This document shows positions 1 to 64,000 of a stretch of 64,000 nucleotides of DNA, piece after piece (the stretch's first letter is position 1; the number at the start of each line of letters is the position of its first letter). Below the pieces are notes generated by a model. That model was not told the origin of the DNA, made no database searches, and worked only from the letters and a program-made list of their open reading frames with translations. The translations under genes were made by a program, and so were the position numbers. The stretch comes from Nitrospirota bacterium (GTDB lineage: Bacteria > Nitrospirota > Thermodesulfovibrionia > Thermodesulfovibrionales > JdFR-85): contig JAADGG010000025.1 in the NCBI GenBank assembly GCA_013152485.1, positions 50-64,049 of the forward strand, written 5' to 3'.

Positions 1-101
1 AGGCCGGCGCGCAGGCCGGCTTTCCGGTTATGGTTGTGTGCGTATCAGCCGTTACGTTAACAATAGTGGATGGAATGGGCTTATGTCAAGCCGGCGCCCC
101 A

Positions 102-158
102 GATCATAAAACCTGTCCGTGAACAACACGGTCCGATAAAGAGTGTAAGTCATGGCAG
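102..158 (-). repeat. ~57-nt intergenic repeat unit (U unit), inverted copy
   Basis: Reverse complement reads cctgccatgacttacactctttatcggaccgtgttgttcacggacaggttttatgatc. It aligns by eye with units at 584-652(-), 4498-4586(+), 19326-19380(+) and 27379-27431(+). A degenerate further copy lies at about 187-236(-). Confidence 0.6.
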
Positions 159-312
159 GAGAGTATGGGCTTACAGTATTTATTTGCCGAAGACACTACT
201 GTCCGATAAACAGAGTAAGTCCCTACAGGAGAGGGGATATTGATTTTTCATCTCTTTCTCGTCCCGGGCATCCAGAAGCATTTCGGGACAGGCACCAGTG
301 CAAAATTGTCAG

Positions 313-545
313 CTCGGCAAATAAGTACTGTAACCCTTTCAAAACGCAGGATCAAGCCCGGCATGACAAGCTGCCGCCTGGATACAGGGATAAAGAGGCC
401 CGATTATGGACAGGGAGCGGTATGACAGACTCTGAACGGTTTTAAGTATCACAAGAGCTTCACCTGGATGGTGAAGCGTGATACTTACCTCGGAGAGGCT
501 GGACGCCTGGACGAGAATGAGAGAAGAGTCTGTCATATTGCTCCC
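313..545 (-). repeat. Structured repeat element, copy A (core 422-536 plus one flanking unit), inverted relative to copies B and C
   Basis: atgacagactct (422-433) and agagtctgtcat (525-536) form a perfect 12-bp inverted repeat. They enclose the hairpin aagtatcac..cttcacc/ggtgaag..gtgatactt. The flanks (ccataat.gggcctctttat...tatttgccgag in reverse complement) are homologous to copy B. Confidence 0.75.
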
Positions 546-583
546 AACAGGCATACTATTGCAGTATTCGGGGATTATTACTT

Positions 584-652
584 CGGCACAATACTAACCG
601 ATAAAGAGTGTAAGTCATGGCAGGACAGGGGATGGTTCCTGTGTTTTTACCG
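584..652 (-). repeat. U unit with 5' extension (aaaaacacaggaaccatcccctgtcctgccatgactt...)
   Basis: The reverse complement is nearly identical over ~45 nt to the + strand sequence at 4498-4545. Confidence 0.65.
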
Positions 653-859
653 TACACTGTTGTATCCAAGCAACAGCTCATTTCACGGACACCCTATCTT
701 GATCTGACGGGCCAGACCCGCCGTCCTTCCGCGTAGGCCCGCCTTGCGGCACTGGGAAAATCTGCATCCGGTCTTCCCGGGCCCGGCTGTTGACATGCGG
801 ACCGCTGCCTGGTATCCTGAAGGTACGGGCTGCGGTTCGAGGCAGCACGGGCAACTGCC

Positions 860-1174
860 ATGGTTAACAGGAGACAGAGGCCCAAGAAGGTAAGGAGCGG
901 CAAGTCCGCTGACGAGATAATCAGGGAACTGAAGGCCGGGCAGACGTCATCCGGCTCCTACAGGGAGCGTTCCCTGAAGATCCACGGACTCATCTGTGCC
1001 AAGTGCGCACGGGAGTTCGACTACAAGGACAGGCACCTGCTGACCGTGCACCACAGGGACGGAAATCCGAGGAACAATCCGCCGGACGGCTCAAACTGGG
1101 AGAACCTCTGCGTGTACTGCCACGAGGATGAACACTCGAGGGGACTGCTCGGGGATTACCTCAGCGGGGGGTGA
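860..1174 (+). CDS. yajD: HNH nuclease, YajD family
   Basis: 104-aa ORF. Has YRE..LKI...C.KC.REF....LTVHHRDGNP.NNPPDGSNWENLCVYCHEDEHS, which matches the small YajD-type HNH pattern of E. coli YajD. Confidence 0.8.
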   Translation: MVNRRQRPKKVRSGKSADEIIRELKAGQTSSGSYRERSLKIHGLICAKCAREFDYKDRHLLTVHHRDGNPRNNPPDGSNWENLCVYCHEDEHSRGLLGDYLSGG

Positions 1175-1231
1175 CAGTCTCTGCGGCCGGGCAGGCTTGT
1201 CGTGATTCCAGGGGCATGCCCCTGGACGGGT

Positions 1232-3196
1232 TCAGAAGAGCCCCATCTGATCATCCCTCTTCTCTCTCCTGATCCTGTCTGGCACGGTGACTCGCTTGAT
1301 CAGCCCTTCAGGGACCTCGTCGAGGAAGGGAGACGGCTGCCTGGGGAGACGCCTGCCGTAGAGGAACCTCCTTCTTGCGTGTATCAGGAAGAGCTCGTCC
1401 TTCGCCCTCGTCATGCCGACGTAGAAGAGCCTCCTCTCCTCCTCGATGTCTGCGTCGTCCTTGTTCAGCGTGTACGGGATGAGACCGTCTTCCACTCCTG
1501 CGATGAAGACGACCTTGAACTCGAGCCCCTTCGCCGTGTGCATGGTCATCAGCGTGACGGCGTGGACCCGGGGGTCATAGGCGTCTGCCGGGGAGAGGAT
1601 CTTCGAGTCGTTTATGAATCCGGCGAGAGCCTCCGAAGCGGGCAGGCCCCGGTATGCCGAGGCGAGGTTCTCCAGCGGCGTGAAGCTTCCGCCGTCCCCG
1701 TAAACCATTCTCAGGCCCGACTCCTCGAGCACCACGTCGAGAAGGGCATCGATGCTCAGTCTGTTCTTCAGCTCCAGGAACCGCTCCATCATGACGAGGA
1801 ACTTCCTGTCCCCGCCCGTCCAGCGGTGCGCACACGCCTTCATCGCCTCATAAAGGCTCAGCCCTTCATTTTCGGCACGGGCGGAGGCCTCTGAGATCGC
1901 CTCACTGCTCAGTCCCCGCTGCTCCATGGAGGCGACCCTCCGGAGGGCTTCCCCGTCCGCGGGATCGGCTATGGCGCTTAGGCAGGAGATCGCATCCGCC
2001 GCCGCACTCCTTTTCAGGCGCTGGGGCCTTCCCACCACCTGATACGGGATGCCCGAGGCGGCAAAGGCCTCCTCCATCGCCTTCACCTGCGCGTTCGTCC
2101 TGAAGATGACCGCAAAATCGGAAAAACCGCACGGCTCTCCCCCGTGGCCGTCCATCTCGCCTGTCCGAAAGAGCCGCTGGTGGCTCGTACCGCCGATCCG
2201 TTTCTCTATCTCTCCCACTATGACCTCCCCCTCCGCCCTCTCGTCCGGTACGGAGACGACCGTTACGGGCCTGCCCCTCTCCCGCGAGGGCCGCAGTTCG
2301 CCGGGAATCCTCCTCGTGTTGTTCCGTATCAGGGCTCCCGAGGCTTTGAGCACCGTTTCAGTCGAGCGGTAGTTCCTGGTGAGCACGACCGTCTCGGCTC
2401 CCTCGAAATCCCTTTCAAACCCGAGGAAGTGCTCAACGTCTGCCCCCCTGAAGGCATAGATCGCCTGGTCCGGGTCTCCGACGGCGCAGATGTTGCCGCT
2501 CCTTCCGGCAAGGAGTCTCAGGAGCCTGTACTGTGCAGGACTTATGTCCTGGTACTCGTCGACGATTATGTGGCTGAACATCTCCCGGTACCTCTTCAGC
2601 GTGTCCGTATTGCCGAGCAACTCTATCGGCCTGAGGATAAGGTCGTCGAAATCGAGTGCCGAGTCTTTCCTGAGTGCCGACTGATACTCCTCGTAGAGCC
2701 CGCGCATCTTCTCGTCCGGCTCGGCGAAGAGGTTCTTGGCCCTCGATATCTTCTCCGCAATCACGGTGACCGATGCCTTTGCGCAGGGGCGGGAGGCGGA
2801 CTTCTTCAGCAGGGCCCTTATGAGGCGGACCTGTTCCTGCCTGTCGTATACAGTGAATCCGCCGGAGAGCTCTCCTGCCAGGATCCGTATCCCGAGCGAA
2901 TGGAATGTCCCTATGAACATGCCGCGGGGACTGCCAAGGAGAGCCTCTGCCCTCTCCCTCATCTCCCTCGCGGCCCGGTTCGTGAACGTGACCGCGAGTA
3001 TCCCCTCAGGCCTGACGCCCCGGCTTATGAGATACGCTATCCTGTGGACGATGGTGAGGGTCTTTCCGGTGCCGGGTCCTGCAACGACCAGCACTGGCCC
3101 TTCCAGGGCCGTTGCAGCCCTCCTCTGTGATTCGTTCAGCGTCTGAAGCAGGTTCAATCTCAAGGCGGTCCTCTCGCTGGATGCGCTCACGGCCAC
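1232..3196 (-). CDS. UvrD/Rep/PcrA-family ATP-dependent DNA helicase
   Basis: 654-aa ORF with Walker A AGPGTGKT, DEYQD (motif II), TFTNRAA, and C-terminal VGMTRAKDEL. Confidence 0.9.
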   Translation of the reverse strand: MAVSASSERTALRLNLLQTLNESQRRAATALEGPVLVVAGPGTGKTLTIVHRIAYLISRGVRPEGILAVTFTNRAAREMRERAEALLGSPRGMFIGTFHSLGIRILAGELSGGFTVYDRQEQVRLIRALLKKSASRPCAKASVTVIAEKISRAKNLFAEPDEKMRGLYEEYQSALRKDSALDFDDLILRPIELLGNTDTLKRYREMFSHIIVDEYQDISPAQYRLLRLLAGRSGNICAVGDPDQAIYAFRGADVEHFLGFERDFEGAETVVLTRNYRSTETVLKASGALIRNNTRRIPGELRPSRERGRPVTVVSVPDERAEGEVIVGEIEKRIGGTSHQRLFRTGEMDGHGGEPCGFSDFAVIFRTNAQVKAMEEAFAASGIPYQVVGRPQRLKRSAAADAISCLSAIADPADGEALRRVASMEQRGLSSEAISEASARAENEGLSLYEAMKACAHRWTGGDRKFLVMMERFLELKNRLSIDALLDVVLEESGLRMVYGDGGSFTPLENLASAYRGLPASEALAGFINDSKILSPADAYDPRVHAVTLMTMHTAKGLEFKVVFIAGVEDGLIPYTLNKDDADIEEERRLFYVGMTRAKDELFLIHARRRFLYGRRLPRQPSPFLDEVPEGLIKRVTVPDRIRREKRDDQMGLF

Positions 3197-3201
3197 GGTC
3201 G

Positions 3202-4479
3202 TCAGAAGAGCATCTTCTGTCCCTTGATCTCCTCCCTTTCGACCTTCTCGAAGATCCTTATCCTGCCGTACTCGCCGTCGAAGCCCGGGGCGATATGGAT
3301 CCGGCCCGTACGCACCCTGGAGACGGCCTCCATCAACAGGGGCGAGCCCGCCCTGCCGATATCCTCAAGGGGTGTCTCCATGAGGATTTCGAATTCATTG
3401 CCGAGGCTGCTGAGGACCTTCAGGTATTCGTTGTTCACCTTCTTGCTGTTGACCCCGACCTTGAGGGTCTCCGAGATTATCTCGGGCAGGGGGATCAGGG
3501 AGTGGAAGCCCGGCAGGCCGGGCGGACTGAACCCCTCCTGCCTGTCCGCAAGCTCTTCGACCCTGTGCATGACACCGACCGTGACCCGTCTGCCGCAGAC
3601 CGGGCAGAGGTAGTCGTGCTCTATGGTCTCCCTCGGCGAGAGGCTCACACCGCAGAGCCTGTGACCGTCATAGTGGTACTTGCCCTCTTCAGGGAAGAAC
3701 TCTATGGTGCCGAGAAGACCCTTCTTTGTCCTGACGGCCTCCATGATGGCTCCATATGAGAGGTCGGTGTCGAATATGTTCGCCTCGCGGCCGATCTTTG
3801 CGGGCGAGTGGGCATCGGAGTTCGATATGAGGGTTATGCCGTCAAGCCGTGAGAGCCTCCGGTTCATCTGCGGGTCCGAGGAGAGCCCGGTCTCTATGGC
3901 GTGGATGTGCGGGGTCAACTCCTCGAAGCACTCCTCGAGAGAATCGAAGCCCGACATCGCCCCGAAGACCGAGAAATGCGGGGTCCATGCATGGGCCGGC
4001 ACGAGCATGGCATCGGTGGACACATCCAAGACCATCTTCAGGAGCTCCTTTGCATCGAGCCCGAGTATCGGCCTGCCGTCTGCCCTGAGGTTACCTATAC
4101 CCGACAGGACCGCATTCAGCCTTGCGGCATCGGCAAAGTCGGGCACGAACACGATGGAGTGTATCTTCCTGGTCCTGCCGCCCTTGCTGTATATGCAGCT
4201 GATCTCAGCGGAGAGGAGGAAGAAGGGCTCGGCCCGGCAGGAATCCGGGACCTCTGCAGTCCTGTAGTCGTCCTTCAGGGTGAAGAGGCCGTTGCCGGCA
4301 GGTTCGAGCTTCTCCCGGAGCTCGTTGAGCCACCCCGGATGCGTGAAGTCCCCGGTGCCTACGACGTTGACGCCCTTGAGCTGCGCCCACTTCCATATGC
4401 TCTCAGGGGACATCTCCCTGCTGGTAGCCCTCGAGTACTTCGAATGAATGTGGAGGTCCGCTACGAAACGCATGTGCAA
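3202..4479 (-). CDS. PHP-domain protein, endonuclease Q-like (TIGR00375-type)
   Basis: 425-aa ORF. N-terminal DLHIHSKYS...GTGDFTHP PHP motif, later HYDGHRLC and a CPVCGRRVTVGVMHRVEEL zinc-finger-like segment. It lies 5 nt upstream of the helicase gene. Confidence 0.65.
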   Translation of the reverse strand: MHMRFVADLHIHSKYSRATSREMSPESIWKWAQLKGVNVVGTGDFTHPGWLNELREKLEPAGNGLFTLKDDYRTAEVPDSCRAEPFFLLSAEISCIYSKGGRTRKIHSIVFVPDFADAARLNAVLSGIGNLRADGRPILGLDAKELLKMVLDVSTDAMLVPAHAWTPHFSVFGAMSGFDSLEECFEELTPHIHAIETGLSSDPQMNRRLSRLDGITLISNSDAHSPAKIGREANIFDTDLSYGAIMEAVRTKKGLLGTIEFFPEEGKYHYDGHRLCGVSLSPRETIEHDYLCPVCGRRVTVGVMHRVEELADRQEGFSPPGLPGFHSLIPLPEIISETLKVGVNSKKVNNEYLKVLSSLGNEFEILMETPLEDIGRAGSPLLMEAVSRVRTGRIHIAPGFDGEYGRIRIFEKVEREEIKGQKMLF

Positions 4480-4497
4480 TTATACCATGAATAGTGT

Positions 4498-4586
4498 CCG
4501 TTAAAAACACGGGAACCATCCCCTCTCCTGCCATGACTTGCCCTGTTTGCCTGACGGTATCGACCACAAACAAAGGTTTGAAAATC
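4498..4586 (+). repeat. U unit with 5' extension, direct orientation
   Basis: ccgttaaaaacacgggaaccatcccctctcctgccatgacttgccctgtttgcctgacggtatcgacc... aligns with the reverse complements of 584-652 and 102-158. Confidence 0.65.
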
Positions 4587-4650
4587 TTAAATATCGGAAA
4601 GGATTCAGAATTTTTTAAAGAAAAGCCTGTGATTCCATGAGAAAATGGAA

Positions 4651-4679
4651 TTGATTTCCGGCAAGTTTTGTTATATGAT
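4651..4679 (+). promoter_or_regulatory. Candidate sigma70-type promoter for the GT4/GDE gene pair
   Basis: TTGATT (4651-4656), 17-nt spacer, TATGAT (4674-4679). It is followed by an 8-bp hairpin ttagcact/agtgctaa at about 4688-4714. Confidence 0.35.
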
Positions 4680-4766
4680 GGGTTATTAGCACTCTCTGCG
4701 TTAAAGTGCTAACAACATCCTGATCAGTGATCATTACCTATTTCGGGACATGCGGAGGTGATAGTA

Positions 4767-5821
4767 ATGAGAATTGCTCAGGTTTCCCCGCTTTACGAGA
4801 GTGTTCCACCCCGTCTTTATGGAGGGACAGAGAGGATCGTTTCTTACCTTACCTTACCGAGGAGCTGGTCAAGGCGGGTCACGAGGTGGTGCTCTTCGCC
4901 TCCGGTGACTCAGAGACCTCGGCCGAGCTCGTGCCGATATGCGAGACCGCCCTGAGGCTCGAGAAGAGGTGTGTGGACCCTGTCTCGCTCCACTTTCTAC
5001 AGATGGAGGAAGTCCTGAAGCGCCAGGACGAGTTTGATATCATACACACGCATGTCGACTGTTTCGGTTTCGCCCTAGCAAGGAGGACGGCCGTGCCTGT
5101 GGTCAGCACCCTTCACGGCAGGCTCGACCTCTGGGGCTATCCATCCGTCTTCAGGGAGTACCGGGAGATCCCCCTCGTCTCGATCTCGAACGCCCAGAGG
5201 AGTCCGCTGCCCTTTGCGAACTGGGCTGCGACCGTCTACCACGGACTGCCCGGCGAGTTGTACAACCTGAACGAGGACGGCGGTGACTATCTCGTCTTCG
5301 TCGGAAGGGTATCACCCGAAAAGCGGGTTGATTCCGCGATCGAGATAGCCGTAAAGGCCGGCATCCCGCTCAAGATAGCGGCAAAGGTGGACAAGGCCGA
5401 CGCCGAATACTTCGAGGCGATGATCCGTCCCCTGCTGAAGCATCCGCTCGTGGAGTTCCTCGGAGAGATCAACGACGAGGAGAAGAACGAGCTTCTCGGC
5501 TCGGCACTCGCCTTCCTGCACCCTGTCGACTGGCCGGAACCCTTCGGTCTTGCGATGATCGAGGCGATGGCCTGCGGCACCCCCGTGATAGCGAGGCGCA
5601 GGGGGTCCATTCCCGAGGTGGTCGATCACGGAATAACCGGGTTCATCTTTGAGGAGGACAAGGAGGCTGTCTTCAGTATCAAGAACCTCCTCGGCAACTT
5701 TTCGAGGAGGGCCTGCAGGGAGCATTTCGAGAAGAGGTTCCTGGCAAGCAGGATGGCCGACGATTACCTGGGTGTCTACGTCAGGCTGCTGAGCGGGAAG
5801 TATGAACAGAAAGTCGCCTGA
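4767..5821 (+). pseudogene. GT4-family glycosyltransferase interrupted by a +5 frameshift (extra CTTAC unit)
   Basis: The N-terminus MRIAQVSPLYESVPPRLYGGTERIVSYLT is in the frame of ORF 4758-4955, with RBS ggagg 7 nt before ATG 4767. The rest (EELVKAGHEVVLFASGDSE...) is in the frame of ORF 4727-5821. The junction is cttaccttaccttacc (4843-4858). Deleting one cttac restores IVSYLTEELVKAGHEV. Confidence 0.85.
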
Positions 5822-7979
5822 AGTCAGCAGGATAAGGGACAAGTACTACATCTCGGCCACCTCCTCGATGATCGACCCCCACAGGCTCATCCTGAAGGAA
5901 GAGGACCTGTTCGGGGTATTCGACCGTTTCGGCGACATCCTCCCGATGGGGAAGAACGAGCAGGGCCTCTACTTCAAGGGGATGAGGTTCCTCTCGTACT
6001 ACGAGCTCAGGATAGGGGGGCTGAGGCCCCTGTTTCTGTCCTCCTCGGTCGACGAGGAGGACATCCTCCTCACCGTCGACCTTACCAACCCCGACCTGTA
6101 CTCGAGGGGCAGGCTCCTGATAAAGAAGGACACGGTTCACATCATGCGTTCGAAGGTCCTGTTCGAGCAGAGGTGTCTCGACTACATCAGGATCAGGAAC
6201 TTCGGCCTCCATGCGATAGACCTGAGCCTCGACTTCTCCATGGACGCGGACTTCAAGGACATCTTCGAGGTACGCGGGCTGAAGAGGAAGAAGAGGGGGA
6301 CCATCCACCCCCCTGAATACAGGGAGCGGGGCATGGTACTGACCTACGAAGGCCTCGACGGTGTCAGGCGGACGACGTCCATCGGCTTTTCGAGATCACC
6401 CGACGGGGTTCACGACAAGACCTTCTCCTTCAAGATCAGGCTGGACCCGGGGGGCATGGAGGAGATGCTGCTCGGCATCGGCTGCGCAGTGGCCGGCACG
6501 GCTCGGGAAGAGCCGGAGTTCGACGTGACGGTAAGGAAGTCGAGAAAGAAGCTCCAGAGAAAGACGCGGCACTGCACGGAGATATACACCTCGAACGAGC
6601 AGTTCAACGAATCCCTCAAGAGGGCGATCTCGGACATCAACATGATGCTCACGAAGACGGAGCACGGTCTTTACCCCTACGGAGGCATCCCCTGGTTCTG
6701 CACCCCGTTCGGCAGGGACGGGATCATCACAGCGCTCGAGTCCCTGTGGGTGAATCCGGAACTGGCAAAGGGGGTCCTGCTCTACCTCGCCGCCAGGCAG
6801 GCTCAGGACTTCGACAGGACAAAGGCGGCCGAGCCCGGCAAGATACTCCACGAGGCACGGGAAAACGAGATGGCCGCCCTGGGGGAGATCCCGTTCGGCC
6901 TCTATTACGGAAGCGTCGACTCCACCCCCCTGTTTCTCATCCTCGCGGGGGCCTACTGGAGGAGGACCGGGGATACGGCCCTGATATCAAAGATATGGGA
7001 CAACATAGAGAAGGCCCTGTTGTGGATGGAGAGGCACGGTGATGTGGATGGTGACGGCTTCCTCGAATACGTGCCGCATGAAAACGGGCTTCGCAACCAG
7101 GGGTGGAAGGACTCGCATGACTCCATCTTTCATGAAGACGGGTCTCTCGCAGAGGGGCCGATAGCGCTGTGCGAGGTGCAGGGCTACCAGTATGCCGCAA
7201 AGCAAGAGGTGGCGATGCTTTCCGCCCTCATGGGGAAGGAGGCCCTTGCGCGGAGGCTGCTGCAGGAGGCTCGGGAGTTGAAGGAGAGGTTCAACAGTCT
7301 CTTCTGGGACGAGGAGCTGGGCACTTACGTGCTCGCCCTCGACGGCGCGAAGAGGCCCTGCAGGGTGGTCTCCTCCAATGCCGGACAGGTGCTCTTCACG
7401 GGGATCGCCGATCCAGGCAAGGCCGTGAAGGTCGCCGAGACCCTGACGTCTGATACGGTCTTCTCAGGCTGGGGAATAAGGACCGTAGGAACCGGTGAGG
7501 CGCTCTACAATCCGATGTCCTACCACAACGGCTCCGTGTGGCCTCACGACAACGCCCTGATAGCCTACGGGTTCTCCGTATACGGCCTGAAGGAGCCTTT
7601 CATAAAGGTCTTCTCGGGAATATTCGATGCCTCGCTCTTCATGGAGTTTCAGCGCCTTCCCGAGCTCTTCTGCGGTTTCAAGAGGAGGCGCGGTGCGCCC
7701 CCGACGCTCTATCCGGTTGCGTGCGTTCCGCAGACGTGGGCCGCCGGCTCACTCCTTCTGATGCTTCAGGCATCGCTCAGGCTCGGGTTCGAGGCCGACC
7801 GGGGACGGATCGTCTTCAGGCAGCCTGTACTGCCGGAGTTTCTCCAGCAGGTCTTCCTCAAGAACCTGACCGTGACGGGGAAGAAGAGCGTCGACCTTCT
7901 GATCAGGCGTTACGGCGAGGATGTGACCATCGAGGTTCAGCGTAAGCCCGAGGACGTGAGCGTGCTTATAATCAAGTAG
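5802..7979 (+). CDS. Amylo-alpha-1,6-glucosidase / glycogen-debranching-enzyme-like protein
   Basis: 725-aa ORF. Has the GDE N-terminal domain pattern plus the (alpha/alpha)6 C-domain motifs GIPWFCTPFGRDG, GKILHE and YHNGSVWPHDN. Overlaps the GT gene by 20 nt. Confidence 0.8.
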   Translation: MNRKSPEVSRIRDKYYISATSSMIDPHRLILKEEDLFGVFDRFGDILPMGKNEQGLYFKGMRFLSYYELRIGGLRPLFLSSSVDEEDILLTVDLTNPDLYSRGRLLIKKDTVHIMRSKVLFEQRCLDYIRIRNFGLHAIDLSLDFSMDADFKDIFEVRGLKRKKRGTIHPPEYRERGMVLTYEGLDGVRRTTSIGFSRSPDGVHDKTFSFKIRLDPGGMEEMLLGIGCAVAGTAREEPEFDVTVRKSRKKLQRKTRHCTEIYTSNEQFNESLKRAISDINMMLTKTEHGLYPYGGIPWFCTPFGRDGIITALESLWVNPELAKGVLLYLAARQAQDFDRTKAAEPGKILHEARENEMAALGEIPFGLYYGSVDSTPLFLILAGAYWRRTGDTALISKIWDNIEKALLWMERHGDVDGDGFLEYVPHENGLRNQGWKDSHDSIFHEDGSLAEGPIALCEVQGYQYAAKQEVAMLSALMGKEALARRLLQEARELKERFNSLFWDEELGTYVLALDGAKRPCRVVSSNAGQVLFTGIADPGKAVKVAETLTSDTVFSGWGIRTVGTGEALYNPMSYHNGSVWPHDNALIAYGFSVYGLKEPFIKVFSGIFDASLFMEFQRLPELFCGFKRRRGAPPTLYPVACVPQTWAAGSLLLMLQASLRLGFEADRGRIVFRQPVLPEFLQQVFLKNLTVTGKKSVDLLIRRYGEDVTIEVQRKPEDVSVLIIK

Positions 7980-8078
7980 AGAGGTCCGGGGTGATTTCGA
8001 AAACCGGAAGGATTACGGCGGTCGAGCCCCCGGGTGGGGCCTCCTGCAGGCTCGGTGCCGGCAGGAGGGGAACCGGTC

Positions 8079-8240
8079 TCAGCGGCCGGTCTTTTCCTTC
8101 TTGACATACTTTTCGGGATTCTTTTCGAACTCCGCCTGGCAGAGGGGGCAGCACAGATAGTAGTTCTTCCCCTCGTGCTCGATCGTGATGTGCGCCTTGT
8201 TGGGATTCATCTTCCTTCCACAGACCGGGTCTTTATGCAT
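8079..8240 (-). CDS. YHS-domain small protein (53 aa, below the ORF-track cutoff)
   Basis: Hand translation: MHKDPVCGRKMNPNKAHITIEHEGKNYYLCCPLCQAEFEKNPEKYVKKEKTGR. This is a YHS/TRASH-like DPVCGM...Y.FCS..C pattern. The gene lies directly downstream of the cupredoxin and copA genes. Confidence 0.7.
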   Translation of the reverse strand: MHKDPVCGRKMNPNKAHITIEHEGKNYYLCCPLCQAEFEKNPEKYVKKEKTGR

Positions 8241-8259
8241 GATTCATACCTCCTTCCTG

Positions 8260-8631
8260 TTATTCCTCTACAATGAGTTTTCCCCTGATCATTCCCATCT
8301 GACAGGAGAAGTCGTACTCGCCGGGCTTTTCCGGCAGGAGTTCCACCACCACCTCTTCATACGGCGGAAGCTTTGCAGACTTGTTGAACGCGCCGAAGAC
8401 GACCATCTCCGTGCATGAGGCCTCTTCCTCGCGCGTGAAGATGAGCCTGAGGGGTTGTCCCGCCTTTGCGACTATTACGTCGGGGTCATAGCCCCCCTTC
8501 ACTTTTATGAAGACTTCCTGGATGCCTGACGATACGGCCGCCCTGACCTGCTTCTTCCTGGAGAAGAGGAAGAACCAGATGATCCAGGCTATGGTGAGAA
8601 TGCCCGCTGCTGTCACTATAACCTTGTCCAT
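8260..8631 (-). CDS. Membrane-anchored cupredoxin-like protein
   Basis: 123-aa ORF with an N-terminal TM helix, then a beta-rich domain ending in FSCQMGMIRGKLIVEE (Cys/Met ligand-like). It starts 4 nt after the copA stop. Confidence 0.6.
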   Translation of the reverse strand: MDKVIVTAAGILTIAWIIWFFLFSRKKQVRAAVSSGIQEVFIKVKGGYDPDVIVAKAGQPLRLIFTREEEASCTEMVVFGAFNKSAKLPPYEEVVVELLPEKPGEYDFSCQMGMIRGKLIVEE

Positions 8632-8634
8632 GTC

Positions 8635-11121
8635 TCACCTCAACTTGAGAAATCTGAGTCTGTTTGCATTGCTGACGACGGTCACCGAACTCATGGCCAT
8701 GGCGGCACCTGCAAGGATCGGGTTCATGGTGATGCCCCATATGGGATAGAGGATTCCGGCTGCTACGGGGACGAGAGCCGTGTTGTAGAAGAAGGCGCCG
8801 AACAGGTTCTCCCTGACGTTCTTCATCGTGGCCTTCGAGATGCTTATCGCCGCCTTTATTCCGAGCAGGGATCCCTTGATCAGTGTTATGTCGGACGCCT
8901 CTATCGCAACGTCCGTGCCGGTACCGATCGCCATTCCGACATCCGCGCGGGCGAGTGCCGGGGCGTCGTTTATCCCGTCGCCCACGAATGCGACCTTCCT
9001 GCCCTCGAGCTGCAGTTTCCGCACCTCGCGGGCCTTGTCTTCGGGCAGTACCTCTGCAAGCACCCTGCCTATGCCGACCCTCTTTGCTATGGCCTCGGCA
9101 GTACGCCTGTTGTCGCCGGTTATCATCACGACGTCCACGCCGAGGCCCTTCAGGCCCTGTATCGCCTCGATGGAATCATCCTTGAGAGGGTCCGAGACGG
9201 CTATGACGCCGGCGGCCCTGCCGTCGACGGCGACGAAGATGGGGGTCTTTCCTTCATCGGCGAGCATGTGGGAATCCTTTTCGAATATGTCGAGGTCGGC
9301 GCCTATCCGCTCCATGAGCTTCCTGTTGCCGAGGCTGATCCTCTTTCCATCCACGACACCCTCCACCCCGTATCCGGGGATCGCATTGAAGTCGTCCGGG
9401 TCCGGAGGGGTGATCTCCCTGGTTCCGGCACCTTGCAGTATCGCCTCTGCCAGAGGATGCTCGGAATTCTTCTCGAGGGCTGCGGCAAACCTGACGATCT
9501 CCTTCTCATCGCCTTCAGGGGCGACTATGACATCCGTCAGCGCAGGCTTTCCCACGGTAATGGTGCCTGTTTTGTCGAGCACGACGGTGTCGAGTGCGGA
9601 GGCGACCTGTATGGCCTCCCCGTTTCTTATCAGGATGCCGTTCTCCGCGGCCTTTCCGACGCCGATCATCAGCGAGGTCGGTGTTGCGAGCCCGAGGGCG
9701 CACGGACATGCAACGATCAGCGTGGTCACTGCACCGAGCAGGGCGAGTATGATGCGGGGTTCGGGGCCGAGGTCGTACCAGAGGACGAAGCTCGACACGG
9801 CGATGACCATTACGGCGGGAACGAAGTATCCGCTGACGGTGTCGGCCAGTTTCTGTATCGGGGCCTTTGAGCCCTGGGCCTCCTGGACCATCCTGATGAT
9901 CTGGGCAAGTGCCGTGTCCTTTCCGACCTTGGTGGCCCTGAACCTGAAGGCTCCCGTCTTGTTGATCGTTCCTCCTATCACCTCGTCGCCCTCCTGCTTC
10001 TCTGCAGGAAGGGGCTCGCCCGTCAGCATGGACTCGTCCACGCTCGACCGTCCCTCGACGAGCACGCCGTCGACCGGGATCTTCTCCCCGGGACGTACAA
10101 CGACCGTATCACCGACCAGTACCTCCTCTATCGGTATGTCGATCTCGGCACCTTCCCTTATGACACGGGCGGTCTTGGCCTGCAGCCCCATCAGCTTCTT
10201 TATGGCCTCCGACGTCCTGCCCTTGGCCCTCAGCTCCAGTGCCTGGCCGAGCACCACGAGGGCGATGACCACGGAGACCACGTCGAAATAGGGCTCCCGC
10301 GCGTTCTCCGGAAACAGCTCCGGAAAGAGGACCACAACGGTCGAGAAGAGCCATGCCATGCCCGTGCCGAGGGCTATCAGCGTGTTCATGTCGGCGGCCC
10401 GGTGCCTGAAGGCAGCGACCGCGCCCTTGAAGAAGCTGCTCCCTGAATATACAAGAGCAGGCACGGTGAGAAGACTCGCGCCCATCCACAGCAGTCTCAG
10501 GGTGTCCATGTCCAGGTCCTTGAGCACGGGGAAGAACGTAGGATAGCTCACCACTATGACGGGCAGGGATATAAGGGCGGCAACCGTGAACCGCCTCAGA
10601 AGGGCCTTGTATTCCTTTTCCTTCGCATCCTCTTCCCTGGCCGGTGAGGGTTCGGTCTCCGCCCTGTAGCCTGAGGACCCTATAACCTTCTTCAACGACT
10701 CGATGGTCGTCATCGACGGGAGAAACTCCACGGTTGCGCTTTCGGAACCCAGGTTGACCTCGGCGCGTATGACGCCCGGAGAGCCCTTCAGTGCGTCCTC
10801 GACCTTACTGACACACGAGGCACACGTCATTCCCCTGATCTTGAGCGTGACCTTTTCAGAGCCGACGTCATAGCCGCTGTCCTTGATGACCTTTATTATC
10901 TGTCCCATCCCGATCAGGCCGGGATCGTACGAGACAAAGGCCTTTTGAGAGGCGAAGTTGATGTTCGCCTCCCTGATTCCTTCCAGGGATGCGAGAGCCT
11001 TTTCTATCGTCGCCGTACAGGAGGCGCAGGTCATTCCGGTTACGGGCAGCTCTACCCTCACCGCTCCCCTGTGCTCTCCGCTCACCCCGGTCGTAGCCGA
11101 GGGAATGATTGCGTGTTTCAT
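8635..11121 (-). CDS. copA: Copper-translocating P1B-type ATPase
   Basis: 828-aa ORF. Two N-terminal HMA domains (GMTCASC twice), CPC in the TM helix, DKTGT phosphorylation motif, GDGINDAP hinge. Confidence 0.95.
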
Positions 11122-11274
11122 CGCCCGTACCCCCCTGTGTCCCGTCCCCGGCTGACAAGACCTTGCACCGGCACAAAGACCGCGCTTCCGCTTGTGTACT
11201 CCGGGGCATGAACTCCCTTGAATACGGCAAGGAGCCGCCTCCAGACCCGATCCGTCCTGACCCGTTTCATGACA

Positions 11275-12246
11275 TTACCCTCCTTTTTTTTCAAGCTCCA
11301 CCAGGGAGAACCATCCTTTCGGGTCAGAGAACCAGCCCCTGACATCCAGGCCGGCATCCCGGGCCGTACGCTCCATGTCCTCCCTGGTGAACTTACGGCA
11401 GATCTCGGTGAGAATGCCTTCCCCCTTCTCCAGGTAGACCTCGATTGCAAGGGAGCCTATATTCACCGACATGTCGGTTTCCGCCTGCAGATACATCTCC
11501 ATGCGCTTTTCCTCTTCGTTGAAGACGGCGCGGTGTCGGAACCGTCCGAGGTCGAAATCCGCGCCGAGCTCCCTGTTCAGGACCCTCAGGATATTCTTGT
11601 TGAACTCGGCAGTGACGCCTGCAGAGTCGTTATATGCCCGCTCCAGGATGTCGCGCGGTTTCAGCATGTCGATCCCGAGCAGAAGACGGTCTCCTTTTCC
11701 CATTGAGCCGGAGATGCTTCTCAGGAAACAGACGCCGGTGTCTTCGTCGAAGTTGCCGATGGTGCTGCCGAAAAACACGAACAGCCTTTCACGTTCCGCG
11801 GGGATGACATCGATGTGGCATGTGAAGTCTGCGGCTATTCCGAGCAGGTTCAGCCCGGGATAGTCTTTCAGCAGTCCGGCGACCGAGGACTCCAGGGCGG
11901 TCTCGCTCACATCGACCGGTATGTAGCGGAAGTCCGGAAGCCTGTTTGCGGCAACGGTATCGAGGAGGGTCCTGATCTTCAGGTTCGCACCGGCCCCCAG
12001 CTCGACTATGTCGCCCTTGCGGAAATGCTGCATCAGGGCCGGAGCCGCGCTCTTCAGTATGGAGAGTTCCGTGCGTGTCGGGTAGTATTCCGGCAGGCGG
12101 CAGATCTCCTCAAACAGGGCGGAGCCGCGGGCGTCGTAGAAATACTTGCTCGGAATCGACTTTTGAGATGCGGTCATGCCGTTGAGCACATCCACCCTTA
12201 TGTCCTCGTGGAAGGTCGTGTTTATGTAGTTCAGGGTACTGATCAT
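11275..12246 (-). CDS. EgtD-like SAM-dependent L-histidine N-alpha-methyltransferase family protein
   Basis: Has KSIPSKYFYDARGSALFEEICRLPEYYPTRTE and LGAGANLKIRTLL, typical of the EgtD/Methyltransf_33 family. I prefer start 12246 (ATGA overlap with the upstream stop, GAGGG 7 nt upstream) over the track start 12282. Confidence 0.75.
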   Translation of the reverse strand: MISTLNYINTTFHEDIRVDVLNGMTASQKSIPSKYFYDARGSALFEEICRLPEYYPTRTELSILKSAAPALMQHFRKGDIVELGAGANLKIRTLLDTVAANRLPDFRYIPVDVSETALESSVAGLLKDYPGLNLLGIAADFTCHIDVIPAERERLFVFFGSTIGNFDEDTGVCFLRSISGSMGKGDRLLLGIDMLKPRDILERAYNDSAGVTAEFNKNILRVLNRELGADFDLGRFRHRAVFNEEEKRMEMYLQAETDMSVNIGSLAIEVYLEKGEGILTEICRKFTREDMERTARDAGLDVRGWFSDPKGWFSLVELEKKGG

Positions 12247-13370
12247 GGACATGCCCTCGTGCCGCACCTGCACCATACGCATGTACAGTCATTGCGGCTG
12301 CAGCTGAGGTCCCTCACCCGGCTCTCGTACCCCGCGCTTGCAATCGGCAGCAGGAGGTTCTTGAAGAGAGAGGGTCTGTAGAGCCTCTTGAGGACCCTCG
12401 AGGGGTTGCCCCTGCCGAAGCATCTCGTCAGGTACCTGTAGCCTGCATGACCTATCCTTTCGAACAGGAAGCGGTTGACGAGGGAGGCCTCGAGCCCGGG
12501 CCTCAGCTCCCTCTGCCACAGTGTGTCGTAGTCGTCACCCTCTATGAAGCTCCGTGCAGCGATATATCCCGACAATATCGCATACCTCATGCCGAAGCCC
12601 CAGAGGCAGTCCTGGAAGCCCGCCGCCTCGCCGACGTAGATCTTTCCGTTGCGCACCTGGGAGTCCCGAAGGAAGAAGTTTCCGTAACCGCCGAACTTCC
12701 TCCTGTTTTCCATGTGTAGGTCCATCTTCTCGCTGAAGAAACCGAGGGTCTTTTCGAAATAGTCGTCCGCCTTCTTGAAGTTCCTGTAGAGGACGGTGGC
12801 CATCGTACCGTAGCCCTGTTTTATCAGAAGGTATGCGTATCCCTTCGGAGCGATCCCGTCATCGAGCACCACGGCCGCCATGTCCTTCATTTCGGTATTG
12901 AAGGTTATGCCGACGGCGACCGCGTCGGCTCCTTTGGGGCCTGTGCCGACGATCGCCCTGCCCTTGAAGCTGTCGAGGCGGTGGTTGAACGAGATCTCCA
13001 CGCCGAGCGACAGTGCCTGCTCCTTGAGGCCCCAGTCGAGGGTTCCCGGCATGCTGCCCCTCCTTACGAGATAGAAGATAGGCCTGTCCGAGCTCACTTC
13101 CACGGGATCCAGGCCGGGCGCATACAGTGTGCCTTCGTGGTAGGGCATGCAGAGGAAGTTGATCCCTATGCCGATATCCCGCAGCTGCTCGGTGACGTCT
13201 GTTTCGGAGCTCCAGTTCTCGAGCCCCTGAAAGTCGCCGCTCAGGCGGTGACCCACGTCCGGCGCCGCCTCGAAGACCTTGACGGCAAACCCGTGTCTGC
13301 GCAGGACTATGGCCGCTGCCAGAGACGCCGGGCCTGCCCCGATGATATGTACTGTCTCCTTGTGCGTCAT
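12243..13370 (-). CDS. FAD-dependent oxidoreductase (geranylgeranyl-reductase-like) with Cys-rich C-terminus
   Basis: The true start gives MTHKETVHIIGAGPASLAAA (GxGxxG dinucleotide fold). The track ORF is extended 47 aa upstream into galT. The C-terminus is CSRNDCTCVWCRCG. The start overlaps the galT stop by 1 nt (TGATG). Confidence 0.7.
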   Translation of the reverse strand: MTHKETVHIIGAGPASLAAAIVLRRHGFAVKVFEAAPDVGHRLSGDFQGLENWSSETDVTEQLRDIGIGINFLCMPYHEGTLYAPGLDPVEVSSDRPIFYLVRRGSMPGTLDWGLKEQALSLGVEISFNHRLDSFKGRAIVGTGPKGADAVAVGITFNTEMKDMAAVVLDDGIAPKGYAYLLIKQGYGTMATVLYRNFKKADDYFEKTLGFFSEKMDLHMENRRKFGGYGNFFLRDSQVRNGKIYVGEAAGFQDCLWGFGMRYAILSGYIAARSFIEGDDYDTLWQRELRPGLEASLVNRFLFERIGHAGYRYLTRCFGRGNPSRVLKRLYRPSLFKNLLLPIASAGYESRVRDLSCSRNDCTCVWCRCGTRACP

Positions 13371-14383
13371 CACGCAGTTTCTCCGTTGGGCACCTCGAAG
13401 CCCCGGATGTATTCGGCGGTCTCCTCGGGAAGCGCATGGTTGATGTAGATGCCCGAGCCGAGCTCGAACCCTGCAGGCAGGGAGAGACGCGGGATTATCT
13501 GGATGTGCCACAGGAAGTAGGCCTTGTGTTCGTCGTCCACAGGTGCAGTGTGGATGACCATGTTGTAGTCTGGATTCTCGAGACTGACATACAGCTTCAG
13601 CAGGACCTGTTTCAGTGTCGCAGCGAGGTCCGCGACCTCGTCGTCAGAGATGTTTCCGAATGACGAGTTGTGCACCTTCGGCATGAGCCAGGTCTCGAAC
13701 GGGTAGCGCGACGCATAGGGGTGCAGGACGATGAAGTATTCCGTCTCGGCTATGGTCCGCTCCGATGTGCGGAGCTCGTAGTCCCGTATGTCGCAGTAGA
13801 GGCAGCGGCCCGTGTTGTCGTAGTACTGGACGGCTATCTCGTAGCGTCGCCGTACAGACGGCGGGACGATCGGTGAGGCGACGACCTGTGAGTGCGGATG
13901 TTCGAGCGAGGTGCCTGCCCCGCGGCCGTGATTTTTGAGGATTATGACCGTTCTGACCGCGGGGTCTTTTTTGAGTGCGTGGTACCTGTCCCTGTATACC
14001 CTGATGATTCCCCCGACGTCTGAATCGTCCATGAAGGGGATGAAGTTGTCATGCCGCGGTGTCTCGATGACGACCTCGTGGCTGCCGTATCCGGGACTCT
14101 TCCTGAAGGGGCCGATCTCCTCTCTTTCAGCTGTGACGTCGGTGGTGAGTGCGGCGAACTTGTTCGGCACCACACGGGTCTTCCATTCACCGGGCCCTCC
14201 GTATACGGCCTTCGCCTCAGGCGTCCTGTGCTCGTTTCCCGGACAGAAGGGACAGCTGTCGCTGTGAGCGGGAAAATACGGCCGCGTCATGTTCTCCTTC
14301 CTGAACTCCCATGGCCGCTTTGCCCGCTCTTTGGCAATGATGACCCAGTCGTACGTGGTCGGGTCCTGCCTCAGTTCTGACAT
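13370..14383 (-). CDS. galT: Galactose-1-phosphate uridylyltransferase-like HIT-superfamily nucleotidyltransferase
   Basis: 337-aa ORF with the CPFCPGNE zinc motif, VVPNKFAAL and the HPHSQ active-site motif. Confidence 0.8.
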   Translation of the reverse strand: MSELRQDPTTYDWVIIAKERAKRPWEFRKENMTRPYFPAHSDSCPFCPGNEHRTPEAKAVYGGPGEWKTRVVPNKFAALTTDVTAEREEIGPFRKSPGYGSHEVVIETPRHDNFIPFMDDSDVGGIIRVYRDRYHALKKDPAVRTVIILKNHGRGAGTSLEHPHSQVVASPIVPPSVRRRYEIAVQYYDNTGRCLYCDIRDYELRTSERTIAETEYFIVLHPYASRYPFETWLMPKVHNSSFGNISDDEVADLAATLKQVLLKLYVSLENPDYNMVIHTAPVDDEHKAYFLWHIQIIPRLSLPAGFELGSGIYINHALPEETAEYIRGFEVPNGETA

Positions 14384-14417
14384 AAGTTTCTCCTTTCCTT
14401 TTCAACTGCCGTCCCTC

Positions 14418-15532
14418 TCAGACCGTCTTCCGGAGGTCCAGAATGTACTGCCGTGCTGCCAGGGCTGCCTTCGCCCCTTCTCCGGAGGCGATGATGATGC
14501 GCTTGCCGAATGCGTTCGTGATGTCGCCGGCCGCGAATATTCCCGGATAAGAGGTCGAACAGTCAGGGTTTATCATGATCTCGCCCTTCTTGTTGAGCTT
14601 GACGAGATCGGCGACGAGCGCGGAGTTCGGCTGCAGCCCTATGGCGAGAACACACCCTTGACGGGCAGGTCGATCGTCTCCTTCTCGGCGATCTTCCTGA
14701 TCGTGACGTTGGAGAGCGTCTTGCCGCCTGAAAACTCGACCACCTTGTACCCCTCGTAGTAGCGTATGGGATAGATGGCGGAGTACGGACCTTTCTTGTG
14801 AGCGTTCCTGTAGCGGTTTATCCTGTCGATCACCACGGGGTCGGCCGAGAGCTTGGTGTCCGAGATGATGTAGACGTTTCTGGCGACCGTGTACAGGTTC
14901 TCGACTATCTGCATGGCTGAGTTGCCTCCGCCGATGACGGCGACGTCCTCTCCCTGAACGAGGGAGATGTCCTGGACATTGCCGTAGAAGACGCCCTTTC
15001 TCTGGAACTCCTCCTCTCCGGGCACCTTGAGCCTCCTCCTCGTCATCCCGGTGGCGATGATCAGTGTCTTCGCGAAGTACTTCTTGAGGTCCGAGGTGGT
15101 CACGTTGAATCCGCCCTCGACAGGCTCGATCACCTCTACATCGCTCATCAGGTGGTCGATGTAGTGTGAACCGATGAGCTGGTAGCGGAACTTCTCTATG
15201 AGTTCAGGCCCTGTTATGAAATCGAAGCCCATGTAGTTCTCGATCTTCGTGCTGTCGACGGCCTGTCCGCCGAGGTCCCGCGTGATCAGGAAGGCCTCCA
15301 TCTTGAGAGTGGCCGCATACACCGCAGCAGTCAGTCCCGCAGGACCGCCCCCGATGATGATCAGGTCGTATGACGTGCGCGGCAGCTTGCAAACCCTTTC
15401 CTTGAGGAACCTCTCCCTGCACCCTTCGGAACAGAAATAGTAGATCTCGCCGTCACACTCAGTGGTGATGGCGTTATTTTCCTCGACATCCATATTGCAT
15501 ATGGGATCTTTTTTGATGTTTTTCCCTTTCAT
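14418..15532 (-). pseudogene. YHS-domain / thioredoxin-reductase-like flavoprotein fusion, interrupted by a frameshift near 14640
   Basis: ORF 14639-15532 has an N-terminal YHS domain (DPICNMDV...YYFCSEGC) then IIIGGGPAGLTAA, and it stops at VKGVFSP*. In another frame, hand translation continues AIGLQPNSALVADLVKLNKKGEIMINPDCSTSYPGIFAAGDITNAFGKRIIIASGEGAKAALAARQYILDLRKTV* and ends at 14418. Total length is 1115 nt, which is 1 nt short of a multiple of 3. Confidence 0.8.
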
Positions 15533-15708
15533 TTTCTCCTCCTCCTTGTTCTTGCAGCGTGTAATATGCGATGACCGCCCGTAATGCCTGAAATGCCGCG
15601 GGCTTCATTCATATTACAGTATATAGGATACTGCTCAAGTTTGAACACAATATGAAGAGAAGATGAGGTTTTTGTGAAGACGCGGCAAGGAGGACCGCTT
15701 GGGGGGTG

Positions 15709-17892
15709 TCAGGCGGGCTTCGGTCCCGTTCTGCTGCGGCCCTCTGTTCCTCTGCTTCCGCGGCCGTTCTTGAGGGAGAGAGATATGCGCCTGCGTTGCA
15801 GGTCCACGTTCAGCACCGTGACCGTCACCTTCTGGTGGACCTTCACCACGTCTGCCGGGTTCTTCACGAACCTGTCGGAGAGCTCGCTTATGTGGACGAG
15901 TCCGTCCTGGTGTACGCCGATATCCACGAAACAACCGAAGGCCGTGATGTTGGTGACGATTCCCGGAAGCCTCATCCCGGGCCTGACGTCCTCGATCTTG
16001 TCGATCCCGTCGGCGAACCTGAAGACCTCGAACCGCTCTCTCGGGTCACGGCCCGGTTTGGCCAGTTCTTCCATGATATCGAGCAGGGTCGGCATTCCGA
16101 CCCCGTCGGTCACGTAACACCGGAGATCGATCTTCCGCCTGAGGCCTTCGTCCTTCATCAGGTCGGTCAGCGTGCACCCGAGGTCCCTCGCCATGGCGTC
16201 GACGACGTGATAGCTCTCGGGGTGGACCGCAGAGCCGTCGAGCGGGTGTTCGCCGTTGCGTATCCTCAGGAATCCCGCCGCCTGCTCGAAGGCCTTCGGC
16301 CCGAGGCGGGGTACGTTCAGGAGTTCCATGCGAGACCTGAACGGGCCGTGCTCGTTCCTGTAGTCCACGATCCCCTTTGCAATCCGGGGGCCGAGCCCGG
16401 AGACATAGGAGAGAAGCTGCCTGCTTGCGGTATTCACCTCGACCCCTACAAGGTTTACACAGCTTACGACCACGTCATCGAGGCTCCTCTTCAGTGCGGC
16501 CTGGTCTACGTCGTGCTGGTACTGTCCGACGCCTATGGACTTGGGGTCTATCTTCACAAGCTCGGCAAGCGGGTCCATGAGGCGCCGTCCGATCGAGACC
16601 GCGCCCCTCACGGTCACGTCGTGGCCGGGAAACTCCTCGCGCGCCGCCTCTGACGCCGAATAAACCGAGGCACCGCTTTCGCTCACCATCACTATCTCGA
16701 TCCCGGCCGGAAGCCCCACACCCCGCAAGAACGACTCGGTCTCCCTCCCGGCGGTGCCGTTGCCGACGGCTACCGCCTCGATGCCGAAGCGGCTGCAGAG
16801 GGCTCTGATCTTCGCTGCAGCCTCGGAAGCCCCCCTGTCGGATGCGTGGGGGTGGATCGTGTCGTGGTGCAGCAGCTTTCCCTGCGGATCGAGGCAGACG
16901 AGCTTGCACCCCGTCCTGAACCCGGGATCGACGGCAAGTATCCTCTTTCCGCCCAGAGGCGGTGCAAGCAGCAGTTGCCTGAGGTTTTCTGCAAAGACGC
17001 GTATCGCCTCCTCATCCGCCCGCTTCTTAAGGGCGAGGCGTGTTTCGGCCTCTATGGATGGGGCGAGCAGCCGCTTGAAGCCGTCACGGACTGCGGTCCT
17101 CACCTCTTCCGAGGCTGGACCGTTCCCCCTGACAAAGAGTTCATCGAGCATGGCGAGTGCATCGTCCTCGGGCGTGACTATGCGGAAGGTGAGCACGCCC
17201 TCTCTCTCTCCGCGCCTGATGGCGAGTATCCTGTGCGAGGGAGCCCCGGATACTGGCTCATCCCATTCGTAGTAGTCTTTATACTTGATCCCCGCCTCTT
17301 CCTTTCCCTTGACGACCCTCGACCTTATGACACCCCTGGTCCGGAAGAGCGTGCGCATCCTCTCCCGGGCACGCTGGTCTTCGCTTATCCACTCGGCGAT
17401 TATGTCCCTTGCTCCGGCGAGTGCGGTTCCGGCAGAGTCGACGCCTTTTCCAGGATCCACAAATGCCCGGGCCTCCTCCCCGGGGTCGACACCGGCCTGT
17501 TCGAAGATCATCGAGGCGAGCGGTTCGAGTCCCTGCTCCCTCGCAATGGTCGCGCGCGTGCGGCGCTTGGGCCTGTAGGGTAGATAGACGTCCTCGAGCA
17601 TGGTCATGGAGCCGGCAGCGTCGATCTTCGCCTTGAGCGTGTCGGTCAGCAGGCCCCGCTCTTTCAGGGACTTGATGATCGCCTCGCGCCTCCTGTCGAG
17701 CTCCCTCAGCTGCTCGAGCCTGTCCCTGACGGCCCTTACCGCGACCTCGTCGAGGCTCCCGGTGGCCTCCTTGCGGTATCTTGCGATGAACGGCACGGTC
17801 GCCCCTTCATCTAGCAGGGCTGCGGTTGCCTCGACCTGCGCAGGCCTGATGCCGAGTTCTTCCGAGATGATACGGGTATGGAGTCCGTTCAT
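15709..17892 (-). CDS. tex: Tex-like transcription accessory protein (S1 RNA-binding domain)
   Basis: Starts MNGLHTRIISEELGIRPAQVEATAALLDEGATVPFIARYRKE. Has YqgF/HhH regions and a C-terminal S1 domain (GIVTNITAFGCFVDIG). The track start 17994 runs into the upstream helicase gene, so I use ATG 17892. Confidence 0.9.
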   Translation of the reverse strand: MNGLHTRIISEELGIRPAQVEATAALLDEGATVPFIARYRKEATGSLDEVAVRAVRDRLEQLRELDRRREAIIKSLKERGLLTDTLKAKIDAAGSMTMLEDVYLPYRPKRRTRATIAREQGLEPLASMIFEQAGVDPGEEARAFVDPGKGVDSAGTALAGARDIIAEWISEDQRARERMRTLFRTRGVIRSRVVKGKEEAGIKYKDYYEWDEPVSGAPSHRILAIRRGEREGVLTFRIVTPEDDALAMLDELFVRGNGPASEEVRTAVRDGFKRLLAPSIEAETRLALKKRADEEAIRVFAENLRQLLLAPPLGGKRILAVDPGFRTGCKLVCLDPQGKLLHHDTIHPHASDRGASEAAAKIRALCSRFGIEAVAVGNGTAGRETESFLRGVGLPAGIEIVMVSESGASVYSASEAAREEFPGHDVTVRGAVSIGRRLMDPLAELVKIDPKSIGVGQYQHDVDQAALKRSLDDVVVSCVNLVGVEVNTASRQLLSYVSGLGPRIAKGIVDYRNEHGPFRSRMELLNVPRLGPKAFEQAAGFLRIRNGEHPLDGSAVHPESYHVVDAMARDLGCTLTDLMKDEGLRRKIDLRCYVTDGVGMPTLLDIMEELAKPGRDPRERFEVFRFADGIDKIEDVRPGMRLPGIVTNITAFGCFVDIGVHQDGLVHISELSDRFVKNPADVVKVHQKVTVTVLNVDLQRRRISLSLKNGRGSRGTEGRSRTGPKPA

Positions 17893-17899
17893 CGGGGAG

Positions 17900-19162
17900 C
17901 TACTTGTGCCTCCGTGGCTTGTGCGCAGGCGTCCGTTTGTGCCTTGGATGCCTTGTCCGGTCCCTCTGCGGCCGGGGGCCCTTCTTCCTGGCACGCGCGG
18001 GTATCTTGCTGCGGTAGTCCGTGACTATCATCTCGTCCGTCAGCGGCACCACGGGGATCTTCTGCCTGATGTATTTTTCGACGTCGAGGAGCGAGTGGAC
18101 GTATTTCTCGCATGCGAGGGTTATGGCCCTGCCGTCCGCCCCGGCCCGTGCGGTCCTGCCGATACGGTGCACGTAGTCCTCGGGGTTCTGGGGGAGGTCG
18201 TAGTTTATGACGTGTGTTACGCCGTCGATATGCAGGCCCCGGCTCGCCACGTCAGTGGCTGCAAGGATGGGCAGGGTGCCGTCCTTGAAGCGGGAGAGCA
18301 CCTTCATCCGTTTCTTCTGGGGCAGGTCGCCGGTTATTGCCGCAGTCGGCAGGCCGTTGGCGTTCAGCAGTGCCTCGAGGCGCTCGGTCGCCGCGCGGGT
18401 GTTGCAGAATATGAGGTAGCGGCCGTTGGGGTCACGCCTCAGGATTCCGAGCAGGAGGCCGAACTTCTCGGACGTGCCCACGTGATAGATCTCCTGCTTT
18501 ATCTGCTCCACGGTGACCTTTTCGGGCGTCACCGTGATCTTCTCGGGCATGTTCATGTGTTCATAGCAGAGCTCGAGCACCCGGGTGGTCAGGGTTGCGG
18601 AGAAGAGCATGGACTGTCGCCTGTCATAGGGCGACATCCTCCTGAGGAGGAATCTCAGGTCACTGATGAACCCCATGTCGAAGAGACGGTCGGCCTCGTC
18701 GATCACGAGGAACTGCGTCTTCCTTAGGCTGTAGACCCTCTGCTTGAGGTAGTCGATGAGCCGGCCAGGCGTGCCGATGAGCACGTCGACGCCCTTTGCG
18801 AGCTCCTCACGCTGCTTCCTGTAGTCGATGCCGCCGAAGACGGGGACGATCCTGAAGCCGGCGGGGCCTCCGAGCAGCTTCGCCTCTGCCTCTATCTGTA
18901 CGACGAGCTCCCTCGTCGGTGCGATTATCAGTGCACGGGGCGAGGGTCCTCGTCCGGGCGGAGGCACCGTGAGCATGCGTGAGAAGACGGGGATCAGGAA
19001 GGCCGCGGTCTTGCCCGTGCCCGTCTGTGCCTGGGCGGCGATGTCCTTGCCGCGCAATGCCAGCGGCAGGGTCCGCGCCTGTACGGGGGTACACTCGGTG
19101 AATCCAGCGGCCCTGATTCCCTCAAGGACCTTTTCCGGGATGTCCAGTTCTTCGAATTTCAC
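17900..19162 (-). CDS. DEAD-box ATP-dependent RNA helicase
   Basis: 420-aa ORF with the Q motif, AQTGTGKT, DEAD, SAT, HRIGRTARAG and a basic C-terminal tail. Confidence 0.9.
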   Translation of the reverse strand: MKFEELDIPEKVLEGIRAAGFTECTPVQARTLPLALRGKDIAAQAQTGTGKTAAFLIPVFSRMLTVPPPGRGPSPRALIIAPTRELVVQIEAEAKLLGGPAGFRIVPVFGGIDYRKQREELAKGVDVLIGTPGRLIDYLKQRVYSLRKTQFLVIDEADRLFDMGFISDLRFLLRRMSPYDRRQSMLFSATLTTRVLELCYEHMNMPEKITVTPEKVTVEQIKQEIYHVGTSEKFGLLLGILRRDPNGRYLIFCNTRAATERLEALLNANGLPTAAITGDLPQKKRMKVLSRFKDGTLPILAATDVASRGLHIDGVTHVINYDLPQNPEDYVHRIGRTARAGADGRAITLACEKYVHSLLDVEKYIRQKIPVVPLTDEMIVTDYRSKIPARARKKGPRPQRDRTRHPRHKRTPAHKPRRHK

Positions 19163-19325
19163 TATCTACTACTATACATCAAGCCCGGTGTTTTCATAAA
19201 GCGGTCGGGATGCGGGGCGGGACTCGTACCCTCGTGCAGGGCTGAATTCTTTCTCTGTCGATGCCTTGATTTTCTTGATGACAACTCAAGCAGTAGTCCG
19301 TGAAGCCTCCTCCTGAAGGAGAGGG

Positions 19326-19380
19326 GATGACGTGCACCCCTTATTCGGACGGTATTGTTTCGGGGACACTTTTCTTGATC
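19326..19380 (+). repeat. U unit, direct orientation (upstream of pcrA)
   Basis: gacgtgcaccccttattcggacggtattgtttcggggacacttttc matches 27381-27425 with 3 mismatches in 45 nt. Confidence 0.7.
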
Positions 19381-19430
19381 CAATGCGGGGGTTTGCCTTA
19401 TTGGATGAAAACCCTTAATAATAGACCTCC

Positions 19431-21449
19431 ATGGACATGCATACGAGACTGTCACGACTCAACCCCTCACAGAAGGAAGCGGTCATGCATACCGAGGGCC
19501 CGCTCCTCGTACTTGCCGGCGCAGGGTCGGGAAAGACGAGGGTGATAACCATGAGGACCGCCTACCTCATACACACGGGGGTCAAGGCCGGCTCGGTGCT
19601 GGCGGTCACCTTCACAAACAAGGCCGCCAGGGAGATGAAGCAGCGGGTGAAGTCGATCCTGGGCGGCGGTAATGCATCACCGGTCGTCTCTACGTTCCAC
19701 TCCCTCTGCCTCAGGATCCTCAGGCGGGAGATCGAGCAGATCGGGTACAGGCGGGACTTCACGATATACGATACCTCGGACCAGGTCTCCCTCCTCAGGA
19801 GCCTGATGTCGGACATCAGGTTCCATGACAAGAGTTTCAAGGCCGAAGCCGTCCTCGAGAGGATCAGCCGGGCGAAGAACCGTTCCTCGGTGCCGGAGGC
19901 CGCCTCGACCGGGGATCCGGTGGATGAGATCTCGGCCATGATATATCCGAAGTACATGGAGTCGCTCAGGTCGATGAACGTCCTCGACTTCGACGATCTC
20001 CTGCTGCTTACGCTGAGGCTCTTCAGGGAACATCCACAGGTGCTCCAACGGTACAGGGAGCGGTTCAGGTACCTGATGGTCGACGAGTATCAGGATACGA
20101 ACCGCGTTCAGTACGAGTTCATAAAGCTCCTTGCCGGAGAGAGGAGGAACCTCTGCGTGGTCGGTGACGACGACCAGTCGATATACGGCTGGAGGGGCGC
20201 CGACATCGGCAACATACTCGATTTCGAGAAGGATTTTCCGGGCACCGTGACCGTGAGGCTCGAGCAGAACTACCGCTCGGTGGGCAACATACTCAGGGCG
20301 GCAAACGGTGTCATAAGGAACAACAAGAGGCGGATGGAGAAGTCCCTCTGGACCGACAGGGGTGAAGGGCCGAAGGTCAATCTCTTCAAGGCCGCCGACA
20401 CCGAGGACGAGGCCGACTGGGTGGTAGGCAGGATCTCGATGATCATGTACGACAAGGGGCTGCCTGCCGAGGATATCGCCGTCATCTACAGGGCGAACAC
20501 CTTTTCGAGGCCTTTTGAGGAGGCGCTCAGGAGGAGGCGGATCCCTTACTCGGTGGTCGGGGGAACGGGCTACTTCGAACGCAAGGAGATAAAGGACCTG
20601 ACGGCGTGGCTCAAGGTCATCGCAAACCCCTCTGACGACCAGAGCCTCCTGAGGGCTGCCGGCGCGCCGAAGAGGGGGATCGGGCCGGCGGCCCTCGTCC
20701 GGCTGATGGAGCACGCACGGACAGGCTCGGGGAGTCTCCTCGATGCATTCGGGAAGGCCCGCTCCGTAGAGGGTCTGGGCAGGGAGGCCGCCGCATCCGC
20801 CGAGGAACTCTTCGGCCTGGTCTGCCGCTACCGTGACGTCTTCAGGGAGGGCCGCGGGATGGGCAGGGCTCTCGAGGCGCTGATCGAGGAGATCGGCTAC
20901 AAGGACTATATTCTGAAGCTCTACAAGACCCCTGAGGCGGCTTTCAGGAGGCTGGAAAACATGGAGGGGCTGGTCGAGTCGATCACCCACTACGAGACGG
21001 TGGAGTCCGCACCCTCCCTTCACGGGTTCCTCGAGACGATGGCCCTCACGGACCTGCTGCAGGAGAAGGAGGAGAGGGGCGGGCGGGGCGTGACCCTGAT
21101 ATCCCTGCACTCATCGAAGGGGCTCGAGTTCCCGGTGGTCTTCATAGTCGGCGCAGAGGAGGATATACTGCCGCACAGGAAGTCCGCAGAGTGTGACGGG
21201 GGGATCGAGGAGGAGAGGCGGCTCTTCTATGTCGGGATAACCAGGGCTATGGACGAGCTCTACATCACGTACACGGGCAAGAGGCTGAAGTACGGCAAGG
21301 CGAGACCGTCCGTTGCCTCGAGGTTCCTGGAGGAGATCCCCGACGAGGCGATAAACCGGCTCGAGAGGTTCGAAGAACTCGACCCCGAGCAGGAGAAGGC
21401 CTATGTCAAGAAGCTCTATGCGGACCTGATGGCCAAGCTCGAAGAATGA
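19431..21449 (+). CDS. pcrA: ATP-dependent DNA helicase PcrA/UvrD
   Basis: 672-aa ORF with LNPSQKEAV, AGAGSGKT, DEYQDTN and VGITRAMDELY. It is the second UvrD-family helicase in the window. Confidence 0.9.
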   Translation: MDMHTRLSRLNPSQKEAVMHTEGPLLVLAGAGSGKTRVITMRTAYLIHTGVKAGSVLAVTFTNKAAREMKQRVKSILGGGNASPVVSTFHSLCLRILRREIEQIGYRRDFTIYDTSDQVSLLRSLMSDIRFHDKSFKAEAVLERISRAKNRSSVPEAASTGDPVDEISAMIYPKYMESLRSMNVLDFDDLLLLTLRLFREHPQVLQRYRERFRYLMVDEYQDTNRVQYEFIKLLAGERRNLCVVGDDDQSIYGWRGADIGNILDFEKDFPGTVTVRLEQNYRSVGNILRAANGVIRNNKRRMEKSLWTDRGEGPKVNLFKAADTEDEADWVVGRISMIMYDKGLPAEDIAVIYRANTFSRPFEEALRRRRIPYSVVGGTGYFERKEIKDLTAWLKVIANPSDDQSLLRAAGAPKRGIGPAALVRLMEHARTGSGSLLDAFGKARSVEGLGREAAASAEELFGLVCRYRDVFREGRGMGRALEALIEEIGYKDYILKLYKTPEAAFRRLENMEGLVESITHYETVESAPSLHGFLETMALTDLLQEKEERGGRGVTLISLHSSKGLEFPVVFIVGAEEDILPHRKSAECDGGIEEERRLFYVGITRAMDELYITYTGKRLKYGKARPSVASRFLEEIPDEAINRLERFEELDPEQEKAYVKKLYADLMAKLEE

Positions 21450-21544
21450 CCTGCCCGGTCCGGGCCCTGCATCCGGTGACGTCGCACATGCCCTGTGCCG
21501 TGCCTCCCGGGATTGAAATAACAGAGGGACGGGGAGTAGACTAA

Positions 21545-21950
21545 ATATTACACCGGCAATAAAACACCATAGACCAATAGACCATGGCTGAAAGGTTACA
21601 GGAAGCGGTTATTTCTGTATCCAGGCAGCAGTTTGTCATGCAGGACTTTATCCTGCGTTATGAAAGGGCTACGAAGTAATAATTGATGGTTGTTGAGAGC
21701 AATATGACAGACTCTTCGCTCATTCGTGCCGGCGTCCGGCTCGTCCAGGCATCCGGCCTGGACTCCGAGGCAAGTATCACGCTTCACCATCCAGGTGAAG
21801 CCCTTGTGATACTTGAAACCGTTCAGAGTCTGTCATATCGCTCTCCCTTTCCATAAATTGAGCCTCTTTATTTCTGTGTCCGGGCATTGGTTTGTAATGC
21901 ATGACTTGATTGTGCGTTATGAATAGGGTTATGGTACTTATTTGCCGAGG
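21545..21950 (+). repeat. Structured repeat element, copy B (unit-core-unit; core 21704-21836)
   Basis: The 12-bp stem is atgacagactct (21704-21715) with agagtctgtcat (21825-21836). Internal hairpins are gtccaggc/gcctggac and aagtatcacgcttcacc/ggtgaagcccttgtgatactt. A ~85-nt unit (ttatttctgt.tcc.ggc...tgcgttatgaa.ggg) is present on both sides of the core. Confidence 0.8.
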
Positions 21951-22215
21951 TCGATCGAGTTATAACCCGATCACGGATATAGTGAGCATATGGCCTTCCT
22001 GAACCGAGTCAGGCCAGGGTGAGCTGAAACAATGTCGGCTCAATCATGAGACAACTACATAACGGGGAGAGTGCGGCAGCGGCCGTTCTGGTCAGGAGAG
22101 CAGGATTGAAAAAGCAGAAACATGAGGGGGACATGGGCAGCCTGGTCTGGAGGGCTTTCCGGCCCACTGATCCGTCAGTGCGGGCGGAATCTCTTGCCGG
22201 GTCCGGTCGGGAACC

Positions 22216-24102
22216 ATGACTGATATGGCAGAGAGCATCAGGGAGAGGCTCAAGAGGCCCGAGTGGAGATTCGGTATCGCGTTTCTGCTCGTCGTCCTCT
22301 TTATGTTCGTGTGGGGACGGTTCTTCGGCGTACACGGCGCCGGGCAGTACGAGATAAGCTACAGCCGGTTCATCGAAGAGCTCGGGGCCGGGAATATAAA
22401 GTCCGTGACGATCAAGGACCTGCAACTCAGCGGTGAGTTCGTCAAGGGTGTAAGGGTGGCCCTGCCCGACGGACGGGAGGTCCCGGACGTAAAGTACTTC
22501 CGTACCTTCCTGCCTGCCTTCCAGGGCGAAGGACTCCTTTCGAGGCTCGAAGACAAGGGAGTGGAGATCAGCGTTGAACCGCCCGAAGAGGCGTCCTTCC
22601 TGGAGAAGTTGCTGCTCGGCATCCTGCCGTGGGTCCTGATTATCGGCATCTGGATCTTCATAATGAAGAGGGCCCAGCAGGTCCAGGGCGGTCCCGGCGG
22701 GCTCTTCACCTTCGGTGCCAGCAAGGCGAAGCTCTATGACGTCAAGAAGCCCTCGGTGACTTTCAAGGATGTGGCCGGTATGCACAATGTCAAGGAGGAG
22801 CTGAAGGAGACGGTCGATTTTCTGAAGAATCCGGAGGAGTACAGGAGGCTCGGGGCCAAGGTCCCCAGAGGGGTGCTACTGGTAGGCCCTCCCGGCACCG
22901 GAAAGACACTGCTTGCACGTTCGGTGGCCGGGGAGGCCGGCGTCCCCTTCTACAGCATCAGTGCTTCGGAGTTCATAGAGATGTTCGTGGGCGTTGGTGC
23001 GGCCCGTGTCAGGGACATGTTCCAGAAGGCGAAGGCCTCGCAGCCGAGCATAATCTTCATCGACGAACTCGACGCCGTAGGGCGCACGCGCGGGGCAGGC
23101 CTCGGAGGGGGGCATGACGAGAGGGAGCAGACGCTGAACCAGCTCCTGAGCGAGATGGACGGATTCGAGCCACACGAGGAGGTGATCGTCATGGCGGCGA
23201 CGAACAGGCCCGACGTCCTCGACCCCGCGCTCCTGAGGCCGGGCCGCTTCGACAGGCACATAGTCATAGACAGGCCGGGATGGAAGGACCGCAAGGAGAT
23301 CCTGGAGGTTCACGTGCGGAACAAGATCCTCGCTGACGACGTCGACCTCGAGACGATCGCGAGGAGTACTCCGGGAATGACCGGGGCGGATCTCGAGAAC
23401 CTCGTGAACGAGGCGGCCCTGATAGCCGTGAGGAAGAAAAAGGACAGGATAGACGCCGTTGACTTTGAAGAGGCGAAGGACAAGGTCCTGATGGGCTCGG
23501 TCAGGGATGAGACGATCAGCGATATGGAGCGGCGGCTGACGGCCTATCATGAAGCAGGGCACGCCCTTGCAGCATACGTGCTGCCGGATACCGACCCGAT
23601 ACACAAGGTCAGCATCCTGCCGCGCGGGATGGCGATGGGTGCCACACAGCTCCTGCCCGAGGAGGACAGGCACTACTATCCCAAGTCGTACCTAATGAGC
23701 AAGCTGAGCGTCGCCCTTGCCGGGAGGGCTGCCGAGAGGATCGTCTTCGATGACGTGAGTACCGGGGCGCAGAATGACCTCAAGGAGGCGACCTCGCTGG
23801 CAGAGAAGATGGTGGCTCAGTGGGGCATGAGCGAGCGGATCGGTCCCCTGAGCCTCGGAAGGGGTGAGGAACATCCGTTCTTGGGAAGGGAGCTCGCCCA
23901 GCCCAAACGATTCAGCGAGGAGATGACCTGGCTCATGGACCAGGAGATACAGAGGCTGATAGCCGATGCAGAGGCGAGGGCCGAGGAGGTGCTGCTTGAA
24001 AACAGACTGGTCCTCGACAGGCTGGCCGAGGCCCTCCTGGAGAAAGAGGTGCTAGGCAGGGAAGACGTCGAACGCATAATCAGGGGGCTGAAGCAGGCCT
24101 GA
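22216..24102 (+). CDS. ftsH: ATP-dependent zinc metalloprotease FtsH
   Basis: 628-aa ORF with two N-terminal TM segments, AAA Walker A GPPGTGKT, SRH and the HEAGH zinc motif. Confidence 0.95.
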   Translation: MTDMAESIRERLKRPEWRFGIAFLLVVLFMFVWGRFFGVHGAGQYEISYSRFIEELGAGNIKSVTIKDLQLSGEFVKGVRVALPDGREVPDVKYFRTFLPAFQGEGLLSRLEDKGVEISVEPPEEASFLEKLLLGILPWVLIIGIWIFIMKRAQQVQGGPGGLFTFGASKAKLYDVKKPSVTFKDVAGMHNVKEELKETVDFLKNPEEYRRLGAKVPRGVLLVGPPGTGKTLLARSVAGEAGVPFYSISASEFIEMFVGVGAARVRDMFQKAKASQPSIIFIDELDAVGRTRGAGLGGGHDEREQTLNQLLSEMDGFEPHEEVIVMAATNRPDVLDPALLRPGRFDRHIVIDRPGWKDRKEILEVHVRNKILADDVDLETIARSTPGMTGADLENLVNEAALIAVRKKKDRIDAVDFEEAKDKVLMGSVRDETISDMERRLTAYHEAGHALAAYVLPDTDPIHKVSILPRGMAMGATQLLPEEDRHYYPKSYLMSKLSVALAGRAAERIVFDDVSTGAQNDLKEATSLAEKMVAQWGMSERIGPLSLGRGEEHPFLGRELAQPKRFSEEMTWLMDQEIQRLIADAEARAEEVLLENRLVLDRLAEALLEKEVLGREDVERIIRGLKQA

Positions 24103-24115
24103 GGGGCTTCCCGAC

Positions 24116-24142
24116 AAAAAAGAGGCCCCTGACAGGGGCCTC
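24116..24142 (-). terminator. Rho-independent terminator (reads as hairpin plus T-run on the minus strand)
   Basis: gaggcccc (24122-24129) pairs with ggggcctc (24135-24142), with a 5-nt loop. An A-run at 24116-24121 on the + strand gives a U-tract after the hairpin for the minus-strand DsrE-like gene. Confidence 0.6.
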
Positions 24143-24243
24143 AAGGGCAATGATTAGGAGGGAGGGGAGTACAAGCTTCCCAATAGGAGGAGAGGGATTC
24201 CGTTCCGGGGGACGAGGTCCACGGTCCGGGGTTCCGGCCCCCC

Positions 24244-24729
24244 CTAAATAAACAGCGTTATGTCCGCATCGAGTGCGAAGTTGAGGAACTCTGCAGCCCC
24301 CGCGACCTCGACTCCCTCGACGAGGTCGTCCTTGCTGACGCCGGTCATCTCGAGCGTGGGGGTGCAGGCTATCATCCTGACGCCTATGTCCCTGCAAGCA
24401 TCAACGAGCTCGGGTATGCTCGGCCAGTTTATCTTCTTTATCATCCCTTTCATCATGGTCGTGCCGATCGAGGTCATGCCCGGCAGCATGCCGAGTATGT
24501 TGGGGACAGGCACGGGTGAAGGCATCGCAGGGTTTGCTATGGGTGCCACCTGCAGCCTGCCGTTCTTCTTCCTGTTCACTATGTCGACGCCGTAGAGTGT
24601 GAAGAATATCGCGGTCTCCACGTCCATGGCAGCTGCGGTCGATGCGAGTATGAGGGGCGGATAGGCCATGTCCATCGTCCCTTTACTGGCGATTATCGCC
24701 ATCCTCTTCTTTTTTTTCTCTTCAGACAT
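24244..24729 (-). CDS. DsrE/DsrF-like family protein
   Basis: 161-aa ORF. Starts MAIIASKGTMDMAYPPLILASTAAAMD...FFTLYG and has a conserved Cys in MIACTPT. Matches the pattern of DsrE/F-like sulfur-relay-fold proteins. Confidence 0.65.
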   Translation of the reverse strand: MSEEKKKKRMAIIASKGTMDMAYPPLILASTAAAMDVETAIFFTLYGVDIVNRKKNGRLQVAPIANPAMPSPVPVPNILGMLPGMTSIGTTMMKGMIKKINWPSIPELVDACRDIGVRMIACTPTLEMTGVSKDDLVEGVEVAGAAEFLNFALDADITLFI

Positions 24730-24837
24730 GATCTGCCTCCTTGACAGTGTTTGTTCGTCCTGTAACGCAGGCCTCGGCCGCCCTCAGAGGGCGCGCTCGA
24801 GCCGCGGACGGGCGGCCCCTTTCGTGGCCACAATTCA

Positions 24838-24866
24838 ATTATACTACGGACGGGTTTAAATGTCAA
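24838..24866 (-). promoter_or_regulatory. Consensus sigma70 promoter (TTGACA-17-TATAAT) upstream of the DsrE-like gene
   Basis: The minus strand reads TTGACA (24866-24861), a 17-nt spacer, then TATAAT (24843-24838). This leaves a leader of about 100 nt that is GC-rich and self-complementary (ggccgccc...gggcggcc) before ATG 24729. Confidence 0.55.
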
Positions 24867-24908
24867 TAGAATTCTTAATTAAGAAACTGTGCAATAGTGG
24901 CGGGTCTT

Positions 24909-25730
24909 CTACATCTCGAAGAAACCCTTTATGAAGGGCGTCTCCTTTTTCACTATCGAGCCGATATGCTCCACGTCTCCTTCAGTCAGGCCGCTCTTTC
25001 GCAGCAGGCGCTCCTTCTCTTCGTTCCAGGCCCCGTCGGCCTCGTTCCTCGGGGCGATGACCGCGGATAGGGCCTCGGCAAGATGCACCGTGACGGCGAT
25101 CCCCCGGTGTTTTTCACACCCCTCGAGGCAGTGGTGGTACCTTACGGCAAAGACTATCTCTTCGGGGAAGAGGGAGGACTCCAGAAACCATCCTCCGGCT
25201 GTGCCGTGGTCGGTGTTGAAGAGTTCCTTTTCCTTCTCCGTCACCGCTTCGTCGAACATCACGGCCTTGTACTCAGGAGCATAGAGGGTATAGAAGATGA
25301 CGCGTCCGATGTCGTGCAGTAGTCCGCCGAGGAAGCATACCCCGCCCGATGTGACCGGAACCTTGTCGCACAGGAGTCCCGCGATCAGTCCGACCTCATA
25401 GCTGTGGGCCCAGAACTCCTTCATACTCTTTGCCTCGCCCCTGCCGAGGAGCTCGAAGACCGATATGCTTATGGCGATGCTCCTGACGAGGTCGTAACCC
25501 AGGAGCAGCACGGCCTGCTCGAGGTTGTTCACGAGGCCGGAGTGCCAGAAGTACGGGGCATTCGCTATGGCCACGACCCTCTCGGCGAGACTCTGGTCGT
25601 GCTCGATTATCTCGGACAGTTCGACGAACGAAGAGTTTTCGTCGTCAATGGTCTCCAGGAGCCGCTTCATCACGACCGGGATGGTCGACAGGGTCTTCAG
25701 CCGGCCTATATCCCTTCTAACGTCCCTCAC
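24909..25730 (-). CDS. HDOD domain-containing signalling protein
   Basis: 273-aa ORF. The domain pattern includes LP..P.V..RLL..., GLLHDIG and RYHH. It overlaps the upstream gene by 4 nt. Confidence 0.75.
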   Translation of the reverse strand: MRDVRRDIGRLKTLSTIPVVMKRLLETIDDENSSFVELSEIIEHDQSLAERVVAIANAPYFWHSGLVNNLEQAVLLLGYDLVRSIAISISVFELLGRGEAKSMKEFWAHSYEVGLIAGLLCDKVPVTSGGVCFLGGLLHDIGRVIFYTLYAPEYKAVMFDEAVTEKEKELFNTDHGTAGGWFLESSLFPEEIVFAVRYHHCLEGCEKHRGIAVTVHLAEALSAVIAPRNEADGAWNEEKERLLRKSGLTEGDVEHIGSIVKKETPFIKGFFEM

Positions 25731-26653
25731 TCTTCGTCTCCGGGAAAACTCTCGAACAGGGTTTTGAACCTTTCGATGCTCACGGGTTTTTCGAGTATCC
25801 TGATGTCTCCCCTCTTCTTGACCCGTTCGACCTCGAACGACAGCGTGTCCCCGGTCAGAAGCCAGAGCCGCTTCTTGTCGATGAATCTTTCGGCCTTCTC
25901 GATGAACGTTATACCGTCCATCTCGGGCATCCTGAGGTCGACGAGAACGAAATCGAACTCTTCCTCGGCCAGGACCTCGAGGGCCTTCAGCGGTGAGGAC
26001 ATCACGCGGGCCTCATGTCCCAGGAGCGTGAGGAACTCCTTGAAGACGTCGACGACTATTGCGTCGTCATCGATGACCAGTATCCTGAACGACCTGCTCT
26101 CCTTTCTTTCCGGTCCGGGCTTGAGGAGCGGCATCTCGATGCGGAACTTCCTGCCCTTCTTCGTGTGGCTCAAGAACATCTCCCCGCCGTGGATCTTGAT
26201 GATCCTGTTGGCCAGCGGTGTGCCGAGCCCTCTCATCTTTCCCGGTATGTCGTGTGACCTGAATATATCGACCGATACATCCTGTGATTCATTTATGGAG
26301 TCCCTGAGCCTCAGCACCGCCTTACCATCTTCCTGTGCCGTTGAGACGACCAGACGCCTCTCGCCCTCGTGTCCCTCGAATGACTTTATGATGCCGAGCA
26401 GCAGATGGAGCAGCGCCTGCAGCAGGAGGTGAAAATCACCCTTGACGAAAAGCGGTTCCTTGGTGAGGTTTACTGTTATCGGGATGTTCCTCACCCTCAT
26501 CTGATACTCGAGCAGCGATACAGCCTTCCTGACCAGACCGTTGAGGTCGAGCGGAGCGGCCCCTGCGGGCTCCTCCTTTTGAGTGTATATCTTTAAGGGG
26601 TTTTTATTGCTTTGCTCCATTATCCATCCATGACGAACGGTTACCGATACCAT
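25727..26653 (-). CDS. Degenerate HATPase_c domain fused to a response-regulator receiver (no HisKA/H-box)
   Basis: 308-aa ORF. The ATPase-like half has the N-box positions as LLHLLLGIIKS (no Asn), no DxGxG and a partial G2 (GLGTPLA). The receiver half is intact (ILVIDDD...VLVDLRMPEMDG...K). No phosphoacceptor His domain lies upstream. Confidence 0.7.
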   Translation of the reverse strand: MVSVTVRHGWIMEQSNKNPLKIYTQKEEPAGAAPLDLNGLVRKAVSLLEYQMRVRNIPITVNLTKEPLFVKGDFHLLLQALLHLLLGIIKSFEGHEGERRLVVSTAQEDGKAVLRLRDSINESQDVSVDIFRSHDIPGKMRGLGTPLANRIIKIHGGEMFLSHTKKGRKFRIEMPLLKPGPERKESRSFRILVIDDDAIVVDVFKEFLTLLGHEARVMSSPLKALEVLAEEEFDFVLVDLRMPEMDGITFIEKAERFIDKKRLWLLTGDTLSFEVERVKKRGDIRILEKPVSIERFKTLFESFPGDEE

Positions 26654-26786
26654 TTTAGCAGAAATTAAAAAAAATTAAAATTTGCAATGCACGGGAACCC
26701 CCCGTGTTAAAGTTTTCCGCCGTCGGGCCGATATGAGGCTGAAGGGACGGCTTCCGCCGCACTGCCGAGAGACAGGAGAAACTCCC

Positions 26787-27254
26787 ATGAAAATACATGC
26801 CGGCAATATGACAATTAAGCTGCTCGCAGCCTTTACCGTGTTCCTCTCGTGCGCGGTCCTGCCGTCCCGCGCGGTCGGCATCGGACCGCACAACGACATA
26901 ATGCTGAACACCAGCATACGCTGCTCCGACTGTCACGAGACCGTCTCTCTCAACGAGTTGTCCCCTGAGTTCAGCGACTCCACCGACAGGGTCTGTCTGC
27001 GGTGCCATCGGAGGGACGGGGACGCGCCCCTTTCCCATCCCGTGGGGATAAAGGTGAAGTCCGCCTTTCCTGCGGACGTTCCCTTGAGCAGCGACGGCAG
27101 GCTCATGTGCATCACGTGCCATACCTTTCACACATCCTCCTATCTCCCGGTCCTCAAGAGGAAGGTCTATATAAGGAGGGGGATTCTGGAGAGAGACTTC
27201 TGTCAGAGGTGCCACGGTGAGGACGTGCGCGGCAAAACGGTCGTCTCGTACTGA
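26787..27254 (+). CDS. Periplasmic tetraheme c-type cytochrome
   Basis: Start at ATG 26787 (RBS aggaga 26774-26779) gives the signal peptide MKIHAGNMTIKLLAAFTVFLSCAVLPSRAVG. There are four CxxCH motifs (CSDCH, CLRCH, CITCH, CQRCH). Confidence 0.8.
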   Translation: MKIHAGNMTIKLLAAFTVFLSCAVLPSRAVGIGPHNDIMLNTSIRCSDCHETVSLNELSPEFSDSTDRVCLRCHRRDGDAPLSHPVGIKVKSAFPADVPLSSDGRLMCITCHTFHTSSYLPVLKRKVYIRRGILERDFCQRCHGEDVRGKTVVSY

Positions 27255-27378
27255 CGGGCCGCCGCCCGGGGCTCCACGCGTATTGGATCAGGATTCCCTG
27301 TCCCTGAAACCGGGATTGATTGGATCATAGGATTGTCCCGTATTGATCCCTTGCTTCCTTCAGGCCTCCTCTCCGGCC

Positions 27379-27431
27379 GTGACGTGCACCCTTTATTCGG
27401 ACGGTATTGTTTCAGGGACATTTTCAATGAC
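27379..27431 (+). repeat. U unit, direct orientation (upstream of tRNA-Ala)
   Basis: gacgtgcaccctttattcggacggtattgtttcagggacattttc is a near-identical twin of 19328-19372. Confidence 0.7.
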
Positions 27432-27515
27432 CTGATGCGCACGATGTAAATCCTTGTAAGTTTTATGATATTATAGATGGGGCTTGCGGAACGTTTGAAG
27501 CGAGTACTCAGCGTC

Positions 27516-27591
27516 GGGCGGTTAGCTCAGTCGGGAGAGCGCCAGAATCGCACTCTGGAGGTCGGGGGTTCGACTCCCCTACCGTCCACCA
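27516..27591 (+). tRNA. tRNA-Ala (anticodon CGC), CCA encoded
   Basis: Hand-folded cloverleaf. The acceptor stem gggcggt/accgtcc contains the G3:U70 alanine identity pair. D arm gctc/gagc, anticodon stem ccaga/tctgg with loop atCGCac, T arm ggggg ttcgact cccct, then ACCA. Confidence 0.9.
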
Positions 27592-27614
27592 TCCAAAAGC
27601 CCCGTCTTTCCGTC

Positions 27615-28592
27615 TCAGCAGTAATCCTCGTAACTTCCAAGCGAGGAGAACTCATACAGCGTCGACATCGCCCTGCTCTCGGTGGTAATGCCGGACTCCT
27701 CCAGTATGGCTACGGGGTTCAGCCCCCCGACTATCACCATGCCGGCGCGGTCCAGGCCCACGGGCATCTCGTAAAGGGGGCTGTTCGGTTCACCGATGCA
27801 GAGTATGCCCCCTATGCCTTTGGCCCGCAGCCTCTCTGCAAGGTCCCTCGCGCTTCCGTGGCAGACGACCGGGATCTCCCGGAAACTCGCCAGCACCCTG
27901 CCCGTTCCGTGGCGGACGGCCCCGCCGACATCCGTCATCTTGCCCCGTATGAAGACCTCCAGCGGATCGAGAGAGGAGCCTTCGTAGCTTATCAGCGCAA
28001 TGAACCGAGTAGGTCTCCCTCCTTCGATCTCGAGCACTCCGCCGAATCTCGAGGCCACGGGAATGCCTGCCTTGAGGAAGACGCCGTTTATGGTGACGCT
28101 GCAGACCGTTCCCAACGCTACTTTGCCCTCGGGCACGACGATATCGCCGAGCCGTCCGCCTTCACTGACCACCGCAAGCCGGTCACTCATCACATAGGGG
28201 GATCTGAAGACCGGGCGCATGGTCCTGAGGGCCTTCTTGAGGTCTTTCTCCGCTATATAGGATACGTTCAGTATCACGTCTCCCTTCAGTGTGTCGAGGT
28301 CGAGGTTCGTGAGGTAGGAAAGGGTGTCGATCCGGCTGATGACAAACCCGACCTTCTCGGAAACAAGGGCCTTGGCGAGCTCTTCCCGCCCCTTTTCCGT
28401 TATCTTTCTCCCCTCCTTGCCGAAGGGCTCCGTAAGGCCCATCTCATCGAGGATCTTGAGGTGATACCTCACGGTCCTCTCCGAAAGGGTCACCCCGTGG
28501 GTCTTCAGCCGGCGCGCTATCTCTCGTGAGCCGGTTATCGCGTCCTGATAACCCTCGAGTACCCTCAGTATGGCGATCAGTGTCCTGTTCAT
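27615..28592 (-). CDS. nrpR: NrpR-family nitrogen regulatory repressor (HTH plus one DUF128/NRD domain)
   Basis: Starts MNRTLIAILRVLEGYQDAITGSREIARRLKTHGVTLSERTVRYHLKILDEMGLTE (winged HTH), followed by an NrpR regulatory domain. I use start ATG 28592; the track ORF extends 36 aa into the glnA 3' region. Confidence 0.7.
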   Translation of the reverse strand: MNRTLIAILRVLEGYQDAITGSREIARRLKTHGVTLSERTVRYHLKILDEMGLTEPFGKEGRKITEKGREELAKALVSEKVGFVISRIDTLSYLTNLDLDTLKGDVILNVSYIAEKDLKKALRTMRPVFRSPYVMSDRLAVVSEGGRLGDIVVPEGKVALGTVCSVTINGVFLKAGIPVASRFGGVLEIEGGRPTRFIALISYEGSSLDPLEVFIRGKMTDVGGAVRHGTGRVLASFREIPVVCHGSARDLAERLRAKGIGGILCIGEPNSPLYEMPVGLDRAGMVIVGGLNPVAILEESGITTESRAMSTLYEFSSLGSYEDYC

Positions 28593-28636
28593 GAAAAGCC
28601 TCCTGAAAACTGTATTGATTGAAGCCGGCGCAGAGA

Positions 28637-29965
28637 CTACAGCATCGGCAGATATGTCTCTATCTCGTAGGGGAAGACCCTCGTGCGGTAGTCGTCCCAC
28701 TCTATCTTCTTGCTAAGGATCAGCTCGTTGAACACGTGCTCTCCGAGCGTCTCCCTCAGAAGCCCGCTCCCCTCGGCATGCTCGATCGCCTCTATCAGGC
28801 TGCCGGGAAGCTGATCGATCCCAAGCCCGCGCCTCTCGGTGTCGGAGAGGTGGTATACGTCGGTCTCCGCAGGTTCGCTCAGGGAGTATCCCTGCTCTAT
28901 CCCCCTGAGGCCCGCGTTCAGCATGCAGGCGAAGGCGAGGTATGGATTGCATGCGGGGTCGGGAGAGCGGAGCTCGATCCTCGTGGCCCCTTCCTTGCCG
29001 GGCTTGTAGAGCGGCACCCGCACGAGTGCCGAGCGGTTTCTCCTTGCCCAGCATATGTACACAGGGGCCTCGAACCCCGGCACCAGCCTCTTGTAGGAGT
29101 TGACCCACTGGTTCAGCACGAGGGTGAATTCCTTCACATGCCTGAGCAGGCCTGCAACGTAGTGCTTGGCGGTCTCGGAGAGGTAGTAGCGGTCGTTCGG
29201 ATCGAAGAAGGCGTTCTCTTCCCCCCGGAAGAGGGACTGGTGCGTATGCATGCCGCTTCCGTTCTGGCCGAATATCGGCTTCGGCATGAACGTGGCATAA
29301 ACGCCGTACTTCCTTGCTATCTCCTTGACCGTCACCCTGTAGGTCATGACCGTGTCTGCCATGGTGAGGGCGTCGGTGTACCTGAGGTCTATCTCGTGCT
29401 GCGAGTGGGCCACTTCGTGATGTGAATACTCGACCCGTATGTCCATCGCCTCGAGAGCCAGAATGGTCTCCCTCCTCAGGTCCTCGGCCGCGTCCATCGG
29501 ATAGTCGAAGTACCCGCCCTCGTCGAGTATCTCGGGCGACTTTTCGCTCCGGAAATAGAAGAACTCCAGCTCGGGTCCGACATGGAACGTATAGCCCTTT
29601 TCCCGTGCCTTCTCGAGGTTTCTTCTCAGGACGTATCTCGGGTCCCCCTTGTAAGGGGTGCCGTCGGGCTCGTAGATGTCGCAGAACATCCGGGCAACGG
29701 CCTTCTCCTTCGGCCTCCAGGGCAGCAGGACGAACGTTGCCGGATCCGGACGAGCGATCATGTCGCTTTCATCTATGCGGGCAAACCCCTTTATGGAGGA
29801 GCCGTCGAAGCCCATGCCTTCCTCGAACGCGTACTCGAGCTCCTCCACGGGCATTGCAAAGCTCTTGAGCATCCCGTGGATATCGGAAAACCATAGCCTT
29901 ACGAACTTCACGTTGTGCTTCTTCACAAGGTCCAATACATCCTTGCCGTCACGCGGTCTCTCCAT
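28637..29965 (-). CDS. glnA: Glutamine synthetase, type I (short, GSI-alpha-like, 442 aa)
   Basis: Has FSDIHG, GFDGSS, GPELEFF, MPKPIFGQNGSGMHTHQSL and NSYKRLVPGFEAP. The length and the lack of the ~25-aa GSI-beta insertion suggest the alpha subtype. Confidence 0.9.
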   Translation of the reverse strand: MERPRDGKDVLDLVKKHNVKFVRLWFSDIHGMLKSFAMPVEELEYAFEEGMGFDGSSIKGFARIDESDMIARPDPATFVLLPWRPKEKAVARMFCDIYEPDGTPYKGDPRYVLRRNLEKAREKGYTFHVGPELEFFYFRSEKSPEILDEGGYFDYPMDAAEDLRRETILALEAMDIRVEYSHHEVAHSQHEIDLRYTDALTMADTVMTYRVTVKEIARKYGVYATFMPKPIFGQNGSGMHTHQSLFRGEENAFFDPNDRYYLSETAKHYVAGLLRHVKEFTLVLNQWVNSYKRLVPGFEAPVYICWARRNRSALVRVPLYKPGKEGATRIELRSPDPACNPYLAFACMLNAGLRGIEQGYSLSEPAETDVYHLSDTERRGLGIDQLPGSLIEAIEHAEGSGLLRETLGEHVFNELILSKKIEWDDYRTRVFPYEIETYLPML

Positions 29966-30052
29966 TGCCTGACCTCCTTGATTTGTGATGAGTCACTCGT
30001 TCGCGTCGCTTCCGGCGACCGTTTGCCGTGGTTGTAATAATAACCTAACCGG

Positions 30053-32875
30053 TCAGCAGCGTCCCGTAATGTCCAGCACGGAGCTCCTGAGCCCTTCGAG
30101 GTGTCCGAGGAACTCTTCCGTGCTGCGGTGTCTCATGAACCTGCCGGCCAGGTCCGTAATCTCCGATCCCTTGACGACCACATGCTCCTCGTTCAATCTC
30201 AGGAAGGTCTCGAGCCTCCTGTAATACGCGTAGGCGTCGAGCAGGGTGTCTCTCTCGGTGGAGCCTATGAGTCCTTTCCCTGCCAGCCTCCTGATCGCGG
30301 CAGAGGTGCACTGGACGAGCAGTTCGGGGTGTTGACGCACATGCTGAAGCTGCAGGAACTGGACGTGGAACTCTATCTCCTCGATACCGCCCGGTCCGAG
30401 CTTGATATCCATTCCTGCCGCCTCCTGTGAGAGCTCGCGCACTATCCGTTCTCTCACGGCGCGTATCTCCTCTCTCTTCACCTCTCTCCCGCGCTGCCTG
30501 ATCACCTCGGCAGCCATCTCCAGGAAGGCCCTGCCAGCCCCGCGGTCCCCTGCCACGGGCCGTGCGCGCAGGAGCGCCTGAAGTTCCCATGGCCGGGCGT
30601 TCTTGAGATAGTAGTTCCTGTAGCCCTGAATGTCCTTCACGAGGGCGCCCTTCGAACCGTCCGGCCTAAGTCTCACATCCACACTGTAGAGCATGCCCTT
30701 GTCAGTGTACGTCGTGAGGGTCTTCACTGCGCTCTCGGCGGCCCTCACTCCTTCCGGTGCATCCGAGAGGAAGATTATGTCGAGGTCCGAGCCGAACGTC
30801 AGCTCCCTTCCACCGAGCTTGCCGAGGCCGATGACGGTCAAACCGCTGTCGCCGCCGGTCCTTTCGATGATCGTCCCGATTACGGCGTCGGCAAGGTGCG
30901 AGACAGACCTCAAGAGGTCCTGTATCGTCAGGACGTCCATGAGGAAGAAGAGGCCGAGGCGGAGTTCTTCCGTCCGCTTGTATTCTCCGACCGCCTCGAG
31001 GTCTCCCCCTCCGAACCGGATGCTCCTGCGGAGCTCCTCCTCCACCCTTCTCTTGGTCTTCCTTATGACCAGTCCCTCGACCAGTCTGTCGAGATAGCTG
31101 TTGTCGCTCAGGAAGACTCTCGACAGGTATGAGCTCAGGGAGAAGAGCTTGACTATGGCCTCGACAAGCCCCTTGTGTTCGGCCACTCCCGTCAGGTAGG
31201 CCTCTTTCTCGCCGAGGACTTCGATGAAGCTCTCGAGCCCCTTGAGCGCCCTGTCAGGGCTCTCTGCGCTGAAGGCCTTCTCCAGAAACTCGGGGACGAC
31301 CCTCCTCAGTATGGCCCGCTCCCTCTGAGTCTTGAAAGTCCTCATCTGGTCCCGCACGTTCTGCAGGTACACGACCGCTGCCTCCGGTTCCTTCACTCCC
31401 CTGAACGAGAGATATCGCCTCAGCTCGTCTTCCGTCAGGTCACCCTCGATCAGTGCAAGCGCCTCGGCATGGAGGTCCTCTTCCGTGCCGAGCAGGGAGT
31501 TGTACATCTTCTTCACCTGCATGCGCCTGAGGCGGAGGTCTGCGAGGAACTCCGCTGCAGAGGAAAAACTCATCGTCCGTGCAAGCACCTCTTTCTCGTG
31601 ACGGGAAGCGGGCAGCCTGTGGGTCTGCAGGTCCTCTTTCATCTGCAGGTAATGCTCCAGCCTCCTCAGGTACAGATAGTTGTCCCACAGCGTGGCGAGG
31701 TCCTCCTGCGGAACCAGGTTCATCCATCTCAGCACCTGTATGGCGTTGAAGAGCCTGTGGGTCCTCAGGGCCCTGTTGTCTCCCCCGTAGATGAGCTGGA
31801 AGGTCTGTACGAAGAACTCTATCTCCCTGATTCCGCCGTAGCCCCGCTTTATGTCATCCCTCGAAAGCGTTGAATCTATCCTCTTCTTGAGTCCACGGAT
31901 CTCCTCTACTTCCGAGAAATCGAGACTCTTTCTCCAGACAAACGGGCTGACCGCCTCCATGAACTTCAGCCCCAGCTCCGTGTCGCCTGCTACCGGCCTC
32001 GCCCTGATGAGCACCATCCGTTCCCACGTACGGCCCCAGGACTCGTAGTATGTCCTGTAGGAATCGAGCGGCATCGTCAGCTCCCCCTTCTGCCCCTGGG
32101 GCCTGAGCCTGAGGTCGACCCTGTATGCGATGCCGTCCTCCGTAGGGAGCGAAAGCATTCTGCTGAGGAGCTCGACGACCCTGCAGTGGAACTCGTGGCT
32201 GCCTATCCTGTTCACCCTTACGCCCGAGGGATTGAGGATTCCCGAGGTCTGTCCGTCTCCGTGACCGTAGACGGCGATTAGGTCGACATCGGAGCTGTAG
32301 TTCAGCTCGGCCCCACCCAGCTTTCCGAGACCCACAACGGTGATCGCCGTCTCCGGAGGATCACCGAACCTGCTGCGGTTGACCCTCAGGGACCACTCGA
32401 GCGAGAGCCCGATCAGTGCCTCTGCAAGCAGGGTCAGCTCGTCCATCGACGAGAGTATGTCGGTCTCGCCGCAGACGTCCCTCAGCGTGATCCTCAGGAG
32501 GTAGCGCTTCTTGAAATCCCGCAGCGCCTTCATCATAGCGGTCAAATCCCCCTGCGCTTCAGGGCCGATCTCCGTCCGTATCCTCTCGAGGAGCAGTTCC
32601 CTTGATACGGGCCTCTTCGTCTCCTTCAGCGCCGAAAGGAGGTCCTCGGGGCTGGACGTGGAGTAGTTTGCGAGAAACTGGCTTACGGCAAAGAGCTTGC
32701 AGACCTCGGCGAGGTATGGAAGGAAAGGGCCCGAAGGGGTGAGCCCGAAGAGCCGCAGGATGTTCCTCTCCGCCCTTTCCGGGTCAGGCGTATCCCGGGA
32801 GATCTCAACGATCCTCTTATGCAATCCTTCATCTACAGACATCGCCTCCCGTCCTCTGCAGTCCTCCGTTGTCAA
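30053..32875 (-). CDS. glnE: Bifunctional glutamine synthetase adenylyltransferase / adenylyl-removing enzyme
   Basis: 940-aa ORF with two nucleotidyltransferase modules (GKLGG.EL.Y.SDVDLI and GKLGGRELTFGSDLDIIF), each followed by a GlnE C-terminal helical domain. Confidence 0.9.
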   Translation of the reverse strand: MTTEDCRGREAMSVDEGLHKRIVEISRDTPDPERAERNILRLFGLTPSGPFLPYLAEVCKLFAVSQFLANYSTSSPEDLLSALKETKRPVSRELLLERIRTEIGPEAQGDLTAMMKALRDFKKRYLLRITLRDVCGETDILSSMDELTLLAEALIGLSLEWSLRVNRSRFGDPPETAITVVGLGKLGGAELNYSSDVDLIAVYGHGDGQTSGILNPSGVRVNRIGSHEFHCRVVELLSRMLSLPTEDGIAYRVDLRLRPQGQKGELTMPLDSYRTYYESWGRTWERMVLIRARPVAGDTELGLKFMEAVSPFVWRKSLDFSEVEEIRGLKKRIDSTLSRDDIKRGYGGIREIEFFVQTFQLIYGGDNRALRTHRLFNAIQVLRWMNLVPQEDLATLWDNYLYLRRLEHYLQMKEDLQTHRLPASRHEKEVLARTMSFSSAAEFLADLRLRRMQVKKMYNSLLGTEEDLHAEALALIEGDLTEDELRRYLSFRGVKEPEAAVVYLQNVRDQMRTFKTQRERAILRRVVPEFLEKAFSAESPDRALKGLESFIEVLGEKEAYLTGVAEHKGLVEAIVKLFSLSSYLSRVFLSDNSYLDRLVEGLVIRKTKRRVEEELRRSIRFGGGDLEAVGEYKRTEELRLGLFFLMDVLTIQDLLRSVSHLADAVIGTIIERTGGDSGLTVIGLGKLGGRELTFGSDLDIIFLSDAPEGVRAAESAVKTLTTYTDKGMLYSVDVRLRPDGSKGALVKDIQGYRNYYLKNARPWELQALLRARPVAGDRGAGRAFLEMAAEVIRQRGREVKREEIRAVRERIVRELSQEAAGMDIKLGPGGIEEIEFHVQFLQLQHVRQHPELLVQCTSAAIRRLAGKGLIGSTERDTLLDAYAYYRRLETFLRLNEEHVVVKGSEITDLAGRFMRHRSTEEFLGHLEGLRSSVLDITGRC

Positions 32876-33020
32876 GGCGCTTCCACGGCGTCCGGTCAGC
32901 CGCCGGTGTCCGCCTGCGTTGAATTTAGACTCCCCTAAATGCTAACATATTCAGTCTTTAATTGATAATCAACACGATTCAAGAGACCCTTCTTGATAGT
33001 GAAGACAAGGAAACCGAGTC

Positions 33021-34271
33021 ATGACAGAAATTTTGCCATTCAGGGGTATCGTCTACGATACCCGCAGTGTCAAGGGCGAAGACGTCGTTGCACCGCCTTA
33101 CGACGTCATAACCCCTGAACTGAAGGAGGAACTCTACTCGAAGAGTCCCTACAACATCGTCAGGATAGACTTCGGAAAGGACCTTCCCGAAGACAGCGAG
33201 ACGGAAAACCGTTACACGAGGGCCGCCAGGCACCTTGACGAGTGGATGAAGGCCGGGATTCTGAAGGAGACGGAGAGGCCGGCGTTCTACCTCTACGAGG
33301 TGACGTACAGTGTCGGAGATGAAAGGAAGGTCATGAGAGGGCTCTTCGGCAGGGTGAGAATAACGGAGCTGTGTGACGGCGTATACCCGCACGAGGCCAC
33401 CCACTCGAAGCCGAAGGCGGACAGGCTTACCCTCATGCATCACTGCAGGGCCAACCTGAGCCCCATCTTCTCCATATACAGCAGTCAGAGGCGGGGCTAT
33501 CTCGGCCTCTTTGAGCGGTACCTTTCAACCCCTCCCTACATGGCGGCCGCTGACCGCACCGGAGCAGAGCACAGAATGTGGATAATAGACGACCATGACG
33601 ACGTCAGGGTGATCGAGGAGGAGCTGAGAGGCTCCCCCATATACATAGCCGACGGGCACCACAGGTACGAAACGGCGCTCGCATACCAGAAGGAGATGAA
33701 GAAGGAGAACCCCGGGCACACGGGCACCGAGCCCTACAATTATGTCATGATGTACCTCGTGAACATCGCCGACGACGGTCTCACGGTACTGCCGACCCAC
33801 AGGCTGGTGAGGGAGCTGGCCGAGGGCGATGCACCGGAACTGCTGAAGCCCCTGGAGCGCTACTTCGAGGTCAGGCCGGTAGATGCCGGCAGGGACATAA
33901 CCGCCGAGATTGCCGCTCGCGAGCACGCCCTCGGAGTTGCCTTGCGCGGGGAGGACAGGAGCTTCATCCTCCTTTACAGGGGCGGGGACCTCTCCGGCGT
34001 GCCCGGGCCGCTGAGAGGGCTTGACGTAACGCTCCTGCATGAATTAATCTTTAAAAAGTTGTATAATGTCCAGGGGGTTGACTATGAAATGGACCCTCGG
34101 GTCTGTCTTTCAAGGGTGCGGGACGGCAGTCATCAGGCGGCCTTCTTCCTGAATCCCACGAGGGTGGAGGATGTGGAGAGAGTGGCGAGTGCCTGTCTGA
34201 GAATGCCACCCAAGTCGACATACTTTTTTCCCAAGATACTTACAGGGTTTGTAATAAACAGGCTGCAGTAG
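33021..34271 (+). CDS. DUF1015 family protein
   Basis: 416-aa ORF. Has PFRGIVYD...VVAPPYDVI, ADGHHRYETAL and LPTHRL, characteristic of DUF1015. Confidence 0.7.
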   Translation: MTEILPFRGIVYDTRSVKGEDVVAPPYDVITPELKEELYSKSPYNIVRIDFGKDLPEDSETENRYTRAARHLDEWMKAGILKETERPAFYLYEVTYSVGDERKVMRGLFGRVRITELCDGVYPHEATHSKPKADRLTLMHHCRANLSPIFSIYSSQRRGYLGLFERYLSTPPYMAAADRTGAEHRMWIIDDHDDVRVIEEELRGSPIYIADGHHRYETALAYQKEMKKENPGHTGTEPYNYVMMYLVNIADDGLTVLPTHRLVRELAEGDAPELLKPLERYFEVRPVDAGRDITAEIAAREHALGVALRGEDRSFILLYRGGDLSGVPGPLRGLDVTLLHELIFKKLYNVQGVDYEMDPRVCLSRVRDGSHQAAFFLNPTRVEDVERVASACLRMPPKSTYFFPKILTGFVINRLQ

Positions 34272-34339
34272 CTGCAGTAAGCGGCGGTCGGCCCTGCCGG
34301 CTGCCTGCCGGAACGCAACAGGAGGCCTTGTCTCCTTAA

Positions 34340-35380
<1,041 letters not shown>

Positions 35381-35432
35381 GTGCTGATTCTCGAAAAAAA
35401 ACATTCTCTGCAGCTGATTACAACGGGAGGCT

Positions 35433-36668
35433 ATGATGTCCACTGAAATTAGTCCCGCCCCTATACGGGACATACTGAACAAGCTCACCATACAGGATTT
35501 CGATCTCAAGGGCAAACGCGTGTTCATACGCGTGGATTTCAACGTCCCCCTTGATGAAAACCTCAACATAACCGACGACCGGCGGATCCGTTCCGCCCTG
35601 GCCACCATCAACTATGCAATCGACGAGGGTGCGAAAGTGATACTCGCCTCGCACCTCGGCAGGCCCAAGGGCAAGGTCGACCCGCGCTACAGCCTCGCCC
35701 CCATTGCAAAGAGGCTCAAGCGGCTCCTCAACAAGGACGTCATCTTCGCCCCTGACTGCATAGGGCCACAGGTCCAGAACATCATCGACAAGATGCAGCC
35801 GGGGGATGTCGTCGTGCTGGAAAACCTGAGGTTTCATCCCGGCGAGGAGAAGAACGACGAAGAGCTTGCAAAGGCCCTTGCCGCCCTTGCGGACTACTAC
35901 GTAAACGACGCCTTCGGGACCGCTCACAGAAACCACGCCTCCATCGTGGGTGTGCCGAAGTTCCTCCCTGCAGCAGCGGGCTTCCTGCTGAAAAAAGAGA
36001 TCGAGTACCTCAAGGGTGTAGTTAACAACCCGGTCAGGCCGTTCGTCGCCATCCTCGGCGGTGCAAAGGTATCCGGAAAGATAGGCGTGCTTGAAAACCT
36101 CGAGTCTAACGTGGACAAGGTGCTGATCGGCGGCGGCATGGCCTTTACGTTCATAAAGGCCATGGGCTACGAGGTCGGGGACTCCCTGGTTGAAGAGGAT
36201 ATGCTCGAGACTGCGCAGAGGATCAGGACGAAGCTGAAAGAGCGGGGGGTGAAGTTCTATCTTCCTGTGGATTGCGTAATCGCGCAGAGACTCGATCCCG
36301 GCGCCGAGACGAAGATAGTCCCCACCCTCGAGATCCCGAAAGGGTGGAAGGCGCTCGACATAGGGCCCGCCACTGCAAAGCTCTTCTCAGAGGCCATCCA
36401 GAACGCGAAGACGATCCTCTGGAACGGTCCCATGGGGGTGTTCGAGATCGACGCCTTCTCCCGCGGCACTTTTGCCGTGGCCCGTGCCATAGCCGACGCC
36501 TACGCCCTCACCATTGTCGGCGGCGGCGACACAGACCTTGCAGTCCACAGGGCGGGTGTTTCCGACAGTATATCCTTCATCTCGACCGGGGGAGGCGCGA
36601 CCCTGCAGCTGCTCGAGGGCAAGGAACTTCCCGGCATTGCTGCTCTCACCGACAAGAAGGTCGACTGA
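35433..36668 (+). CDS. pgk: Phosphoglycerate kinase
   Basis: 411-aa ORF with [15 protein letters not shown] and GGGDT. The second ATG at 35436 has better spacing to the RBS gggagg. Confidence 0.95.
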
Positions 36669-36712
36669 GACGGATTCCCCTCAGCCAGAGCCTTGTCCGG
36701 CAGAGGCGGTGA

Positions 36713-36741
36713 GGCCCCGTCTCAGGGGCTGACAGTTTTTT
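36713..36741 (+). terminator. Possible rho-independent terminator after pgk
   Basis: ggcccc gtctca ggggct followed by gacag and a T6 run (36735-36741). The stem is short and there is a 5-nt gap before the T-run, so this call is weak. Confidence 0.35.
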
Positions 36742-36801
36742 GCCGTAACCCCCTGCCCGGGGGGCGCGGACTTCGATAGCAGGCGGCCCGGCCGTAGGCC
36801 G

Positions 36802-37206
36802 TCACGGCTTCGGGGTTCGGGTGTGCGGGCCTGCGCTCTGGAGATGGCCCTCGACCTTCCTCTTCAGCTCGGAGATGTTCCCCTTGCATATGTACCCTGC
36901 AGCTCCGCATTCCGCGACAGATCTCCTGAGGCTGTCCTCGTCGTTCGATGAGTAGAAGACCACCGGCACCCTGCTCGTCCTCCTGTTTGCGCGTAACAGC
37001 AGAGAAAGCCTCTCCCCTGACAGGGCAGGCATGTTGATATCGAGGAGGACGAGGTCCGGCCGGGTATCGGCCACAGCAGTCGTGGCTCCGATCCAGTTGC
37101 GGTGCGTGATGACCTCGTGTCCGGCCTCCTCCAGCAAACCCTTTGTGATTATGAGATGCCTTTCGTCATCGTCTATGACGAGTATCTTCTTGGCGGTCCT
37201 CTTCAC
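36802..37206 (-). CDS. Single-domain response regulator (receiver only)
   Basis: 134-aa ORF with ILVIDDD, LVLLDINMP and a conserved K region. Its start is adjacent to the stop of the upstream kinase gene. Confidence 0.85.
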   Translation of the reverse strand: MKRTAKKILVIDDDERHLIITKGLLEEAGHEVITHRNWIGATTAVADTRPDLVLLDINMPALSGERLSLLLRANRRTSRVPVVFYSSNDEDSLRRSVAECGAAGYICKGNISELKRKVEGHLQSAGPHTRTPKP

Positions 37207-38373
37207 TCACGCGCCCTCGTGACCTTCAACGGGGAGGCGGATCTCTACGGTTGTGCCCTCTCCGGGCCTGCTCGATACGTCTATTCCTCCCCCGAGGAGG
37301 TTCAGCAGGCTCCTGGTTATGGTCAGCCCCAGCCCCGTGCCCTCGTATCTCCCGGTGCCGGCAAAGGCCTCGAATATCCTCTCCAGGTCCTCCTCGCGTA
37401 TGCCTGTGCCGGTATCGCTTACAGATATCCGGATCTCCCGTCCCTCGTTGCTCAGGGAGAGGAGGATCCGGCCCTGTTGTGTGAACTTCGCGGCATTGCC
37501 GGCGACGTTGGTGAGTATCTGCCGGACCTTGACCGGATCGGAGACGATGTACAAGGGTGCATCACATACGGACACGTCGACGCGGACGGGTTTGTTGCCC
37601 AAGAGTATGCGGGTGGTATCGGCGACCTCACGGATTACCGGAACCACGTCGAAGCGCTCGTTGAGGGCCTCCATCCTTCCCGCCTCTATTCTTGAGAGGT
37701 CGAGGACGTTCGTTACGATCGACCTCAGGTAGGTTGAGCTTGACATCAGCATGGCGAGATGCTCCTGCATGCGTTCCATCTGTCCCCTTTCGTACGAGAT
37801 CTTCATGAGCTCGGTCAGCCCGATTATGGCGTTTACGGGTGAACGGAGCTCATGGGTGACGTGTGCAATGAAACGGGACCTGATCCTGTTGACCTTCTCG
37901 AGGCTCCTTGCCCTCTCCTTTGCCAGCTCTCTCTGGATGATGCTGTTTACGAGGGCGTTGCCCTGCTGTATCACCATCTGCTTCACGGAGAGGAGGCCCC
38001 TGTAGTCTCCCTTGCCGTTTACGACTATGATATCGTCGTAGACGTTTTCAGGTGCCCTCTCCAGGGCCGTGTCCATGGCGATATCGAGCCTTTCGTCCTC
38101 GTTGATGACGAGCGGTTCGGGGTCGGCTATGGATATGACGGGCTTTTTTCCGTAGAGCTCGAACCCGTACCTCCTGAACAGCCTCAACAGCAGCTTCGAC
38201 CTCGTTGCAAGCCCTACAGGTTCCCTGCACTCGACCACTGCCACGGCGTCCATGCCTGCAGAGTTGAAGAAGATCTCGGCCACGCTGCTTACAGGGGCGT
38301 GCGGCGGTATGTGCTGCCTGGACGTCACCAGGCGTCCCACCGACAGAGAGTGGTCCTGCACCGATTCCCTCAT
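37207..38373 (-). CDS. Sensor histidine kinase with N-terminal CBS-pair-like domain
   Basis: 388-aa soluble protein. The N-terminal half resembles a CBS pair. HisKA has HVTHELRSPVN. HATPase has the N box (NVAGNAAKF), DTGTGI and GTGLGL. Confidence 0.8.
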   Translation of the reverse strand: MRESVQDHSLSVGRLVTSRQHIPPHAPVSSVAEIFFNSAGMDAVAVVECREPVGLATRSKLLLRLFRRYGFELYGKKPVISIADPEPLVINEDERLDIAMDTALERAPENVYDDIIVVNGKGDYRGLLSVKQMVIQQGNALVNSIIQRELAKERARSLEKVNRIRSRFIAHVTHELRSPVNAIIGLTELMKISYERGQMERMQEHLAMLMSSSTYLRSIVTNVLDLSRIEAGRMEALNERFDVVPVIREVADTTRILLGNKPVRVDVSVCDAPLYIVSDPVKVRQILTNVAGNAAKFTQQGRILLSLSNEGREIRISVSDTGTGIREEDLERIFEAFAGTGRYEGTGLGLTITRSLLNLLGGGIDVSSRPGEGTTVEIRLPVEGHEGA

Positions 38374-38389
38374 CCGTCGCCTTCCGGCA

Positions 38390-38563
38390 CTATGCCGCCG
38401 CCTCGATTGTCTCTTTGCAGTTCACGATGCAATCCACCATGTAGAGCCTGCAGGTCTCGTACTCGTAGCTGCCGCTGTAGCAGCAACCTCCATCCGCGCA
38501 CTCGAGGTGCTCGGGTTCGATCCCGGCAACCCTGCAAATACCGTTGTCAAACTTTGGACACAT
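38390..38563 (-). CDS. Small cysteine-rich protein (57 aa, 8 Cys), unannotated in the ORF track
   Basis: Hand translation: MCPKFDNGICRVAGIEPEHLECADGGCCYSGSYEYETCRLYMVDCIVNCKETIEAAA. Codon usage matches the genome (AGG Arg, C-ending codons). A G-rich SD-like stretch lies ~9 nt upstream. The stop is 16 nt before the kinase start. Confidence 0.5.
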   Translation of the reverse strand: MCPKFDNGICRVAGIEPEHLECADGGCCYSGSYEYETCRLYMVDCIVNCKETIEAAA

Positions 38564-38706
38564 GACTCTTTACCCCCGATCAAGTTTTCTTGGAAGTGAA
38601 CCCCTGGGCTCTCTTCCGGTTAGTTGCATCCGGCCGGCTCGTGTGCGTCTGCTTCATCACACCTGCCGTCCCCCTCGTCGTTGACAATCTGAATGATATC
38701 AAAACA

Positions 38707-38748
38707 ATGTTACGTGATCATGAAAACGGCATTAAGTTTTCAAGATTG
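38707..38748 (-). promoter_or_regulatory. 42-nt motif shared with the porin upstream region (candidate promoter/operator)
   Basis: atgttacgtgatcatgaaaacggcattaagttttcaagattg aligns without gaps to 40247-40288 (28/42 identical, including a 9-mer atgttacgt and ttttca). On the minus strand it contains TTGAAA. Confidence 0.35.
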
Positions 38749-38906
38749 ACGGCGCCGTTCCCCTTCCGCCTCCCGCATGTGAAAAAGCGGGGCGGGGGCC
38801 GGGCCCCCACCCTAAGGAGGATTGGAGATGATGAGTTTTCTCGCCGCTTCCGTTGCGCAGTCCCTCGAGTAATGCCCTTCCGTGATGGACGGCCCTGTCA
38901 GGGGCT

Positions 38907-40085
38907 TCAGAACACATACTGGGTCTGAATGAAGAGTTCGTTTTCATCGTTGCCGGTTACTCCTTTCAGGTTCCTGCCCATCCTGTACGTAAGCTGTACC
39001 TTGATGTCGTGCTTCTGTATGAACCAGTTCGTTCCGATGGAGGTACGGGTCCAGGTGTCCGCGTAGTTGTCGGCATCCTGTGCCTGGTATGCTGCAACGA
39101 GTTCGATCCTGCCGGGCACCATCATGTATCCACCCTCGATCGAGTAGTTCTTGAGGTCCGTGCTGCCGTTCTTGTATATGCCGCTGGTGACGTTTGCAGC
39201 CACGGTATCGGCCTTGAACAGGTTGTATTCGGCATCGACGGAGAACCCCGCAGCCCTGAACGCACCGCTCAGCTCGAAGCCGGTTACCTTGTCGACGTCG
39301 AACTTTTTGCCGTCTGGATCCGGCGTGTCTATGTATGTGTTGTTGTCGTCGTCATTGCTCCACCTGAAGGCGGCGATCCCGATCGTTGCTCTGGTCTTGT
39401 GATTGAAGTCGCCCTGCGAGAACTTCAGGTTGCCGAAGGGGTGGAAGTCCATGCGGCCGCCGATTATCCAGCCCTCGTTGAAGTCGGAATCCCTGTTGAC
39501 GGGTGAGTCGAAGTCGAGTTTGCCGGTGTCGGGGTCTATGGAGGCGGAGGCCACGGAGAAGCCGTAGGTGAGCCTCTTGTCGCTGTTGTGGCCGGTAATG
39601 TGGATCCCCGCGTTACGGTCGGGAGTGCCGTAGTTGTGGTCTCCTACGAATGTACGCTCCACCAGCTGCTGTTTTTTCGAGGACGTAAGGAACTCGCGCG
39701 AGAACGGGAAGCCCTTGTTGCCGACGGTGATCTTTATGTTGTGGAACCCCTTGTACTGCATGTAGGCGTCTTTTATCGCCAGTTCGTTCTTTCCCTCTGC
39801 CTTGCCCATGTCCCACTGAAACTTGCCCTTCCAGTCCTTGTGCAGGCTGCCCTCTATGTATGGGCGGAAACGTCGGAAAAAGACCTTGTCGCTGGAGTCT
39901 CCACCGTCGGGATCCTTGTAGTGGTACTGGAGCTGGATCCTTCCTCCCAGCTTTACATACTTGTCGTCCTTCTTGTACACGGTTATTCCTGCGGCATCGG
40001 TGTCCGATGGGATGTAAAGGTTCATGATCACGGCCACTGCCAGTACGGTAAAAAAGAGTTTCAGGAATCTCGGTATTGCTGACAT
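38907..40085 (-). CDS. Outer-membrane porin (phosphate-selective porin O/P-like beta-barrel)
   Basis: 392-aa ORF with a signal peptide, alternating beta-strand pattern rich in Y/G/D/N, and the C-terminal signature QTQYVF. Confidence 0.75.
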   Translation of the reverse strand: MSAIPRFLKLFFTVLAVAVIMNLYIPSDTDAAGITVYKKDDKYVKLGGRIQLQYHYKDPDGGDSSDKVFFRRFRPYIEGSLHKDWKGKFQWDMGKAEGKNELAIKDAYMQYKGFHNIKITVGNKGFPFSREFLTSSKKQQLVERTFVGDHNYGTPDRNAGIHITGHNSDKRLTYGFSVASASIDPDTGKLDFDSPVNRDSDFNEGWIIGGRMDFHPFGNLKFSQGDFNHKTRATIGIAAFRWSNDDDNNTYIDTPDPDGKKFDVDKVTGFELSGAFRAAGFSVDAEYNLFKADTVAANVTSGIYKNGSTDLKNYSIEGGYMMVPGRIELVAAYQAQDADNYADTWTRTSIGTNWFIQKHDIKVQLTYRMGRNLKGVTGNDENELFIQTQYVF

Positions 40086-40246
40086 GTCTGTCCTCCTTGG
40101 TCTGTGGGTTTCATTCTGCCCTTCGGGTTTCCCGGCCCGTGAACACGGGCCGTGTGTGTTGTCGAGATCTCAGGTCCTTCCCTGCATTGCTCACCTCCTC
40201 CCGTCTGCAGCCTGTCAGTTTTGACGTCAATCATCATACACCGGCG

Positions 40247-40288
40247 ATGTTACGTAGATATGACAGGAGTGTTAACTTTTCATGATCT
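40247..40288 (-). promoter_or_regulatory. Second copy of the 42-nt shared motif, upstream of the porin gene
   Basis: atgttacgtagatatgacaggagtgttaacttttcatgatct. On the minus strand this reads ATGAAA, 17 nt, TATCTA, followed by cgtaacat. Confidence 0.35.
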
Positions 40289-40353
40289 CCCTTGCAGCAG
40301 TCCGGGAAAAGGGGGCGGAACAAAGCCCCGGCTTTTGGTGGTGGAAACCGTAC

Positions 40354-40362
40354 TGGTATAAT
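40354..40362 (+). promoter_or_regulatory. Extended -10 element (TGgTATAAT) that could drive repeat copy C and truA
   Basis: tggtataat at 40354-40362. There is no good -35, but the TGn extension is present. It sits ~60 nt upstream of the left edge of repeat copy C. Confidence 0.35.
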
Positions 40363-40421
40363 AGGGGACACGTATGTTACAGGAACCAGTACCGTAAATG
40401 TACAGGCGATCAAAACGGGGT

Positions 40422-40758
40422 TATATACCGGCAATAGAACGTCCTGACCCACGGTTGATTAGGTTGCAGGAATCGCTATCTCTGCAGGTTTGTCCTGCCG
40501 GACTTGATCCTGAGTTATGAAAGGGCTGCAGTATTTATTGGTCGAAGTAATTAATAATTTATGGCTGTCGGTAGCGATATGACAGGCTCTCCACTCATTC
40601 TCGTGCCGGCGTCCGGCTCGTACCGGCGTCCGACTCGTACCGGCGTCCGGCCGGGAGTCCGAGGGAATTTCGCAGTTCACCATCCGGGTGAATTTGCTGC
40701 GAAATTAAGACCGTTCAGAGTCTGTCATAGCGCTCCCTGTCCATAATTGAGCCTCTTT
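40422..40758 (+). repeat. Structured repeat element, copy C (unit-core; core 40579-40728)
   Basis: The stem is atgacaggctct (40579-40590) with agagtctgtcat (40717-40728). It has one G.U-compatible change. The hairpin gaatttcgcagttcacc/ggtgaatttgctgcgaaatt replaces the copy B stem with compensatory changes. A 17-nt tandem repeat lies at 40606-40652. Confidence 0.8.
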
Positions 40759-40812
40759 GAGAGCCGGGGGTACGGCAGAAAAGGGGCATGTGCCGTAAGG
40801 AGGTTTTGCGGA

Positions 40813-41580
40813 TTGAGAAGGATCAGACTGACGCTTCAGTATGACGGCACGGACTACTCGGGCTGGCAGGTACAGCCCGGAAGGGTCACCGTGCAGGGAC
40901 TGATAGAGGCATGCCTGAGGAGGATGACCGGGGAAGAGACAGTGGTTCTCGGCGCCGGGCGTACGGATGCGGGAGTGCACGCACTGCAGCAGGTGGCGTC
41001 TTTTGATACGGAGTCCCGGTATCCGCCCGAGGTTTTTCAGAGGGCCCTCAACGGGATGCTCCCGCCGGACATAAGGGTGTTGTCGTCCTGCTATGCCGGG
41101 GAGGACTTTCATCCGCGTTACAGCGCGAAGGCAAAGAGCTACTTCTACCTGATCGACTGTTCGGCTGCGGGCAATCCGTTCATGAGGAGGTACAGCCATC
41201 ACTGCAGGCAGAGGCTCGACAGCCGGCTGATGCTCAGCGCCTCCGCCTGCCTGATCGGCAGGCATGACTTCTCCTCTTTCAGGGCCTCCGGCTGTGGCGC
41301 CAGATCCGCGGTAAGGGAGCTTTTCGGCATAGAGGTGGAAGAGACGAGCAGGATCGATTTTCTCACCACCGGCTTCACTGGCTCATTCATAAGGATATCC
41401 ATAAAGGGAGACGCCTTTCTGAGACACATGGTGCGCAATATCGTGGGTACCTTGATGGAGGTTGGAAGGGGCCGCATCAGCCCTGAAAGGCTGGGTGCTA
41501 TACTTGAGGCAAAGGACAGGACGGTCGCCGGTCCTACAGCCCCTGCAAGGGGGTTGTTTCTTGAGAAGATCTATTACTGA
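40813..41580 (+). CDS. truA: tRNA pseudouridine(38-40) synthase TruA
   Basis: Has RIRLTLQYDGTDYSGWQVQ and the GAGRTDAGVHA catalytic motif. I prefer the TTG start at 40813 (AAGGAGG 9 nt upstream). The track ATG at 40747 lies inside repeat copy C. Confidence 0.85.
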   Translation: MRRIRLTLQYDGTDYSGWQVQPGRVTVQGLIEACLRRMTGEETVVLGAGRTDAGVHALQQVASFDTESRYPPEVFQRALNGMLPPDIRVLSSCYAGEDFHPRYSAKAKSYFYLIDCSAAGNPFMRRYSHHCRQRLDSRLMLSASACLIGRHDFSSFRASGCGARSAVRELFGIEVEETSRIDFLTTGFTGSFIRISIKGDAFLRHMVRNIVGTLMEVGRGRISPERLGAILEAKDRTVAGPTAPARGLFLEKIYY

Positions 41581-41642
41581 GGCCTTTTTTCACTGCGCAC
41601 GTCCTGTTCGCGGAAGCCGCCACAATGGCCCCCTGCATGACA

Positions 41643-42065
41643 TCAGATGCCCTCCTCTTCCCGTTCGATCTTCTCGAGCTCTTCGCGTTTTCCCATGCAG
41701 TCGACACAGTATATCGCAAACGGGATGATCTTCAGCCTCTCTTCGCTTATCTCCGAACCGCAGTCTTCGCAGACCCCGTATGTGCCCTCGTTGAGCTTCC
41801 TCAGGGCCTCGTCTATCTTGTTCAGGGTCTGCTTGTGTACGGTGAGCTTCCTCAGGTTGAGGTCTTCGGCCAGATCCACGACCGACCAGTCTCCGTCATC
41901 GAGGGCGGTTTCGGCGAGCTGCTTGTTCTCTCCCCTGATGAACTTGCCTATCTCGCTCTTGGCCTCCCTTATTATTTCCTGCCTCTTGGCGATGAGCAGC
42001 TTTCTCAGGCGTTCCCTTCTCTGCTCTTCACTCTCCTGGGCCTTCTTAGCCTTTTTTCTCGGCAT
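41643..42065 (-). CDS. dksA: DksA/TraR-family C4 zinc-finger regulator
   Basis: 140-aa ORF with a coiled-coil region, then CEDCGSEISEERL....YCVDC. Confidence 0.85.
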   Translation of the reverse strand: MPRKKAKKAQESEEQRRERLRKLLIAKRQEIIREAKSEIGKFIRGENKQLAETALDDGDWSVVDLAEDLNLRKLTVHKQTLNKIDEALRKLNEGTYGVCEDCGSEISEERLKIIPFAIYCVDCMGKREELEKIEREEEGI

Positions 42066-42204
42066 CAGCCACCTCTTTTTTCTCTGCTCCGCCCTCCTTG
42101 TAGAGTTCCACTATACTCCGGACCTTTATGCCCGCCGCCTTGAGGGCTTTCTGTATGTCTGGCAGCTTTGCATCTTCGACTTTGACCATGAAATTTGCGT
42201 TCAT
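42046..42204 (-). CDS. Possible small protein (52 aa) between frr and dksA
   Basis: Hand translation: MNANFMVKVEDAKLPDIQKALKAAGIKVRSIVELYKEGGAEKKEVADAEKKG. GGAGG lies 4 nt upstream. ATA Ile codons match the genome. The 3' end overlaps the dksA start by 20 nt. No family recognised. Confidence 0.4.
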   Translation of the reverse strand: MNANFMVKVEDAKLPDIQKALKAAGIKVRSIVELYKEGGAEKKEVADAEKKG

Positions 42205-42259
42205 AGTGCCTCCTTTACAGAGCTAAGGTGTTTTGGAACATACACTCCACCGGCCTGTT

Positions 42260-42817
42260 CTATACTTCCATTATCTCCTTTTCCTTGTGCTGCAGGACCT
42301 CGTCGACCGTTTTTATGAAGCCGTCGGTGAGCTTCTGGACCTCTTCGAGACCCCTCTTTATGTCGTCCTCACTTATGTGCTTGTCCTTTTCGAGTTTCTT
42401 CAGCTCTTCGTTCGTCTCTCTGCGGATGTTTCTTATCGCCACCCTCGCCTCCTCGGCACGCTTCCGGACCACCTTGACGAGCTGCTTGCGCCGCTCTTCT
42501 GTAAGGGGGGGGATGGCTATCCGGATGACCTTGCCGTCGTTTGATGGGTTGAGTCCGAGGTCGGACTGGAGAATGGCCTTTTCTATGACCGGGACCATGG
42601 ACTGCTCCCATGGCTGTATGGCGATCATTCGGGGCTCGGGCACGGAAAGGGTTGCAACCTGATTCAGCGGCGTCTGTGTGCCGTAATAATCGACCGTGAT
42701 GTTGTCCAGCAGGGCGATTGAGGCACGTCCGGTCCTGATGGAGGCGAGGTCTTTCTTCAATGCCTCTATGGCCTTCTCCATCTTCTCCTTGGCCTTTTTC
42801 TTCAGTTCCTTGTCCAT
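42260..42817 (-). CDS. frr: Ribosome recycling factor
   Basis: 185-aa ORF with the typical RRF sequence ([18 protein letters not shown]...L.Q.A). Confidence 0.95.
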
Positions 42818-42881
42818 AGCTTCTCCCTCCAGAGGATTGATTCAAGCAGTGCGTGTCAGTGGCGACCCATACTTGCGGAGT

Positions 42882-44210
<1,329 letters not shown>

Positions 44211-44214
<4 letters not shown>

Positions 44215-45038
44215 TCTGAAACCTCCTCTGTCTGTGGCGCTGCCTCTGCAGGTGATGCAGCCGGTTCACTTACAGCCGCCATCTCTTCTGCCTCTTCCTG
44301 AGAGATCTTCTCTTCTATCCGGGCCTCCTCAGCCTTTGCCTCCATCTCCTTGCTCAGTATCTCTTTTCCCTCGAGTATCGCAGTGGCCATCTTGGAAGTG
44401 ATCAGCTTGATCGCCCTTATTGCGTCGTCGTTGCCCGGTATGACATGGTCTATCTCGTCGGGGTCGCAGTTCGTATCGACTATTGCCACTATGGGTATCT
44501 TCAGGATCCGTGCCTCCTGAACTGCTATCCGTTCCTTTCTCGGATCAACGACGAACAGTGCGCCCGGAAGGGTCTGCATCTCCTTGAGGCCGCCGAGGTT
44601 CTTCTCGAGCCTCGTCCGCGTCTTCTCGAGCTTTGCCACTTCCTTCTTGGTGAGGGCGTCGTAAGTGCCGTCCTCTTTCATCTTCTCTATATTCTTCAGC
44701 TTTTCGATGCTCTTCTTGATGGTGGTGAAGTTGGTGAGCATACCGCCGAGCCATCTCTGGTTGACATAGTATGCGCCGACCCTCTCCGCTTCGTCCTTTA
44801 TGGAGTCCTGCGCCTGCTTCTTGGTCCCTACGAACAGGACGGACTGTCCAGACATCGACAGGCCCTTCAGGAAGTTGAACGCACTCTCGAGCCCCTTCAT
44901 CGTCTTCTGAAGGTCTATGATGTAGATACCGTTCCTCTCGCCGAAGATGTATCGCTTCATCTTCGGGTTCCATCTCTTGACCTGGTGTCCGAAATGAACC
45001 CCGGCCTCCAACAGCTCTTTCATCGTTACGACAGACAT
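44211..45038 (-). CDS. rpsB: 30S ribosomal protein S2
   Basis: Starts [27 protein letters not shown], with AGGAGGA upstream of ATG 45038. The track ORF adds 58 spurious N-terminal residues. It has an acidic C-terminal tail. Confidence 0.95.
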
Positions 45039-45312
45039 GTTTCTTCCTATCCTCCTTGGTGGTTTTTTTCCTCCGCCTCTTCTCCTGAACCCCGGGCACT
45101 CGTGTCCCTCCCGGAGACCGGTCAGGAGAGGTTTCAAGGCGTGTGTTTTTTTCGGGTCTTCCGCAGAGAACGCCGAAGCTGCATCCGCAGATAATGCCAT
45201 AAACCTTAACATAAGCCGGAGAGAAAATTCAAGAATTCAGGACATAAACGGTATTTTCCGCACCGGACCGGAACGCCTCGCCCCTGTCGCGCCGGTCTCC
45301 GGAGCGCTCTGT

Positions 45313-45858
45313 TCAGAGGGAATTGTAGTACTCGAGGTCGAGAAGCCGCCGCTTTATCTCTATGCCCGAGGAGTAGCCGCCCAGTCCGCCGTCTGACTGG
45401 ATGATCCTGTGGCAGGGGAGGACCACTGGCAGGGGGTTCCTGCTGAGGGCCTGTCCGACCGCCCTTACGCCCCGTGGTGTGCCGAGCCTCTCGGCGAGCC
45501 ACTTGTAGGTGCGGGTCTCTCCGTAGGGGATGCCTTCAAGTGCAAGCCAGACCTTCTTCTCGAAGTCCGTTCCGAGGAGGTCCAACGGGATGTCGAACCT
45601 CTTCCGCCGTCCCTCGAAGTATTCCCTGAACTGTGTCCTTATGTCTTCGGGCAGCGGGCATCTCCTTGCAGCATGATCGAGGTGCGCGGGGGCGTTTCCG
45701 GTGCCGCAGAAGCTGACGCCCCTGAGGCGGCAACCGTTGTCGGCCTTGATCGTATAAGTCAGGCAGAGGTTCCCCATCGGGGTATGGACCACGTCGTAGA
45801 GCGGCTCAGAGGAGAGAGGTTTCCTTTTGCTCATCGGTCCTTGAGTCGGCTGCGGCAA
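45313..45858 (-). CDS. ogt: Methylated-DNA--protein-cysteine methyltransferase
   Basis: Has the LPCHRII active site and YGETRTY. The start is uncertain (45858 or 45834) and overlaps the 3' end of the upstream HD-GYP gene. Confidence 0.85.
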   Translation of the reverse strand: MPQPTQGPMSKRKPLSSEPLYDVVHTPMGNLCLTYTIKADNGCRLRGVSFCGTGNAPAHLDHAARRCPLPEDIRTQFREYFEGRRKRFDIPLDLLGTDFEKKVWLALEGIPYGETRTYKWLAERLGTPRGVRAVGQALSRNPLPVVLPCHRIIQSDGGLGGYSSGIEIKRRLLDLEYYNSL

Positions 45859-46855
45859 GCTGCTCCAGCAGTTCGTGTCCTGCCAGTTTCATCATACCGA
45901 TGAAGTGTTCAAGCAGCAAGGGGTCCCACTGTCCGAGGTGCTTTTCCTCTCTCATGACCTCGAGTACTTCAAAGGCCGTGCGGCCTTCGCGGTAGAGGCG
46001 CTCGGAGTACATGGCGTCGAAGGAGTCGACTATCGACAGGATTCTCGCCAGCAGCGGTATCTCTTCTCCTTTCAGCCCGTCGGGAAATCCCTTCCCGTCC
46101 CACCTCTCGTGATGGTGCCTTATTGCAGGGAGGACCTCCCGGAGTGAGTGGAGCGGCTTGCAGATCTGCTCTCCGATTACGGTGTGCTGCTTTATTGTCT
46201 CGATCTCCTCGTCCGAGAGGGGGGGAGGCTTGAGGAAGAGGTCCTTGCTGAGACCTATCTTGCCGATATCGTGCAGGAGGCCGGCCTTGCGCAGCAGTTC
46301 CTGCTCCTGAAGAGACAGTCCCAGGTAGTCGCCGAAGTCCCTGCAGAGTTCGCCGACCCTGGTCGAGTGCCCTTGGGTGTGCGGGTCCCGGACCTCTAGT
46401 GTGGCGGCAAGCGTGAGGATGATGTTCTCCGAGTGCTCGAGCTCGTCATGCAGGTGCTTCAGTCTCAACAGGGACCGGACCCTCGCCGAGAACTCCCTCG
46501 GGTCTATGGGACGGCTTATGAAGTCGTCGGCTCCTGATTCGAGCCCCTCGATCTTTCCCCTCCTGTCCTTCCCGGCCCCGAGGAGTATCACGGGAAAGAA
46601 CCTCTGGCTCGCCATCCCCTTGAGCATCCGGCATAACCGGAAGCCGCATGTCTCGCTCGTCGTTATGTCTATGACGGCGATGTCGGGATGATGGGCCTTG
46701 AAGGCCTCTATCGCGTCTTCAGGACCGGCCGCCCTGAAGATCCGGAAACCGTCGGAACTGAAGACCTCCTCGAACAGGTCCGTGTTGGACCGTGAGTCAT
46801 CCACTATGAGTACTGCAGCCGTCTCCCTTGCGGATATTATGGTATCAGGAATCAT
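45806..46855 (-). CDS. Response regulator with HD-GYP phosphodiesterase domain
   Basis: 349-aa ORF. The receiver has LIVDDS and IAVIDI. The HD-GYP domain has HDIGKIGL and HHERWDGKGFPDGL. Confidence 0.85.
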   Translation of the reverse strand: MIPDTIISARETAAVLIVDDSRSNTDLFEEVFSSDGFRIFRAAGPEDAIEAFKAHHPDIAVIDITTSETCGFRLCRMLKGMASQRFFPVILLGAGKDRRGKIEGLESGADDFISRPIDPREFSARVRSLLRLKHLHDELEHSENIILTLAATLEVRDPHTQGHSTRVGELCRDFGDYLGLSLQEQELLRKAGLLHDIGKIGLSKDLFLKPPPLSDEEIETIKQHTVIGEQICKPLHSLREVLPAIRHHHERWDGKGFPDGLKGEEIPLLARILSIVDSFDAMYSERLYREGRTAFEVLEVMREEKHLGQWDPLLLEHFIGMMKLAGHELLEQLAAADSRTDEQKETSLL

Positions 46856-46964
46856 TATTAAATAATTAAAACATCTTCTGTGATTTTTGTCAACAAAAAT
46901 GGCGGGTTCCCGCCGTTTGTCCGGCCTTCTTCGTTCAGGGAAGGTCTCGGTGGACGGTGCGTGT

Positions 46965-47186
46965 TCATACCAGCCTCAGCCCCGCATAGTAGCAGCAGCA
47001 TTCGTTGTCGAGGTCGTTGATGAAGGACCGCTCCACTCCGTCCTCGAAGAGGACCTTTACGAAACAGAATCCGCCTTCGAGGCACGAGTGCCTCTCTTCC
47101 ACCACGACCCCTTCGCCCCAGGCGTCGTATCTGAGGTGCCTGACCCTGTTGCCGGTCTTCAAGTACAGCCTCGGCTTCATACTCAA
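46965..47186 (-). CDS. Small conserved-looking protein (73 aa), possibly DUF3553-like
   Basis: LKTGNRVRHLRYDAWGEGVVVEE... resembles the SH3-like DUF3553 pattern from memory. The C-terminus has a CCC run. The family assignment is tentative. Confidence 0.4.
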   Translation of the reverse strand: MSMKPRLYLKTGNRVRHLRYDAWGEGVVVEERHSCLEGGFCFVKVLFEDGVERSFINDLDNECCCYYAGLRLV

Positions 47187-47382
47187 ATTATACCAGAAAC
47201 GCGCCTCCTTCGGGGATGCGGCCGGCTGTGTCGGCCCTCTGCGGTTGCATAAAATTTTTATCTGTGCGAATATTATTTATGTAATGTTATCGCTGCCGTA
47301 GCAGCGGCCTGTGCCCGTTCGGAAACACACTCGTGGATAATAAAGTCATTAGAGTTTTAAATAGCTTTTAGGCCGAAATTTT

Positions 47383-47412
47383 TTGACAAAAACTGCGTGG
47401 TTGTGATAGATT
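47383..47412 (+). promoter_or_regulatory. Candidate sigma70 promoter for hemL
   Basis: TTGACA (47383-47388), 18-nt spacer, TAGATT (47407-47412), within a locally AT-rich intergenic stretch. Confidence 0.3.
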
Positions 47413-47475
47413 TATGTGACTTCAGGGAGCAGCCAAAAAAATATATCTATTAAAAAACAAAATTGTGAAGAAATT

Positions 47476-48786
47476 ATGAAGAAACGTAACAAGACAAAAA
47501 AACTCAAGAACGACAAGTCCAAGAGGCTGTTCAAAAAGGCACGGCTGTTCATCCCCGGAGGCGTCAACAGTCCCGTAAGGGCGTTCAAGGCCGTCGGGGG
47601 CAGCCCGGTCTTCATAGCCTCGGCAAAGGGCTCCAAGATACAGGATGTGGATGGCAATGTATATATAGATTATGTGCTTTCCTGGGGACCAATGATACTC
47701 GGCCACGCTCATCCGACCGTGGTGAGGGCGCTGAAGGCGGCCGTTGAACGGGGGACGAGTTACGGCGCGCCGACGGGCCTGGAGGTGAAGCTTGCGAAGA
47801 TGGTGCTGAAGGCCTATCCATCCATGGATATGGTGAGGATGGTCAACTCCGGCACCGAGGCGACCATGAGCGCCATCAGGGCCGCCAGAGGCTTTACCGG
47901 AAGGGACAAGGTCGTAAAGTTCGAGGGGTGTTATCACGGTCATGCCGACGGCCTGCTGGTCAAGGCCGGCTCGGGAGCGGTCACCTTCGGAGTTCCGGAC
48001 AGTCCGGGAGTCCCGGGCTCTTACGCAAGGAATACGCTGACCGTGCCCTTCAACGACCTGAAGACGCTGAAGGGCGTCATCGAGAAGGACTGGAGGAACA
48101 TAGCCTGTGTGATCATCGAGCCTGTAGTCGGCAACATGGGCTGTGTCCTTCCGAAGAAGGGCTTCCTCGAAGGCCTGAGGAGGCTGACCAAGAAGTACGG
48201 GATCGTGCTCATCTTCGACGAGGTGATGACGGGATTCCGTGTCTCCTACGGGGGAGCTCAGGGGTACTACGGCATAAAGCCTGACATGACATGTCTGGGC
48301 AAGGTGATAGGCGGCGGTCTTCCCGTAGGCGCCTACGGGGGCAGGGCGGAGATCATGTCGGGGATTTCCCCCGAGGGGCCTGTTTACCAGGCAGGCACAC
48401 TCTCGGGCAATCCGCTTGCCATGACCGCCGGCATAGAGACACTGAAGCTGCTTTCCAGAAAAGGGGTGTACGAGAGGCTGGAGGAGAAGGCGAGGGCCCT
48501 GGAGGAAGGTCTCAAGGATGCCGCCAAGCGCGCGGGTGTAAAGACGAGGTTCTACAGGGCCGGCACCATGTTCTGCACATACTTTACGGACAGGGGGGTT
48601 CATGACTACAGCAGTGCAAAACTTTCGGACACTGAAAGATTTGCCAGGTTCTTCAAGGGGATGCTCTCAAGGGGAGTGAGCATAGCTCCGAGCCAGTTCG
48701 AGGCCGGATTCATATCACTTGCGCATACCGGCCGGGACATCGAAAAGACTATAGGGGCTGCGTACGAGGCGATGAAGGATATATAG
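47476..48786 (+). CDS. hemL: Glutamate-1-semialdehyde 2,1-aminomutase
   Basis: Has [28 protein letters not shown] and a PLP-Lys region. I prefer ATG 47476 to the track start 47416. Confidence 0.9.
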
Positions 48787-48888
48787 TGCCTGTGGCGTAC
48801 TGTTCGCTGGTAAAAAAACAGACATAAACCAGGAACCGGGTCCAGTGACTTACCCGACAGGCGACCAACTACCTGCGAGGTGAAAGCT

Positions 48889-49872
48889 ATGAAGTGGTTG
48901 AGTTGGGTAACAGAAAGCCTCACCCTGAAGGGCAAGATAATTATTGCTGTACTGCTCCTCGTAATAATTGTCGGAGGTGGTGTCGTAGCCTTCAAGTTTT
49001 ACGACTTTACCCAGAATAACCCCAAATTCTGTATCAGTTGCCATCTCATGAAACCAGCCTACGACGCCTGGCAGAAGAGTGAACATACCGGTATCAACTG
49101 TCACGAGTGCCATCACCTATCCATCCCGGAACAGAACAAACTTCTCATTACATTTGTCCTCCACAGGCCGAAGAACGTCCCGCCGAGGCACGGCAAGGTG
49201 ATAGTGCCCTGGAAGTACTGCGTCGAGTGTCATTGGGAGAAGGACGACAAGTATCCCAACGCCAAGAAGATAAACGATTCCAGGATGCATGCAAAGCATT
49301 ACTTCATGGAGAAGATAGAGTGTTCCAAGTGTCACGGGTATGTGGTGCACAAGTTCACGCCGGAGGAGCGCTTCTGCCTGCGGTGCCACAAGGGCAAGGA
49401 GGTGCACGGTGTGGGCATGGAGGGGCTTGCGTGTCTCAACTGTCATACCGACAGGACGGTGGACCTCAGGCCCGGAAGGAAGAAGTGCCTCTTCTGTCAC
49501 GGCAGTGAAGAGGTCAGAAAGGAGCTCATAGCGGATAACACCATAGACGTGCAGTTCTTCCTGCCCGGGAAGGAGACGATCGGCAAGGCCGACAAGATCG
49601 ATGTCCCCAAGGATGCACCTATGCAGTTCTACTGCTACAAGTGCCATAAACCTCACGCAAAGATAATGCCGGTCTATGGCACATGTCTGAGTTGTCATCC
49701 GCAGATACTGAACGTGGGCAGGCACAAGCTGCATGTACAGACGATGGGTCTTGAATGCAAGTCCTGTCACCTGCCGCATTCGTGGAGGGTGAGCAGGGAG
49801 CAGGCCAAGACCACATGCACCCAGTGTCATGCGTACAAGGACCCGCTTACCTTTATCGGTCCCCAGGGTTGA
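48889..49872 (+). CDS. Membrane-anchored 11-heme c-type cytochrome with NapC/NirT/NrfH-like N-terminus
   Basis: One N-terminal TM helix, then FCISCHLMKPAYDAWQKSEHTGINCHECH (NapC/NirT signature). There are 11 CxxCH motifs counted by eye. SD GAGGTG lies 6 nt before ATG 48889. Confidence 0.8.
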   Translation: MKWLSWVTESLTLKGKIIIAVLLLVIIVGGGVVAFKFYDFTQNNPKFCISCHLMKPAYDAWQKSEHTGINCHECHHLSIPEQNKLLITFVLHRPKNVPPRHGKVIVPWKYCVECHWEKDDKYPNAKKINDSRMHAKHYFMEKIECSKCHGYVVHKFTPEERFCLRCHKGKEVHGVGMEGLACLNCHTDRTVDLRPGRKKCLFCHGSEEVRKELIADNTIDVQFFLPGKETIGKADKIDVPKDAPMQFYCYKCHKPHAKIMPVYGTCLSCHPQILNVGRHKLHVQTMGLECKSCHLPHSWRVSREQAKTTCTQCHAYKDPLTFIGPQG

Positions 49873-49963
49873 GCTGTAAAAAGCGGGCGGTGCTGTGTTC
49901 CTGATGTTTTAAGAGACTTTACAACGATAAACTTCATAACCAAAAACAAGAGGAGGCACGTTT

Positions 49964-50434
49964 ATGAGCAGTCATGTGTTGCGGCCCCTGTGGGTAGTGA
50001 TAATCATCGTCATCCTTATTCTCGTTGCAAGGTTCGTCATTGTTCCGCCTGATTTCGGAATCCAGGAGAGAGGGTTCATGTACGGGTACCACCGGAAGAG
50101 CAATGAGGATGACTGGAAGGCCTTCAAGGTGAAGTACAAGACGAGGAAGTACTGCAAGGATTGTCATCCTGACAAGTACGAACCCATCATGTCTTCGAAG
50201 CACAGGATAATCCAGTGTGAAAACTGCCACGGACCTGCCGTCGACCATCCCGAAGATCCGCCGAAGCTCGTCGTCGACAAGAGCAGGTCACTCTGTATAA
50301 GGTGTCATGCCCGCCTTCTTTATCCGAGAACGGAGAGGGCCAAGATCAAGGGCATAGATCCTGAAGAACACAATGCAGGTATGGAGTGCAGTATGTGTCA
50401 TAACCCGCATAAACCAGATATGGAGGGTTGGTAA
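49964..50434 (+). CDS. Membrane-anchored tetraheme c-type cytochrome
   Basis: 156-aa ORF with an N-terminal TM helix and four CxxCH motifs (CKDCH, CENCH, CIRCH, CSMCH). Confidence 0.8.
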   Translation: MSSHVLRPLWVVIIIVILILVARFVIVPPDFGIQERGFMYGYHRKSNEDDWKAFKVKYKTRKYCKDCHPDKYEPIMSSKHRIIQCENCHGPAVDHPEDPPKLVVDKSRSLCIRCHARLLYPRTERAKIKGIDPEEHNAGMECSMCHNPHKPDMEGW

Positions 50435-51204
50435 TGAGTATATCGCGTAGAGACTTTTTATTGTCCACTCTGAAGATAGCTGCTGCATCGGCGCTGCCGC
50501 TGAGTGCATTCAAGATTCTGAGCCCTGCGGAGGCAAGGGCCGCGATCGAGGCCACCAGTGTAAGGTGGGGCTTCCTGGTCGACACCTACAAGTGTGTGGG
50601 CTGCGGGTTCTGCGTGAAGGCCTGCAAGCTCGAGAACGAGGTGCCATACGATGCCCCCGTCACCAGGACGTGGGTCGAGAGGTATCTCATACTGAAGGAC
50701 GGCCGGATGGTGGCTGATACACCCCTCGGCGGGAGGGACGGATTCACCAAGCTCGAGATACAGGAGGAGATAGTAGAGCCCAAGGATGTCTCGAAGGCCT
50801 TCTTCGTTCCCAAGCTCTGCAACCAGTGTGAAAATCCGCCCTGCGTTCAGGTGTGTCCCGTCGGTGCGACCTACCAGACGGCTGACGGTGTTGTGCTTGT
50901 CGACAGGACGTGGTGCATCGGATGCGGTTACTGCATAATGGCGTGTCCCTACGGCGTGAGGTTCTTCCACCCCGTGTACAAGGTGGCGGAGAAATGCACC
51001 TTCTGCTATCACCGCATCAACAAGGGCATGAAGACGGCCTGTGTGGGGGCCTGTCCGTTCGGAGCGAGGCAGATAGGGAACCTGAAGGACCCCAACGACC
51101 CTGTTACAAAGACGATCATGACTGAGAGGGTTGCTGTCCTGAAAGATGAATATGGAACAAAACCCCAGGTCTACTACATCGGCCTGGATGAAAATGTGAG
51201 GTGA
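50434..51204 (+). CDS. Tat-exported 4Fe-4S ferredoxin-type subunit (NrfC/PsrB/HybA-like)
   Basis: MSISRRDFLL twin-arginine signal and several CxxCxxCxxxCP cluster motifs. The start overlaps the upstream stop (TAATG). Confidence 0.85.
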   Translation: MSISRRDFLLSTLKIAAASALPLSAFKILSPAEARAAIEATSVRWGFLVDTYKCVGCGFCVKACKLENEVPYDAPVTRTWVERYLILKDGRMVADTPLGGRDGFTKLEIQEEIVEPKDVSKAFFVPKLCNQCENPPCVQVCPVGATYQTADGVVLVDRTWCIGCGYCIMACPYGVRFFHPVYKVAEKCTFCYHRINKGMKTACVGACPFGARQIGNLKDPNDPVTKTIMTERVAVLKDEYGTKPQVYYIGLDENVR

Positions 51205-52460
51205 TGAAAATGACAGAAGCATGGTCGTATCCTGAAGCCTTATGGACGGTTAAAGATCTTTTTGTCTACCCGAACGAATACATCTACTGGAGTGTCCAGA
51301 TCGTCATGTACCCGTTGATGACTGGACTGGTTGCAGGAGCGTTCGTCCTGTCGTCCCTGTACCATGTCTTCGGACTGAAGGACCTGAAGGATATGGCGAA
51401 GTTCTCTCTCGTCTTCTCTTTCGCCCTGCTCCTGGTGGCGCCGATGCCGCTCATGTTTCACCTGCAGCAGCCGCTGAGAGGCATGGAGGTCTTCTTCACA
51501 CCGCACTTCACATCCGCGATCTCCGCTTTCGGTATAGTCTTCTTCTCGTACTCGATAGTCGTGGCCACGGAGATATGGTTCGTATACCGGAAGTTTTTCG
51601 TCGAACAGGCCATCGCCCTGAAAGGCAAGGAGGGGCTCGGCAACAGCCTCAAGCAGAAGCTGTACTCTCTCCTTACGCTCGGGGCATACGACATAAGTGA
51701 AAAGGCACTGCACAAGGACGAAAAGGCGGTAAAGATCCTCGCAGGAATCGGTATACCCGTCGCCTGCTTCCTCCACGGCTATGCAGGCTTCATTTTCGGT
51801 TCGGTCAAGGCGAACGCCCTGTGGATGACGCCGCTTATGCCCGTCATATTCATAATGTCGGCCATCGTCTCGGGTATCGCCCTCTGTATGCTCACCTACA
51901 TAGTGATAATGGAGTGGAAGAAGTTCAGGATCAAGACCTCCAGGAAGTCGTGGGACGTGACGGCTGCCGAGGTCGGTGGTGCCGAGGTCGATCTCATAAG
52001 GAAGACCTCGAGGTATCTCATCGGTTTCATGATAGCCGCAATAACGCTCGAGATACTCGACCTCGTCTTCAGGGGATACACGGCCGTGAAATCCTGGGAG
52101 ATACTCCGTTCCGTCATATACGGGAAGGACTTCGTCGACATATTCATCCTGCAGTACGGGTTCGGAAACCTCCTTCCCTTCATAATGCTCGTCCTGCCCG
52201 GTCTCACGATAAGGCGGACCGCGATCGCCCTTGTCCTGGTCATCTTCGGTGTCTTCATGATGAGGTGGAACGTCGTTATCGGCGGACAGGCGTTTTCTCT
52301 ATCGTTTGCCGGATACATGCACTACAAGCTGCCGTTCATCCCTGAGAACATAGAAACTTACAAGGAGGGCTTTTTCGGCGCACTCACCATAGGGTTGATG
52401 CCCTTCGCCCTCTTCTGGGTCATAAACAAGTTCATTCCGTCTCTGAAGTACCACAAGTAG
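51204..52460 (+). CDS. NrfD/PsrC-like polytopic membrane subunit (quinone-interacting)
   Basis: ~418-aa highly hydrophobic protein with many TM helices, placed after the FeS subunit as in NrfCD/PsrBC/Qrc/ACIII modules. Its start overlaps the FeS stop (TGATG). Confidence 0.75.
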   Translation: MKMTEAWSYPEALWTVKDLFVYPNEYIYWSVQIVMYPLMTGLVAGAFVLSSLYHVFGLKDLKDMAKFSLVFSFALLLVAPMPLMFHLQQPLRGMEVFFTPHFTSAISAFGIVFFSYSIVVATEIWFVYRKFFVEQAIALKGKEGLGNSLKQKLYSLLTLGAYDISEKALHKDEKAVKILAGIGIPVACFLHGYAGFIFGSVKANALWMTPLMPVIFIMSAIVSGIALCMLTYIVIMEWKKFRIKTSRKSWDVTAAEVGGAEVDLIRKTSRYLIGFMIAAITLEILDLVFRGYTAVKSWEILRSVIYGKDFVDIFILQYGFGNLLPFIMLVLPGLTIRRTAIALVLVIFGVFMMRWNVVIGGQAFSLSFAGYMHYKLPFIPENIETYKEGFFGALTIGLMPFALFWVINKFIPSLKYHK

Positions 52461-52477
52461 ACACGCCGACCTGTATT

Positions 52478-52515
52478 CCAGGCGGCGGGGACGTCCCGCC
52501 GCCTGGAGATTTTTT
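52478..52515 (+). terminator. Strong rho-independent terminator closing the cytochrome operon
   Basis: Perfect 12-bp stem ccaggcggcggg (52478-52489) with cccgccgcctgg (52495-52506), a 5-nt loop, then aga and T6 (52510-52515). Confidence 0.8.
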
Positions 52516-52671
52516 GTCCGTATTTGTTTTAAAATCAGTCTGTGTCACGGTGTTACCGTAATAGGATTCCGCCGGCCTGCTGCAGGAAGCTCGACCCGCC
52601 CTTCCCGAAGAAGGAGATGCCTGCCAAGCCCCCGTATACTCTCGCCGGTCTGCTTTTGAGCGGGTGACGGG

Positions 52672-52914
52672 GTGGGGAGAAACAACAAGAGGAAGGAACT
52701 GTGGCGTCAGCTGATGGATGCGAGCGTCCTCCCGCTGAACCTCGTGGCCGCAACCTTCGTGGGGTTTGCCATCGGGTACGGTCTCGACAGTCTCTTCGGG
52801 ACCTCTCCGTATCTCACGGTCTTCTTCTTCATCATGGGCATAATTGCAGGCTTCAGGGAACTCTTCAGGTACGCAAGGAGAATGGAACGTGAAGATGATA
52901 AGAAGGATAAATAG
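52672..52914 (+). CDS. atpZ: AtpZ/AtpI-family small membrane protein
   Basis: 80-aa ORF (GTG start) with two TM helices. The pattern LNLVAATFVGFAIGYGLD......FFFIMGIIAGF is typical of AtpZ (PF09527-like). Confidence 0.6.
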   Translation: MGRNNKRKELWRQLMDASVLPLNLVAATFVGFAIGYGLDSLFGTSPYLTVFFFIMGIIAGFRELFRYARRMEREDDKKDK

Positions 52915-53248
52915 ACAGGCGGCTTACATACTGATCCCGCTGTCTCTGTTGTCGGCCTTCTTTGACTGGAAGAGGCTGCCCCTGAGCATACTGACCGGAG
53001 GGGCTTTGGCCCTCGTCAACCTGAAGGGTATTCAATGGGGAGTGGTCGGCCTGACGAGTCCCGAGGCCGTCCGGGGGGCGACCGGGAAGCTCCTCTTCTT
53101 CAGCATGTTCCGCCTCCTGATCGTCTTCATTGTACTTGCGGCGCTGCTGTACCTCGGGCTCATAAACGTCTTCGGAGCCCTTACCGGCCTTACGGTGGTC
53201 TTCGTGCTCGTGATGAAAGAGGGGCTGGTTGAGGCCCGGCGGCTGTGA
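52895..53248 (+). CDS. atpI: ATP synthase protein I-like membrane protein
   Basis: 117 aa from ATG 52895, overlapping the atpZ end. It is a four-TM hydrophobic protein resembling AtpI. No atpB/E/F follows. Confidence 0.5.
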   Translation: MIRRINRQAAYILIPLSLLSAFFDWKRLPLSILTGGALALVNLKGIQWGVVGLTSPEAVRGATGKLLFFSMFRLLIVFIVLAALLYLGLINVFGALTGLTVVFVLVMKEGLVEARRL

Positions 53249-53322
53249 CCCCCTGCGCCCACACCGCGGACAGCCCCGCTTATTGCATAAAACCGTGCTG
53301 ATTATTTAAGATTATAAGTAAG

Positions 53323-56001
53323 ATGGTATCCATTATAAAAAAGATTTTCGGGACAAAGAACGACCGGGAGATCAAGAGGCTCTGGCCCATGGTCGAACGT
53401 GTCAACGGTCTCGAGGCAGAGATGTCTTCCCTGTCGGATGCCCGCCTCAGGGACAAGACGGACGAGTTCAAGCGGCGTCTCGAAAAGGGGGAGACCCTCG
53501 ATGAGCTCCTTTATGAGGCGTTTGCTCTCGTCAGGGAGACATCGAAGCGGCTCCTGAAGATGAGACACTTCGATGTCCAGGTCATCGGCGCCATCGTCCT
53601 TCACGAGGGCAAGATCGCAGAGATGAAGACGGGCGAGGGCAAGACCCTTGTTGCGACCATGCCCGTGTACCTGAACGCCATCGAAGGCAAGGGCGTCCAT
53701 GTCGTGACCGTCAACGACTACCTTGCAAAGAGGGATGCCCAGTGGATGAGTCCCATATACCACCACCTCGGCCTCTCCGTCGGCGTCATACAGCATGATG
53801 CATCCTTTCTCTACGACCCGGAGTTCCGCTCCGACGACAAGCAGCACGACCGCCTCAGGCCGTGCTCCAGAAAGGAGGCCTACGCTGCCGACATAACCTA
53901 CGGGACGAACAACGAGTTCGGCTTTGACTACCTGCGGGACAACATGAAGTACGACATCAACGACTACTGCCAGAGGGAGCTCAACTACGCGATAGTGGAC
54001 GAGGTCGACAGCATCCTTATAGACGAGGCGCGGACTCCGCTCATAATATCGGGGCCCTCGGAGGAGTCGACCGACAAGTACTACAAGATCGACAGGATAA
54101 TCCCGAGGCTCAAGAAGGATGTCGACTTCACGATAGACGAGAAGGCGAAGACGGTGATACTTACCGAGGAAGGAAGCATAAAGGCCGAGCAGCTCCTCGG
54201 TGTGGAGAACCTCTTCGACCCCGTCAACATAGAGCTCGTCCATCACGTGCTGCAGGCGCTAAAGGCCCACCACCTCTTCAAGCGCGACGTCGACTATGTC
54301 GTCAAGGACGGGCAGATCATCATCGTGGATGAATTCACCGGCAGGCTGATGCCGGGAAGGCGCTGGTCGGACGGCCTTCATCAGGCGATCGAGGCCAAGG
54401 AAGGTGTGAAGATCGAGAGTGAAAACCAGACCCTCGCAACCATAACATTCCAGAACTATTTCCGCATGTACAACAAGCTTGCCGGCATGACGGGCACCGC
54501 CGATACAGAGGCCGAAGAGTTCGCCAAGATCTACGACCTCGACGTGGTGGTCATACCGACCAACAAGCCCATGGTCCGCAAGGACTATCCGGACATGATA
54601 TACAAGACCGAACGTGCCAAGTTCAATGCGGTCCTGAACGAGATAGAGGACTGCTACAAGAGGGGGCAGCCCGTGCTCGTCGGAACGATATCGATCGAGA
54701 AGTCCGAACTGCTCAGCAAGATGCTCAAGAAGAGGGGAATCCCCCACTCCGTCCTGAATGCAAAGTATCACGAGAAGGAGGCGCAGATAATCTCACAGGC
54801 CGGCAGGCCCGGCGCCGTCACCATTGCAACCAACATGGCGGGCAGGGGCACTGACATAGTCCTCGGAGGCAACCCCGAGGGTATCGTGGCCGAACTCCTG
54901 AAGAACAAGAAGGACCCCACCGAAGAGGAGAAGCAGGAGGCCCTCAAGCGTGCGGAGGCCATGTGCCGAGAGGACCGTGAGAAGGTCGTACAGGCCGGCG
55001 GGCTCCACATACTCGGCACCGAGAGGCACGAGGCGCGGAGGATAGACAACCAGCTGAGGGGCCGGTCGGGCCGTCAGGGAGACTCCGGTTCATCGAGGTT
55101 TTACCTCTCGCTCGAAGACGACCTCATGCGCATATTCGCCTCGGACAGGATCTCGGGACTGATGGGCCGGCTCGGGATGGACGAGAGCATCCCGATCGAG
55201 AACAGGATCGTCTCCAAGGCGATCGAGAATGCGCAGAGGCGCGTCGAGGCCCACAACTTCGACATAAGAAAGCATCTCATAGAGTACGACGACGTGATGA
55301 ACAAGCAGAGGACCGAGATCTATGCCTTCAGGAGGGAGATACTCGAGTCCGAATCCCTCAAGGAGAAGATAGAGGAACTGATCGAGGAGACGGTCGACTC
55401 CCTGCTGGCCGTCTACTGCCCCGAAGACCGCCACCCCGAATACTGGGACATCAAGGAACTGAACGACTCGCTTTACGGCCTCTTCGGTCTCAGGTCTGAG
55501 AAGGCATCCGAAATACAGGGGATCGAGGCCCTGAGGCAGACTGTCGTCGAGGAACTGAAGGCCTATTACGAGAAGAAGGAAGAGGAGATAGGCAGTGACC
55601 TGATGCGCTATCTCGAGAAGATCATAATGCTCCAGGTGGTGGACAACCAGTGGAAGGATCACCTCCTCGCCATGGACTACCTCAAGGAGGGTATCGGGCT
55701 TAGGGGTTACGGCCAGAAGGATCCCCTCGTGGAGTATAAACGCGAGGCATTCGACATGTTCTCGGAGATGACGGATCGTATAAGGACCGAGGCCCTTACG
55801 AGGCTTTACAGGGTGCAGGTCAGGTCCGAGGAGGAGGCCTCGCGGGTTTCTCGGCAGCAGCAGTTACGACTTGTCTACAACCGCGGCAACGGCTCCGAGT
55901 CGCAGCAGCCCGTAAAGAGATCGAAGAAGGTCGGCCGCAATGCGCCGTGTCCCTGCGGCAGCGGAAGGAAATACAAGAAATGCTGTGGAGTAAATGCCTA
56001 A
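53323..56001 (+). CDS. secA: Preprotein translocase ATPase SecA
   Basis: 892-aa ORF with MKTGEGKT, the [19 protein letters not shown] motif and the C-terminal zinc motif [14 protein letters not shown]. Confidence 0.97.
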
Positions 56002-57382
56002 AATACTCGTTATAGCCCCTCCCTCCAAGGACCCGACCCCCATACTCCATGACTGCGGCTTCAGCGACCTGACCCTGAAGAGAGACCTTCCGGCCAAAGG
56101 GGAGAGCCAGGAGCTGCCCCCGGACATAATAATCCTCAACGAGGGCCTTACAACCAGAAAGGGCCTCCAGCAGCTCGACAAGGCATTCCCCGCGGTGCCG
56201 AAGGTGGTCCTTTCGGCAAAGGAAAACAAGAGGCTTTCCTTTGTGAGGGAGAGGCCCCTGTCAGACCTGCTGGTGAATCCCGAGTGTGAGGAGCTGATGG
56301 AGTCCATAAAGAGGCTGCAGTACGAGAAGAGGCTGCTGGCCGAGAACCTCTCCCTGAGGAAAGAGGGGGCCGCCCTCTGCAGGCTGACCGAGCTGTTCGA
56401 CGAGATCAGCCGCATGTTAATGAATTCGGATGATTTGGACGATATAGTCTCAAGGATAATGAACAGGATAAAGTCTGCTGTCGGTGCACGGGGCTGGGCC
56501 ATACTGTTGAGGGACGATACGAGTAATGAGTTGTATCTCATGCAGGCCTCCGCCAAGAGGTCCAAGCGCTCCCGGAGAGGCAGGCTGAAGATAGGTGCCG
56601 GGATTGCAGGCTGGGTCGTTGAGAAGGGAAAGCCGGTGATAGTCAATGACGTCAGAGAGGACGGAAGGTTCCTTGCAGGGATGGACGGATATCCCGGGGT
56701 CGACACGAAGTCCGTCCTGACCGTCCCTGTCGGTGACAAAGAGCGGATGCTCGGTGTTATCGAGCTGATCAACAAACGCGCTGCCGGCGGGTTTACCGAT
56801 GACGACCTGAGTCTCGTCACGAGGCTGTCAGGCCTTGTGGCGACGGCGATCAACCTCACGTCCATACATCAGAAGATGGCGGAGCTCGCCATAACCGACG
56901 ACCTCACGAAGCTGTTCAATTCGAGGTACCTACAGAGGACCCTCGACATGGAGGTCGAGAGGTGCAAACGCTACAAGACCTCGGTCTCCCTGATATTCAT
57001 GGATATCGACTACTTCAAGAACATAAACGACCGGTACGGTCACCTCGTGGGCAGCAAGGTGCTCGTGGAGGTCGGGCAGCTCCTGCTCAGTAAGCTCCGG
57101 TCGGTTGATATCGTGGCGCGTTACGGGGGCGACGAGTTCGTGATAGTCCTGCCCCAGACGTTTCCAAAGTACGCAACCCGGATCGCCGAGCGGCTGAGAA
57201 AGACCATCTCTTCCACGGTCTTCCTCAAGAAGGAGGGGTACAGCATCAGGCTCACCGCAAGCTTCGGAGTCGCCTCGTATCCCGAAACCGCGGGTTCCAA
57301 GGAGGATCTGATGCGGCTTGCAGACGAGGCGATGTATAACGTGAAATACCAGACAAGAGACGGGGTTTATGCTATAATCTAA
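55994..57382 (+). CDS. Diguanylate cyclase: pseudo-receiver, GAF and GGDEF domains
   Basis: 462-aa ORF. The N-terminal receiver-like fold has no acidic pocket ([10 protein letters not shown]; IIILNEG at the phosphoacceptor position). A GAF-like middle region follows. GGDEF has an RSVD I-site 5 residues upstream ([14 protein letters not shown]). The start overlaps the secA stop by 8 nt. Confidence 0.8.
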
Positions 57383-57467
57383 AATAGACCGCGGGTTGCT
57401 CCTCGTGGAGACGGATACAGGTATGATTTTCAGGCTATGAACATGTTTTTTTCGATGATGGGGGACA

Positions 57468-58544
57468 ATGGCACTCTTTAACTACGCTACAAAAGAGATA
57501 ACCCTTAAGGTCGTCTATTACGGTCCCGGACTCAGCGGCAAGACCACGAATCTCCAGCACCTCCATTCCGTGCTGAACCCTGACAGGAGGGGCAAGCTCC
57601 TCTCTCTCGCAACCGAGGCGGACAGGACGCTCTTTTTCGATTTCATGCCTGTGGAACTCGGAAAGATAAAGGATTTCTCGATCAGGTTTCAGCTCTATAC
57701 CGTGCCGGGCCAGGTCAGGTACAACGCAACGAGAAAGCTGGTGCTGAAGGGTGCCGACGGAGTGGTCTTCGTTGCAGACTCGCAGAGACTGATGAGGGAG
57801 CAGAACAGCGAGAGCCTTGCGAACATGCGCGAGAACCTGATAGCCAACAACCTCGACCCTGCAGACATACCCGTCGTCTTTCAGTACAACAAGAGGGACC
57901 TCGACGACATCATGTCGGTGGACGAGCTGAACCGTGACCTCAACCCCGGCTCGGCTCCCTATTTCGAGGCCGTTGCAGTCGAGGGCCGCGGCGTCAGGGA
58001 GACCTTCGATGCCGTGACGAGGCTCATACTCAAGTACATCTCCAGGAAGCACAGGATAGACGTCAAGATGGCGGAGAAGGCCGAGCAGGCCGTCTCCCCG
58101 CCACCACCACCGCCGCCGTCACCTCCGGTTGCAGAGCCGGAGCCGATTGCAGAGCCGGTTGCAGAGCCTGCAGCCGATCCGCTGGCCGACATTATGGCGG
58201 ATCCCGTGGCCGCACCGGTTTTCGACCAGCCGCAGGACCATGCATATGCCACGGCCGCTCCCTTGCAGGCGGCAGAGCCTGCAGTGCCTGACGTAACACC
58301 CTTCATGGAGGAGATCACCTCAGCCCTCAGCGAGCTCAGGGATCAGATCTCCCGGGTAGAGAAGGCGGTGGACGACCGGGATTCGCAGAAGGACAAGGCG
58401 AGATACGATCTCGTCATCCAGAAGTTCGACAAGGCCATTACCGATATACAGAAGAGACAGGAAAAACTCTTCTCCATGCTCCAGGAGGTGAAGGCCTCCA
58501 TAGATAACGCAAAGACGAAGAAACGCTGGTTCTTCTTCGGTTAG
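57468..58544 (+). CDS. MglA-like Ras-superfamily GTPase with long C-terminal extension
   Basis: The first ~195 aa match MglA (ITLKVVYYGPGLSGKTTNL, TVPGQ, YNKRD). This is followed by PPPPPPPSPP, AEP/VAEP repeats, a predicted coiled coil, and KKRWFFFG at the C-terminus. Confidence 0.75.
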   Translation: MALFNYATKEITLKVVYYGPGLSGKTTNLQHLHSVLNPDRRGKLLSLATEADRTLFFDFMPVELGKIKDFSIRFQLYTVPGQVRYNATRKLVLKGADGVVFVADSQRLMREQNSESLANMRENLIANNLDPADIPVVFQYNKRDLDDIMSVDELNRDLNPGSAPYFEAVAVEGRGVRETFDAVTRLILKYISRKHRIDVKMAEKAEQAVSPPPPPPPSPPVAEPEPIAEPVAEPAADPLADIMADPVAAPVFDQPQDHAYATAAPLQAAEPAVPDVTPFMEEITSALSELRDQISRVEKAVDDRDSQKDKARYDLVIQKFDKAITDIQKRQEKLFSMLQEVKASIDNAKTKKRWFFFG

Positions 58545-60082
58545 AGCCTCTCGATCGTCGACAGCAGGGCCTCGGCCTTCTTGAGGCTTTCGTAGTATTC
58601 CCTCTCGGGCACCGAATCCGCCACTATGCCGGCGCCGGCCTGGACATACGCCCTGCCGTTCTTGATCACGAATGTCCTTATGACGATGTTCATGTCCATG
58701 TCGCCGTTGAAGGCGACGTAGCCGAGGGAGCCTGTGTAGGGTCCCCTGACAACGGGTTCGAGTTCGTCTATGATCTCCATGCACCTGACCTTCGGCACGC
58801 CTGTGATCGTGCCGCCGGGGAACGTCGCCCTCAGGAGGCTGAAGGCGTCCCTTCCGGGTGAGAGCACTCCCCTCACATTCGATACTATGTGTATCACGTG
58901 CGAGTAGTCTTCCGTGATCATGAGCTCGTCCACCACGACGGTGCCGTAGCTGCAGACCCTGCCGAGGTCGTTTCTCTCGAGGTCTATGAGCATTATGTGC
59001 TCGGCCCGTTCTTTTTCGTTCAGCAGGAGGTCCGCCCGCAGCCTCTCGTCCTCGACCGCCGTGGTGCCGCGCGGCCTCGTGCCGGCTATGGGTCTCGTCT
59101 CTGCGATGCCGTCCTTCAGCCTTATCAGCCTTTCGGGGGAGGAGCTTACTATCTGGTAGTCCCCGAAATCCACGAATGCGGAGAATGGAGAGGGGTTTAT
59201 GAGCCTCAGGACCGAATAGAGGGTCCAGGGCTCTCTCCCTGTCGGAGCGGACAGGCGCTGGGAGAGGTTCGCCTGAAAGATGTCTCCTGCCCGGATGTAT
59301 TCCTTGGCCCTGACCACCATGTCCATGTAGTCCCTCTTCGTCATCTCGTAGACGATGTCCGCACGGCCGTGCCGCTCGGGGACTGCGGTGTCGTGCACGT
59401 CTCCTGCCCGGTTGTATTCCTCCACCATGCGGCAGAGGCAGTCCCCGGCCTCGTCGTACATGCCGGGATAATGGTGGACGCCGGTTGCGCTGCAGGGCGC
59501 ATCTCCTCCGTCTCTCCACATCTTCAGCAGCTCCATCCCTGCCCGCCTTGCCCCGGGGCAGACGACGGCGTAGGCCTTCCTCTCCCTGTGGTCGAACGCA
59601 AACAGTCTGTCAAAGAGAAAGAAGTGGGCGTCGGGTATCTGCAGTTCATCACGTGCGGTCCTCGGCAGGTTTTCGAGGTAATGCACGAAGTCGTAACTGA
59701 TGAGCCCGGCTGCGCCGCCCTGGAAAGGCGGCAGGCGCGGATCCTTCTTCTGCGGGTATGAGAGCAGGAGGCGCCTGAGCCGTGAAAGCGGTTTCTTGTC
59801 GATCACCTTCAGGCCGCCTCGACTTTCCGTATCCGCGCAGGAGATCTCCATGACAGAGTCCTTCACCCTGAACTCCATGTAAGGATCAAAGGCTATGAAC
59901 GAGTACCGGCCTATGGTTTCAGAGCCCTTGACGCTCTCGAGCAGCATGGTCTTTGCCGTCCTGAACCGTTCGTACACGGCTGCGGGGGACTTGTAGGTCA
60001 GCTCGACGTAGAGGGGGAGCAGGGATCCCTCGGTCATGGAATCCGGACGGGCCTTGTTTTCCTGGCGTATCTTGATGGTCAT
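58541..60082 (-). CDS. trpE: Anthranilate synthase component I family (chorismate-binding enzyme)
   Basis: 513-aa ORF with an N-terminal LLESV motif, GGTITGVPK and GAGIVADS. TrpE cannot be separated from PabB by eye, and no partner amidotransferase is adjacent. Confidence 0.75.
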   Translation of the reverse strand: MTIKIRQENKARPDSMTEGSLLPLYVELTYKSPAAVYERFRTAKTMLLESVKGSETIGRYSFIAFDPYMEFRVKDSVMEISCADTESRGGLKVIDKKPLSRLRRLLLSYPQKKDPRLPPFQGGAAGLISYDFVHYLENLPRTARDELQIPDAHFFLFDRLFAFDHRERKAYAVVCPGARRAGMELLKMWRDGGDAPCSATGVHHYPGMYDEAGDCLCRMVEEYNRAGDVHDTAVPERHGRADIVYEMTKRDYMDMVVRAKEYIRAGDIFQANLSQRLSAPTGREPWTLYSVLRLINPSPFSAFVDFGDYQIVSSSPERLIRLKDGIAETRPIAGTRPRGTTAVEDERLRADLLLNEKERAEHIMLIDLERNDLGRVCSYGTVVVDELMITEDYSHVIHIVSNVRGVLSPGRDAFSLLRATFPGGTITGVPKVRCMEIIDELEPVVRGPYTGSLGYVAFNGDMDMNIVIRTFVIKNGRAYVQAGAGIVADSVPEREYYESLKKAEALLSTIERL

Positions 60083-60110
60083 ATCACCTTCATTCTGAAC
60101 ATGCGTCCCG

Positions 60111-60830
60111 TCAGGATGAGAGGAGCTCCAGGAGGATCAGTTCCAATGCCTTTTCAGGCTCTTTCTGTGAAAGCACGGCACGGCCGACAACCAGGTAGTC
60201 TGCTCCGTTGTGGACGGCCTCCCTGGGCGTCATGGTGCGCTTCTGGTCATCCGGGGGTGACCACGAAGGCCGTATGCCGGGGGTGACGATGATGAAACCG
60301 CTGCCGATGGAGTTTCTTATTGCCGAGACCTCGTGTCCTGAGGCCACGACCCCGTCAAGCCCGGCCCGGTGTGCCATGGCGGAGAGGTGTTTCACATGGG
60401 TCCTTATGCCGTGCTGGTAGCCCATGTCCTTCTTGAACTCCTCCTGTGATATGCTCGTCAGCACGGTGACGGCGACTATCTTGGGCTTGGGCAGGTTCTC
60501 CCTGAGGCATGTCTCGACAACTGCCTCGCTCGTCCTCTTCATCATCTCAAACCCGCCGGAGGCATGCAGGTTGAACATCGAGACACCGAGCCTGGTCACC
60601 ACTGTAGCTGCCCTTACAACGGTGTTCGGTATGTCGTGGAACTTCAGGTCGAGAAAGACCTTTCCTCCCCTGGCGTGGATGTCTCTCACGATGTCGGGTC
60701 CGGCCGAGGTGAAGAGTTCGAGCCCGACCTTGAAGGTGGAGACCCACTCACCGAATCTCTCCACGATCGCAATCGCATCTTCAGGGTCGTTGACGTCGAG
60801 TGCGAGTATCAGTCTGTCCTTTGCTGACAA
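60111..60830 (-). CDS. pyrF: Orotidine 5'-phosphate decarboxylase
   Basis: 239-aa ORF with LILALDV, FLDLKFHDIPNTV and VVGR. Confidence 0.9.
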   Translation of the reverse strand: MSAKDRLILALDVNDPEDAIAIVERFGEWVSTFKVGLELFTSAGPDIVRDIHARGGKVFLDLKFHDIPNTVVRAATVVTRLGVSMFNLHASGGFEMMKRTSEAVVETCLRENLPKPKIVAVTVLTSISQEEFKKDMGYQHGIRTHVKHLSAMAHRAGLDGVVASGHEVSAIRNSIGSGFIIVTPGIRPSWSPPDDQKRTMTPREAVHNGADYLVVGRAVLSQKEPEKALELILLELLSS

Positions 60831-60932
60831 GGGACCTCCCTATCCGCTCAGGGCCTGCCGCCGCGGCAGGCCTTGAGCGGTCCTGTGCATTTGCGTACAA
60901 TTTACGGTCGGCCGGATGCCCTTCCCTTACCG

Positions 60933-61481
60933 CTATATCCTCGGCAGAGTGATTCCCTTCTGGGCCTGGTACTTGCCAGTCTTGTCCTTGTACGAGATGC
61001 CGCAGGGTTCCGCGGCCCCGAGGAATATCAGCTGTGCTATCCCCTCGTTTGCGTATATCTTTGCCGGAAGCGGGGTGGTATTCGAGATCTCTATGGTGAC
61101 GTGCCCTTCCCACTCGGGCTCGAGCGGGGTTACGTTCACCACCAGGCCGCACCGTGCATAAGTGGACTTGCCGAGACAGATGACGAGGATGTCCCTCGGA
61201 ATCCTGAAATACTCCACCGACCTGCCGAGCACGAAGGAGTTCGGGGGGATGATGCACTCCGGTCCCCTGTGGTCGACGAAGCTTTCCGGGTCGAAGGCCT
61301 TGGGGTCGATGACGGTGGTGTTTATGTTCGTGAAGATCTTGAACTCGTCGGATATCCTCATGTCGTATCCATAGGAGCTTATGCCGAAAGAGACCGCGCC
61401 GTCACCGGGACTGCTCTTGCCGAGGGGTTCGATCATCCCCTGCCTTGCCATCTCCTCTATCCATCTGTCGTTCTTGACCAT
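60933..61481 (-). CDS. dcd: dCTP deaminase
   Basis: 182-aa ORF with [10 protein letters not shown], and G.VTIEISN within a dUTPase-like fold pattern. Confidence 0.9.
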
Positions 61482-61637
61482 GGGTCAGGGCCTCCGTGAC
61501 TTTGGTGTAATAACCGGACCGTCGGGTTATAATGTTATAGTAGTCGGTAAAAAAGCTTAACATAAAAGGGAAATTCTTAACAATAACCGGAGGTGTCCCG
61601 CGACGTGCTTGCAGAGGCGGTCTGCCGGTGATTTCGG

Positions 61638-62864
61638 GTGCAGGGGCCTGTGAACAGATCCATACTCGGCAATATATCCCCCACTGTTGTCGCTCTCGGA
61701 GCCGTAAGCTTCCTGACCGATCTCTCGAGCGAGATGATCTATCCGCTCCTGCCCGTGTTCCTGTCTTCGGTCCTCGGGGCGGGGGCGTTTGCCATCGGGC
61801 TCATCGAGGGGGTCGCAGAGATGACCGCATCGGTCTTCAAGATCGTCTCGGGTTATCTAACTGACAGGACCGGCACGAGGAGGCCCTATGTGGTATGGGG
61901 CTATACTCTGTCATCGACGGCGCGGCCCCTCATAGGGCTTGTCAGGCTATGGCCCCTGGTGCTCGTGCTGAGGTTCGTCGACAGGGTCGGAAAGGGGATC
62001 AGGACGTCCCCGAGGGATGCCCTGATCGCCGACGTGACGGACTTGAGGTTCAGGGGATGGGCGTACGGGTTCCACAGGGCAATGGATCATGCCGGGGCCA
62101 TAGCAGGGCCCATCGTGGCGGTCGTCCTGCTCAGGTGGTTCGACGCCTCGCTGAGGTCCGTCTTCCTCTGGTCGGCACTGCCGGCCGCGCTGGTTGTGTT
62201 GATAGTGCTGATGTATGTCCGGGAGGGAGGACCTGCGGCGCGTGGCAGTTCCGGCAAGGGCGCGGAAGGGGGGTGCACTTCCCGGCGGGAGAGCCCCGAT
62301 GCCGGGAACATGCGCGATTTCAGGCTCTTCATGTCAGCCGTTGTCGTTTTCACCCTCGGCAACTCGACCGATGCCTTTCTCCTTCTGAGACTCAGCAGCG
62401 CCGGCGTCGACGGCACGGGCATTGCGCTCTTGTGGTCGGGATTTCACCTCGTAAAGGTCGTTTCAACGCTGGCCGGAGGCAGGGTCTCGGACCGGCTCGG
62501 ACGGAAGCCGATGATAGTGGCCGGATGGATTTACTACGCCGTCGTCTACCTGCTGTTCGCCCTGCTTGAAACAAGAGGGGCGCTCATCACGACGTTCCTG
62601 CTCTACGGGGTGTATTTCGGCCTGACGGAACCGGTCGAGAGGGCATGGGTCGCCTCCCTCGTCCCTCCGCGACTGACCGGAAGGGCCTTCGGTTACTACA
62701 ACGGTGCCGTCGGGATTGCATCACTGCCGGCAAGCCTCATCTTCGGTCTCATCTGGCAGAAGTGGGGACACGCTTATGCGTTTGCAACGGGCGGGGTGCT
62801 TGCACTGCTTGGATGTCTGCTGATATCGGGAGTAAGAGAGAAAACCATACACTCAAGGAGGTAG
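61638..62864 (+). CDS. MFS transporter
   Basis: 408-aa protein with ~12 predicted TM helices and a DR.GRR-type loop motif (TDRTGTRRP; SDRLGRKP). The start is GTG 61638 or GTG 61650. Confidence 0.8.
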   Translation: MQGPVNRSILGNISPTVVALGAVSFLTDLSSEMIYPLLPVFLSSVLGAGAFAIGLIEGVAEMTASVFKIVSGYLTDRTGTRRPYVVWGYTLSSTARPLIGLVRLWPLVLVLRFVDRVGKGIRTSPRDALIADVTDLRFRGWAYGFHRAMDHAGAIAGPIVAVVLLRWFDASLRSVFLWSALPAALVVLIVLMYVREGGPAARGSSGKGAEGGCTSRRESPDAGNMRDFRLFMSAVVVFTLGNSTDAFLLLRLSSAGVDGTGIALLWSGFHLVKVVSTLAGGRVSDRLGRKPMIVAGWIYYAVVYLLFALLETRGALITTFLLYGVYFGLTEPVERAWVASLVPPRLTGRAFGYYNGAVGIASLPASLIFGLIWQKWGHAYAFATGGVLALLGCLLISGVREKTIHSRR

Positions 62865-62866
62865 TC

Positions 62867-64000
62867 ATGTTGACAGGGGCTGTAAGGGAGATCTTCCGTA
62901 CCAATCTTGCAGTGAAGGGTACGGAGAGGGTGCTTGTCTTTACCGACAGGCCCACGAAGAGAGACGTGGTCCCGGATGAGGACCTGCAGAGGTGGTCGAG
63001 GCTGAAGGATGTCGCGATGCTGACGGCCGAGACGGGAAGGGGGTTCGCGCGCGAAGTCGTCTTCTACTGCTATCCCTCGAGGGGCGGGCACGGTGTCGAG
63101 CCTCCCGAGGGTCTCTGGAGGGCGGCCTTCGGTGAGAGGGCCGTGGACTCGCTCAAGGAGAAGAGGCTCCTCAGTGCCCTGATCCGGAAAAAGGCTTCAC
63201 CCGAGAAGACCGCGGAAGCCGAAGAGATAATCAGGAGACACTGTGCAGAGGCGGTTGACGTGGTGATAGCACTGTCGAACTACTCAACGAGCCATACGAG
63301 GTTCAGGGACCTGCTGACCAGGGTCTGCGGTGCACGGTATGCGAGCATGCCGCTCTTTGACGCCGGGATGTTCGAGGGGGCGATGGATGTCGACTGGAAG
63401 GCCCTCAGAAAACGGACAAAGGCTATCGCAGGCATGGTCGGCAAGGCGGTGGAGGTGCGTGTAACCACACCGAACGGAACGGACATCAGGCTCTCGAAGA
63501 AGGGACGGAAGGCGTTTGCAGACACGGGAGACCTCAGAAGGCCCGGCTCTTTCGGCAACCTGCCTGCAGGAGAGGTATACTTCGCCCCGCGTGAGGGTAC
63601 GGCTGAGGGGACCCTCGTCCTCGAATGGGCCCCGACGAGGCGGCTCTCCTCGCCGCTGAGGCTCACGGTAAGGGCCGGGTATGTTGAAAAGGTGGAGGGT
63701 GAGGACGAGTTCGCCCTTACCCTCAGGGAGCGCCTTGCCGAGCGGAGGGAGAATGCAAACATCGCCGAGGTCGGCATAGGAACGAACGACAGGGCCGCAA
63801 GGCCGGACAACATTCTCGAGTCCGAGAAGATTCTCGGTACAGTACATATAGCGCTCGGTGACAACAGCTCGTTCGGGGGTGAGGTGAAGACCCCTTTCCA
63901 TCAGGACTTCGTCTTCTTCAGGCCGACCGTGGTGCTGACATACCGCGATTCCTCGGAGACGATCCTGCTGAAGGACGGGCGCCCCGTCCAGCCCTTGTGA
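62867..64000 (+). CDS. M29-family (aminopeptidase T/AmpS-like) aminopeptidase
   Basis: ATG 62867 has AAGGAGG 6 nt upstream. Motifs NLPAGEVYFAP, EVGIGTN and GTVHIALGDN. The stop codon is the last three bases of the window. Confidence 0.65.
   Translation: MLTGAVREIFRTNLAVKGTERVLVFTDRPTKRDVVPDEDLQRWSRLKDVAMLTAETGRGFAREVVFYCYPSRGGHGVEPPEGLWRAAFGERAVDSLKEKRLLSALIRKKASPEKTAEAEEIIRRHCAEAVDVVIALSNYSTSHTRFRDLLTRVCGARYASMPLFDAGMFEGAMDVDWKALRKRTKAIAGMVGKAVEVRVTTPNGTDIRLSKKGRKAFADTGDLRRPGSFGNLPAGEVYFAPREGTAEGTLVLEWAPTRRLSSPLRLTVRAGYVEKVEGEDEFALTLRERLAERRENANIAEVGIGTNDRAARPDNILESEKILGTVHIALGDNSSFGGEVKTPFHQDFVFFRPTVVLTYRDSSETILLKDGRPVQPL

Follow-up and report, generated by a model that had tools for sequence, protein, structure and literature searches.

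The closest described counterparts of the glycosyltransferase considered here are TeGSS of Thermosynechococcus elongatus (tll1591; PDB 7FG9/7FGA/8X3U/8X3Q) and alr1000 of Nostoc PCC 7120. TeGSS (7FG9) is a UDP-glucose-dependent alpha-1,2-glucosyltransferase with the catalytic/UDP-binding residues Tyr18, Arg179, Lys184 and Glu256; its Y18F and R179A mutants are almost inactive, and the glucosylsucroses that it makes are stress solutes, induced by salt and heat (PMC9909042). The closest enzymes to the product of the adjacent gene belong to the family GH176 (TgAMY, PDB 7VMA, and the Arthrobacter humicola A8F5 alpha-1,2-glucosidase). In a 2026 preprint, which deals with the family that includes 7VMA, alpha-1,2-glucosidase activity of GH176 was shown and the older “debranching enzyme” label was questioned (bioRxiv 10.64898/2026.07.01.735942).

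A third group of described systems comprises the simple sequence repeat (SSR) contingency loci of host-adapted bacteria, i.e., the lic/lgtC tetranucleotides, the TCAGC repeat of hmg and the GACGA repeat of hsdM in Haemophilus influenzae, and the CTCTT repeat of opa in Neisseria. The present locus resembles them in that a repeat, the unit of which is not a multiple of three, lies toward the 5' end within a sugar-related ORF, so that the gain or loss of a single unit switches the frame. Short pentanucleotide tracts are known to switch in H. influenzae: hsdM alternates between four and three GACGA units, and the hmg flippase gene has two versus three units in different strains (PMC2651432). Two thresholds have been used for such tracts, namely a permissive floor of at least three units (Power et al., PMC2651432) and, for pentanucleotides, a cut-off of at least five units that was derived from experimentally switching tracts (PhasomeIt; PMC6321876).

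The locus is part of a 64-kb stretch of DNA, hereafter the window, that was analyzed as a whole. The following features, all on the + strand, are referred to below.

4651..4679, + strand: promoter of the GT4-GH176 operon, sigma-70-like (TTGATT-17-TATGAT), the only promoter-like site in 4400-8300, with a -10 region conserved in relatives.
4686..4712, + strand: CIRCE-like inverted repeat TTAGCACTC-N9-AAGTGCTAA, with one mismatch to the HrcA operator consensus, 7 nt past the -10 hexamer.
4754..4761, + strand: Shine-Dalgarno sequence GGAGGTGA, read from the sequence, serving ATG 4767 and kept in 6/6 close relatives.
4767..4955, + strand: truncated product of 62 aa by translation, 29 native residues (including Tyr10 and the catalytic Tyr18, as mapped to TeGSS) followed by 33 out-of-frame residues and TGA.
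4843..4858, + strand: CTTAC x3 (+C), a frame-shifting 5-bp tandem duplication, exactly where the alignment with L001-L006 has a 5-nt gap.
4859..5821, + strand: 3' part of the GT4 gene, which encodes residues 30-349 (Arg179, Lys184, Trp254 and Glu256 among them), in a displaced frame and with no plausible start of its own.
5802..7979, + strand: intact GH176-family gene (GDE_N_bis and MGH1-like GH domains in Pfam; match to PDB 7VMA), with a 20-nt overlap at the GT stop.

The sequence of the window at 4843-4858 is CTTACCTTACCTTACC, for which Tandem Repeats Finder reports a period of 5, 3.2 copies and a 100% match. This is the sole perfect tandem repeat with a unit of 4-7 nt and at least three copies within the 64 kb; under a second-order Markov model, 0.077 such pentanucleotide repeats are expected per window by chance. 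A stronger argument against coincidence than the rarity of the repeat is its position, exactly at the break of the reading frame. In the frame of ATG 4767, the 29 native residues MRIAQVSPLYESVPPRLYGGTERIVSYLT (MRIAQ...IVSYLT) are followed by the 33 out-of-frame residues, which end at the TGA codon 4953-4955, whereas the part of the GT4 gene after the repeat is read in a frame displaced by +5 (equivalent to -1), up to the stop codon 5819-5821. Deletion of one CTTAC unit yields ...IVSYLTEELVKAGHEVVLFASGDS..., an ORF of 349 aa without internal stops. When this repaired protein was compared with the window by tblastn, two HSPs in different frames were found, covering residues 1-29 and 9-349, respectively. 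Thus, the statements of a preliminary description of this DNA, that three CTTAC units sit exactly where the frame changes, that two units restore a canonical GT4 N-terminus and that three units shift the frame by +5 with termination at 4955, are all confirmed; the 20-nt overlap with the downstream gene, which it also reported, is found in the window and in every relative examined.

The only in-frame starts for the 3' part of the gene are GTG 4727 and GTG 4886/4889/4931/4973. A start at GTG 4727 would produce an uninterrupted ORF; however, its N-terminus would consist of 39 out-of-frame (nonsense) residues without Tyr18, and we rejected this candidate. The GTG codons from 4886 onward were rejected as well, because they have no Shine-Dalgarno sequence and would cost the protein residues 1-38 or more. 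In annotations, the appropriate label for the locus is a frameshifted gene or pseudogene, and not a 364-aa protein starting from GTG 4727. No second copy of the GT4 gene is present in the 64-kb window.

Two Pfam domains were detected in the repaired protein, PF13439 (Glyco_transf_4; 2.5e-15, residues 18-128) and PF00534 (Glycos_transf_1; 4.3e-26, residues 169-303), the combination of which is characteristic of the GT-B architecture. There are thousands of matching proteins, and the best of them are intact 349-aa proteins with 95/90/90/89% identity over 100% of the query. The alignment with 7FG9/8X3Q runs end to end (residues 1-343, E=3e-89, ~46% identity), and Tyr18, Arg179, Lys184 and Glu256 of TeGSS are found at identical positions. 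The gene shares with TeGSS the same length class and the N-terminal motif MRIAQV.PL.E.VPP..YGG.E..VS.LTEELVK.GHEV.LFASGDS. By homology, it is a member of the TeGSS family and a predicted alpha-1,2-glucosyltransferase. The differences from TeGSS are that there is no adjacent sucrose-phosphate synthase gene, the partner being a GH176 hydrolase, and that the gene is frameshifted here. Six residues of the acceptor cavity of TeGSS are also replaced (Trp10->Tyr, Tyr70->Pro, Glu74->His, Tyr97->Cys, Thr119->Asp and Asn122->Tyr), while Arg117, Lys184 and Trp254 are kept; in view of the six changes, the acceptor may not be sucrose. Source annotations, as well as matches to TIGR02149 and GDE_C that are far below the cut-offs, would make the gene pair a glycogen synthase and a debranching enzyme. 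This reading was set aside in favor of the much stronger matches to TeGSS and GH176.

We then compared the site with orthologous loci, as had been proposed in the preliminary description, according to which the gene should not be regarded as broken if all orthologues carried three units together with an alternative intact start. The comparison set included the loci of the four closest proteins (L001-L006), 80 GTDB representatives (one genome per species) and one JGI metagenome contig (L087). In the alignment to the six closest loci, the window has exactly 5 extra bases, and the gap falls precisely on the repeat. Among all 85 orthologous loci that cover the site, none of which comes from the window's own species, the frame is uninterrupted, mostly encoding V-S-Y-L-T-E-E-L-V or close variants. 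A third CTTAC unit is present in 0/85 loci, so that the pattern of three units with an alternative start is not seen, and two perfect units are found only in L034 and L016. The relatives encode Ser-Tyr-Leu-Thr as TCA TAC CTC ACC or TCC TAT CTT/CTC ACC, and the codons in the lineage of the window before the duplication would have been TCT TAC CTT ACC. This pattern indicates that the two-unit repeat CTTACCTTACC arose in the lineage of the window as a side effect of its choice among synonymous codons and that the third unit is private; judging from these loci, no repeat tract is maintained at the site. The slippage-type origin suggested in the preliminary description fits, the inferred ancestral state of the lineage being a perfect 11-nt direct repeat.

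It should be noted that even the nearest group of relatives (L001/L007/L087, which includes the hydrothermal “Nitrospirae bacterium HyVt-450”) has only ~87% DNA identity and must represent a different species. Exact-protein look-ups with the products of four neighboring genes (GH176 downstream, a PHP-like gene upstream, a cupredoxin and a YHS protein) revealed no second sample of the species. A strain-specific DNA pattern allowing 2-4 units had no match in JGI metagenomes, and a looser pattern retrieved only the 87%-identical sister species (L087). The nearest relatives of the window genome are all metagenome-assembled genomes (MAGs), and the lineage appears to be an uncultured one.

The orthologous loci bear directly on the view of the preliminary description that the repeat is the classic signature of phase variation. 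Under this explanation, slipped-strand mispairing would convert two units into three and back at high frequency, so that the glycosyltransferase would be switched ON and OFF, and the operon with it through coupling, as a form of bet-hedging. The unit length, which is not a multiple of three, the early position in a glycosyltransferase ORF, the number of units, which is at the permissive floor, and the switching of comparably short pentanucleotide tracts in H. influenzae are all in line with it. However, three units are below the cut-off of five derived from tracts that do switch, the tract is absent from all the orthologues, including the 87%-identical sister species, with none of the loci compared being from the same species, and no other SSR (unit 4-7 nt, at least three copies) occurs in the 64-kb window, where the multiple SSRs that define a phasome are thus not seen. 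Unlike the products of host-adapted contingency loci, the enzyme is cytoplasmic and would make a stress solute or oligosaccharide rather than a surface antigen, and the organism is free-living, of a vent or subsurface type. The “classic signature” is therefore not upheld, and we consider high-frequency switching quite improbable. The evidence points instead to what the preliminary description had added as a caveat, i.e., a fixed pseudogenizing mutation or an error in the sequence.

The age of the lesion can be assessed from the substitution rates in the repaired gene. Its dN/dS values are 0.058 versus L001, 0.045 versus L003 and 0.065 versus L005, compared to 0.098, 0.047 and 0.119, respectively, for the intact GH176 neighbor; for the part 3' of the shift alone, the value is 0.063. 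No further stops or indels were found in the repaired gene. When changes were polarized with outgroups, the branch of the window had two conservative amino acid changes (V56I and S59T) versus five on the L001 branch. The low dN/dS, the small number of changes and the lack of a second lesion in the repaired gene indicate that purifying selection acted until essentially the present, so that the shift is either very recent or artefactual.

The latter possibility, that sequencing, polishing or consensus building introduced the third unit and that the true sequence has two units and an intact gene, is the main rival of a real mutation. Consensus errors do occur in MAGs, and the nearest relatives of this genome are all of that kind. 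An artefact would leave the repaired gene exactly as undecayed as it is, and it would agree equally well with the intact genes of all relatives. To estimate the general quality of the assembly, we used a 10.5-kb global alignment with L001, in which the indel at 4843 is the only one within a coding sequence with a length that is not a multiple of three; all other indels of this type are intergenic. In addition, ~50 other ORFs of the window have complete Pfam domain coverage without any split gene, and the two apparent gene gaps in the window contain intact genes. With a single frame-breaking indel in the aligned coding sequence and no split genes, the assembly is not generally indel-prone, and a general tendency to indels was rejected as an explanation. 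An error of the assembly graph is unlikely as well, since assemblers work with k-mers much longer than the 15-nt repeat, which should not be able to mislead a de Bruijn graph. Nor would the clean addition of one complete 5-nt unit to a 10-nt repeat be typical of read errors of the homopolymer type. Altogether, an artefact at this position seems rather unlikely, although it carries more weight than any other alternative to a real mutation.

The explanation that we favor, and that is probably correct, is that the third CTTAC is a real, very recent and lineage-specific 5-bp slippage duplication that created a null allele, either fixed or segregating, and is not a contingency locus. Synonymous codon choice would have created a two-unit direct repeat by chance in this lineage, and replication slippage on the two units would have added the third one. 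If so, the locus is a textbook snapshot of the birth of a microsatellite, in which synonymous changes produce two units and slippage the third. As a mutation, it is most likely mundane, an ordinary one-off frameshift of a well-known kind.

The predicted consequences follow from the positions of the catalytic residues. Ribosomes would start at ATG 4767, the Shine-Dalgarno sequence of which is strong and conserved, translate the 29 native codons, leave the proper frame and terminate at 4955. The resulting 62-aa product would retain Tyr18 and lack Arg179, Lys184, Glu256 and the entire C-terminal Rossmann domain, the nucleotide-sugar-binding domain being likewise encoded in the frame that is not translated, so that no active transferase is expected. 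It is the separation of Tyr18 from Arg179/Lys184/Glu256 by the shift that defines the null allele: as both the Y18F and R179A mutants of TeGSS are nearly inactive, neither the N-terminal peptide nor a re-initiated C-terminal fragment should be active. Metabolic reconstructions should not assume a working alpha-1,2-glucosyltransferase in this organism, unless reads confirm or correct the tract.

Such a loss would be alleviated if ribosomes returned to the proper frame at the CTTAC tract, through a -1 shift or a +5 hop between matched codons, with some or all of the product being functional. Owing to the duplication, the codons needed for take-off and landing do occur in identical pairs at a distance of 5 nt (TAC..TAC, CTT..CTT and ACC..ACC), and the codon that enters the A site first once the frame is lost is TTA, which is used less than any other Leu codon here (1.2% of Leu; 19/16,579 codons). 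Hops of +5/+6 at a low level, promoted by slow codons in the A site, are documented for E. coli (Weiss et al. 1987 and subsequent studies, as cited in PMC5009743). However, 4767-4955 contains no X XXY YYZ heptamer, and the RNA fold of 4859-4960 is no better than that of shuffled sequences (z = -1.03). Moreover, all orthologues are single ORFs, none of which requires recoding. Programmed -1 frameshifting was rejected for want of a slippery site, a stimulatory structure and conservation; transcriptional slippage was rejected as well, since there is no homopolymer run at the site. Unprogrammed hops typically have a frequency of ~1% or less. Hops at the repeat would be at best an adventitious leak, and not a design; a leak of this kind, at a low level, is conceivable, whereas translational correction as an explanation for the locus is hardly credible.

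In our opinion, the operon context of the frameshifted gene, i.e., the CIRCE-like element and the pairing of GT4 with GH176, is more interesting than the lesion. The downstream protein contains PF14742 (4e-53) and PF22422 (MGH1-like_GH; 2.1e-20), with an (alpha/alpha)6 domain, and matches 7VMA (TgAMY) with E=9e-89 over residues 133-665. On the basis of these matches, the gene is assigned to GH176, and it is intact. The alpha-1,2 linkage, which a member of this family is proven to cleave, is the one formed by transferases of the TeGSS type; unlike the GH176 enzymes named above, the downstream protein has an extra N-terminal GDE_N_bis domain. The Shine-Dalgarno sequence of the GH176 gene is weak (GGGAAG), which, together with the conserved 20-nt overlap with the GT4 gene, suggests translational coupling. 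Consequently, with the 3-unit allele, the downstream gene, although intact, probably loses this coupling and may suffer from polarity, a reasonable suggestion of the preliminary description, and a lower expression of GH176 is plausible.

The pairing itself is widespread. In 46/84 loci, a full-length GH176 homologue with the orientation of the GT gene begins at its stop, and in 16 further loci of the 84 a shorter GH176 catalytic domain is next, also on the same strand; in 4/84 loci it is on the opposite strand. Thus, the same-strand order GT4->GH176 is found in at least 62/84 loci, from many phyla. Neither the paper on TeGSS (PMC9909042) nor the GH176 preprint mentions this pairing, which supports the idea that the enzymes of a large, uncharacterized cluster of GH176 act on an alpha-1,2-glucoside. 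With regard to the glycogen reading set aside above, GH57 and GH77 genes do lie upstream in one relative, L005.

Upstream of the frameshifted gene, the inverted repeat at 4686..4712 has the arrangement of the CIRCE operator of the groESL and dnaK operons, i.e., a 9-N9-9 repeat (TTAGCACTC-N9-GAGTGCTAA) in the interval from the -10 hexamer to the start codon, and it departs from the consensus by one mismatch. No other site in the window matches, and 0.04 matches would be expected by chance. No hrcA gene was found within the 64-kb window, and neither the leader nor the dispersed repeats contain a known RNA family. Both arms are kept in L001/L002/L007 and L005 (2 mismatches each), whereas the spacer diverges and is unrelated in L005; the element is absent from L003/4/6 and from all more distant loci. 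In contrast to the groESL and dnaK sites, this one precedes a sugar-metabolism operon, not chaperone genes, and is confined to the closest clade.

A combination of these elements, namely a nascent, stochastic switch between two and three units in a CIRCE/HrcA-controlled operon for alpha-1,2-glucoside synthesis and hydrolysis in a free-living, vent-associated bacterium of the Nitrospirae type, in which OFF cells perhaps leak through a +5 hop at the rare TTA codon, may be imagined; we regard it as very improbable. The CIRCE-like element by itself suggests that this small clade may have recruited the GT4-GH176 operon into the HrcA heat-shock regulon. Heat-shock control of this kind would fit the reported induction of glucosylsucroses by heat and salt (PMC9909042).

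A GH176 homologue was found on the same strand, 3' of a TeGSS-type GT4 gene, in at least 62 of the 84 loci (4767-7979 in the window, and loci L001-L086), which come from Nitrospirota, Deltaproteobacteria, Proteobacteria, CPR and further groups. The GT4 and GH176 genes of close relatives share a 20-nt overlap. The papers on TeGSS, the glucosylsucrose synthase of Thermosynechococcus elongatus (PMC9909042), and on GH176 (bioRxiv 10.64898/2026.07.01.735942) make no mention of this pairing, which suggests a putative alpha-1,2-glucoside synthase/hydrolase module. Among the homologues of the repaired GT4, a 545-aa protein (P0092) carries GT4 domains and GDE_N_bis (PF14742) in a single product; this is either a true GT-GH176 fusion or a read-through over the 20-nt overlap in another genome.

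In an 89%-identical relative (L005; GCA_054014435.1, contig JBPMGW010000003.1, 1-5000), alpha-glucan genes of GH57 and GH77 (MalQ) lie upstream of the pair, where they occupy the place of the PHP-like gene. These neighbours, seen in this one locus, hint at a link between the GT4-GH176 pair and alpha-glucan metabolism.

Two adjoining elements were recognized upstream of the GT4 gene:

4651-4712 (both elements): sigma-70-like promoter, TTGATT-17-TATGAT, followed directly by a CIRCE/HrcA-like operator

The putative operator, identified by sequence as TTAGCACTC-N9-AAGTGCTAA, is near-consensus with one mismatch, and the genes downstream of it form a sugar-metabolism operon, not a chaperone operon. 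It is kept in L005 and in close relatives (L001/L002/L007), with conserved arms and a diverged spacer, and is absent from the other orthologues.

A dispersed repeat also has one of its copies in the divergent intergenic region that separates the GT promoter from the PHP-like gene:

4490-4568, 114-163, 193-233 and 588-661: copies of the ~80-nt repeat

In comparison with L001, the nearest relative, the 4490-4568 copy is an insertion of 79 nt. The repeat core, AAGTCATGGCAGGAGAGGGGATGGTTCC.GTGTTTTTA, consists of a hairpin and a T-run, and the repeat had no match in Rfam.

Within the GT4 gene, the CTTAC duplication places identical codons (TAC, CTT, ACC) at 5-nt spacing, and such pairs would supply the geometry required for a hypothetical low-level +5 hop. 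The first out-of-frame codon past the repeat, TTA at 4854-4856, is the rarest leucine codon among the window genes (1.2% of Leu).

Several other genes were delineated:

27615-32875, minus strand: NrpR-type nitrogen repressor, glutamine synthetase (glnA) and GlnE adenylyltransferase
13370-14401, minus strand: intact GalT-like gene, motif CPFCPGNEH
17900-19165, minus strand: intact DEAD-box helicase gene

The repressor (HTH_12 + NRD1_2), of a family known best from archaea, adjoins the glnA and GlnE genes. A naive selection of ORFs hid the GalT-like and helicase genes behind longer, spurious antisense ORFs, a reminder that, in this GC-rich window, the mechanically compiled list of ORFs misleads.

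Two further repeats were detected:

330-555, 21609-21970 and 40488-40758: dispersed intergenic family, ~250 nt
19328-19387 and 27380-27439: 60-nt direct repeat, 85% identity

The ~250-nt family, with identity of up to 95% over 81 nt, matched nothing in Rfam and contained no convincing ORF; two copies are in tandem at 21.6-21.97 kb, and another contains a 17-nt x3 tandem repeat (40600-40651). The 27380-27439 copy of the direct repeat lies ~80 nt 5' of tRNA-Ala(CGC), at 27516-27591.

Follow-up and report, generated by a model that had tools for sequence, protein, structure and literature searches.

A candidate composite copper-stress operon of Nitrospirota that includes a putative hercynine synthase, EgtD

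Why would an EgtD-like histidine methyltransferase, an FAD-binding protein and a GalT-like HIT enzyme be encoded among copper genes? The question is raised by a cluster at positions 8079-15532 of a 64-kb stretch of Nitrospirota DNA (the whole stretch analysed, hereafter the window). An earlier sequence-only reading had proposed that egtD, the FAD gene and galT form one biosynthetic trio linked to copper handling, or else a merely coincidental operon fusion. Its gene identities, its copper theme and its EgtD assignment were borne out, whereas the single biosynthetic unit was not. On balance, and with modest confidence, we favour the interpretation that the locus represents a composite copper-stress operon with CopA as its hub, in an anaerobic, Thermodesulfovibrionia-like member of the Nitrospirota, with EgtD under the same control.

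Organization and expression of the cluster

The seven genes are co-directional, lie on the minus strand and are as tightly packed as originally described; Pfam and NCBIfam matches agree with all seven labels. From 5' to 3', they encode a YHS-TrxR-like flavoprotein (14418..15532; Pfam YHS and Pyr_redox_2/3), a GalT-like HIT nucleotidyltransferase (13370..14383; Pfam GalP_UDP_transf N and C domains), an FAD-binding protein with a Cys-rich tail (12243..13370), EgtD (11275..12246; Methyltransf_33), CopA (8635..11121), a small membrane-anchored cupredoxin-like protein (8260..8631) and a free-standing YHS/TRASH metal-binding protein (8079..8240), with spacings, in this order, of a 34-nt gap, a 1-nt overlap, a 4-nt overlap (ATGA), a 153-nt gap, a 3-nt gap and a 19-nt gap. 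Two details of the earlier anatomy had to be corrected. The first gene is not intact in the window: its frame ends at 14639 and continues in another frame, and alignment with four orthologues reveals a 1-nt deletion near 14645 (TTC-ATC-GCC to TTCTCGCC). Nor is the 153-nt gap before copA empty, as it is filled by a 50-codon relic (11270-11118, minus strand) whose stop overlaps the copA ATG. The 21 N-terminal residues of the relic match MEWVRANWFWIILFAVFIGIH of 59-65-aa genes in the related loci L084 and L085, where this small His/Gly-rich membrane protein is intact and its gene is followed by a DUF5676 gene that is absent from the window cluster.

A consensus scan of 7900-15800 returned five promoter-like sites against 1.7 expected, two of them within a block upstream of the first gene (15608..15678, minus strand) that contains TTCACA-18-CATATT and TTCAAA-16-TATACT. 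The block is near-invariant across seven orthologous upstream regions, whereas the sequence on either side varies; it is bracketed by the inverted repeat TTCATATT/AATATGAA (I3) and was matched by no Rfam family. Given the gene spacing, the overlapping stops and starts and a scan of the cluster that detected no terminator-like site on the minus strand, the seven genes probably form a single transcript that is driven from one conserved promoter ahead of the YHS-flavoprotein gene. Since no copper regulator of the CsoR or MerR/CueR type was found within the 64-kb window, copper induction of this transcript would be predicted from gene content only.

Conservation of the arrangement

The seven-gene arrangement is not due to chance, since its order recurs in at least seven related Nitrospirota contigs (L004, L005, L006, L084, L085, L089 and L090) at 69-86% amino-acid identity; synteny with copA in relatives, a check named beforehand, is thus present. 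These relatives share an identical chromosomal slot, with Tex and a DEAD helicase upstream and GDE and GT4 downstream, and all cluster genes are under purifying selection (dN/dS 0.04-0.19, window versus L004). A differently arranged island, L088, keeps EgtD together with YHS genes, CsoR, a TrxR-like gene and an FAD gene; there EgtD lies ~5 kb from the TrxR-like/FAD pair and the GalT gene is absent.

CopA and its partners

CopA matches TIGR01511 with 615 bits, possesses two N-terminal HMA domains and displays GMTCASC twice, CPC at 472, DKTGT at 516, YN at 779 and MAMSS at 808, motifs by which it is identified as a P1B-1 Cu(I)-exporting ATPase. The cupredoxin-like protein (Pfam Cupredoxin_1, 73.7 bits) is encoded after copA in every locus of the clade, and homologues of it adjoin the FAD gene in loci of Rhodothermus and Bacteroidota. 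The free-standing YHS protein (53 aa; Pfam YHS, 47.7 bits) carries a Cys triad, C7...C30/C31-x2-C34, and its gene is kept at the cluster end in L004, L005, L084, L085 and L089. Judging from their motifs, CopA, the cupredoxin and the YHS protein would provide export and metal hand-off.

The first flavoprotein, whose N-terminal part is 96% identical to that of L004 (dN/dS 0.04), scores 164 bits with TIGR01292, under the cutoff of 343, and only 24.9 bits with the MerA model. When its intact orthologue (L084:3660-4775) is aligned to AhpF and TrxR, G-N-V-Q occupies the C-x-x-C position; on the strength of this replacement, the protein is predicted to be incapable of acting as a disulfide reductase. 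The second flavoprotein, the FAD protein, is covered by no curated Pfam or NCBIfam family: its Pfam matches are of the Rossmann type only (NAD_binding_8), and GG-red-SF gives 47.6 bits versus a cutoff of 158.8. It carries the family motif GDFQGLENWS and ends in CSRNDCTCVWCRCGTRACP, with the pattern C-x5-C-x-C-x2-C-x-C-x4-C. Among the halogenase, GGR and Thi4-like identities considered previously, structure comparison points to a GGR-like fold (AF2 model with pLDDT 84; best Foldseek match 3oz2, TM 0.64, 16% identity, E 1.6e-16), although the protein remains below the GG-red-SF cutoff. The model thus indicates a geranylgeranyl-reductase/PHBH-like fold for a large uncharacterised family, which is present in at least 561 GTDB species genomes and in whose alignment many members lack the Cys-rich tail.

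Copper ATPases are frequent neighbours of this family. Strong matches lie within 6 kb of the FAD gene in 31 of 80 species loci from many phyla, all 31 co-directional, and near it in 16 of the 30 loci with both flanks complete, versus 1 of 79 control loci (653 kb). EgtD or GalT is almost always absent from these pairs of FAD gene and copper P1B-ATPase. The neighbouring ATPases bear CPC (27) or CPH (8) motifs; also recurrent in the neighbourhood are ICMT/CzcN-like proteins (29 loci), DUF5676 (27) and SHOCT (16), as well as YHS and cupredoxin proteins, and the family is also found in metal islands on plasmids of Roseibium, Halomonas, Sulfitobacter and Paracoccus. The YHS-fused, TrxR-fold enzyme without CxxC and the GGR-fold protein with its Cys-rich tail constitute a module of their own that accompanies copper ATPases across many phyla; tentatively, we picture the pair as a reductase system, supplied by NAD(P)H, that might act on a double bond in a membrane lipid or quinone or else on bound copper.

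The GalT-like protein scores 164 bits with TIGR00209 (cutoff 102) and retains a zinc motif (CPFC) and an active-site motif (HPHSQ). Its best solved relative is Arabidopsis At5g18200 (1z84; 243 bits, versus 133 bits for E. coli GalT), which places the putative enzyme closest to ADP-glucose phosphorylase. In four of the five other Nitrospirota contexts sampled (L170, L171, L172 and L174), the outer flanks of which are mutually unrelated, a homologue directly precedes copA or lies close to it; the fifth (L169) holds a homologue without copper genes, and a deltaproteobacterial homologue adjoins glycogen phosphorylase instead. A literature search found no published link between ADP-glucose-phosphorylase/GalT-type enzymes and copper. 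The HIT enzyme represents a third module, whose gene is conserved as a partner ahead of copA in Nitrospirota.

Each of the FAD protein and the HIT enzyme joins copper ATPases outside the EgtD clade, while the nearest relatives of EgtD are all coupled to MES instead, so that both enzymes are to be regarded as partners of copA rather than of EgtD; the proposed trio does not survive this comparison.

EgtD and the ergothioneine question

EgtD passes the TIGR03438 equivalog cutoff (360 bits versus 290.9). Its start at 12246 overlaps the stop of the FAD gene as ATGA, and an alternative ATG lies upstream at 12282. Over 307 aligned residues it is ~45% identical to M. smegmatis EgtD (4pim), and the histidine-binding residues, whose retention had been chosen in advance as a check, are identical at eight of nine positions (Y39, F47, Y56, N166, Y206, T213, M252 and E282), S284 being Cys. 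M252 presumably plays a role in substrate specificity. Roles of the other eight site residues are described in PMC8593015, where M252 is not mentioned. By these measures, what had been called EgtD-like is assigned as a genuine L-histidine N-alpha-methyltransferase (hercynine synthase), which catalyses the opening step of ergothioneine synthesis.

In about 40 contigs, MES is immediately followed by the gene for one of the nearest EgtDs outside the clade (47-60% identity), and an NJ tree groups the copper-island EgtDs as a single clade inside the MES-linked ones. This nesting indicates that EgtD descends from MES-adjacent EgtDs and entered the copper island once, so that its linkage to the island is without an independent replicate. 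Within the cluster, egtD also evolves fastest (73% amino-acid identity, dN/dS 0.19 versus L004). MES, the anaerobic sulfur-inserting enzyme (PMC9516567), was not found in the 64-kb window, nor in the flanks of any clade locus, and neither were EanB and EgtB, the two partners that the sequence-only reading had also missed in the cluster; completion to ergothioneine is therefore a prediction only. As a fourth module, EgtD would trimethylate histidine to hercynine; the supply of hercynine and, via a predicted MES encoded elsewhere, of the copper-chelating thione ergothioneine is likely co-regulated with copper export. Synthesis of hercynine, and probably of ergothioneine, would thus be placed under the same control as copper export. 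Ergothioneine is a chelator of Cu2+, and mutation of egtA renders M. smegmatis sensitive to Cu2+, but in Neurospora Cu2+ tolerance is unaffected by ergothioneine loss (PMC5790434).

Alternative explanations

EgtD might instead have been inserted between the FAD gene and copA by a single rearrangement and kept by inertia, providing housekeeping hercynine or ergothioneine with no tie to copper, with the GalT-like protein an ordinary sugar-nucleotide enzyme in inherited synteny. Although unlikely in our view, this explanation deserves serious consideration: the linkage of EgtD has a single origin, no cluster gene is less conserved than egtD, the glycogen phosphorylase neighbour outside Nitrospirota and the copper-free L169 context fit it, and the genes just outside the cluster include some of glycogen type (GT4, GDE). 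However, the linkage of EgtD to the island survives down to 58% identity and through the rearrangement in L088, and under purifying selection, for which a coincidental operon fusion is too weak an account; EgtD is moreover bound into the operon by overlapping stop and start codons, and the copper-binding chemistry of ergothioneine is documented (PMC5790434). As for the GalT-like gene, its pairing with copA persists while both outer flanks differ wholly in L170, L171, L172 and L174, a turnover that argues for selection on the pair over frozen synteny.

We give considerably less credit to a dedicated new pathway, in which the TrxR-like, FAD and GalT-like enzymes would convert hercynine to ergothioneine or to a new Cu(I)-buffering thio- or nucleotidyl-histidine betaine. 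Such a pathway would explain why EgtD left MES, whose adjacency is near-universal for the closest EgtDs and missing exactly in the copper-island clade, with no MES in the window; it would also suit the maintenance of the cluster order throughout the clade and the translational coupling of galT, the FAD gene and egtD through their 1-nt and 4-nt overlaps, and the Cys-rich tail and YHS domain could hold sulfur or metal. Yet the FAD family and the GalT-like subfamily each occur with copA in many genomes without a nearby EgtD, many FAD family members lack the tail, L088 combines a distant EgtD with no GalT gene, none of the three proteins has a known C-S-bond-forming fold or motif, and the gene for MES may just lie in another part of the genome.

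Finally, another soft metal (Ag, Hg, Au) or redox stress is a very improbable main target, with the flavoproteins as a MerA-like metal reductase. In its favour, the architecture is loosely analogous to MerA (a flavoprotein preceded by a metal-binding N-terminal domain, with a Cys-rich C-terminal tail on the partner), some related islands hold MerR-type regulators, thioredoxin-fold proteins and ArsP, and CPC-type ATPases export Ag(I) too. Against it, the ATPase shows every element of the Cu(I) signature (CPC, YN and MxxSS), those beside FAD-family genes are of the CPC or CPH type, cupredoxin and CsoR-type regulators are recurrent, and the TrxR-like protein has no redox-active cysteine pair and barely matches the MerA model.

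Comparison with known systems

As a presumed composite copper-stress operon, the cluster recalls the copA/copZ-type Cu(I) efflux operons, in which a P1B-1 ATPase and small metal-binding partners are usually under CsoR or CueR control. Like them, it encodes in one co-directional unit a CopA, here with two HMA domains and every Cu(I) motif, and then small metal-binding proteins, but it has no regulator gene in or near it, YHS/TRASH proteins take the place of CopZ, and four enzyme genes (two flavoproteins, the HIT transferase and EgtD) precede copA. The cluster EgtD belongs to the same subgroup as that of the anaerobic MES-EgtD locus (Beliaeva & Seebeck 2022, PMC9516567). In the MES-EgtD loci of its nearest relatives, the egtD gene comes directly after that of a 1135-aa Molybdopterin + Aminotran_5 protein, whereas in the copper-island loci MES is adjacent in none of nine and EgtD is embedded in a metal operon.

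The first flavoprotein shares the two-Rossmann TrxR fold with thioredoxin reductase, the C-terminal module of AhpF and TrxR-like ferredoxin-NADP reductases (best PDB matches 150 bits), from which it differs by its G-N-V-Q in place of CxxC, its sub-cutoff TIGR01292 score and its N-terminal YHS metal-binding domain. The FAD protein resembles geranylgeranyl reductases and other group-A flavoproteins (Ta0516 3oz2, Sulfolobus GGR 3atq, flavin halogenases) in overall fold, N-terminal GxGxxG FAD motif and GD-like motif; it departs from them in its ~16% identity and GG-red-SF score under the cutoff, in the invariant GDFQGLENWS of its family, in the Cys-rich tail of many members and in a gene context of copper islands rather than lipid or chlorophyll biosynthesis. 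The GalT-like enzyme aligns end to end with the ADP-glucose phosphorylase At5g18200 (PDB 1z84), of the GalT branch of the HIT superfamily, sharing its CxxC zinc site and H-x-H-x-Q nucleotidyl-histidine motif, but the genes of the Nitrospirota subfamily adjoin copA.

Organization and conservation of the cluster

The ORF listing of the window places seven minus-strand genes between positions 15532 and 8079, which bears out the copper cluster described by the sequence-only reading, and every label agrees with Pfam and NCBIfam. The first gene combines YHS and Pyr_redox_2/3 domains (the YHS-TrxR-like flavoprotein), the second carries the N and C domains of GalP_UDP_transf (the GalT-like HIT enzyme), and the third, in which a Rossmann signature of the FAD/NAD type at the N-terminus is the sole domain match, ends in the tail CSRNDCTCVWCRCGTRACP. 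These are followed by a Methyltransf_33 protein (EgtD), a heavy-metal P-type ATPase (CopA), a Cupredoxin_1 protein and a YHS protein. The second gene begins 34 nt after the first; it overlaps the third by 1 nt, and the third overlaps egtD by 4 nt (ATGA). Another 153 nt lie between egtD and copA, with 3 nt separating copA from the cupredoxin gene and 19 nt separating the latter from the YHS gene.

Two details depart from the initial description: the YHS-TrxR-like gene is broken, and the supposed gap before copA holds a relic gene. The reading frame of the former is closed at 14639, and the conserved C-terminal sequence (AIGLQPNS...GIFAAGD...) is encoded in a different frame that reaches 14418; aligned at the DNA level with four orthologues, the gene lacks one base at 14640-14650 on the minus strand. 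Both halves are otherwise highly conserved, and since the N-terminal part is 96% identical to its orthologue with a dN/dS of 0.04, the frameshift either arose very recently or reflects an error in sequencing or assembly. The 153-nt stretch preceding copA (11118-11270, minus strand) is the relic, 50 codons long, of a gene for a small His/Gly-rich membrane protein; in two relatives (L084 and L085) an intact copy of this gene occupies the same position, with a DUF5676 gene next in line.

Upstream of the first gene, a promoter-like block at 15608-15678 holds two pairs of sigma-70-like hexamers; the 8-nt inverted repeat that encloses them, TTCATATT/AATATGAA, is a possible operator. Comparison of seven upstream regions (the window and six orthologous loci) shows that about 70 nt ahead of the first gene are near-invariant while the surroundings diverge. 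No regulator gene was found near the inverted repeat, and phmmer queries with CsoR and MerR retrieved no match in the window. The minus strand contains no terminator-like site inside the cluster. The simplest reading of the arrangement is a single, putative transcription unit. A riboswitch or other known RNA in the intergenic regions was also considered and rejected, as Rfam yielded no match there at E<=1.

The identical order of seven genes recurs in seven relatives, three from the genome collection (L004, L005 and L006) and four further contig loci (L084, L085, L089 and L090), with protein identities of 69-86% across the conserved clusters. These clusters share a chromosomal slot, flanked upstream by a DEAD-box helicase and Tex and downstream by convergent genes for a GDE-like glucosidase and a GT4 glycosyltransferase. 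All cluster genes are under purifying selection (dN/dS 0.04-0.19 in comparison with L004). In the window the GT4 and GDE-like genes occupy positions 4727-7979 of the plus strand and converge on the end of the copper cluster, and the same pair is found in L085; they could be mistaken for partners of the GalT-like gene, but lie on the opposite strand, beyond the YHS gene. Further along, a 425-aa ORF on the minus strand (3202-4479) has no Pfam match at E<=1e-5.

An EgtD derived from the anaerobic ergothioneine locus

The methyltransferase passes the cutoff of the EgtD equivalog model TIGR03438 (360.2 versus 290.9 bits), scores 355 bits against PF10017, and aligns end to end with Mycobacterium smegmatis EgtD at about 45% identity. 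Eight of the nine histidine-site residues are identical (Y39, F47, Y56, N166, Y206, T213, M252 and E282 in M. smegmatis numbering), M252 being one that we take to belong to this site; the ninth position, S284, is occupied by a Cys that is invariant across the whole subgroup linked to the anaerobic ergothioneine synthase MES. Roles for all nine residues except M252 are given in PMC8593015, a paper in which M252 does not appear. The cluster EgtD is predicted to produce hercynine from histidine and SAM.

A metagenome scan retrieved 80 EgtD loci and shows that the anaerobic ergothioneine locus is highly uniform in Nitrospirota-like lineages: nearly all EgtDs at 47-60% identity are encoded immediately downstream of a ~1135-aa Molybdopterin and Aminotran_5 protein, MES. 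The metagenome and genome loci L086-L128 include about 40 contigs with MES immediately upstream of egtD. In a neighbour-joining tree, the copper-island EgtDs (window, L004-L006, L084, L085, L089, L090 and L088) form a single clade nested within this MES-linked group. L088 is a rearranged relative, whose EgtD is 58% identical and whose segment 7001-15026 encodes, in order, EgtD, ICMT, YHS, CsoR, LGT, cytochrome c and YHS proteins, followed by the YHS-TrxR-like and FAD genes; GalT is absent, and no copA was found in the examined part of the contig. The single nested clade and the layout of L088 indicate that EgtD left an MES locus for a metal island on one occasion and has remained linked to the island despite later rearrangement.

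A phmmer search of the window with MES as query gave no match, and MES was likewise not found in the examined flanks of any member of the copper-island clade. Pfam assigns the window's ten largest ORFs to unrelated housekeeping functions, and neither this survey nor the MES query uncovered a sulfur-inserting partner (EgtB, EanB or MES) encoded with EgtD.

A widespread flavoprotein family linked to copper ATPases

More than 2200 homologues of the FAD protein, chiefly from Nitrospirota and Desulfobacterota, were scored, and a scan with one genome per species recovered relatives in at least 561 genomes. The family spans Nitrospirota, Thermodesulfobacteriota, Geobacteraceae, Rhodothermales, Calditrichota, Bacteroidota, and Alpha- and Gammaproteobacteria. 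A GDFQGLENWS motif is invariant among its members, and the Cys-rich tail is present in many of them, not in all. The AlphaFold model (pLDDT 84) resembles geranylgeranyl-reductase-like (GGR) and other group-A flavoproteins with a TM-score of ~0.6 at 16% identity. No curated family match and no conserved core cysteine were found for the protein, and the geranylgeranyl reductase model TIGR02032 reaches only 47.6 bits (cutoff 158.8) in a match confined to the C-terminal third. Assignments as a halogenase, Thi4 or GGR were accordingly rejected, the likeness being at the level of the fold.

A strong copper-ATPase match lies within 6 kb of the FAD gene in 31 of 80 species loci, on the same strand in every one of the 31, and in 16 of the 30 loci with complete flanks; the control, 79 unrelated loci covering 653 kb, gave one. 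When contig-end fragments are counted, single-linkage clustering ties P1B-ATPase ORFs to 56 of 82 FAD loci. The neighbouring ATPases carry the transmembrane motif CPC (27) or CPH (8) and are therefore of copper types. Other recurrent neighbours, typical of metal islands, are an ICMT/CzcN-like membrane methyltransferase (29 loci), DUF5676 (27) and SHOCT (16), along with YHS, cupredoxin and TrxR-like proteins. Association of the FAD gene with EgtD and GalT is restricted to the closest clade, and GalT alone accompanies it in L032.

Plasmids from Roseibium, Halomonas, Sulfitobacter and Paracoccus carry homologues at 42-44% identity, within islands that encode a copper ATPase, YHS, DUF2933, DUF5676, ICMT and an ECF sigma factor. 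On four marine proteobacterial plasmids (L177:9914-12510, L175:8748-12231, L176 and L178) the FAD homologue overlaps or abuts genes of the CFA-synthase family, FabI or cardiolipin synthase, which hints at a membrane-lipid role for the family. Such neighbours are rare among the genome FAD loci (~3-5 of 81), and we therefore regard the link to lipids as a lead rather than a rule.

The YHS-TrxR-like gene stands beside the FAD gene in a Nitrospirota-like subset (L001, L007, L008, L010, L011, L014 and L088). Its product has the TrxR/AhpF fold, with G-N-V-Q at the position of the redox-active CxxC in both the window and the orthologue, and scores 163.8 bits against a cutoff of 343 with the thioredoxin-disulfide reductase model TIGR01292. 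Without the CxxC, a function as thioredoxin or AhpF reductase was rejected. In L001 (4800-12255) the FAD/TrxR-like pair is situated between two copper ATPases, a YHS+HMA enzyme with CPC and a shorter enzyme with CPH.

CopA and its GalT-like partner

CopA possesses all hallmarks of a P1B-1 Cu(I)-ATPase, namely CPC in TM6, YN in TM7, MxxSS in TM8, DKTGT and N-terminal GMxCxxC domains. It scores 615 bits with TIGR01511 (cutoff 397) and falls below the cutoff of NF007952, an equivalog model specific to E. coli (806 versus 1316).

The GalT-like protein matches the class I hexose-1-phosphate uridylyltransferase model TIGR00209 with 164 bits versus a cutoff of 102, and its HPHSQ active site and CPFC zinc site are intact in translation. 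The best solved relative is Arabidopsis ADP-glucose phosphorylase 1z84, with 243 bits versus 133 for E. coli GalT. In Nitrospirota, homologues sharing 60-68% identity occur frequently, and six contexts were sampled, five from this phylum and one deltaproteobacterial. On four of the Nitrospirota contigs the GalT-like gene is closely followed, in the same direction, by a P1B-ATPase gene, at a distance of 81 nt (L172), 59 nt (L174) or 124 nt (L171), or with only SHOCT and CsoR genes intervening (L170). The fifth (L169) is without copper genes, and the deltaproteobacterial homologue (L173) adjoins glycogen phosphorylase. A scan of viral contigs for further contexts returned no match. The outer flanks of these four contigs show no relationship to each other. 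In Nitrospirota, galT-like and copA thus form a conserved pair, independent of EgtD and the FAD protein (four of the five sampled contexts).

A probable copper-stress operon with accessory enzymes

The sequence-only reading had raised the possibility that the egtD-like, FAD and galT-like genes form one biosynthetic unit. Separate surveys of the homologue neighbourhoods of each gene revealed three different distributions, and this grouping was rejected; the FAD and GalT families are each linked to copper ATPases without EgtD. The common denominator of the cluster is copA: two separately conserved pairs, TrxR-like/FAD and galT-like/copA, are interleaved, and EgtD and a cupredoxin/YHS tail are added to them.

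On balance, we lean towards a copper-stress operon with four elements: CopA, the YHS and cupredoxin proteins, two accessory enzyme modules, and EgtD. CopA would export copper and the small YHS and cupredoxin proteins would handle the metal, while the accessory modules would act in copper stress. Our best guess for the TrxR-fold and GGR-fold flavoproteins is an NAD(P)H-driven reductase system, with the former as donor and the latter as catalyst, directed at a lipid or quinone double bond or at bound copper; the GalT-like enzyme, judging by its family, would transfer nucleotidyl groups via a histidine adduct. EgtD, for its part, would tie hercynine supply to the same signal as copper export. Ergothioneine chelates copper, and M. 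smegmatis deficient in it is Cu2+-sensitive (PMC5790434), so that a small-molecule copper buffer is the obvious purpose; it would presumably be completed by an MES encoded elsewhere. The function of ergothioneine in anaerobes is described as 'not yet understood' (PMC9516567).

Alternatively, EgtD could be a mere hitch-hiker and GalT be present through inherited synteny. This would fit the single origin of EgtD and its faster evolution, but is difficult to reconcile with an EgtD linkage that persisted through rearrangement and with a galT-copA pair kept amid unrelated flanks, and we consider it rather unlikely. A dedicated MES-independent pathway, which would account for both the lost MES adjacency and the translational coupling, appears improbable, because the FAD and GalT families are distributed independently, without EgtD, and L088 is devoid of GalT. 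Slightly less credible still is a fourth, unrelated hercynine route for which the YHS-flavoprotein, the Cys-tailed GGR-fold FAD protein and the GalT-like enzyme were co-opted in place of MES; if real, it would convert trimethylhistidine into ergothioneine or a new thio- or nucleotidyl-histidine betaine that the cell produces when needed as a Cu(I) buffer. In view of the ATPase motifs, it is very improbable that the cluster serves mainly for some other metal.

Under the copper-stress reading, an egtD hard-wired into a copper-export operon provides a testable hypothesis, that of a thione made as a copper buffer. Beyond EgtD, two enzyme families emerge as recurrent co-directional neighbours of copper ATPases, the GGR-fold flavoprotein in at least 561 species genomes and the ADP-glucose-phosphorylase-like HIT enzyme in Nitrospirota, and the former also occurs on plasmids in marine bacteria that can be cultured (Roseibium, Halomonas, Sulfitobacter), in which genetics is feasible. 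If both contribute to copper tolerance, enzymatic accessory steps are missing from the usual picture of CopA efflux.

Comparison with known systems

Our literature searches found no paper tying EgtD or ergothioneine to copA operons or GalT to copA, and none on egtD in a cop operon, a copper-linked GGR-fold family or a copA-linked HIT enzyme. The only trace is a figure legend that places a 'chlP geranylgeranyl reductase' alongside the copper determinants found in acidophiles (PMC5328820), a label by which membership in the family is putative.

The flavoproteins invite comparison with MerA-type metal-ion reductases but do not match that type. The MerA model scores 24.9 bits here, and the TrxR-like chain is without active-site cysteines; whereas MerA unites a class-I pyridine-nucleotide disulfide oxidoreductase core bearing CxxxxC and a C-terminal Cys pair in one chain, the Cys-rich tail is here carried by the separate GGR-fold protein. 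The backbone of the cluster is an ordinary Cu(I) efflux operon, and its EgtD is an ordinary member of the anaerobic MES-associated subgroup. The new features are an egtD that lies within a cop operon, a widespread GGR-fold flavoprotein family systematically linked to copper ATPases, and an ADP-glucose-phosphorylase-like HIT enzyme as a conserved partner of copA in Nitrospirota.

Follow-up and report, generated by a model that had tools for sequence, protein, structure and literature searches.

The structured element at positions 21,681 to 21,869 of the 64,000-nucleotide stretch of DNA analyzed here (the window) belongs to a large and uncatalogued family of hairpin-forming mobile repeats, about 200 bp in length and without a match in Rfam, that occur in Nitrospirota genomes. 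The copies most likely constitute a family of small, non-coding, non-autonomous, MITE-like mobile elements whose fold is needed for their spread. A first-pass annotation of the window had left the identity of the element at a candidate ncRNA or MITE-like repeat, and it is the second half of this description, not the first, that the evidence supports.

The three structured copies that had been recognized in the window are all recovered by a covariance model of the family (R1), with E values from 1e-27 to 1e-34. Copy A spans positions 392 to 559 of the minus strand when its extended arms are included and matches the model at 404-553 (141.2 bits). Copy B, which is the element of interest, lies on the plus strand and matches at 21,687-21,854 (146.5 bits), and copy C (40,556 to 40,758, plus strand) matches at 40,562-40,746 (120.2 bits). 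A search of the whole 64 kb with all filters turned off yielded no fourth copy at E<0.5, palindromic reverse-strand echoes aside. Thus, with scores of 120-147 bits and no other match in the window, the three copies are far beyond chance. At the Rfam gathering score, the sole match in the entire window is a tRNA, and a search of both strands of positions 21,600-21,960 at E<=10 gave no match, in agreement with the initial failure to recognize the element as any known RNA family.

Each copy is closed by the 12-mer ATGACAGACTCT, as had been noted, and a match search finds this sequence in exact form in the window only at positions 422, 525 (minus strand), 21,704, 21,825 (minus strand) and 40,717 (minus strand). 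A further match at 40,579 carries one mismatch, the A-to-G change at position 8 that had been ascribed to copy C and that falls at 40,586 in its closing helix, P1. The inner arms of P1 in copy A occupy positions 422-433 and 525-536, and P1 of copy B is formed by 21,695-21,715 and 21,825-21,845 of the plus strand. Homology in a three-way alignment starts about 25 nt ahead of the 12-mer and persists for about 35 nt beyond its partner, and the arms of copy B at 21,681-21,715 and 21,825-21,859 are 80% complementary over 35 nt. Because these conserved flanks are mutually complementary, the 12-bp stem must be viewed as the inner end of a long imperfect inverted repeat. The argument that sequence conservation outside the stem does not fit terminal inverted repeats therefore fails, as the flanks are themselves part of longer ones.

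The window copies are somewhat atypical members of the family, marked by 17-nt expansions of the P2 hairpin, diverged outer arms and a mosaic arrangement with a second repeat. Extra 17-nt units (TCGTGCCGGCGTCCGGC) in the P2 region number none in copy A, one in copy B (at about 21,724-21,740) and two in copy C, where three tandem units, including variants, enlarge the P2 arm (40,601 to 40,651, plus strand). Copy A also has a 3-nt deletion that damages its P2 stem. Directly 5' of copy B lies a module that we call X (21,609 to 21,684, plus strand), further copies of which are present at 21,868-21,951 and 40,488-40,551 on the plus strand and at 314-393 on the minus strand, along with a fragment at 167-192. 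Since X starts with the sequence of the outer right arm of the element and finishes with that of the outer left arm, the element and X together form a mosaic in the genome represented by JAADGG010000025.1. Copy A, read on the minus strand, and copy B are 95% identical over 81 nt. An origin of this pair by segmental duplication of uvrD and its downstream region was rejected because the two helicase genes are only 72-74% identical and the order of modules differs. No border direct repeats are evident at the three window copies, which are probably old, immobile passengers.

Relatives were sought with a combination of pattern-based and model-based approaches. A genome scan with an 18-mer from the 3' side of the element returned four loci in three other Nitrospirota metagenome-assembled genomes (MAGs), together with six presumed chance matches to the 18-mer (L001, L003 and L005-L008) that were set aside. 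A metagenome scan with a gapped pattern taken from the three junction strands described below returned 54 loci. Five of these (L027, L028, L029, L046 and L050) are chance matches within one coding gene and were dropped, and all three helices are present in the 49 real ones. Two patterns compared with viral contigs found no match. In 374 kb of related DNA, model R1 identifies 56 full copies, as many as three of which share one contig of 5.5 kb or 14 kb. Most matches form a tight Nitrospirota family and come from hydrothermal-vent and marine-sediment assemblies. Literature searches on MITEs in Nitrospirae or Nitrospirota and on palindromic in-frame elements in CPR bacteria uncovered nothing relevant.

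All of these copies share a common plan. From the closing helix P1, the chain continues through the strand TCACTCATT into a short helix, CTCG/CGAG, which bears both a CTC bulge and the variable hairpin P2. After a single G comes the variable hairpin P3, and the strand AAAnCCGTTC then returns to P1. Three nearly invariant junction strands can be written as CTCTTCACTCATT-CTCG, CTC-CGAG-G and AAAnCCGTTC-AGAG, and in copy B these are represented on the plus strand by TCGCTCATT (21,716-21,724), CTCCGAGG (21,763-21,770) and AAACCGTTC (21,816-21,824). In an alignment of the 56 full copies, which are related to one another and were fitted to R1, standard base pairs fill 93.1% of the pair cells versus 78% with shuffled partners, and only 34-42% of cells are paired when the partners are slid by one to three columns. 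Changes occur on both sides in 43 of the 51 pairs, and none of 500 shuffles matched the observed values. The covarying fold that had been proposed from three copies thus proves real and strong once relatives are added. The short P2a helix (CTCG/CGAG) and two pairs that extend P1 are invariant and therefore uninformative either way. Furthermore, five copies that R1 found and the exact pattern missed have compensatory changes at the base of P1, such as CCCT/AGGG and GTTT/AAAC, and these changes are independent of ascertainment because the copies were found by the model.

The sequences that had been quoted for the internal hairpin are correct, with copies A and B carrying one form and copy C another. 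Copy A is of P3 subfamily type 'a' (TATCAC) and copy C of type 'b' (TTTCGC), and both modules are widespread in other genomes, where they are joined to at least three P2 modules in almost every combination. Judged from these sequences, the contrast reflects two subfamily modules that reassort and not a history of substitution inside this genome, so the suggestion that the outer stem had been replaced here does not hold. The length of P2 is 19, 21, 22 or 23 nt across copies. As these steps are not multiples of three, the element has no conserved reading frame, and a small conserved ORF starting from an ATG in P1 was ruled out on the same grounds.

Because the public scans were pattern-based, and 24 junction bases of the metagenome pattern are invariant by construction, the invariance of the junction is partly built in. 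Independent evidence comes only from the other junction positions and from copies found with the covariance model or by way of proteins. Such evidence is available in several highly divergent metagenome copies (L026/L038, L047, L049, L056, L057 and L039), which keep the pattern-free positions CTCTTCA before and TCG after the first motif, C before the second and AAA before the third. The P1, P2 and P3 sequences of these copies are unrelated to those of Nitrospirota yet are still complementary. Source names assign the hosts of L026, L038 and L049 to Candidatus Giovannonibacteria and to other Patescibacteria. About 40 junction nucleotides are fixed from Nitrospirota to Patescibacteria, while the stems drift and covary. 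Neutral decay of a transposon relic cannot yield a fixed junction surrounded by covarying, reassorting helices across phyla, and selection seems to act on the fold itself, given that its core is conserved in unrelated bacteria too.

The termini of the element and the occupancy of its insertion sites argue for mobility. Homology within the Nitrospirota family begins at about AACCCGAATCCAGTGATAAA and ceases after TTTATCGCTGGATCCGGGT. These consensus ends, which can also be written as CCCGRATCC...GGATCCGGG, are mutually complementary, and the imperfect arms are about 65 nt in the family compared with 35 nt in copy B. The full element of about 200-230 bp is non-coding, and the family thus has the size, the terminal inverted repeats and the many dispersed, insertion-polymorphic copies of a MITE. 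Target-site duplications had been suggested as a check on the nature of the repeat. A direct repeat of at least 4 nt spans the borders in 13 of the 22 copies with recognizable ends, versus 4.0 copies on average and at most 8 in 200 shuffled left-right pairings, and the mean repeat length is 3.18 nt versus 1.79 +/- 0.32 in the shuffles. These repeats (TATAA, GATAA, ATAA, AAAG, AAAA, ACAA and ATTT) are 3-5 nt long, A/T-rich and not universal, and because they are so short and A/T-rich they are best viewed as support and not as proof.

Comparisons between relatives also bear on insertion. The flanks of a filled locus (L009) and an empty one (L044) are 94-96% identical, and the element accounts for 200 extra nucleotides in the former, although the borders are untidy, with small further differences at the junctions. 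The spacer between uvrD and ftsH, where copy B resides, can be compared in the same manner. One relative whose FtsH is 83% identical (L065) is syntenic with the window over 11-35 kb and has an element-free spacer of 268 bp, and R1 finds no copy in all 21.9 kb of this locus. In another relative (L066; FtsH 82% identical), the element is located upstream of a conserved promoter-like motif in this spacer, whereas in the window it is located downstream. Given that the two copies are on opposite sides of the motif and that L065 is empty, they must be separate insertions.

A non-autonomous element of the MITE type is the simplest account of these data, as it explains the number of copies, their termini and border repeats, their polymorphism and the absence of any coding capacity. 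The family would have spread through Nitrospirota genomes as such an element, with its long imperfect terminal inverted repeats folding back as P1 and enclosing a three-way junction with P2 and P3. Selection on the fold would operate at the level of the element, such that only copies keeping the junction and helices are recognized and propagated by the mobilizing machinery, and the fold might work either as single-stranded DNA or as a transcript. This account has its difficulties. An autonomous parent with matching termini was not found among the window ORFs, by BLAST searches of related loci with the arms alone, or in about 0.5 Mb of related DNA. Of the two features that were expected to reveal a transposon origin, repeats resembling target-site duplications are enriched and a parent insertion sequence was not found within this DNA. 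Likewise, a search of the related loci for solo arms, or for arms kilobases apart, returned only normal elements, and no transposase or recombinase domain is present among 40 of the larger ORFs of the window, which are ordinary housekeeping genes. Furthermore, the border repeats are short and not universal, the filled and empty junctions are not clean, and cut-and-paste transposition by a DDE enzyme alone would explain neither the covariation of the internal hairpins nor the invariance of the junction across phyla.

A more speculative extension is given a low probability. The junction CUCUUCACUCAUU-CUCG / CUC-CGAG-G / AAAnCCGUUC-AGAG, or its complement, might be the core of an undescribed, structure-dependent mobile element common to distant phyla and active as single-stranded DNA or RNA. 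The folded strand would then be recognized by a nuclease or recombinase, or would be a catalytic or self-processing RNA, and the arms and hairpins would be mere scaffolding. More generally, the combination of a fixed junction with drifting stems is indicative of a discrete folded unit that serves in recognition or catalysis.

Another possibility is that the copies are structured ncRNA genes or cis-acting RNAs used by the host, such as multi-copy sRNAs, mRNA leaders or intergenic operon elements, which have been duplicated and whose fold is selected for a cellular function. Three covarying helices around conserved junction strands are a classic signature of functional RNA, and the location of the copies offers additional clues. 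Read on the strand chosen in the first-pass annotation, the element has the same direction as both neighboring genes in 23 cases and the reverse direction to both in 4 others, as judged with a crude ORF caller. Several of these cases are orthologous duplicates, so there are fewer independent loci than 23 + 4, yet the bias remains, and an RNA-level function could account for it as well. Copies often fill the whole intergenic spacer, commonly lying 27-100 nt from both neighbors as would suit an operon element, and one patescibacterial copy is found 85 nt upstream of metK.

Within the window, each of the three copies occupies an intergenic position. Copy B is between a uvrD-like gene and ftsH, copy C is between a porin gene and truA, just upstream of the latter, and copy A is 3' of a second, paralogous uvrD-like gene. 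The earlier statement that every copy points toward a co-directional downstream gene is accurate for copies B (ftsH) and C (truA), and the downstream side of copy A runs off the window. The promoter-like motif mentioned above, TTGAAA-N18-TAGACT, is situated at 21,513 to 21,542 of the plus strand, upstream of ftsH, and is kept in two relatives. Because copy B is positioned between this motif and the ftsH start, it would be part of the ftsH 5' leader, as might be expected of a cis-acting RNA. On the favored reading, the window copies are probably passengers that would place a very stable hairpin (about -95 kcal/mol) into host transcripts, in the case of copy B into the ftsH leader. The annotated FtsH protein is three residues shorter than the translation of the longest ORF.

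Despite these clues, a role as a host RNA is unlikely. The neighboring genes have no common function (ftsH, truA, uvrD, an amylase-like gene, metK, secD and miaA), and for the same reason a riboswitch or other cis-regulatory leader was rejected, as the downstream genes are diverse and some copies lie 3' of genes or within miaA instead. Of the features expected from an independent ncRNA, covariation is present, whereas no sigma-70-like promoter or intrinsic-terminator-like site was found within the element or at its ends. The same spacer differs in the presence, absence and position of the element among close relatives, the element occurs inside an ORF in both orientations, no Rfam family matches, and the wobble-pair statistics described below favor the strand that is antisense to host genes. 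As for orientation, the one copy that can be shown to be a recent insertion (L009) has the rare one. In this single case, purging of one orientation over time fits better than biased insertion.

Somewhat less probable still, and compatible with a mobile origin, is the proposal that the copies, although carried as passengers, have been exapted to act on host mRNAs in the manner of REP, ERIC or Correia elements. The P1 duplex would be a target for RNase III or a block to 3' exonucleases and would thereby govern how stable the flanking cistrons are. The folding energy predicted for copy B, arms included, is -95 kcal/mol. The predominance of sense co-transcription between co-directional genes is in keeping with such a role, and an excess of A.C over G.U mismatches on the sense strand could mean that hosts tolerate weakened mRNA hairpins. 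However, patescibacterial copies show this excess too, even though they are oriented differently with respect to host genes, and exaptation leaves both the conservation of the junction and the covariation of P2 and P3 unexplained.

ERIC and Correia elements appear, by analogy, to be the closest counterparts of the family. The hairpins of both undergo RNase III-type processing in mRNA, and the Correia hairpin can be cut by RNase III. ERIC (or IRU) sequences of Enterobacteria and Vibrio are likewise multi-copy, imperfect palindromes of 100-200 bp that reside in intergenic and usually transcribed regions, are strongly conserved in sequence across genera, and have no coding capacity and no known transposase. 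They have no sequence similarity to the present element and occur in another phylum, and they differ from its arrangement of a closing stem with two asymmetric local hairpins around a conserved junction, as well as from its short border repeats and filled/empty pair. Correia elements of Neisseria (CREE/NEMIS) are MITEs of 100-160 bp with terminal inverted repeats of at least 26 nt and a short A/T target duplication, and they are present in dozens to hundreds of copies that are co-transcribed with neighboring genes. Their duplication is a fixed TA, in contrast to the variable repeats of about 4-5 nt seen here, they lack a covarying internal three-way junction, and neither an IHF site nor an outward promoter was identified in the present element. 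The three-way junction sets the family apart from these analogues. Small palindromic repeats are common in bacteria, and this family offers an unusually clear handle on the way in which they move and on the strong conservation of some of them.

The choice of strand has a bearing on several of these readings. The first-pass annotation had favored transcription of the plus strand on the grounds that the A-to-G change in copy C still pairs as G.U only on that strand, and the wider data do not bear this out. The three window copies together contain 3 G.U and 3 A.C appositions. Across the family, the same strand has 87 A.C versus 34 G.U (65 versus 13 in P1 alone), with A.C exceeding G.U in 27 columns and the reverse in 10, and an ungapped, model-independent count of P1 gives 75 versus 27. 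Moreover, the reverse complement has the lower minimum free energy in 47 of 51 copies, with a mean difference of 6 kcal/mol, and the divergent patescibacterial copies lean the same way in their A.C and G.U counts. Clustering at 90, 85 and 80% identity reduces the A.C:G.U counts to 55:24, 30:16 and 29:18, and because the asymmetry weakens on such de-duplication it is suggestive and not proof. The counts hint that the relevant strand is opposite to the one first chosen.

On this reverse strand, as can be read directly from the sequence, a tandem GA/AG caps P1 and leads into AC/GU. This cap is a motif common in structured RNAs and might be taken to favor a junction that is a catalytic or protein-recruiting RNA, such as an undescribed self-cleaving ribozyme, in an element that spreads via an RNA intermediate like a retrozyme or SINE. 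A junction that is invariant across phyla while its stems are free to vary would suit such an RNA, as would variable, A-rich border repeats. The orientation bias could reflect the purging of copies that place the active strand in operon mRNA, and the recent insertion in the rare orientation is consistent with this idea. Nevertheless, we regard it as very unlikely, given that no Rfam ribozyme matches at E<=10, no reverse transcriptase was seen nearby, and long inverted termini are not a feature of retro-elements. The hammerhead ribozyme has a core laid out as CUGANGA / GAA / H. On inspection of either strand, the junction strands of 9-10, 1 and 9-10 nt fit this layout neither in length nor in sequence, and a hammerhead-like core was therefore rejected.

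Other known systems share certain features with the family and can be dismissed as its identity. Integron attC sites also keep structure over sequence, are active as the folded form of one strand and have a variable terminal structure that can be a three-way junction. In the present family, it is the sequence of the junction that is conserved, and individual copies are scattered between housekeeping genes. There are no R''/R' boxes, the nearest candidate, GTTCAGA, does not fit GTTRRRY, neither a cassette array nor intI is present, and the copies are 20 kb apart. REP, BIME and REPIN sequences are short structured intergenic repeats, often between co-directional genes, that form mosaics reminiscent of the X module and are thought to move as folded single-stranded DNA. 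REPs are 20-40 nt palindromes with a GTAG head and without long terminal repeats, however, and a REP/RAYT system was rejected because the GTAG head is absent and the window ORFs include no Y1 transposase domain and no Y1/RAYT gene.

Whatever the mechanism of spread, the elements have practical consequences for work with Nitrospirota MAGs, where they occupy operon spacers, give rise to spurious ORFs and are likely to break assemblies. Model R1 allows them to be masked or labeled, and their insertion polymorphism can serve to track strains in metagenomes from vents and sediments.

The patescibacterial copies include the only ones found within a protein-coding gene. In three of these (L026, L038 and L049), the element lies inside miaA with the frame open, in a conserved thrS-miaA-gatB neighborhood, and is antisense to miaA in the first two and sense in the third. 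The extra 25-47 residues directly follow the conserved RRLIRAIEI motif and, by alignment to solved MiaA structures, are in a linker. Among 120 homologues, this linker ranges from the canonical 18 to more than 70 residues. Translations of the element in either orientation are recognizable in MiaA linkers, and the shorter forms resemble decayed remnants. When the DNA of three such homologues was examined with R1, matches of 83.8 bits (L070, minus strand) and 69.1 bits (L069, plus strand) and a remnant of 15.5 bits (L071) were obtained.

The presence of both orientations at the same point of the Giovannonibacteria miaA linker, in similarly divergent MiaA proteins and with the frame open each time, might suggest an invertible DNA segment in which the P1 arms are inverted repeats and the core flips between two orientations. 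This explanation is highly improbable. Independent or re-inserted copies with palindromic ends would look alike, a one-base asymmetry between the arms travels with the core when the sequences are read, no invertase gene is nearby, and a switch would not be expected to occur dozens of times in each Nitrospirota genome. The miaA copies look like one old insertion site and not a general habit of landing in genes.

Elements known as Rickettsia palindromic elements (RPE) are also small palindromic repeats that can reside in frame inside coding genes and leave them intact, as in Giovannonibacteria miaA. The present in-frame insertion is seemingly restricted to one gene, and the window copies are intergenic. 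A general RPE-like habit was rejected because in-frame copies are found only in the miaA of Giovannonibacteria and because a 49-amino-acid insert peptide, searched in one frame and orientation, matches just two proteins among 1.84 billion representatives, both at the same linker position of a MiaA-like protein. Other patescibacterial-type copies are intergenic; one lies upstream of metK as described above, and others are flanked by convergent genes or by a Thy1-like gene and secD. The miaA copies, with their two orientations, reveal how an element of this type can be absorbed into the linker of a protein.

Two Nitrospirota assemblies provide a pair of sites, one filled by the three-way-junction element and one empty (L009:1340-1690, minus strand, filled; L044:10800-10950, plus strand, empty), with flanks that are 94-96% identical. 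The copy in the filled site opposes both neighboring genes, an orientation that just one further Nitrospirota copy shares.

Insertions can also be placed relative to fixed landmarks. A motif of the form GATTGAAATA-N-GGGAGTAGACTA, which scores as a sigma-70-like promoter (TTGAAA-N18-TAGACT), is retained upstream of ftsH in three relatives (window 21510-21545; L065:9860-9895; L066:127-165), and its use as a reference point shows that the element was inserted on differing sides of this promoter-like sequence in different genomes. Within the window, an element copy resides downstream of each of two paralogous UvrD/Rep-type helicase genes (1232-3196, minus strand; 19431-21449, plus strand). The elements are 95% alike, far closer to each other than are the 3' parts of the helicase genes, which share 72-74% DNA identity.

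Copies of the element also differ from each other internally. The arms of the closing helix P1 exist in three matched versions that vary at the same two positions, namely CAG/CTG, TAG/CTA and TTG/CAA (e.g., loci L021, L025, L036, L045 and L048), and mismatched hybrids that combine a CAG left arm with a CAA right arm are present as well. This mixture of matched and hybrid forms suggests that P1 arms have been swapped among element copies by recombination or gene conversion. The P2 arm has been expanded by tandem 17-nt units of TCGTGCCGGCGTCCGGC (21724-21740 and 40601-40651), each of which can form a small GC hairpin on its own. Copy A of the window carries no extra unit, copy B carries one, and copy C carries two, and the expansion was found in none of 53 element copies from other genomes.

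A second repeat, X, of ~70-95 nt (314-393, minus strand; 21609-21684, 21868-21951 and 40488-40551, plus strand; fragment at 167-192), which includes the hairpin GCAGGAC-TTTAT-CCTGC, invariably adjoins the element in the window. The outer right-arm sequence of the element opens repeat X and the outer left-arm sequence closes it, so that element and X together constitute a mosaic or tandem array. Two other loci (L051:3907-3952 and L018:8925-8956) have weak relatives of X beside elements.

Among Candidatus Giovannonibacteria and relatives, the element has entered protein-coding sequence. The MiaA linker that follows the RAIEI motif is hypervariable in these organisms, with lengths between 18 and over 70 residues (L026:6029-7102; L038:830-1918; L049:5015-5995; L069:1501-2499; L070:1501-2574; L071:1501-2433), and translated element copies in both orientations are found within it. 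Some linker segments are apparently decayed element remnants. The thrS-miaA-gatB neighborhood is conserved. At another patescibacterial-type locus (L056:20-155, minus strand), the SAM synthetase gene metK (206-1264, plus strand) is preceded at a distance of 85 nt by the element, whose reverse strand has the same sense as the gene, which is a placement typical of SAM riboswitches. This context is not shared by the other element copies.

The window also contains a third repeat, Y (ACAACACGGTCCGATAAAGAGTGTAAGTCATGGCAGGAGAGGGGATGGTTCC...), in four or five copies, all intergenic, located near copy A (123-163, 193-238 and 588-661, plus strand) and in the divergent spacer between 3202-4479 and 4727-5821 (4490-4572, minus strand), with a weak match at 27368-27410. 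Repeat Y was not found in any of the other loci compared with the window. Finally, a 60-nt direct repeat with 85% identity, which may represent a common promoter region or a further repeat family, closely precedes the uvrD-like gene starting at 19431 (repeat at 19328-19387) and the tRNA gene at 27516-27588 (repeat at 27380-27439).

Follow-up and report, generated by a model that had tools for sequence, protein, structure and literature searches.

A conserved glnE-glnA-nrpR cluster in Nitrospirota brings together an E. coli-type adenylyltransferase, a methanogen-type GSI-alpha and an archaeal-type nitrogen regulator

Three ORFs of the same direction, glnE, glnA and nrpR, exactly fill positions 27615-32875 on the minus strand of the window, the analysed 64-kb stretch of DNA from the MAG of a sulfate-reducer-like, Thermodesulfovibrionia-type Nitrospirota bacterium (Table 1). 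The longest glnE ORF (30053..32875) begins with TTG, and the ATG at 32842 is the likely start; the 929-aa protein counted from this ATG is 100% identical to the deposited NOZ24962.1. The nrpR ORF extends over 27615..28700, with the ATG at 28592 as the likely start; the resulting 325-aa product is 100% identical to NOZ24960.1. Each of the three proteins passed its family model, confirming the gene identities given by the first-pass annotation. Predictions for the 87-bp spacer between glnE and glnA yielded neither a terminator-like nor a promoter-like site, and Rfam gave no match, which is consistent with co-transcription of the two genes. Terminator prediction also gave no site in the spacer between glnA and nrpR. 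The three genes form a conserved, probably co-transcribed nitrogen-control cluster. A tblastn search of the whole 64-kb window detected no PII, AmtB or second glutamine synthetase (GS), in agreement with the earlier remark that glnB and amtB are absent from it.

Table 1. Features of the glnE-glnA-nrpR cluster (positions in the window).
Feature	Position	Strand	Description
nrpR	27615..28592	-	NrpRI-type regulator, 325 aa: N-terminal winged helix and one NrpR regulatory domain
glnA-nrpR intergenic spacer	28593..28636	-	44 bp, Shine-Dalgarno-like AGGAGG
glnA	28637..29965	-	GSI-alpha glutamine synthetase (by alignment), 442 aa, complete methanogen-type 2-oxoglutarate pocket
Tyr371 codon of the alpha GS	28853..28855	-	Aligns with the E. 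coli Tyr397 adenylylation site
glnE-glnA intergenic spacer	29966..30052	-	87 bp
glnE	30053..32842	-	Bifunctional GS adenylyltransferase/adenylyl-removing enzyme, 929 aa, counted from ATG
Conserved 32-bp block upstream of glnE	32919..32950	-	ATATGTTAGCATTTAGGGGAGTCTAAATTCAA; candidate operator or promoter element

GlnE contained two PF03710 (GlnE) and two PF08335 (GlnD_UR_UTase) domains, as judged by Pfam, and scored 561.7 bits against NF008292, the NCBIfam equivalog model of the E. coli-type enzyme (cutoff, 487). Its two tandem nucleotidyltransferase domains both kept an intact G-x-S/G-D-x-D motif, GLGKLGGAELNYSSDVDL at residue 171 and GLGKLGGRELTFGSDLDI at residue 672. The protein shares these features with the GlnE of the enterobacterial PII-GlnE-GSI-beta cascade. 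The setting differs: GSI-beta and PII, both of which adjoin glnE in relatives, are absent from the window, and glnE is clustered instead with an alpha GS and NrpR.

The GS scored 529.8 bits against TIGR00653, the GlnA equivalog model (cutoff, 429). GSI-beta enzymes are marked by an insertion of ~25-30 residues; the alignment showed a 30-column gap in the window GS opposite residues 137-166 of E. coli GlnA, indicating that this insertion is missing. In a PDB search, the top 15 matches were all alpha enzymes, aligned over the full length at 457-535 bits, the best being Methanosarcina mazei GlnA1 (8s59/8tfb, 535 bits), whereas beta enzymes scored at most 284 bits and matched the C-terminal part only. 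The window GS was 54% identical to M. mazei GlnA1, 39% to the E. coli enzyme and 39-41% to beta enzymes. The gap and the higher scores of alpha enzymes bear out the earlier description of an alpha-type GS without the insertion; on these alignments, the 442-aa protein is a GSI-alpha whose nearest solved relative is M. mazei GlnA1.

The 2-oxoglutarate pocket of M. mazei GlnA1 is made up of F24, R26, S38, R87, R172, R173 and S189, together with D170 (PMC11957540). All of these residues were identical in the window GS, where F21, R23, S35, R84, D162, R164, R165 and S181 correspond to M. mazei F24, R26, S38, R87, D170, R172, R173 and S189; the glutamine-feedback Arg was also kept (R63, corresponding to M. 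mazei R66). The pocket was likewise complete in close orthologues; alpha2-class paralogues and beta enzymes carried substitutions at these positions. Previous surveys of the 2-oxoglutarate motif took in Archaea and four Bacillota enzymes, and those four did not have it; characterised bacterial GSI-alpha enzymes are without the pocket residues, and the motif does not by itself prove the effect (PMC10799026). The Bacillus-type GSI-alpha, controlled by GlnR/TnrA and glutamine feedback, shares with the window GS the missing insertion and the feedback Arg (R62 in B. subtilis) but lacks the 2-oxoglutarate-binding residues (PMC10799026), all of which are present here. The conserved pocket suggests that the window GS would be activated by 2-oxoglutarate.

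In Actinobacteria, too, a further GSI paralogue accompanies a classical GSI-beta, and by analogy with the GlnA2/3/4-type paralogues found there, the 442-aa protein could instead be a ligase that resembles GS, for example a gamma-glutamyl-polyamine or ethanolamine synthetase. The protein did match the gamma-glutamylputrescine synthetase model, although weakly and below its threshold (299.6 bits; cutoff, 650). We regard this reading as very improbable, given the passed GlnA equivalog model, the identity to M. mazei GlnA1, which is biochemically characterised, and the retention of both the 2-oxoglutarate and the glutamine-feedback residues of that enzyme.

The first-pass annotation had pointed to a Tyr that aligns roughly with the adenylylation loop and had suggested that the GS, if the parts function together, would be controlled jointly by GlnE and NrpR. 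Tyr371, in ETDVYHLSD, did align with E. coli Tyr397. Its surroundings, ETDVYHLSDTE, were of the general alpha pattern (NVNIFHLSDKE in M. mazei) and had only the Tyr in common with the beta motif DKNLYDLPPEE. Among the alpha GS adjoining glnE, the position was occupied by Tyr in nine and by Phe in one; among those not adjoining glnE, the counts were 61 and 19. All Nitrospirota copies linked to glnE had Tyr, and the alpha GS of locus L140 had Phe despite the order GSbeta-GlnE-GSalpha. As far as the alignments tell, Tyr371 is a family-wide Tyr/Phe position with no tie to glnE and is not diagnostic. The alpha-like loop and the variable position bear only indirectly on whether the window GS is adenylylated. 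The window GS also lacked both features of the GSI-beta substrate class, the insertion and the loop D-K-N/D-L/I-Y-D/E-L-P-P-E-E.

Both features were present in other GS proteins of the lineage. Relatives encoded canonical GSI-beta enzymes of 470 aa that carry the insertion as well as a DKD(I/L)YELPPEE loop and whose genes often lie beside glnB and glnE. One is encoded in L074 (6136-7548, 470 aa, insertion present, loop KDIYELPPEE). Another, P0393 (NOZ24727.1), also a GSI-beta of 470 aa, has the insertion too, and its loop, DKDLYELPPEE, is nearly identical to the enterobacterial DKNLYDLPPEE. Because NOZ24727.1 is only 233 accession numbers away from the window proteins NOZ24960-62, it probably comes from the same MAG, as judged by accession proximity only. 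In L074, L078 and L082, the gene order was GSI-beta, PII, glnE, GSI-alpha and nrpR, with the PII gene lying divergently beside glnE; the order in L077 was similar. In the window's own clade, GSI-beta was found inside a glnB-amtB-GATase-glnA cluster. We infer that the target of GlnE is most likely this second, classical GSI-beta, encoded elsewhere in the genome.

A different reading is that the substrate of GlnE is the adjacent GSI-alpha, adenylylated at Tyr371; three layers of control would then meet in this enzyme, covalent by GlnE, allosteric by 2-oxoglutarate and transcriptional by NrpR. This reading is favoured by the position of glnE directly upstream of an alpha GS in 12 of the ~14 GlnE loci examined (spacers, 11-182 bp), some of them from lineages in which GlnE identity is as low as 30-42%, and by the match of Tyr371 to Tyr397 and its retention in every glnE-linked Nitrospirota copy. 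However, the loop shows no drift toward the beta motif, Phe takes the place of the Tyr in M. mazei, in 19 of 80 homologues not linked to glnE and in the L140 copy, which does adjoin glnE, and the lineage, probably even the same MAG, has a canonical GSI-beta. A precedent is also known from Actinobacteria. In Mycobacterium tuberculosis (Rv2220-Rv2222c) and Corynebacterium glutamicum, glnA2, which encodes an insertion-less GSI of ~445 aa, adjoins glnE and is co-transcribed with it, and GlnE modifies a separate GSI-beta, GlnA1 (PMC2667176). Adjacency to glnE therefore need not mean that the neighbour is the substrate, and we consider covalent modification of the alpha GS improbable. Adjacency as strong as that observed would suit an enzyme-substrate pair too.

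The actinobacterial type of linkage, glnE beside an insertion-less GSI with a separate GSI-beta, was seen by synteny in the window and in L001, L071-L075, L078, L081, L082 and L163, and the relatives resemble the actinobacterial region in having GSbeta ... glnE - GSalpha in one neighbourhood. They differ from it in three respects: the order is reversed, with glnE upstream of the second GS; the second GS is methanogen-like with a 2-oxoglutarate pocket; and NrpR is found instead of GlnR/AmtR. The separate GSI-beta with its E. coli-like loop, together with the Tyr/Phe variability, speaks against the joint control of the alpha GS by GlnE and NrpR.

Residues 81-318 of NrpR matched PF01995 (284.8 bits; cutoff, 25), preceded by a PF08461 winged helix at residues 6-72 (65 bits), so that the earlier assignment to the DUF128/NrpR family holds. 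Its only solved relative was the NrpR-like MJ0159 of Methanocaldococcus jannaschii (3nek, E = 2e-35). The protein had been called uncommon in bacteria. This is true in general but not in this lineage: NrpR was routine in Thermodesulfovibrionia-type Nitrospirota, usually adjoining glnB or glnA, and was tied to nitrogen genes at 38 of 70 bacterial loci. In most Nitrospirota, nrpR headed a glnB operon (glnB alone, or glnB then glnA) rather than following glnA. In L074 and L075, it was convergent to glnA; in L002, where the alpha GS is missing, it still adjoined glnE. It had also been considered that the arrangement might be common and already characterised in the lineage. The former applies, because NrpR is routine and the order glnE-glnA-nrpR is conserved there; as to the latter, no published characterisation of the arrangement was found in the literature. 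The cluster is a hybrid of known parts, uncharacterised as a whole.

The methanogen operator GGAA-N6-TTCC, which the first-pass annotation had proposed to look for upstream of glnE and glnA and in the genome, did not occur in the intergenic sequence preceding glnE, glnA or nrpR; the whole window contained two matches, with 1.26 expected by chance. Its absence from the upstream regions of the cluster also weighs against the proposed joint control. Upstream of glnE, we identified a 32-bp block that was nearly invariant in four genomes, with diverging flanks. It contains the palindrome ATTTAG-N6-CTAAAT (32923-32940), the 6-bp spacing of which is the same as in GGAA-N6-TTCC. In ~2 Mb of compared DNA, every occurrence of the 18-mer ATATGTTAGCATTTAGGG was upstream of glnE (window, L002, L071, L072 and L073). 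The palindrome was perfect with a variable spacer in the window, L071 and L002, and imperfect in L072. Conserved half-sites around a variable spacer are typical of a dimeric DNA-binding site. Inspection of the block sequence revealed no GlnR/TnrA box. The palindrome is possibly a target site of NrpR. Because it lies in a shared divergent intergenic region, the block could instead serve DUF1015-gap-pgk or another regulator, and a sigma-70-like match toward DUF1015 overlaps it.

The three genes might also be neighbours by descent only, with NrpR acting elsewhere (e.g. on glnB or nif), glnE and the alpha glnA being NrpR-independent and the block belonging to another factor or to the divergent DUF1015-gap-pgk. 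The missing GGAA-N6-TTCC site, the convergent nrpR of L074 and L075, the prevalent operons of nrpR with glnB and the overlapping sigma-70-like match are all in line with this explanation. It is less easily reconciled with L002, in which nrpR stays beside glnE without an alpha GS and the block holds its position relative to glnE although the other upstream sequence differs, or with the constant half-sites. We consider it unlikely, while taking it as a serious alternative.

To our knowledge, NrpR and 2-oxoglutarate-activated GS have so far been studied only in methanogens. The methanoarchaeal system, in which NrpR occurs with a 2-oxoglutarate-activated GSI-alpha (M. mazei GlnA1, M. thermolithotrophicus GS), has the same NrpRI architecture of a winged helix and one regulatory domain, and its M. 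mazei GS is the closest to that of the window, with identical pocket and feedback Arg; a further likeness is the physical linkage of nrpR to glnA. The setting departs from that of the methanogens in several ways. Transcription in the bacterial host depends on sigma factors, the cluster has no GGAA-N6-TTCC operator in its upstream regions and includes glnE, which methanogens do not have, and the genome probably also holds a GSI-beta/PII/AmtB module.

We lean towards a model in which the probably co-transcribed cluster of this MAG would serve two modules. GlnE would adenylylate and deadenylylate the classical GSI-beta of a glnB-amtB-GATase-glnA(beta) cluster elsewhere in the genome, not the adjacent alpha GS. 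The latter would be of the methanogen type, with 2-oxoglutarate as its allosteric activator and glutamine as its feedback inhibitor, and would not be covalently modified. NrpR would repress nitrogen genes until released by 2-oxoglutarate, and may act on its own operon via the palindromic block upstream of glnE. It follows from these roles that an archaeal-style 2-oxoglutarate module (NrpR and alpha GS) would run alongside a bacterial PII/GlnE/GSI-beta module in one organism. A more far-reaching version is speculative and rather doubtful: the bacterial NrpR, via a new ATTTAG-N6-CTAAAT-type operator, would repress in response to 2-oxoglutarate the operon of a methanogen-type, 2-oxoglutarate-activated GS and GlnE, wiring together two nitrogen-sensing circuits. 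If NrpR does repress the glnE-glnA operon, the adenylylation machinery of GSI-beta would be under archaeal-style transcriptional control; in the extreme case that GlnE also AMPylates Tyr371, the alpha GS would be the first covalently regulated GSI-alpha.

When glnE lies beside a GS gene, it is attractive to conclude that this GS is the substrate; these results correct that inference, which is probably wrong. They indicate that in one class of bacteria, NrpR and a pocket-bearing alpha GS routinely accompany the classical PII/GlnE/GSI-beta system, and they raise the question of how a repressor of archaeal type functions together with a bacterial RNA polymerase. The lineage may offer a natural case in which two GS share ammonium assimilation, one gated directly by 2-oxoglutarate and the other by adenylylation.

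ORF calling placed three genes, all running in one direction on the minus strand, at 27615-32875 of the window (see table). Their products were identical (100%) to the GenBank proteins NOZ24962.1 (GlnE), NOZ24961.1 (glutamine synthetase, GS) and NOZ24960.1 (NrpR), deposited for a 64,059-bp MAG contig of 'Nitrospirae bacterium'. Family models supported all three gene identities. GlnE contained two Pfam GlnE and two GlnD_UR_UTase domains, scored 561.7 bits against an NCBIfam equivalog cutoff of 487, and had both nucleotidyltransferase motifs intact. The GS passed TIGR00653 (529.8 bits; cutoff 429). NrpR comprised a winged-helix domain and PF01995 (284.8 bits), and its sole solved relative was 3nek, an NrpR-like protein of M. 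jannaschii. No PII, AmtB or second GS was found within the 64-kb window. Thus, the three ORFs, the passed models and the window search confirmed the glnE-glnA-nrpR cluster as the first-pass annotation had described it, including the lack of glnB and amtB in the window. The flanking genes were named from matching synteny and Pfam assignments in a homologous locus (L072). They encode a DsrE-like protein, an HDOD/HD protein, a response-regulator/HATPase protein and a small multihaem cytochrome on one side (24244-27254), and DUF1015, GAPDH and PGK, divergent from glnE, on the other (33021-36668); none is obviously nitrogen-related.

Features of the glnE-glnA-nrpR cluster and its borders (window coordinates)
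Feature	Position or length	Strand	Remarks
Conserved block	32919-32950		32 bp, upstream of glnE; almost invariant in four genomes, flanks diverged
glnE	30053-32842	minus	ATG start with GGGAGG before ATG; longest ORF to TTG at 32875
glnE-glnA spacer	87 bp		between glnE and glnA
glnA	28637-29965	minus	442 aa
glnA-nrpR spacer	44 bp		between glnA and nrpR
nrpR	27615-28592	minus	325 aa, N-terminus MNRTL
tRNA-Ala(CGC)	27516-27591		convergent to cluster, at its end

The 15 best solved relatives of the window GS were all GSI-alpha enzymes with full-length alignments, led by M. mazei GlnA1 (535 bits); the beta enzymes of Salmonella/E. coli, M. tuberculosis and Synechocystis reached at most 284 bits, over the C-terminal part only. 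The window GS shared 54% identity with M. mazei GlnA1, 41% with the GSI-beta of its own lineage and 39% with E. coli GlnA, and it lacked a 30-residue segment aligned to E. coli residues 137-166. The scores, the identities and the absent segment indicated that the GS is of the alpha type, as had been suggested from the sequence alone. In M. mazei GlnA1, the 2-oxoglutarate pocket consists of F24, R26, S38, R87, D170, R172, R173 and S189, and R66 is the glutamine-feedback residue (PMC11957540). All equivalents in the window GS were identical (F21, R23, S35, R84, D162, R164, R165 and S181; feedback R63). Across the alpha1 family, these pocket and feedback residues varied only rarely; alpha2 and beta enzymes had substitutions at them. 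The pocket residues are missing from the characterised bacterial GSI-alpha enzymes, and the 2-oxoglutarate motif by itself is no proof of activation (PMC10799026). Judged from these residues, the window GS looks 2-oxoglutarate-gated.

The first-pass annotation had also suggested that this GS would be controlled by both NrpR and GlnE if the genes function together, and had noted a Tyr in ETDVYHLSD roughly matching the adenylylation loop. This residue, Tyr371, did align with E. coli Tyr397. We compared 90 alpha-family members (63-94% identity) from genomes and metagenomes, flanks included. Only Tyr or Phe occurred at this position: copies next to glnE had Tyr in 9 cases and Phe in 1, and the others had Tyr in 61 and Phe in 19. 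M. mazei GS has Phe there, and so does the alpha GS of locus L140, although the gene order in that locus is GSbeta-GlnE-GSalpha. The loop of the glnE-linked copies, E-x-D-V-Y-H-L-S/T, was the general alpha pattern, and its alignment revealed no convergence on the beta loop motif. A literature search found no paper on GlnE acting on GSI-alpha.

A canonical GSI-beta was found in the lineage. In more distant relatives, such as L074, L077, L078 and L082, genes for PII (divergent) and a 470-aa GS lay on the other flank of glnE; this GS has the beta insertion, and its loop reads KDIYELPPEE (KNLYDLPPEE in E. coli). L081, L162 and L163 likewise had PII divergent to glnE. Searching with the GSI-beta of these relatives and then listing cluster members yielded NOZ24727.1 (P0393), a 470-aa GSI-beta from a 5,353-bp contig of 'Nitrospirae bacterium', with the beta insertion and DKDLYELPPEE. 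GenBank protein accessions normally run consecutively within one genome submission; because NOZ24727.1 is only 233 accession numbers away from the window proteins (NOZ24960-62), it is probably encoded in the same genome. A protein near-identical to NOZ24727.1, HEB76502.1, is numbered ~1,480 accessions away from the GS (HEB75023.1) and GlnE (HEB75024.1) of locus L001, the closest relative. Within the window's clade, the GSI-beta gene belongs to a glnB-amtB-GATase-glnA(beta) cluster. With the Tyr/Phe position untied to glnE and a canonical GSI-beta in the lineage, joint control of the window GS by NrpR and GlnE was not supported. M. tuberculosis and C. glutamicum have an insertion-less second GSI gene, glnA2, co-transcribed with glnE, and despite this linkage their GlnE modifies a separate GSI-beta (PMC2667176). 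Here, glnE is embedded beside an insertion-less second GS much as it lies beside glnA2 in these Actinobacteria.

The order glnE-glnA(alpha)-nrpR with divergent DUF1015-gap-pgk upstream recurred in L001, L071 and L072/L073. In other loci, nrpR was convergent to glnE-glnA(alpha) (L074/L075), co-directional with it (L078) or not adjacent (L057, L081, L082, L163 and L077); L162 had glnE alone. In L002 (7163-10975), only a 54-bp gap and no GS separated glnE from the nrpR that followed it, and the conserved block upstream of glnE was kept. The arrangement is therefore common in the lineage, a possibility that the first-pass annotation had allowed for; no paper describing it was found in our literature search. 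L077 (12805-13841) belongs to the closed 2.69-Mb genome CP070788.1. The GS that follows glnE there was called at 346 aa only, possibly because of truncation or as a pseudogene, and the locus also contains a 470-aa GSI-beta and two amtB-glnK pairs. A metagenome contig (L098, 6249-9949) carries amtB-glnB followed by a tandem pair of alpha1-type GS genes, whose products share 81% and 79% identity with the GS of the window.

At E <= 1e-10, the NrpR query matched 5,823 protein clusters. Of the 120 best, with 65-100% identity, all those carrying a name were assigned to Nitrospirae, Nitrospirota or Thermodesulfovibrionales. In the searched set of GTDB species representatives, we confirmed 70 NrpR loci, mostly in Nitrospirota, plus a few in Dehalococcoidia, Spirochaetes and Deltaproteobacteria MAGs and in two archaea. 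PII, GS, GlnE or AmtB occurred in the fetched flanks of 38 of them, and the commonest layout was nrpR-glnB, often followed by an 'alpha2' GS (~50% identical to the window GS). From this linkage and layout, NrpR is a standard nitrogen-locus gene in the Nitrospirota class sampled; no publication on Nitrospirota NrpR turned up in our literature search. An nrpR-glnB-glnA operon was present in many Nitrospirota (L009, L010, L013, L020, L025, L028, L032, L041 and L069; nrpR at about 10001-10966), and its alpha2 GS lacked most pocket residues (R26->N, S38->E, R87->S/N, D170->T). Six NrpR paralogues with 30-35% identity to the query are packed into ~9 kb of an Altiarchaeota MAG contig (L066, 3574-12220), where the last five run head to tail.

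The methanogen operator GGAA-N6-TTCC, which the first-pass annotation had suggested seeking upstream of glnE and glnA, occurred in the window at chance level (2 matches, 1.26 expected). None lay in the upstream or intergenic regions of the cluster, and matches in other loci were scattered. The conserved block upstream of glnE lies within the shared divergent intergenic region, and its 18-mer ATATGTTAGCATTTAGGG had no occurrence outside this block in ~2 Mb of fetched loci. It contains the palindrome ATTTAG-N6-CTAAAT, with perfect half-sites and a variable spacer in the window, L071 and L002, and two changes in the right half-site in L072. The spacing of 6 bp is the same as in the methanogen operator, and we infer only that the block may be an NrpR site. 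A weak sigma-70-like match, oriented opposite to glnE, overlaps the block. By inspection, the block contained no TnrA/GlnR (TGTNA-N7-TNACA), NtcA (GTA-N8-TAC) or actinobacterial GlnR box. No sigma-54 promoter was detected upstream of glnE, glnA or nrpR, no terminator was predicted within the cluster, and Rfam identified no riboswitch or sRNA in the cluster, matching only the flanking tRNA-Ala. When the upstream regions of 63 bacterial nrpR genes were searched de novo for a common palindrome, no universal operator emerged, only ATTCC-N9-GGAAT in six loci. This motif lay <=250 bp upstream of nrpR in L010, L023, L027, L046, L057 and L069, with 0 occurrences in intragenic controls, and is a possible autoregulatory site in these lineages. 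A Spirochaetes MAG (L063, 155-170) shares the core of the window palindrome, as TTTAG-N6-CTAAA, ~100 bp upstream of its nrpR homologue (43% identity); the resemblance may be coincidental.

The block was absent upstream of the same clade's GSI-beta cluster, and so there was no evidence of a regulon shared by the two clusters. Upstream of glnB in the latter (L158, 5322-5557; also L159-L161), we observed a sigma-54-like sequence, TGGCACGGTTATTGTA. The perfect palindromes CCTACAAAATTGTAGG and TACAATTTTGTA lie in tandem ahead of it and resemble an NtrC-type activator site. These elements suggest that the GSI-beta module is under different control from the glnE-glnA(alpha)-nrpR cluster.

The lineage most likely has two parallel modules, one bacterial and one archaeal-style. 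The bacterial module would comprise PII, GlnE and GSI-beta, and is probably sigma-54/NtrC-driven; the archaeal-style module would comprise NrpR and the GSI-alpha with its 2-oxoglutarate pocket. Physically, glnE sits inside the archaeal-style module, while its functional membership would be in the bacterial one. Each component has a known family; what is uncharacterised, and of moderate interest, is their combination and the routine occurrence of NrpR and a methanogen-type GS in bacteria.
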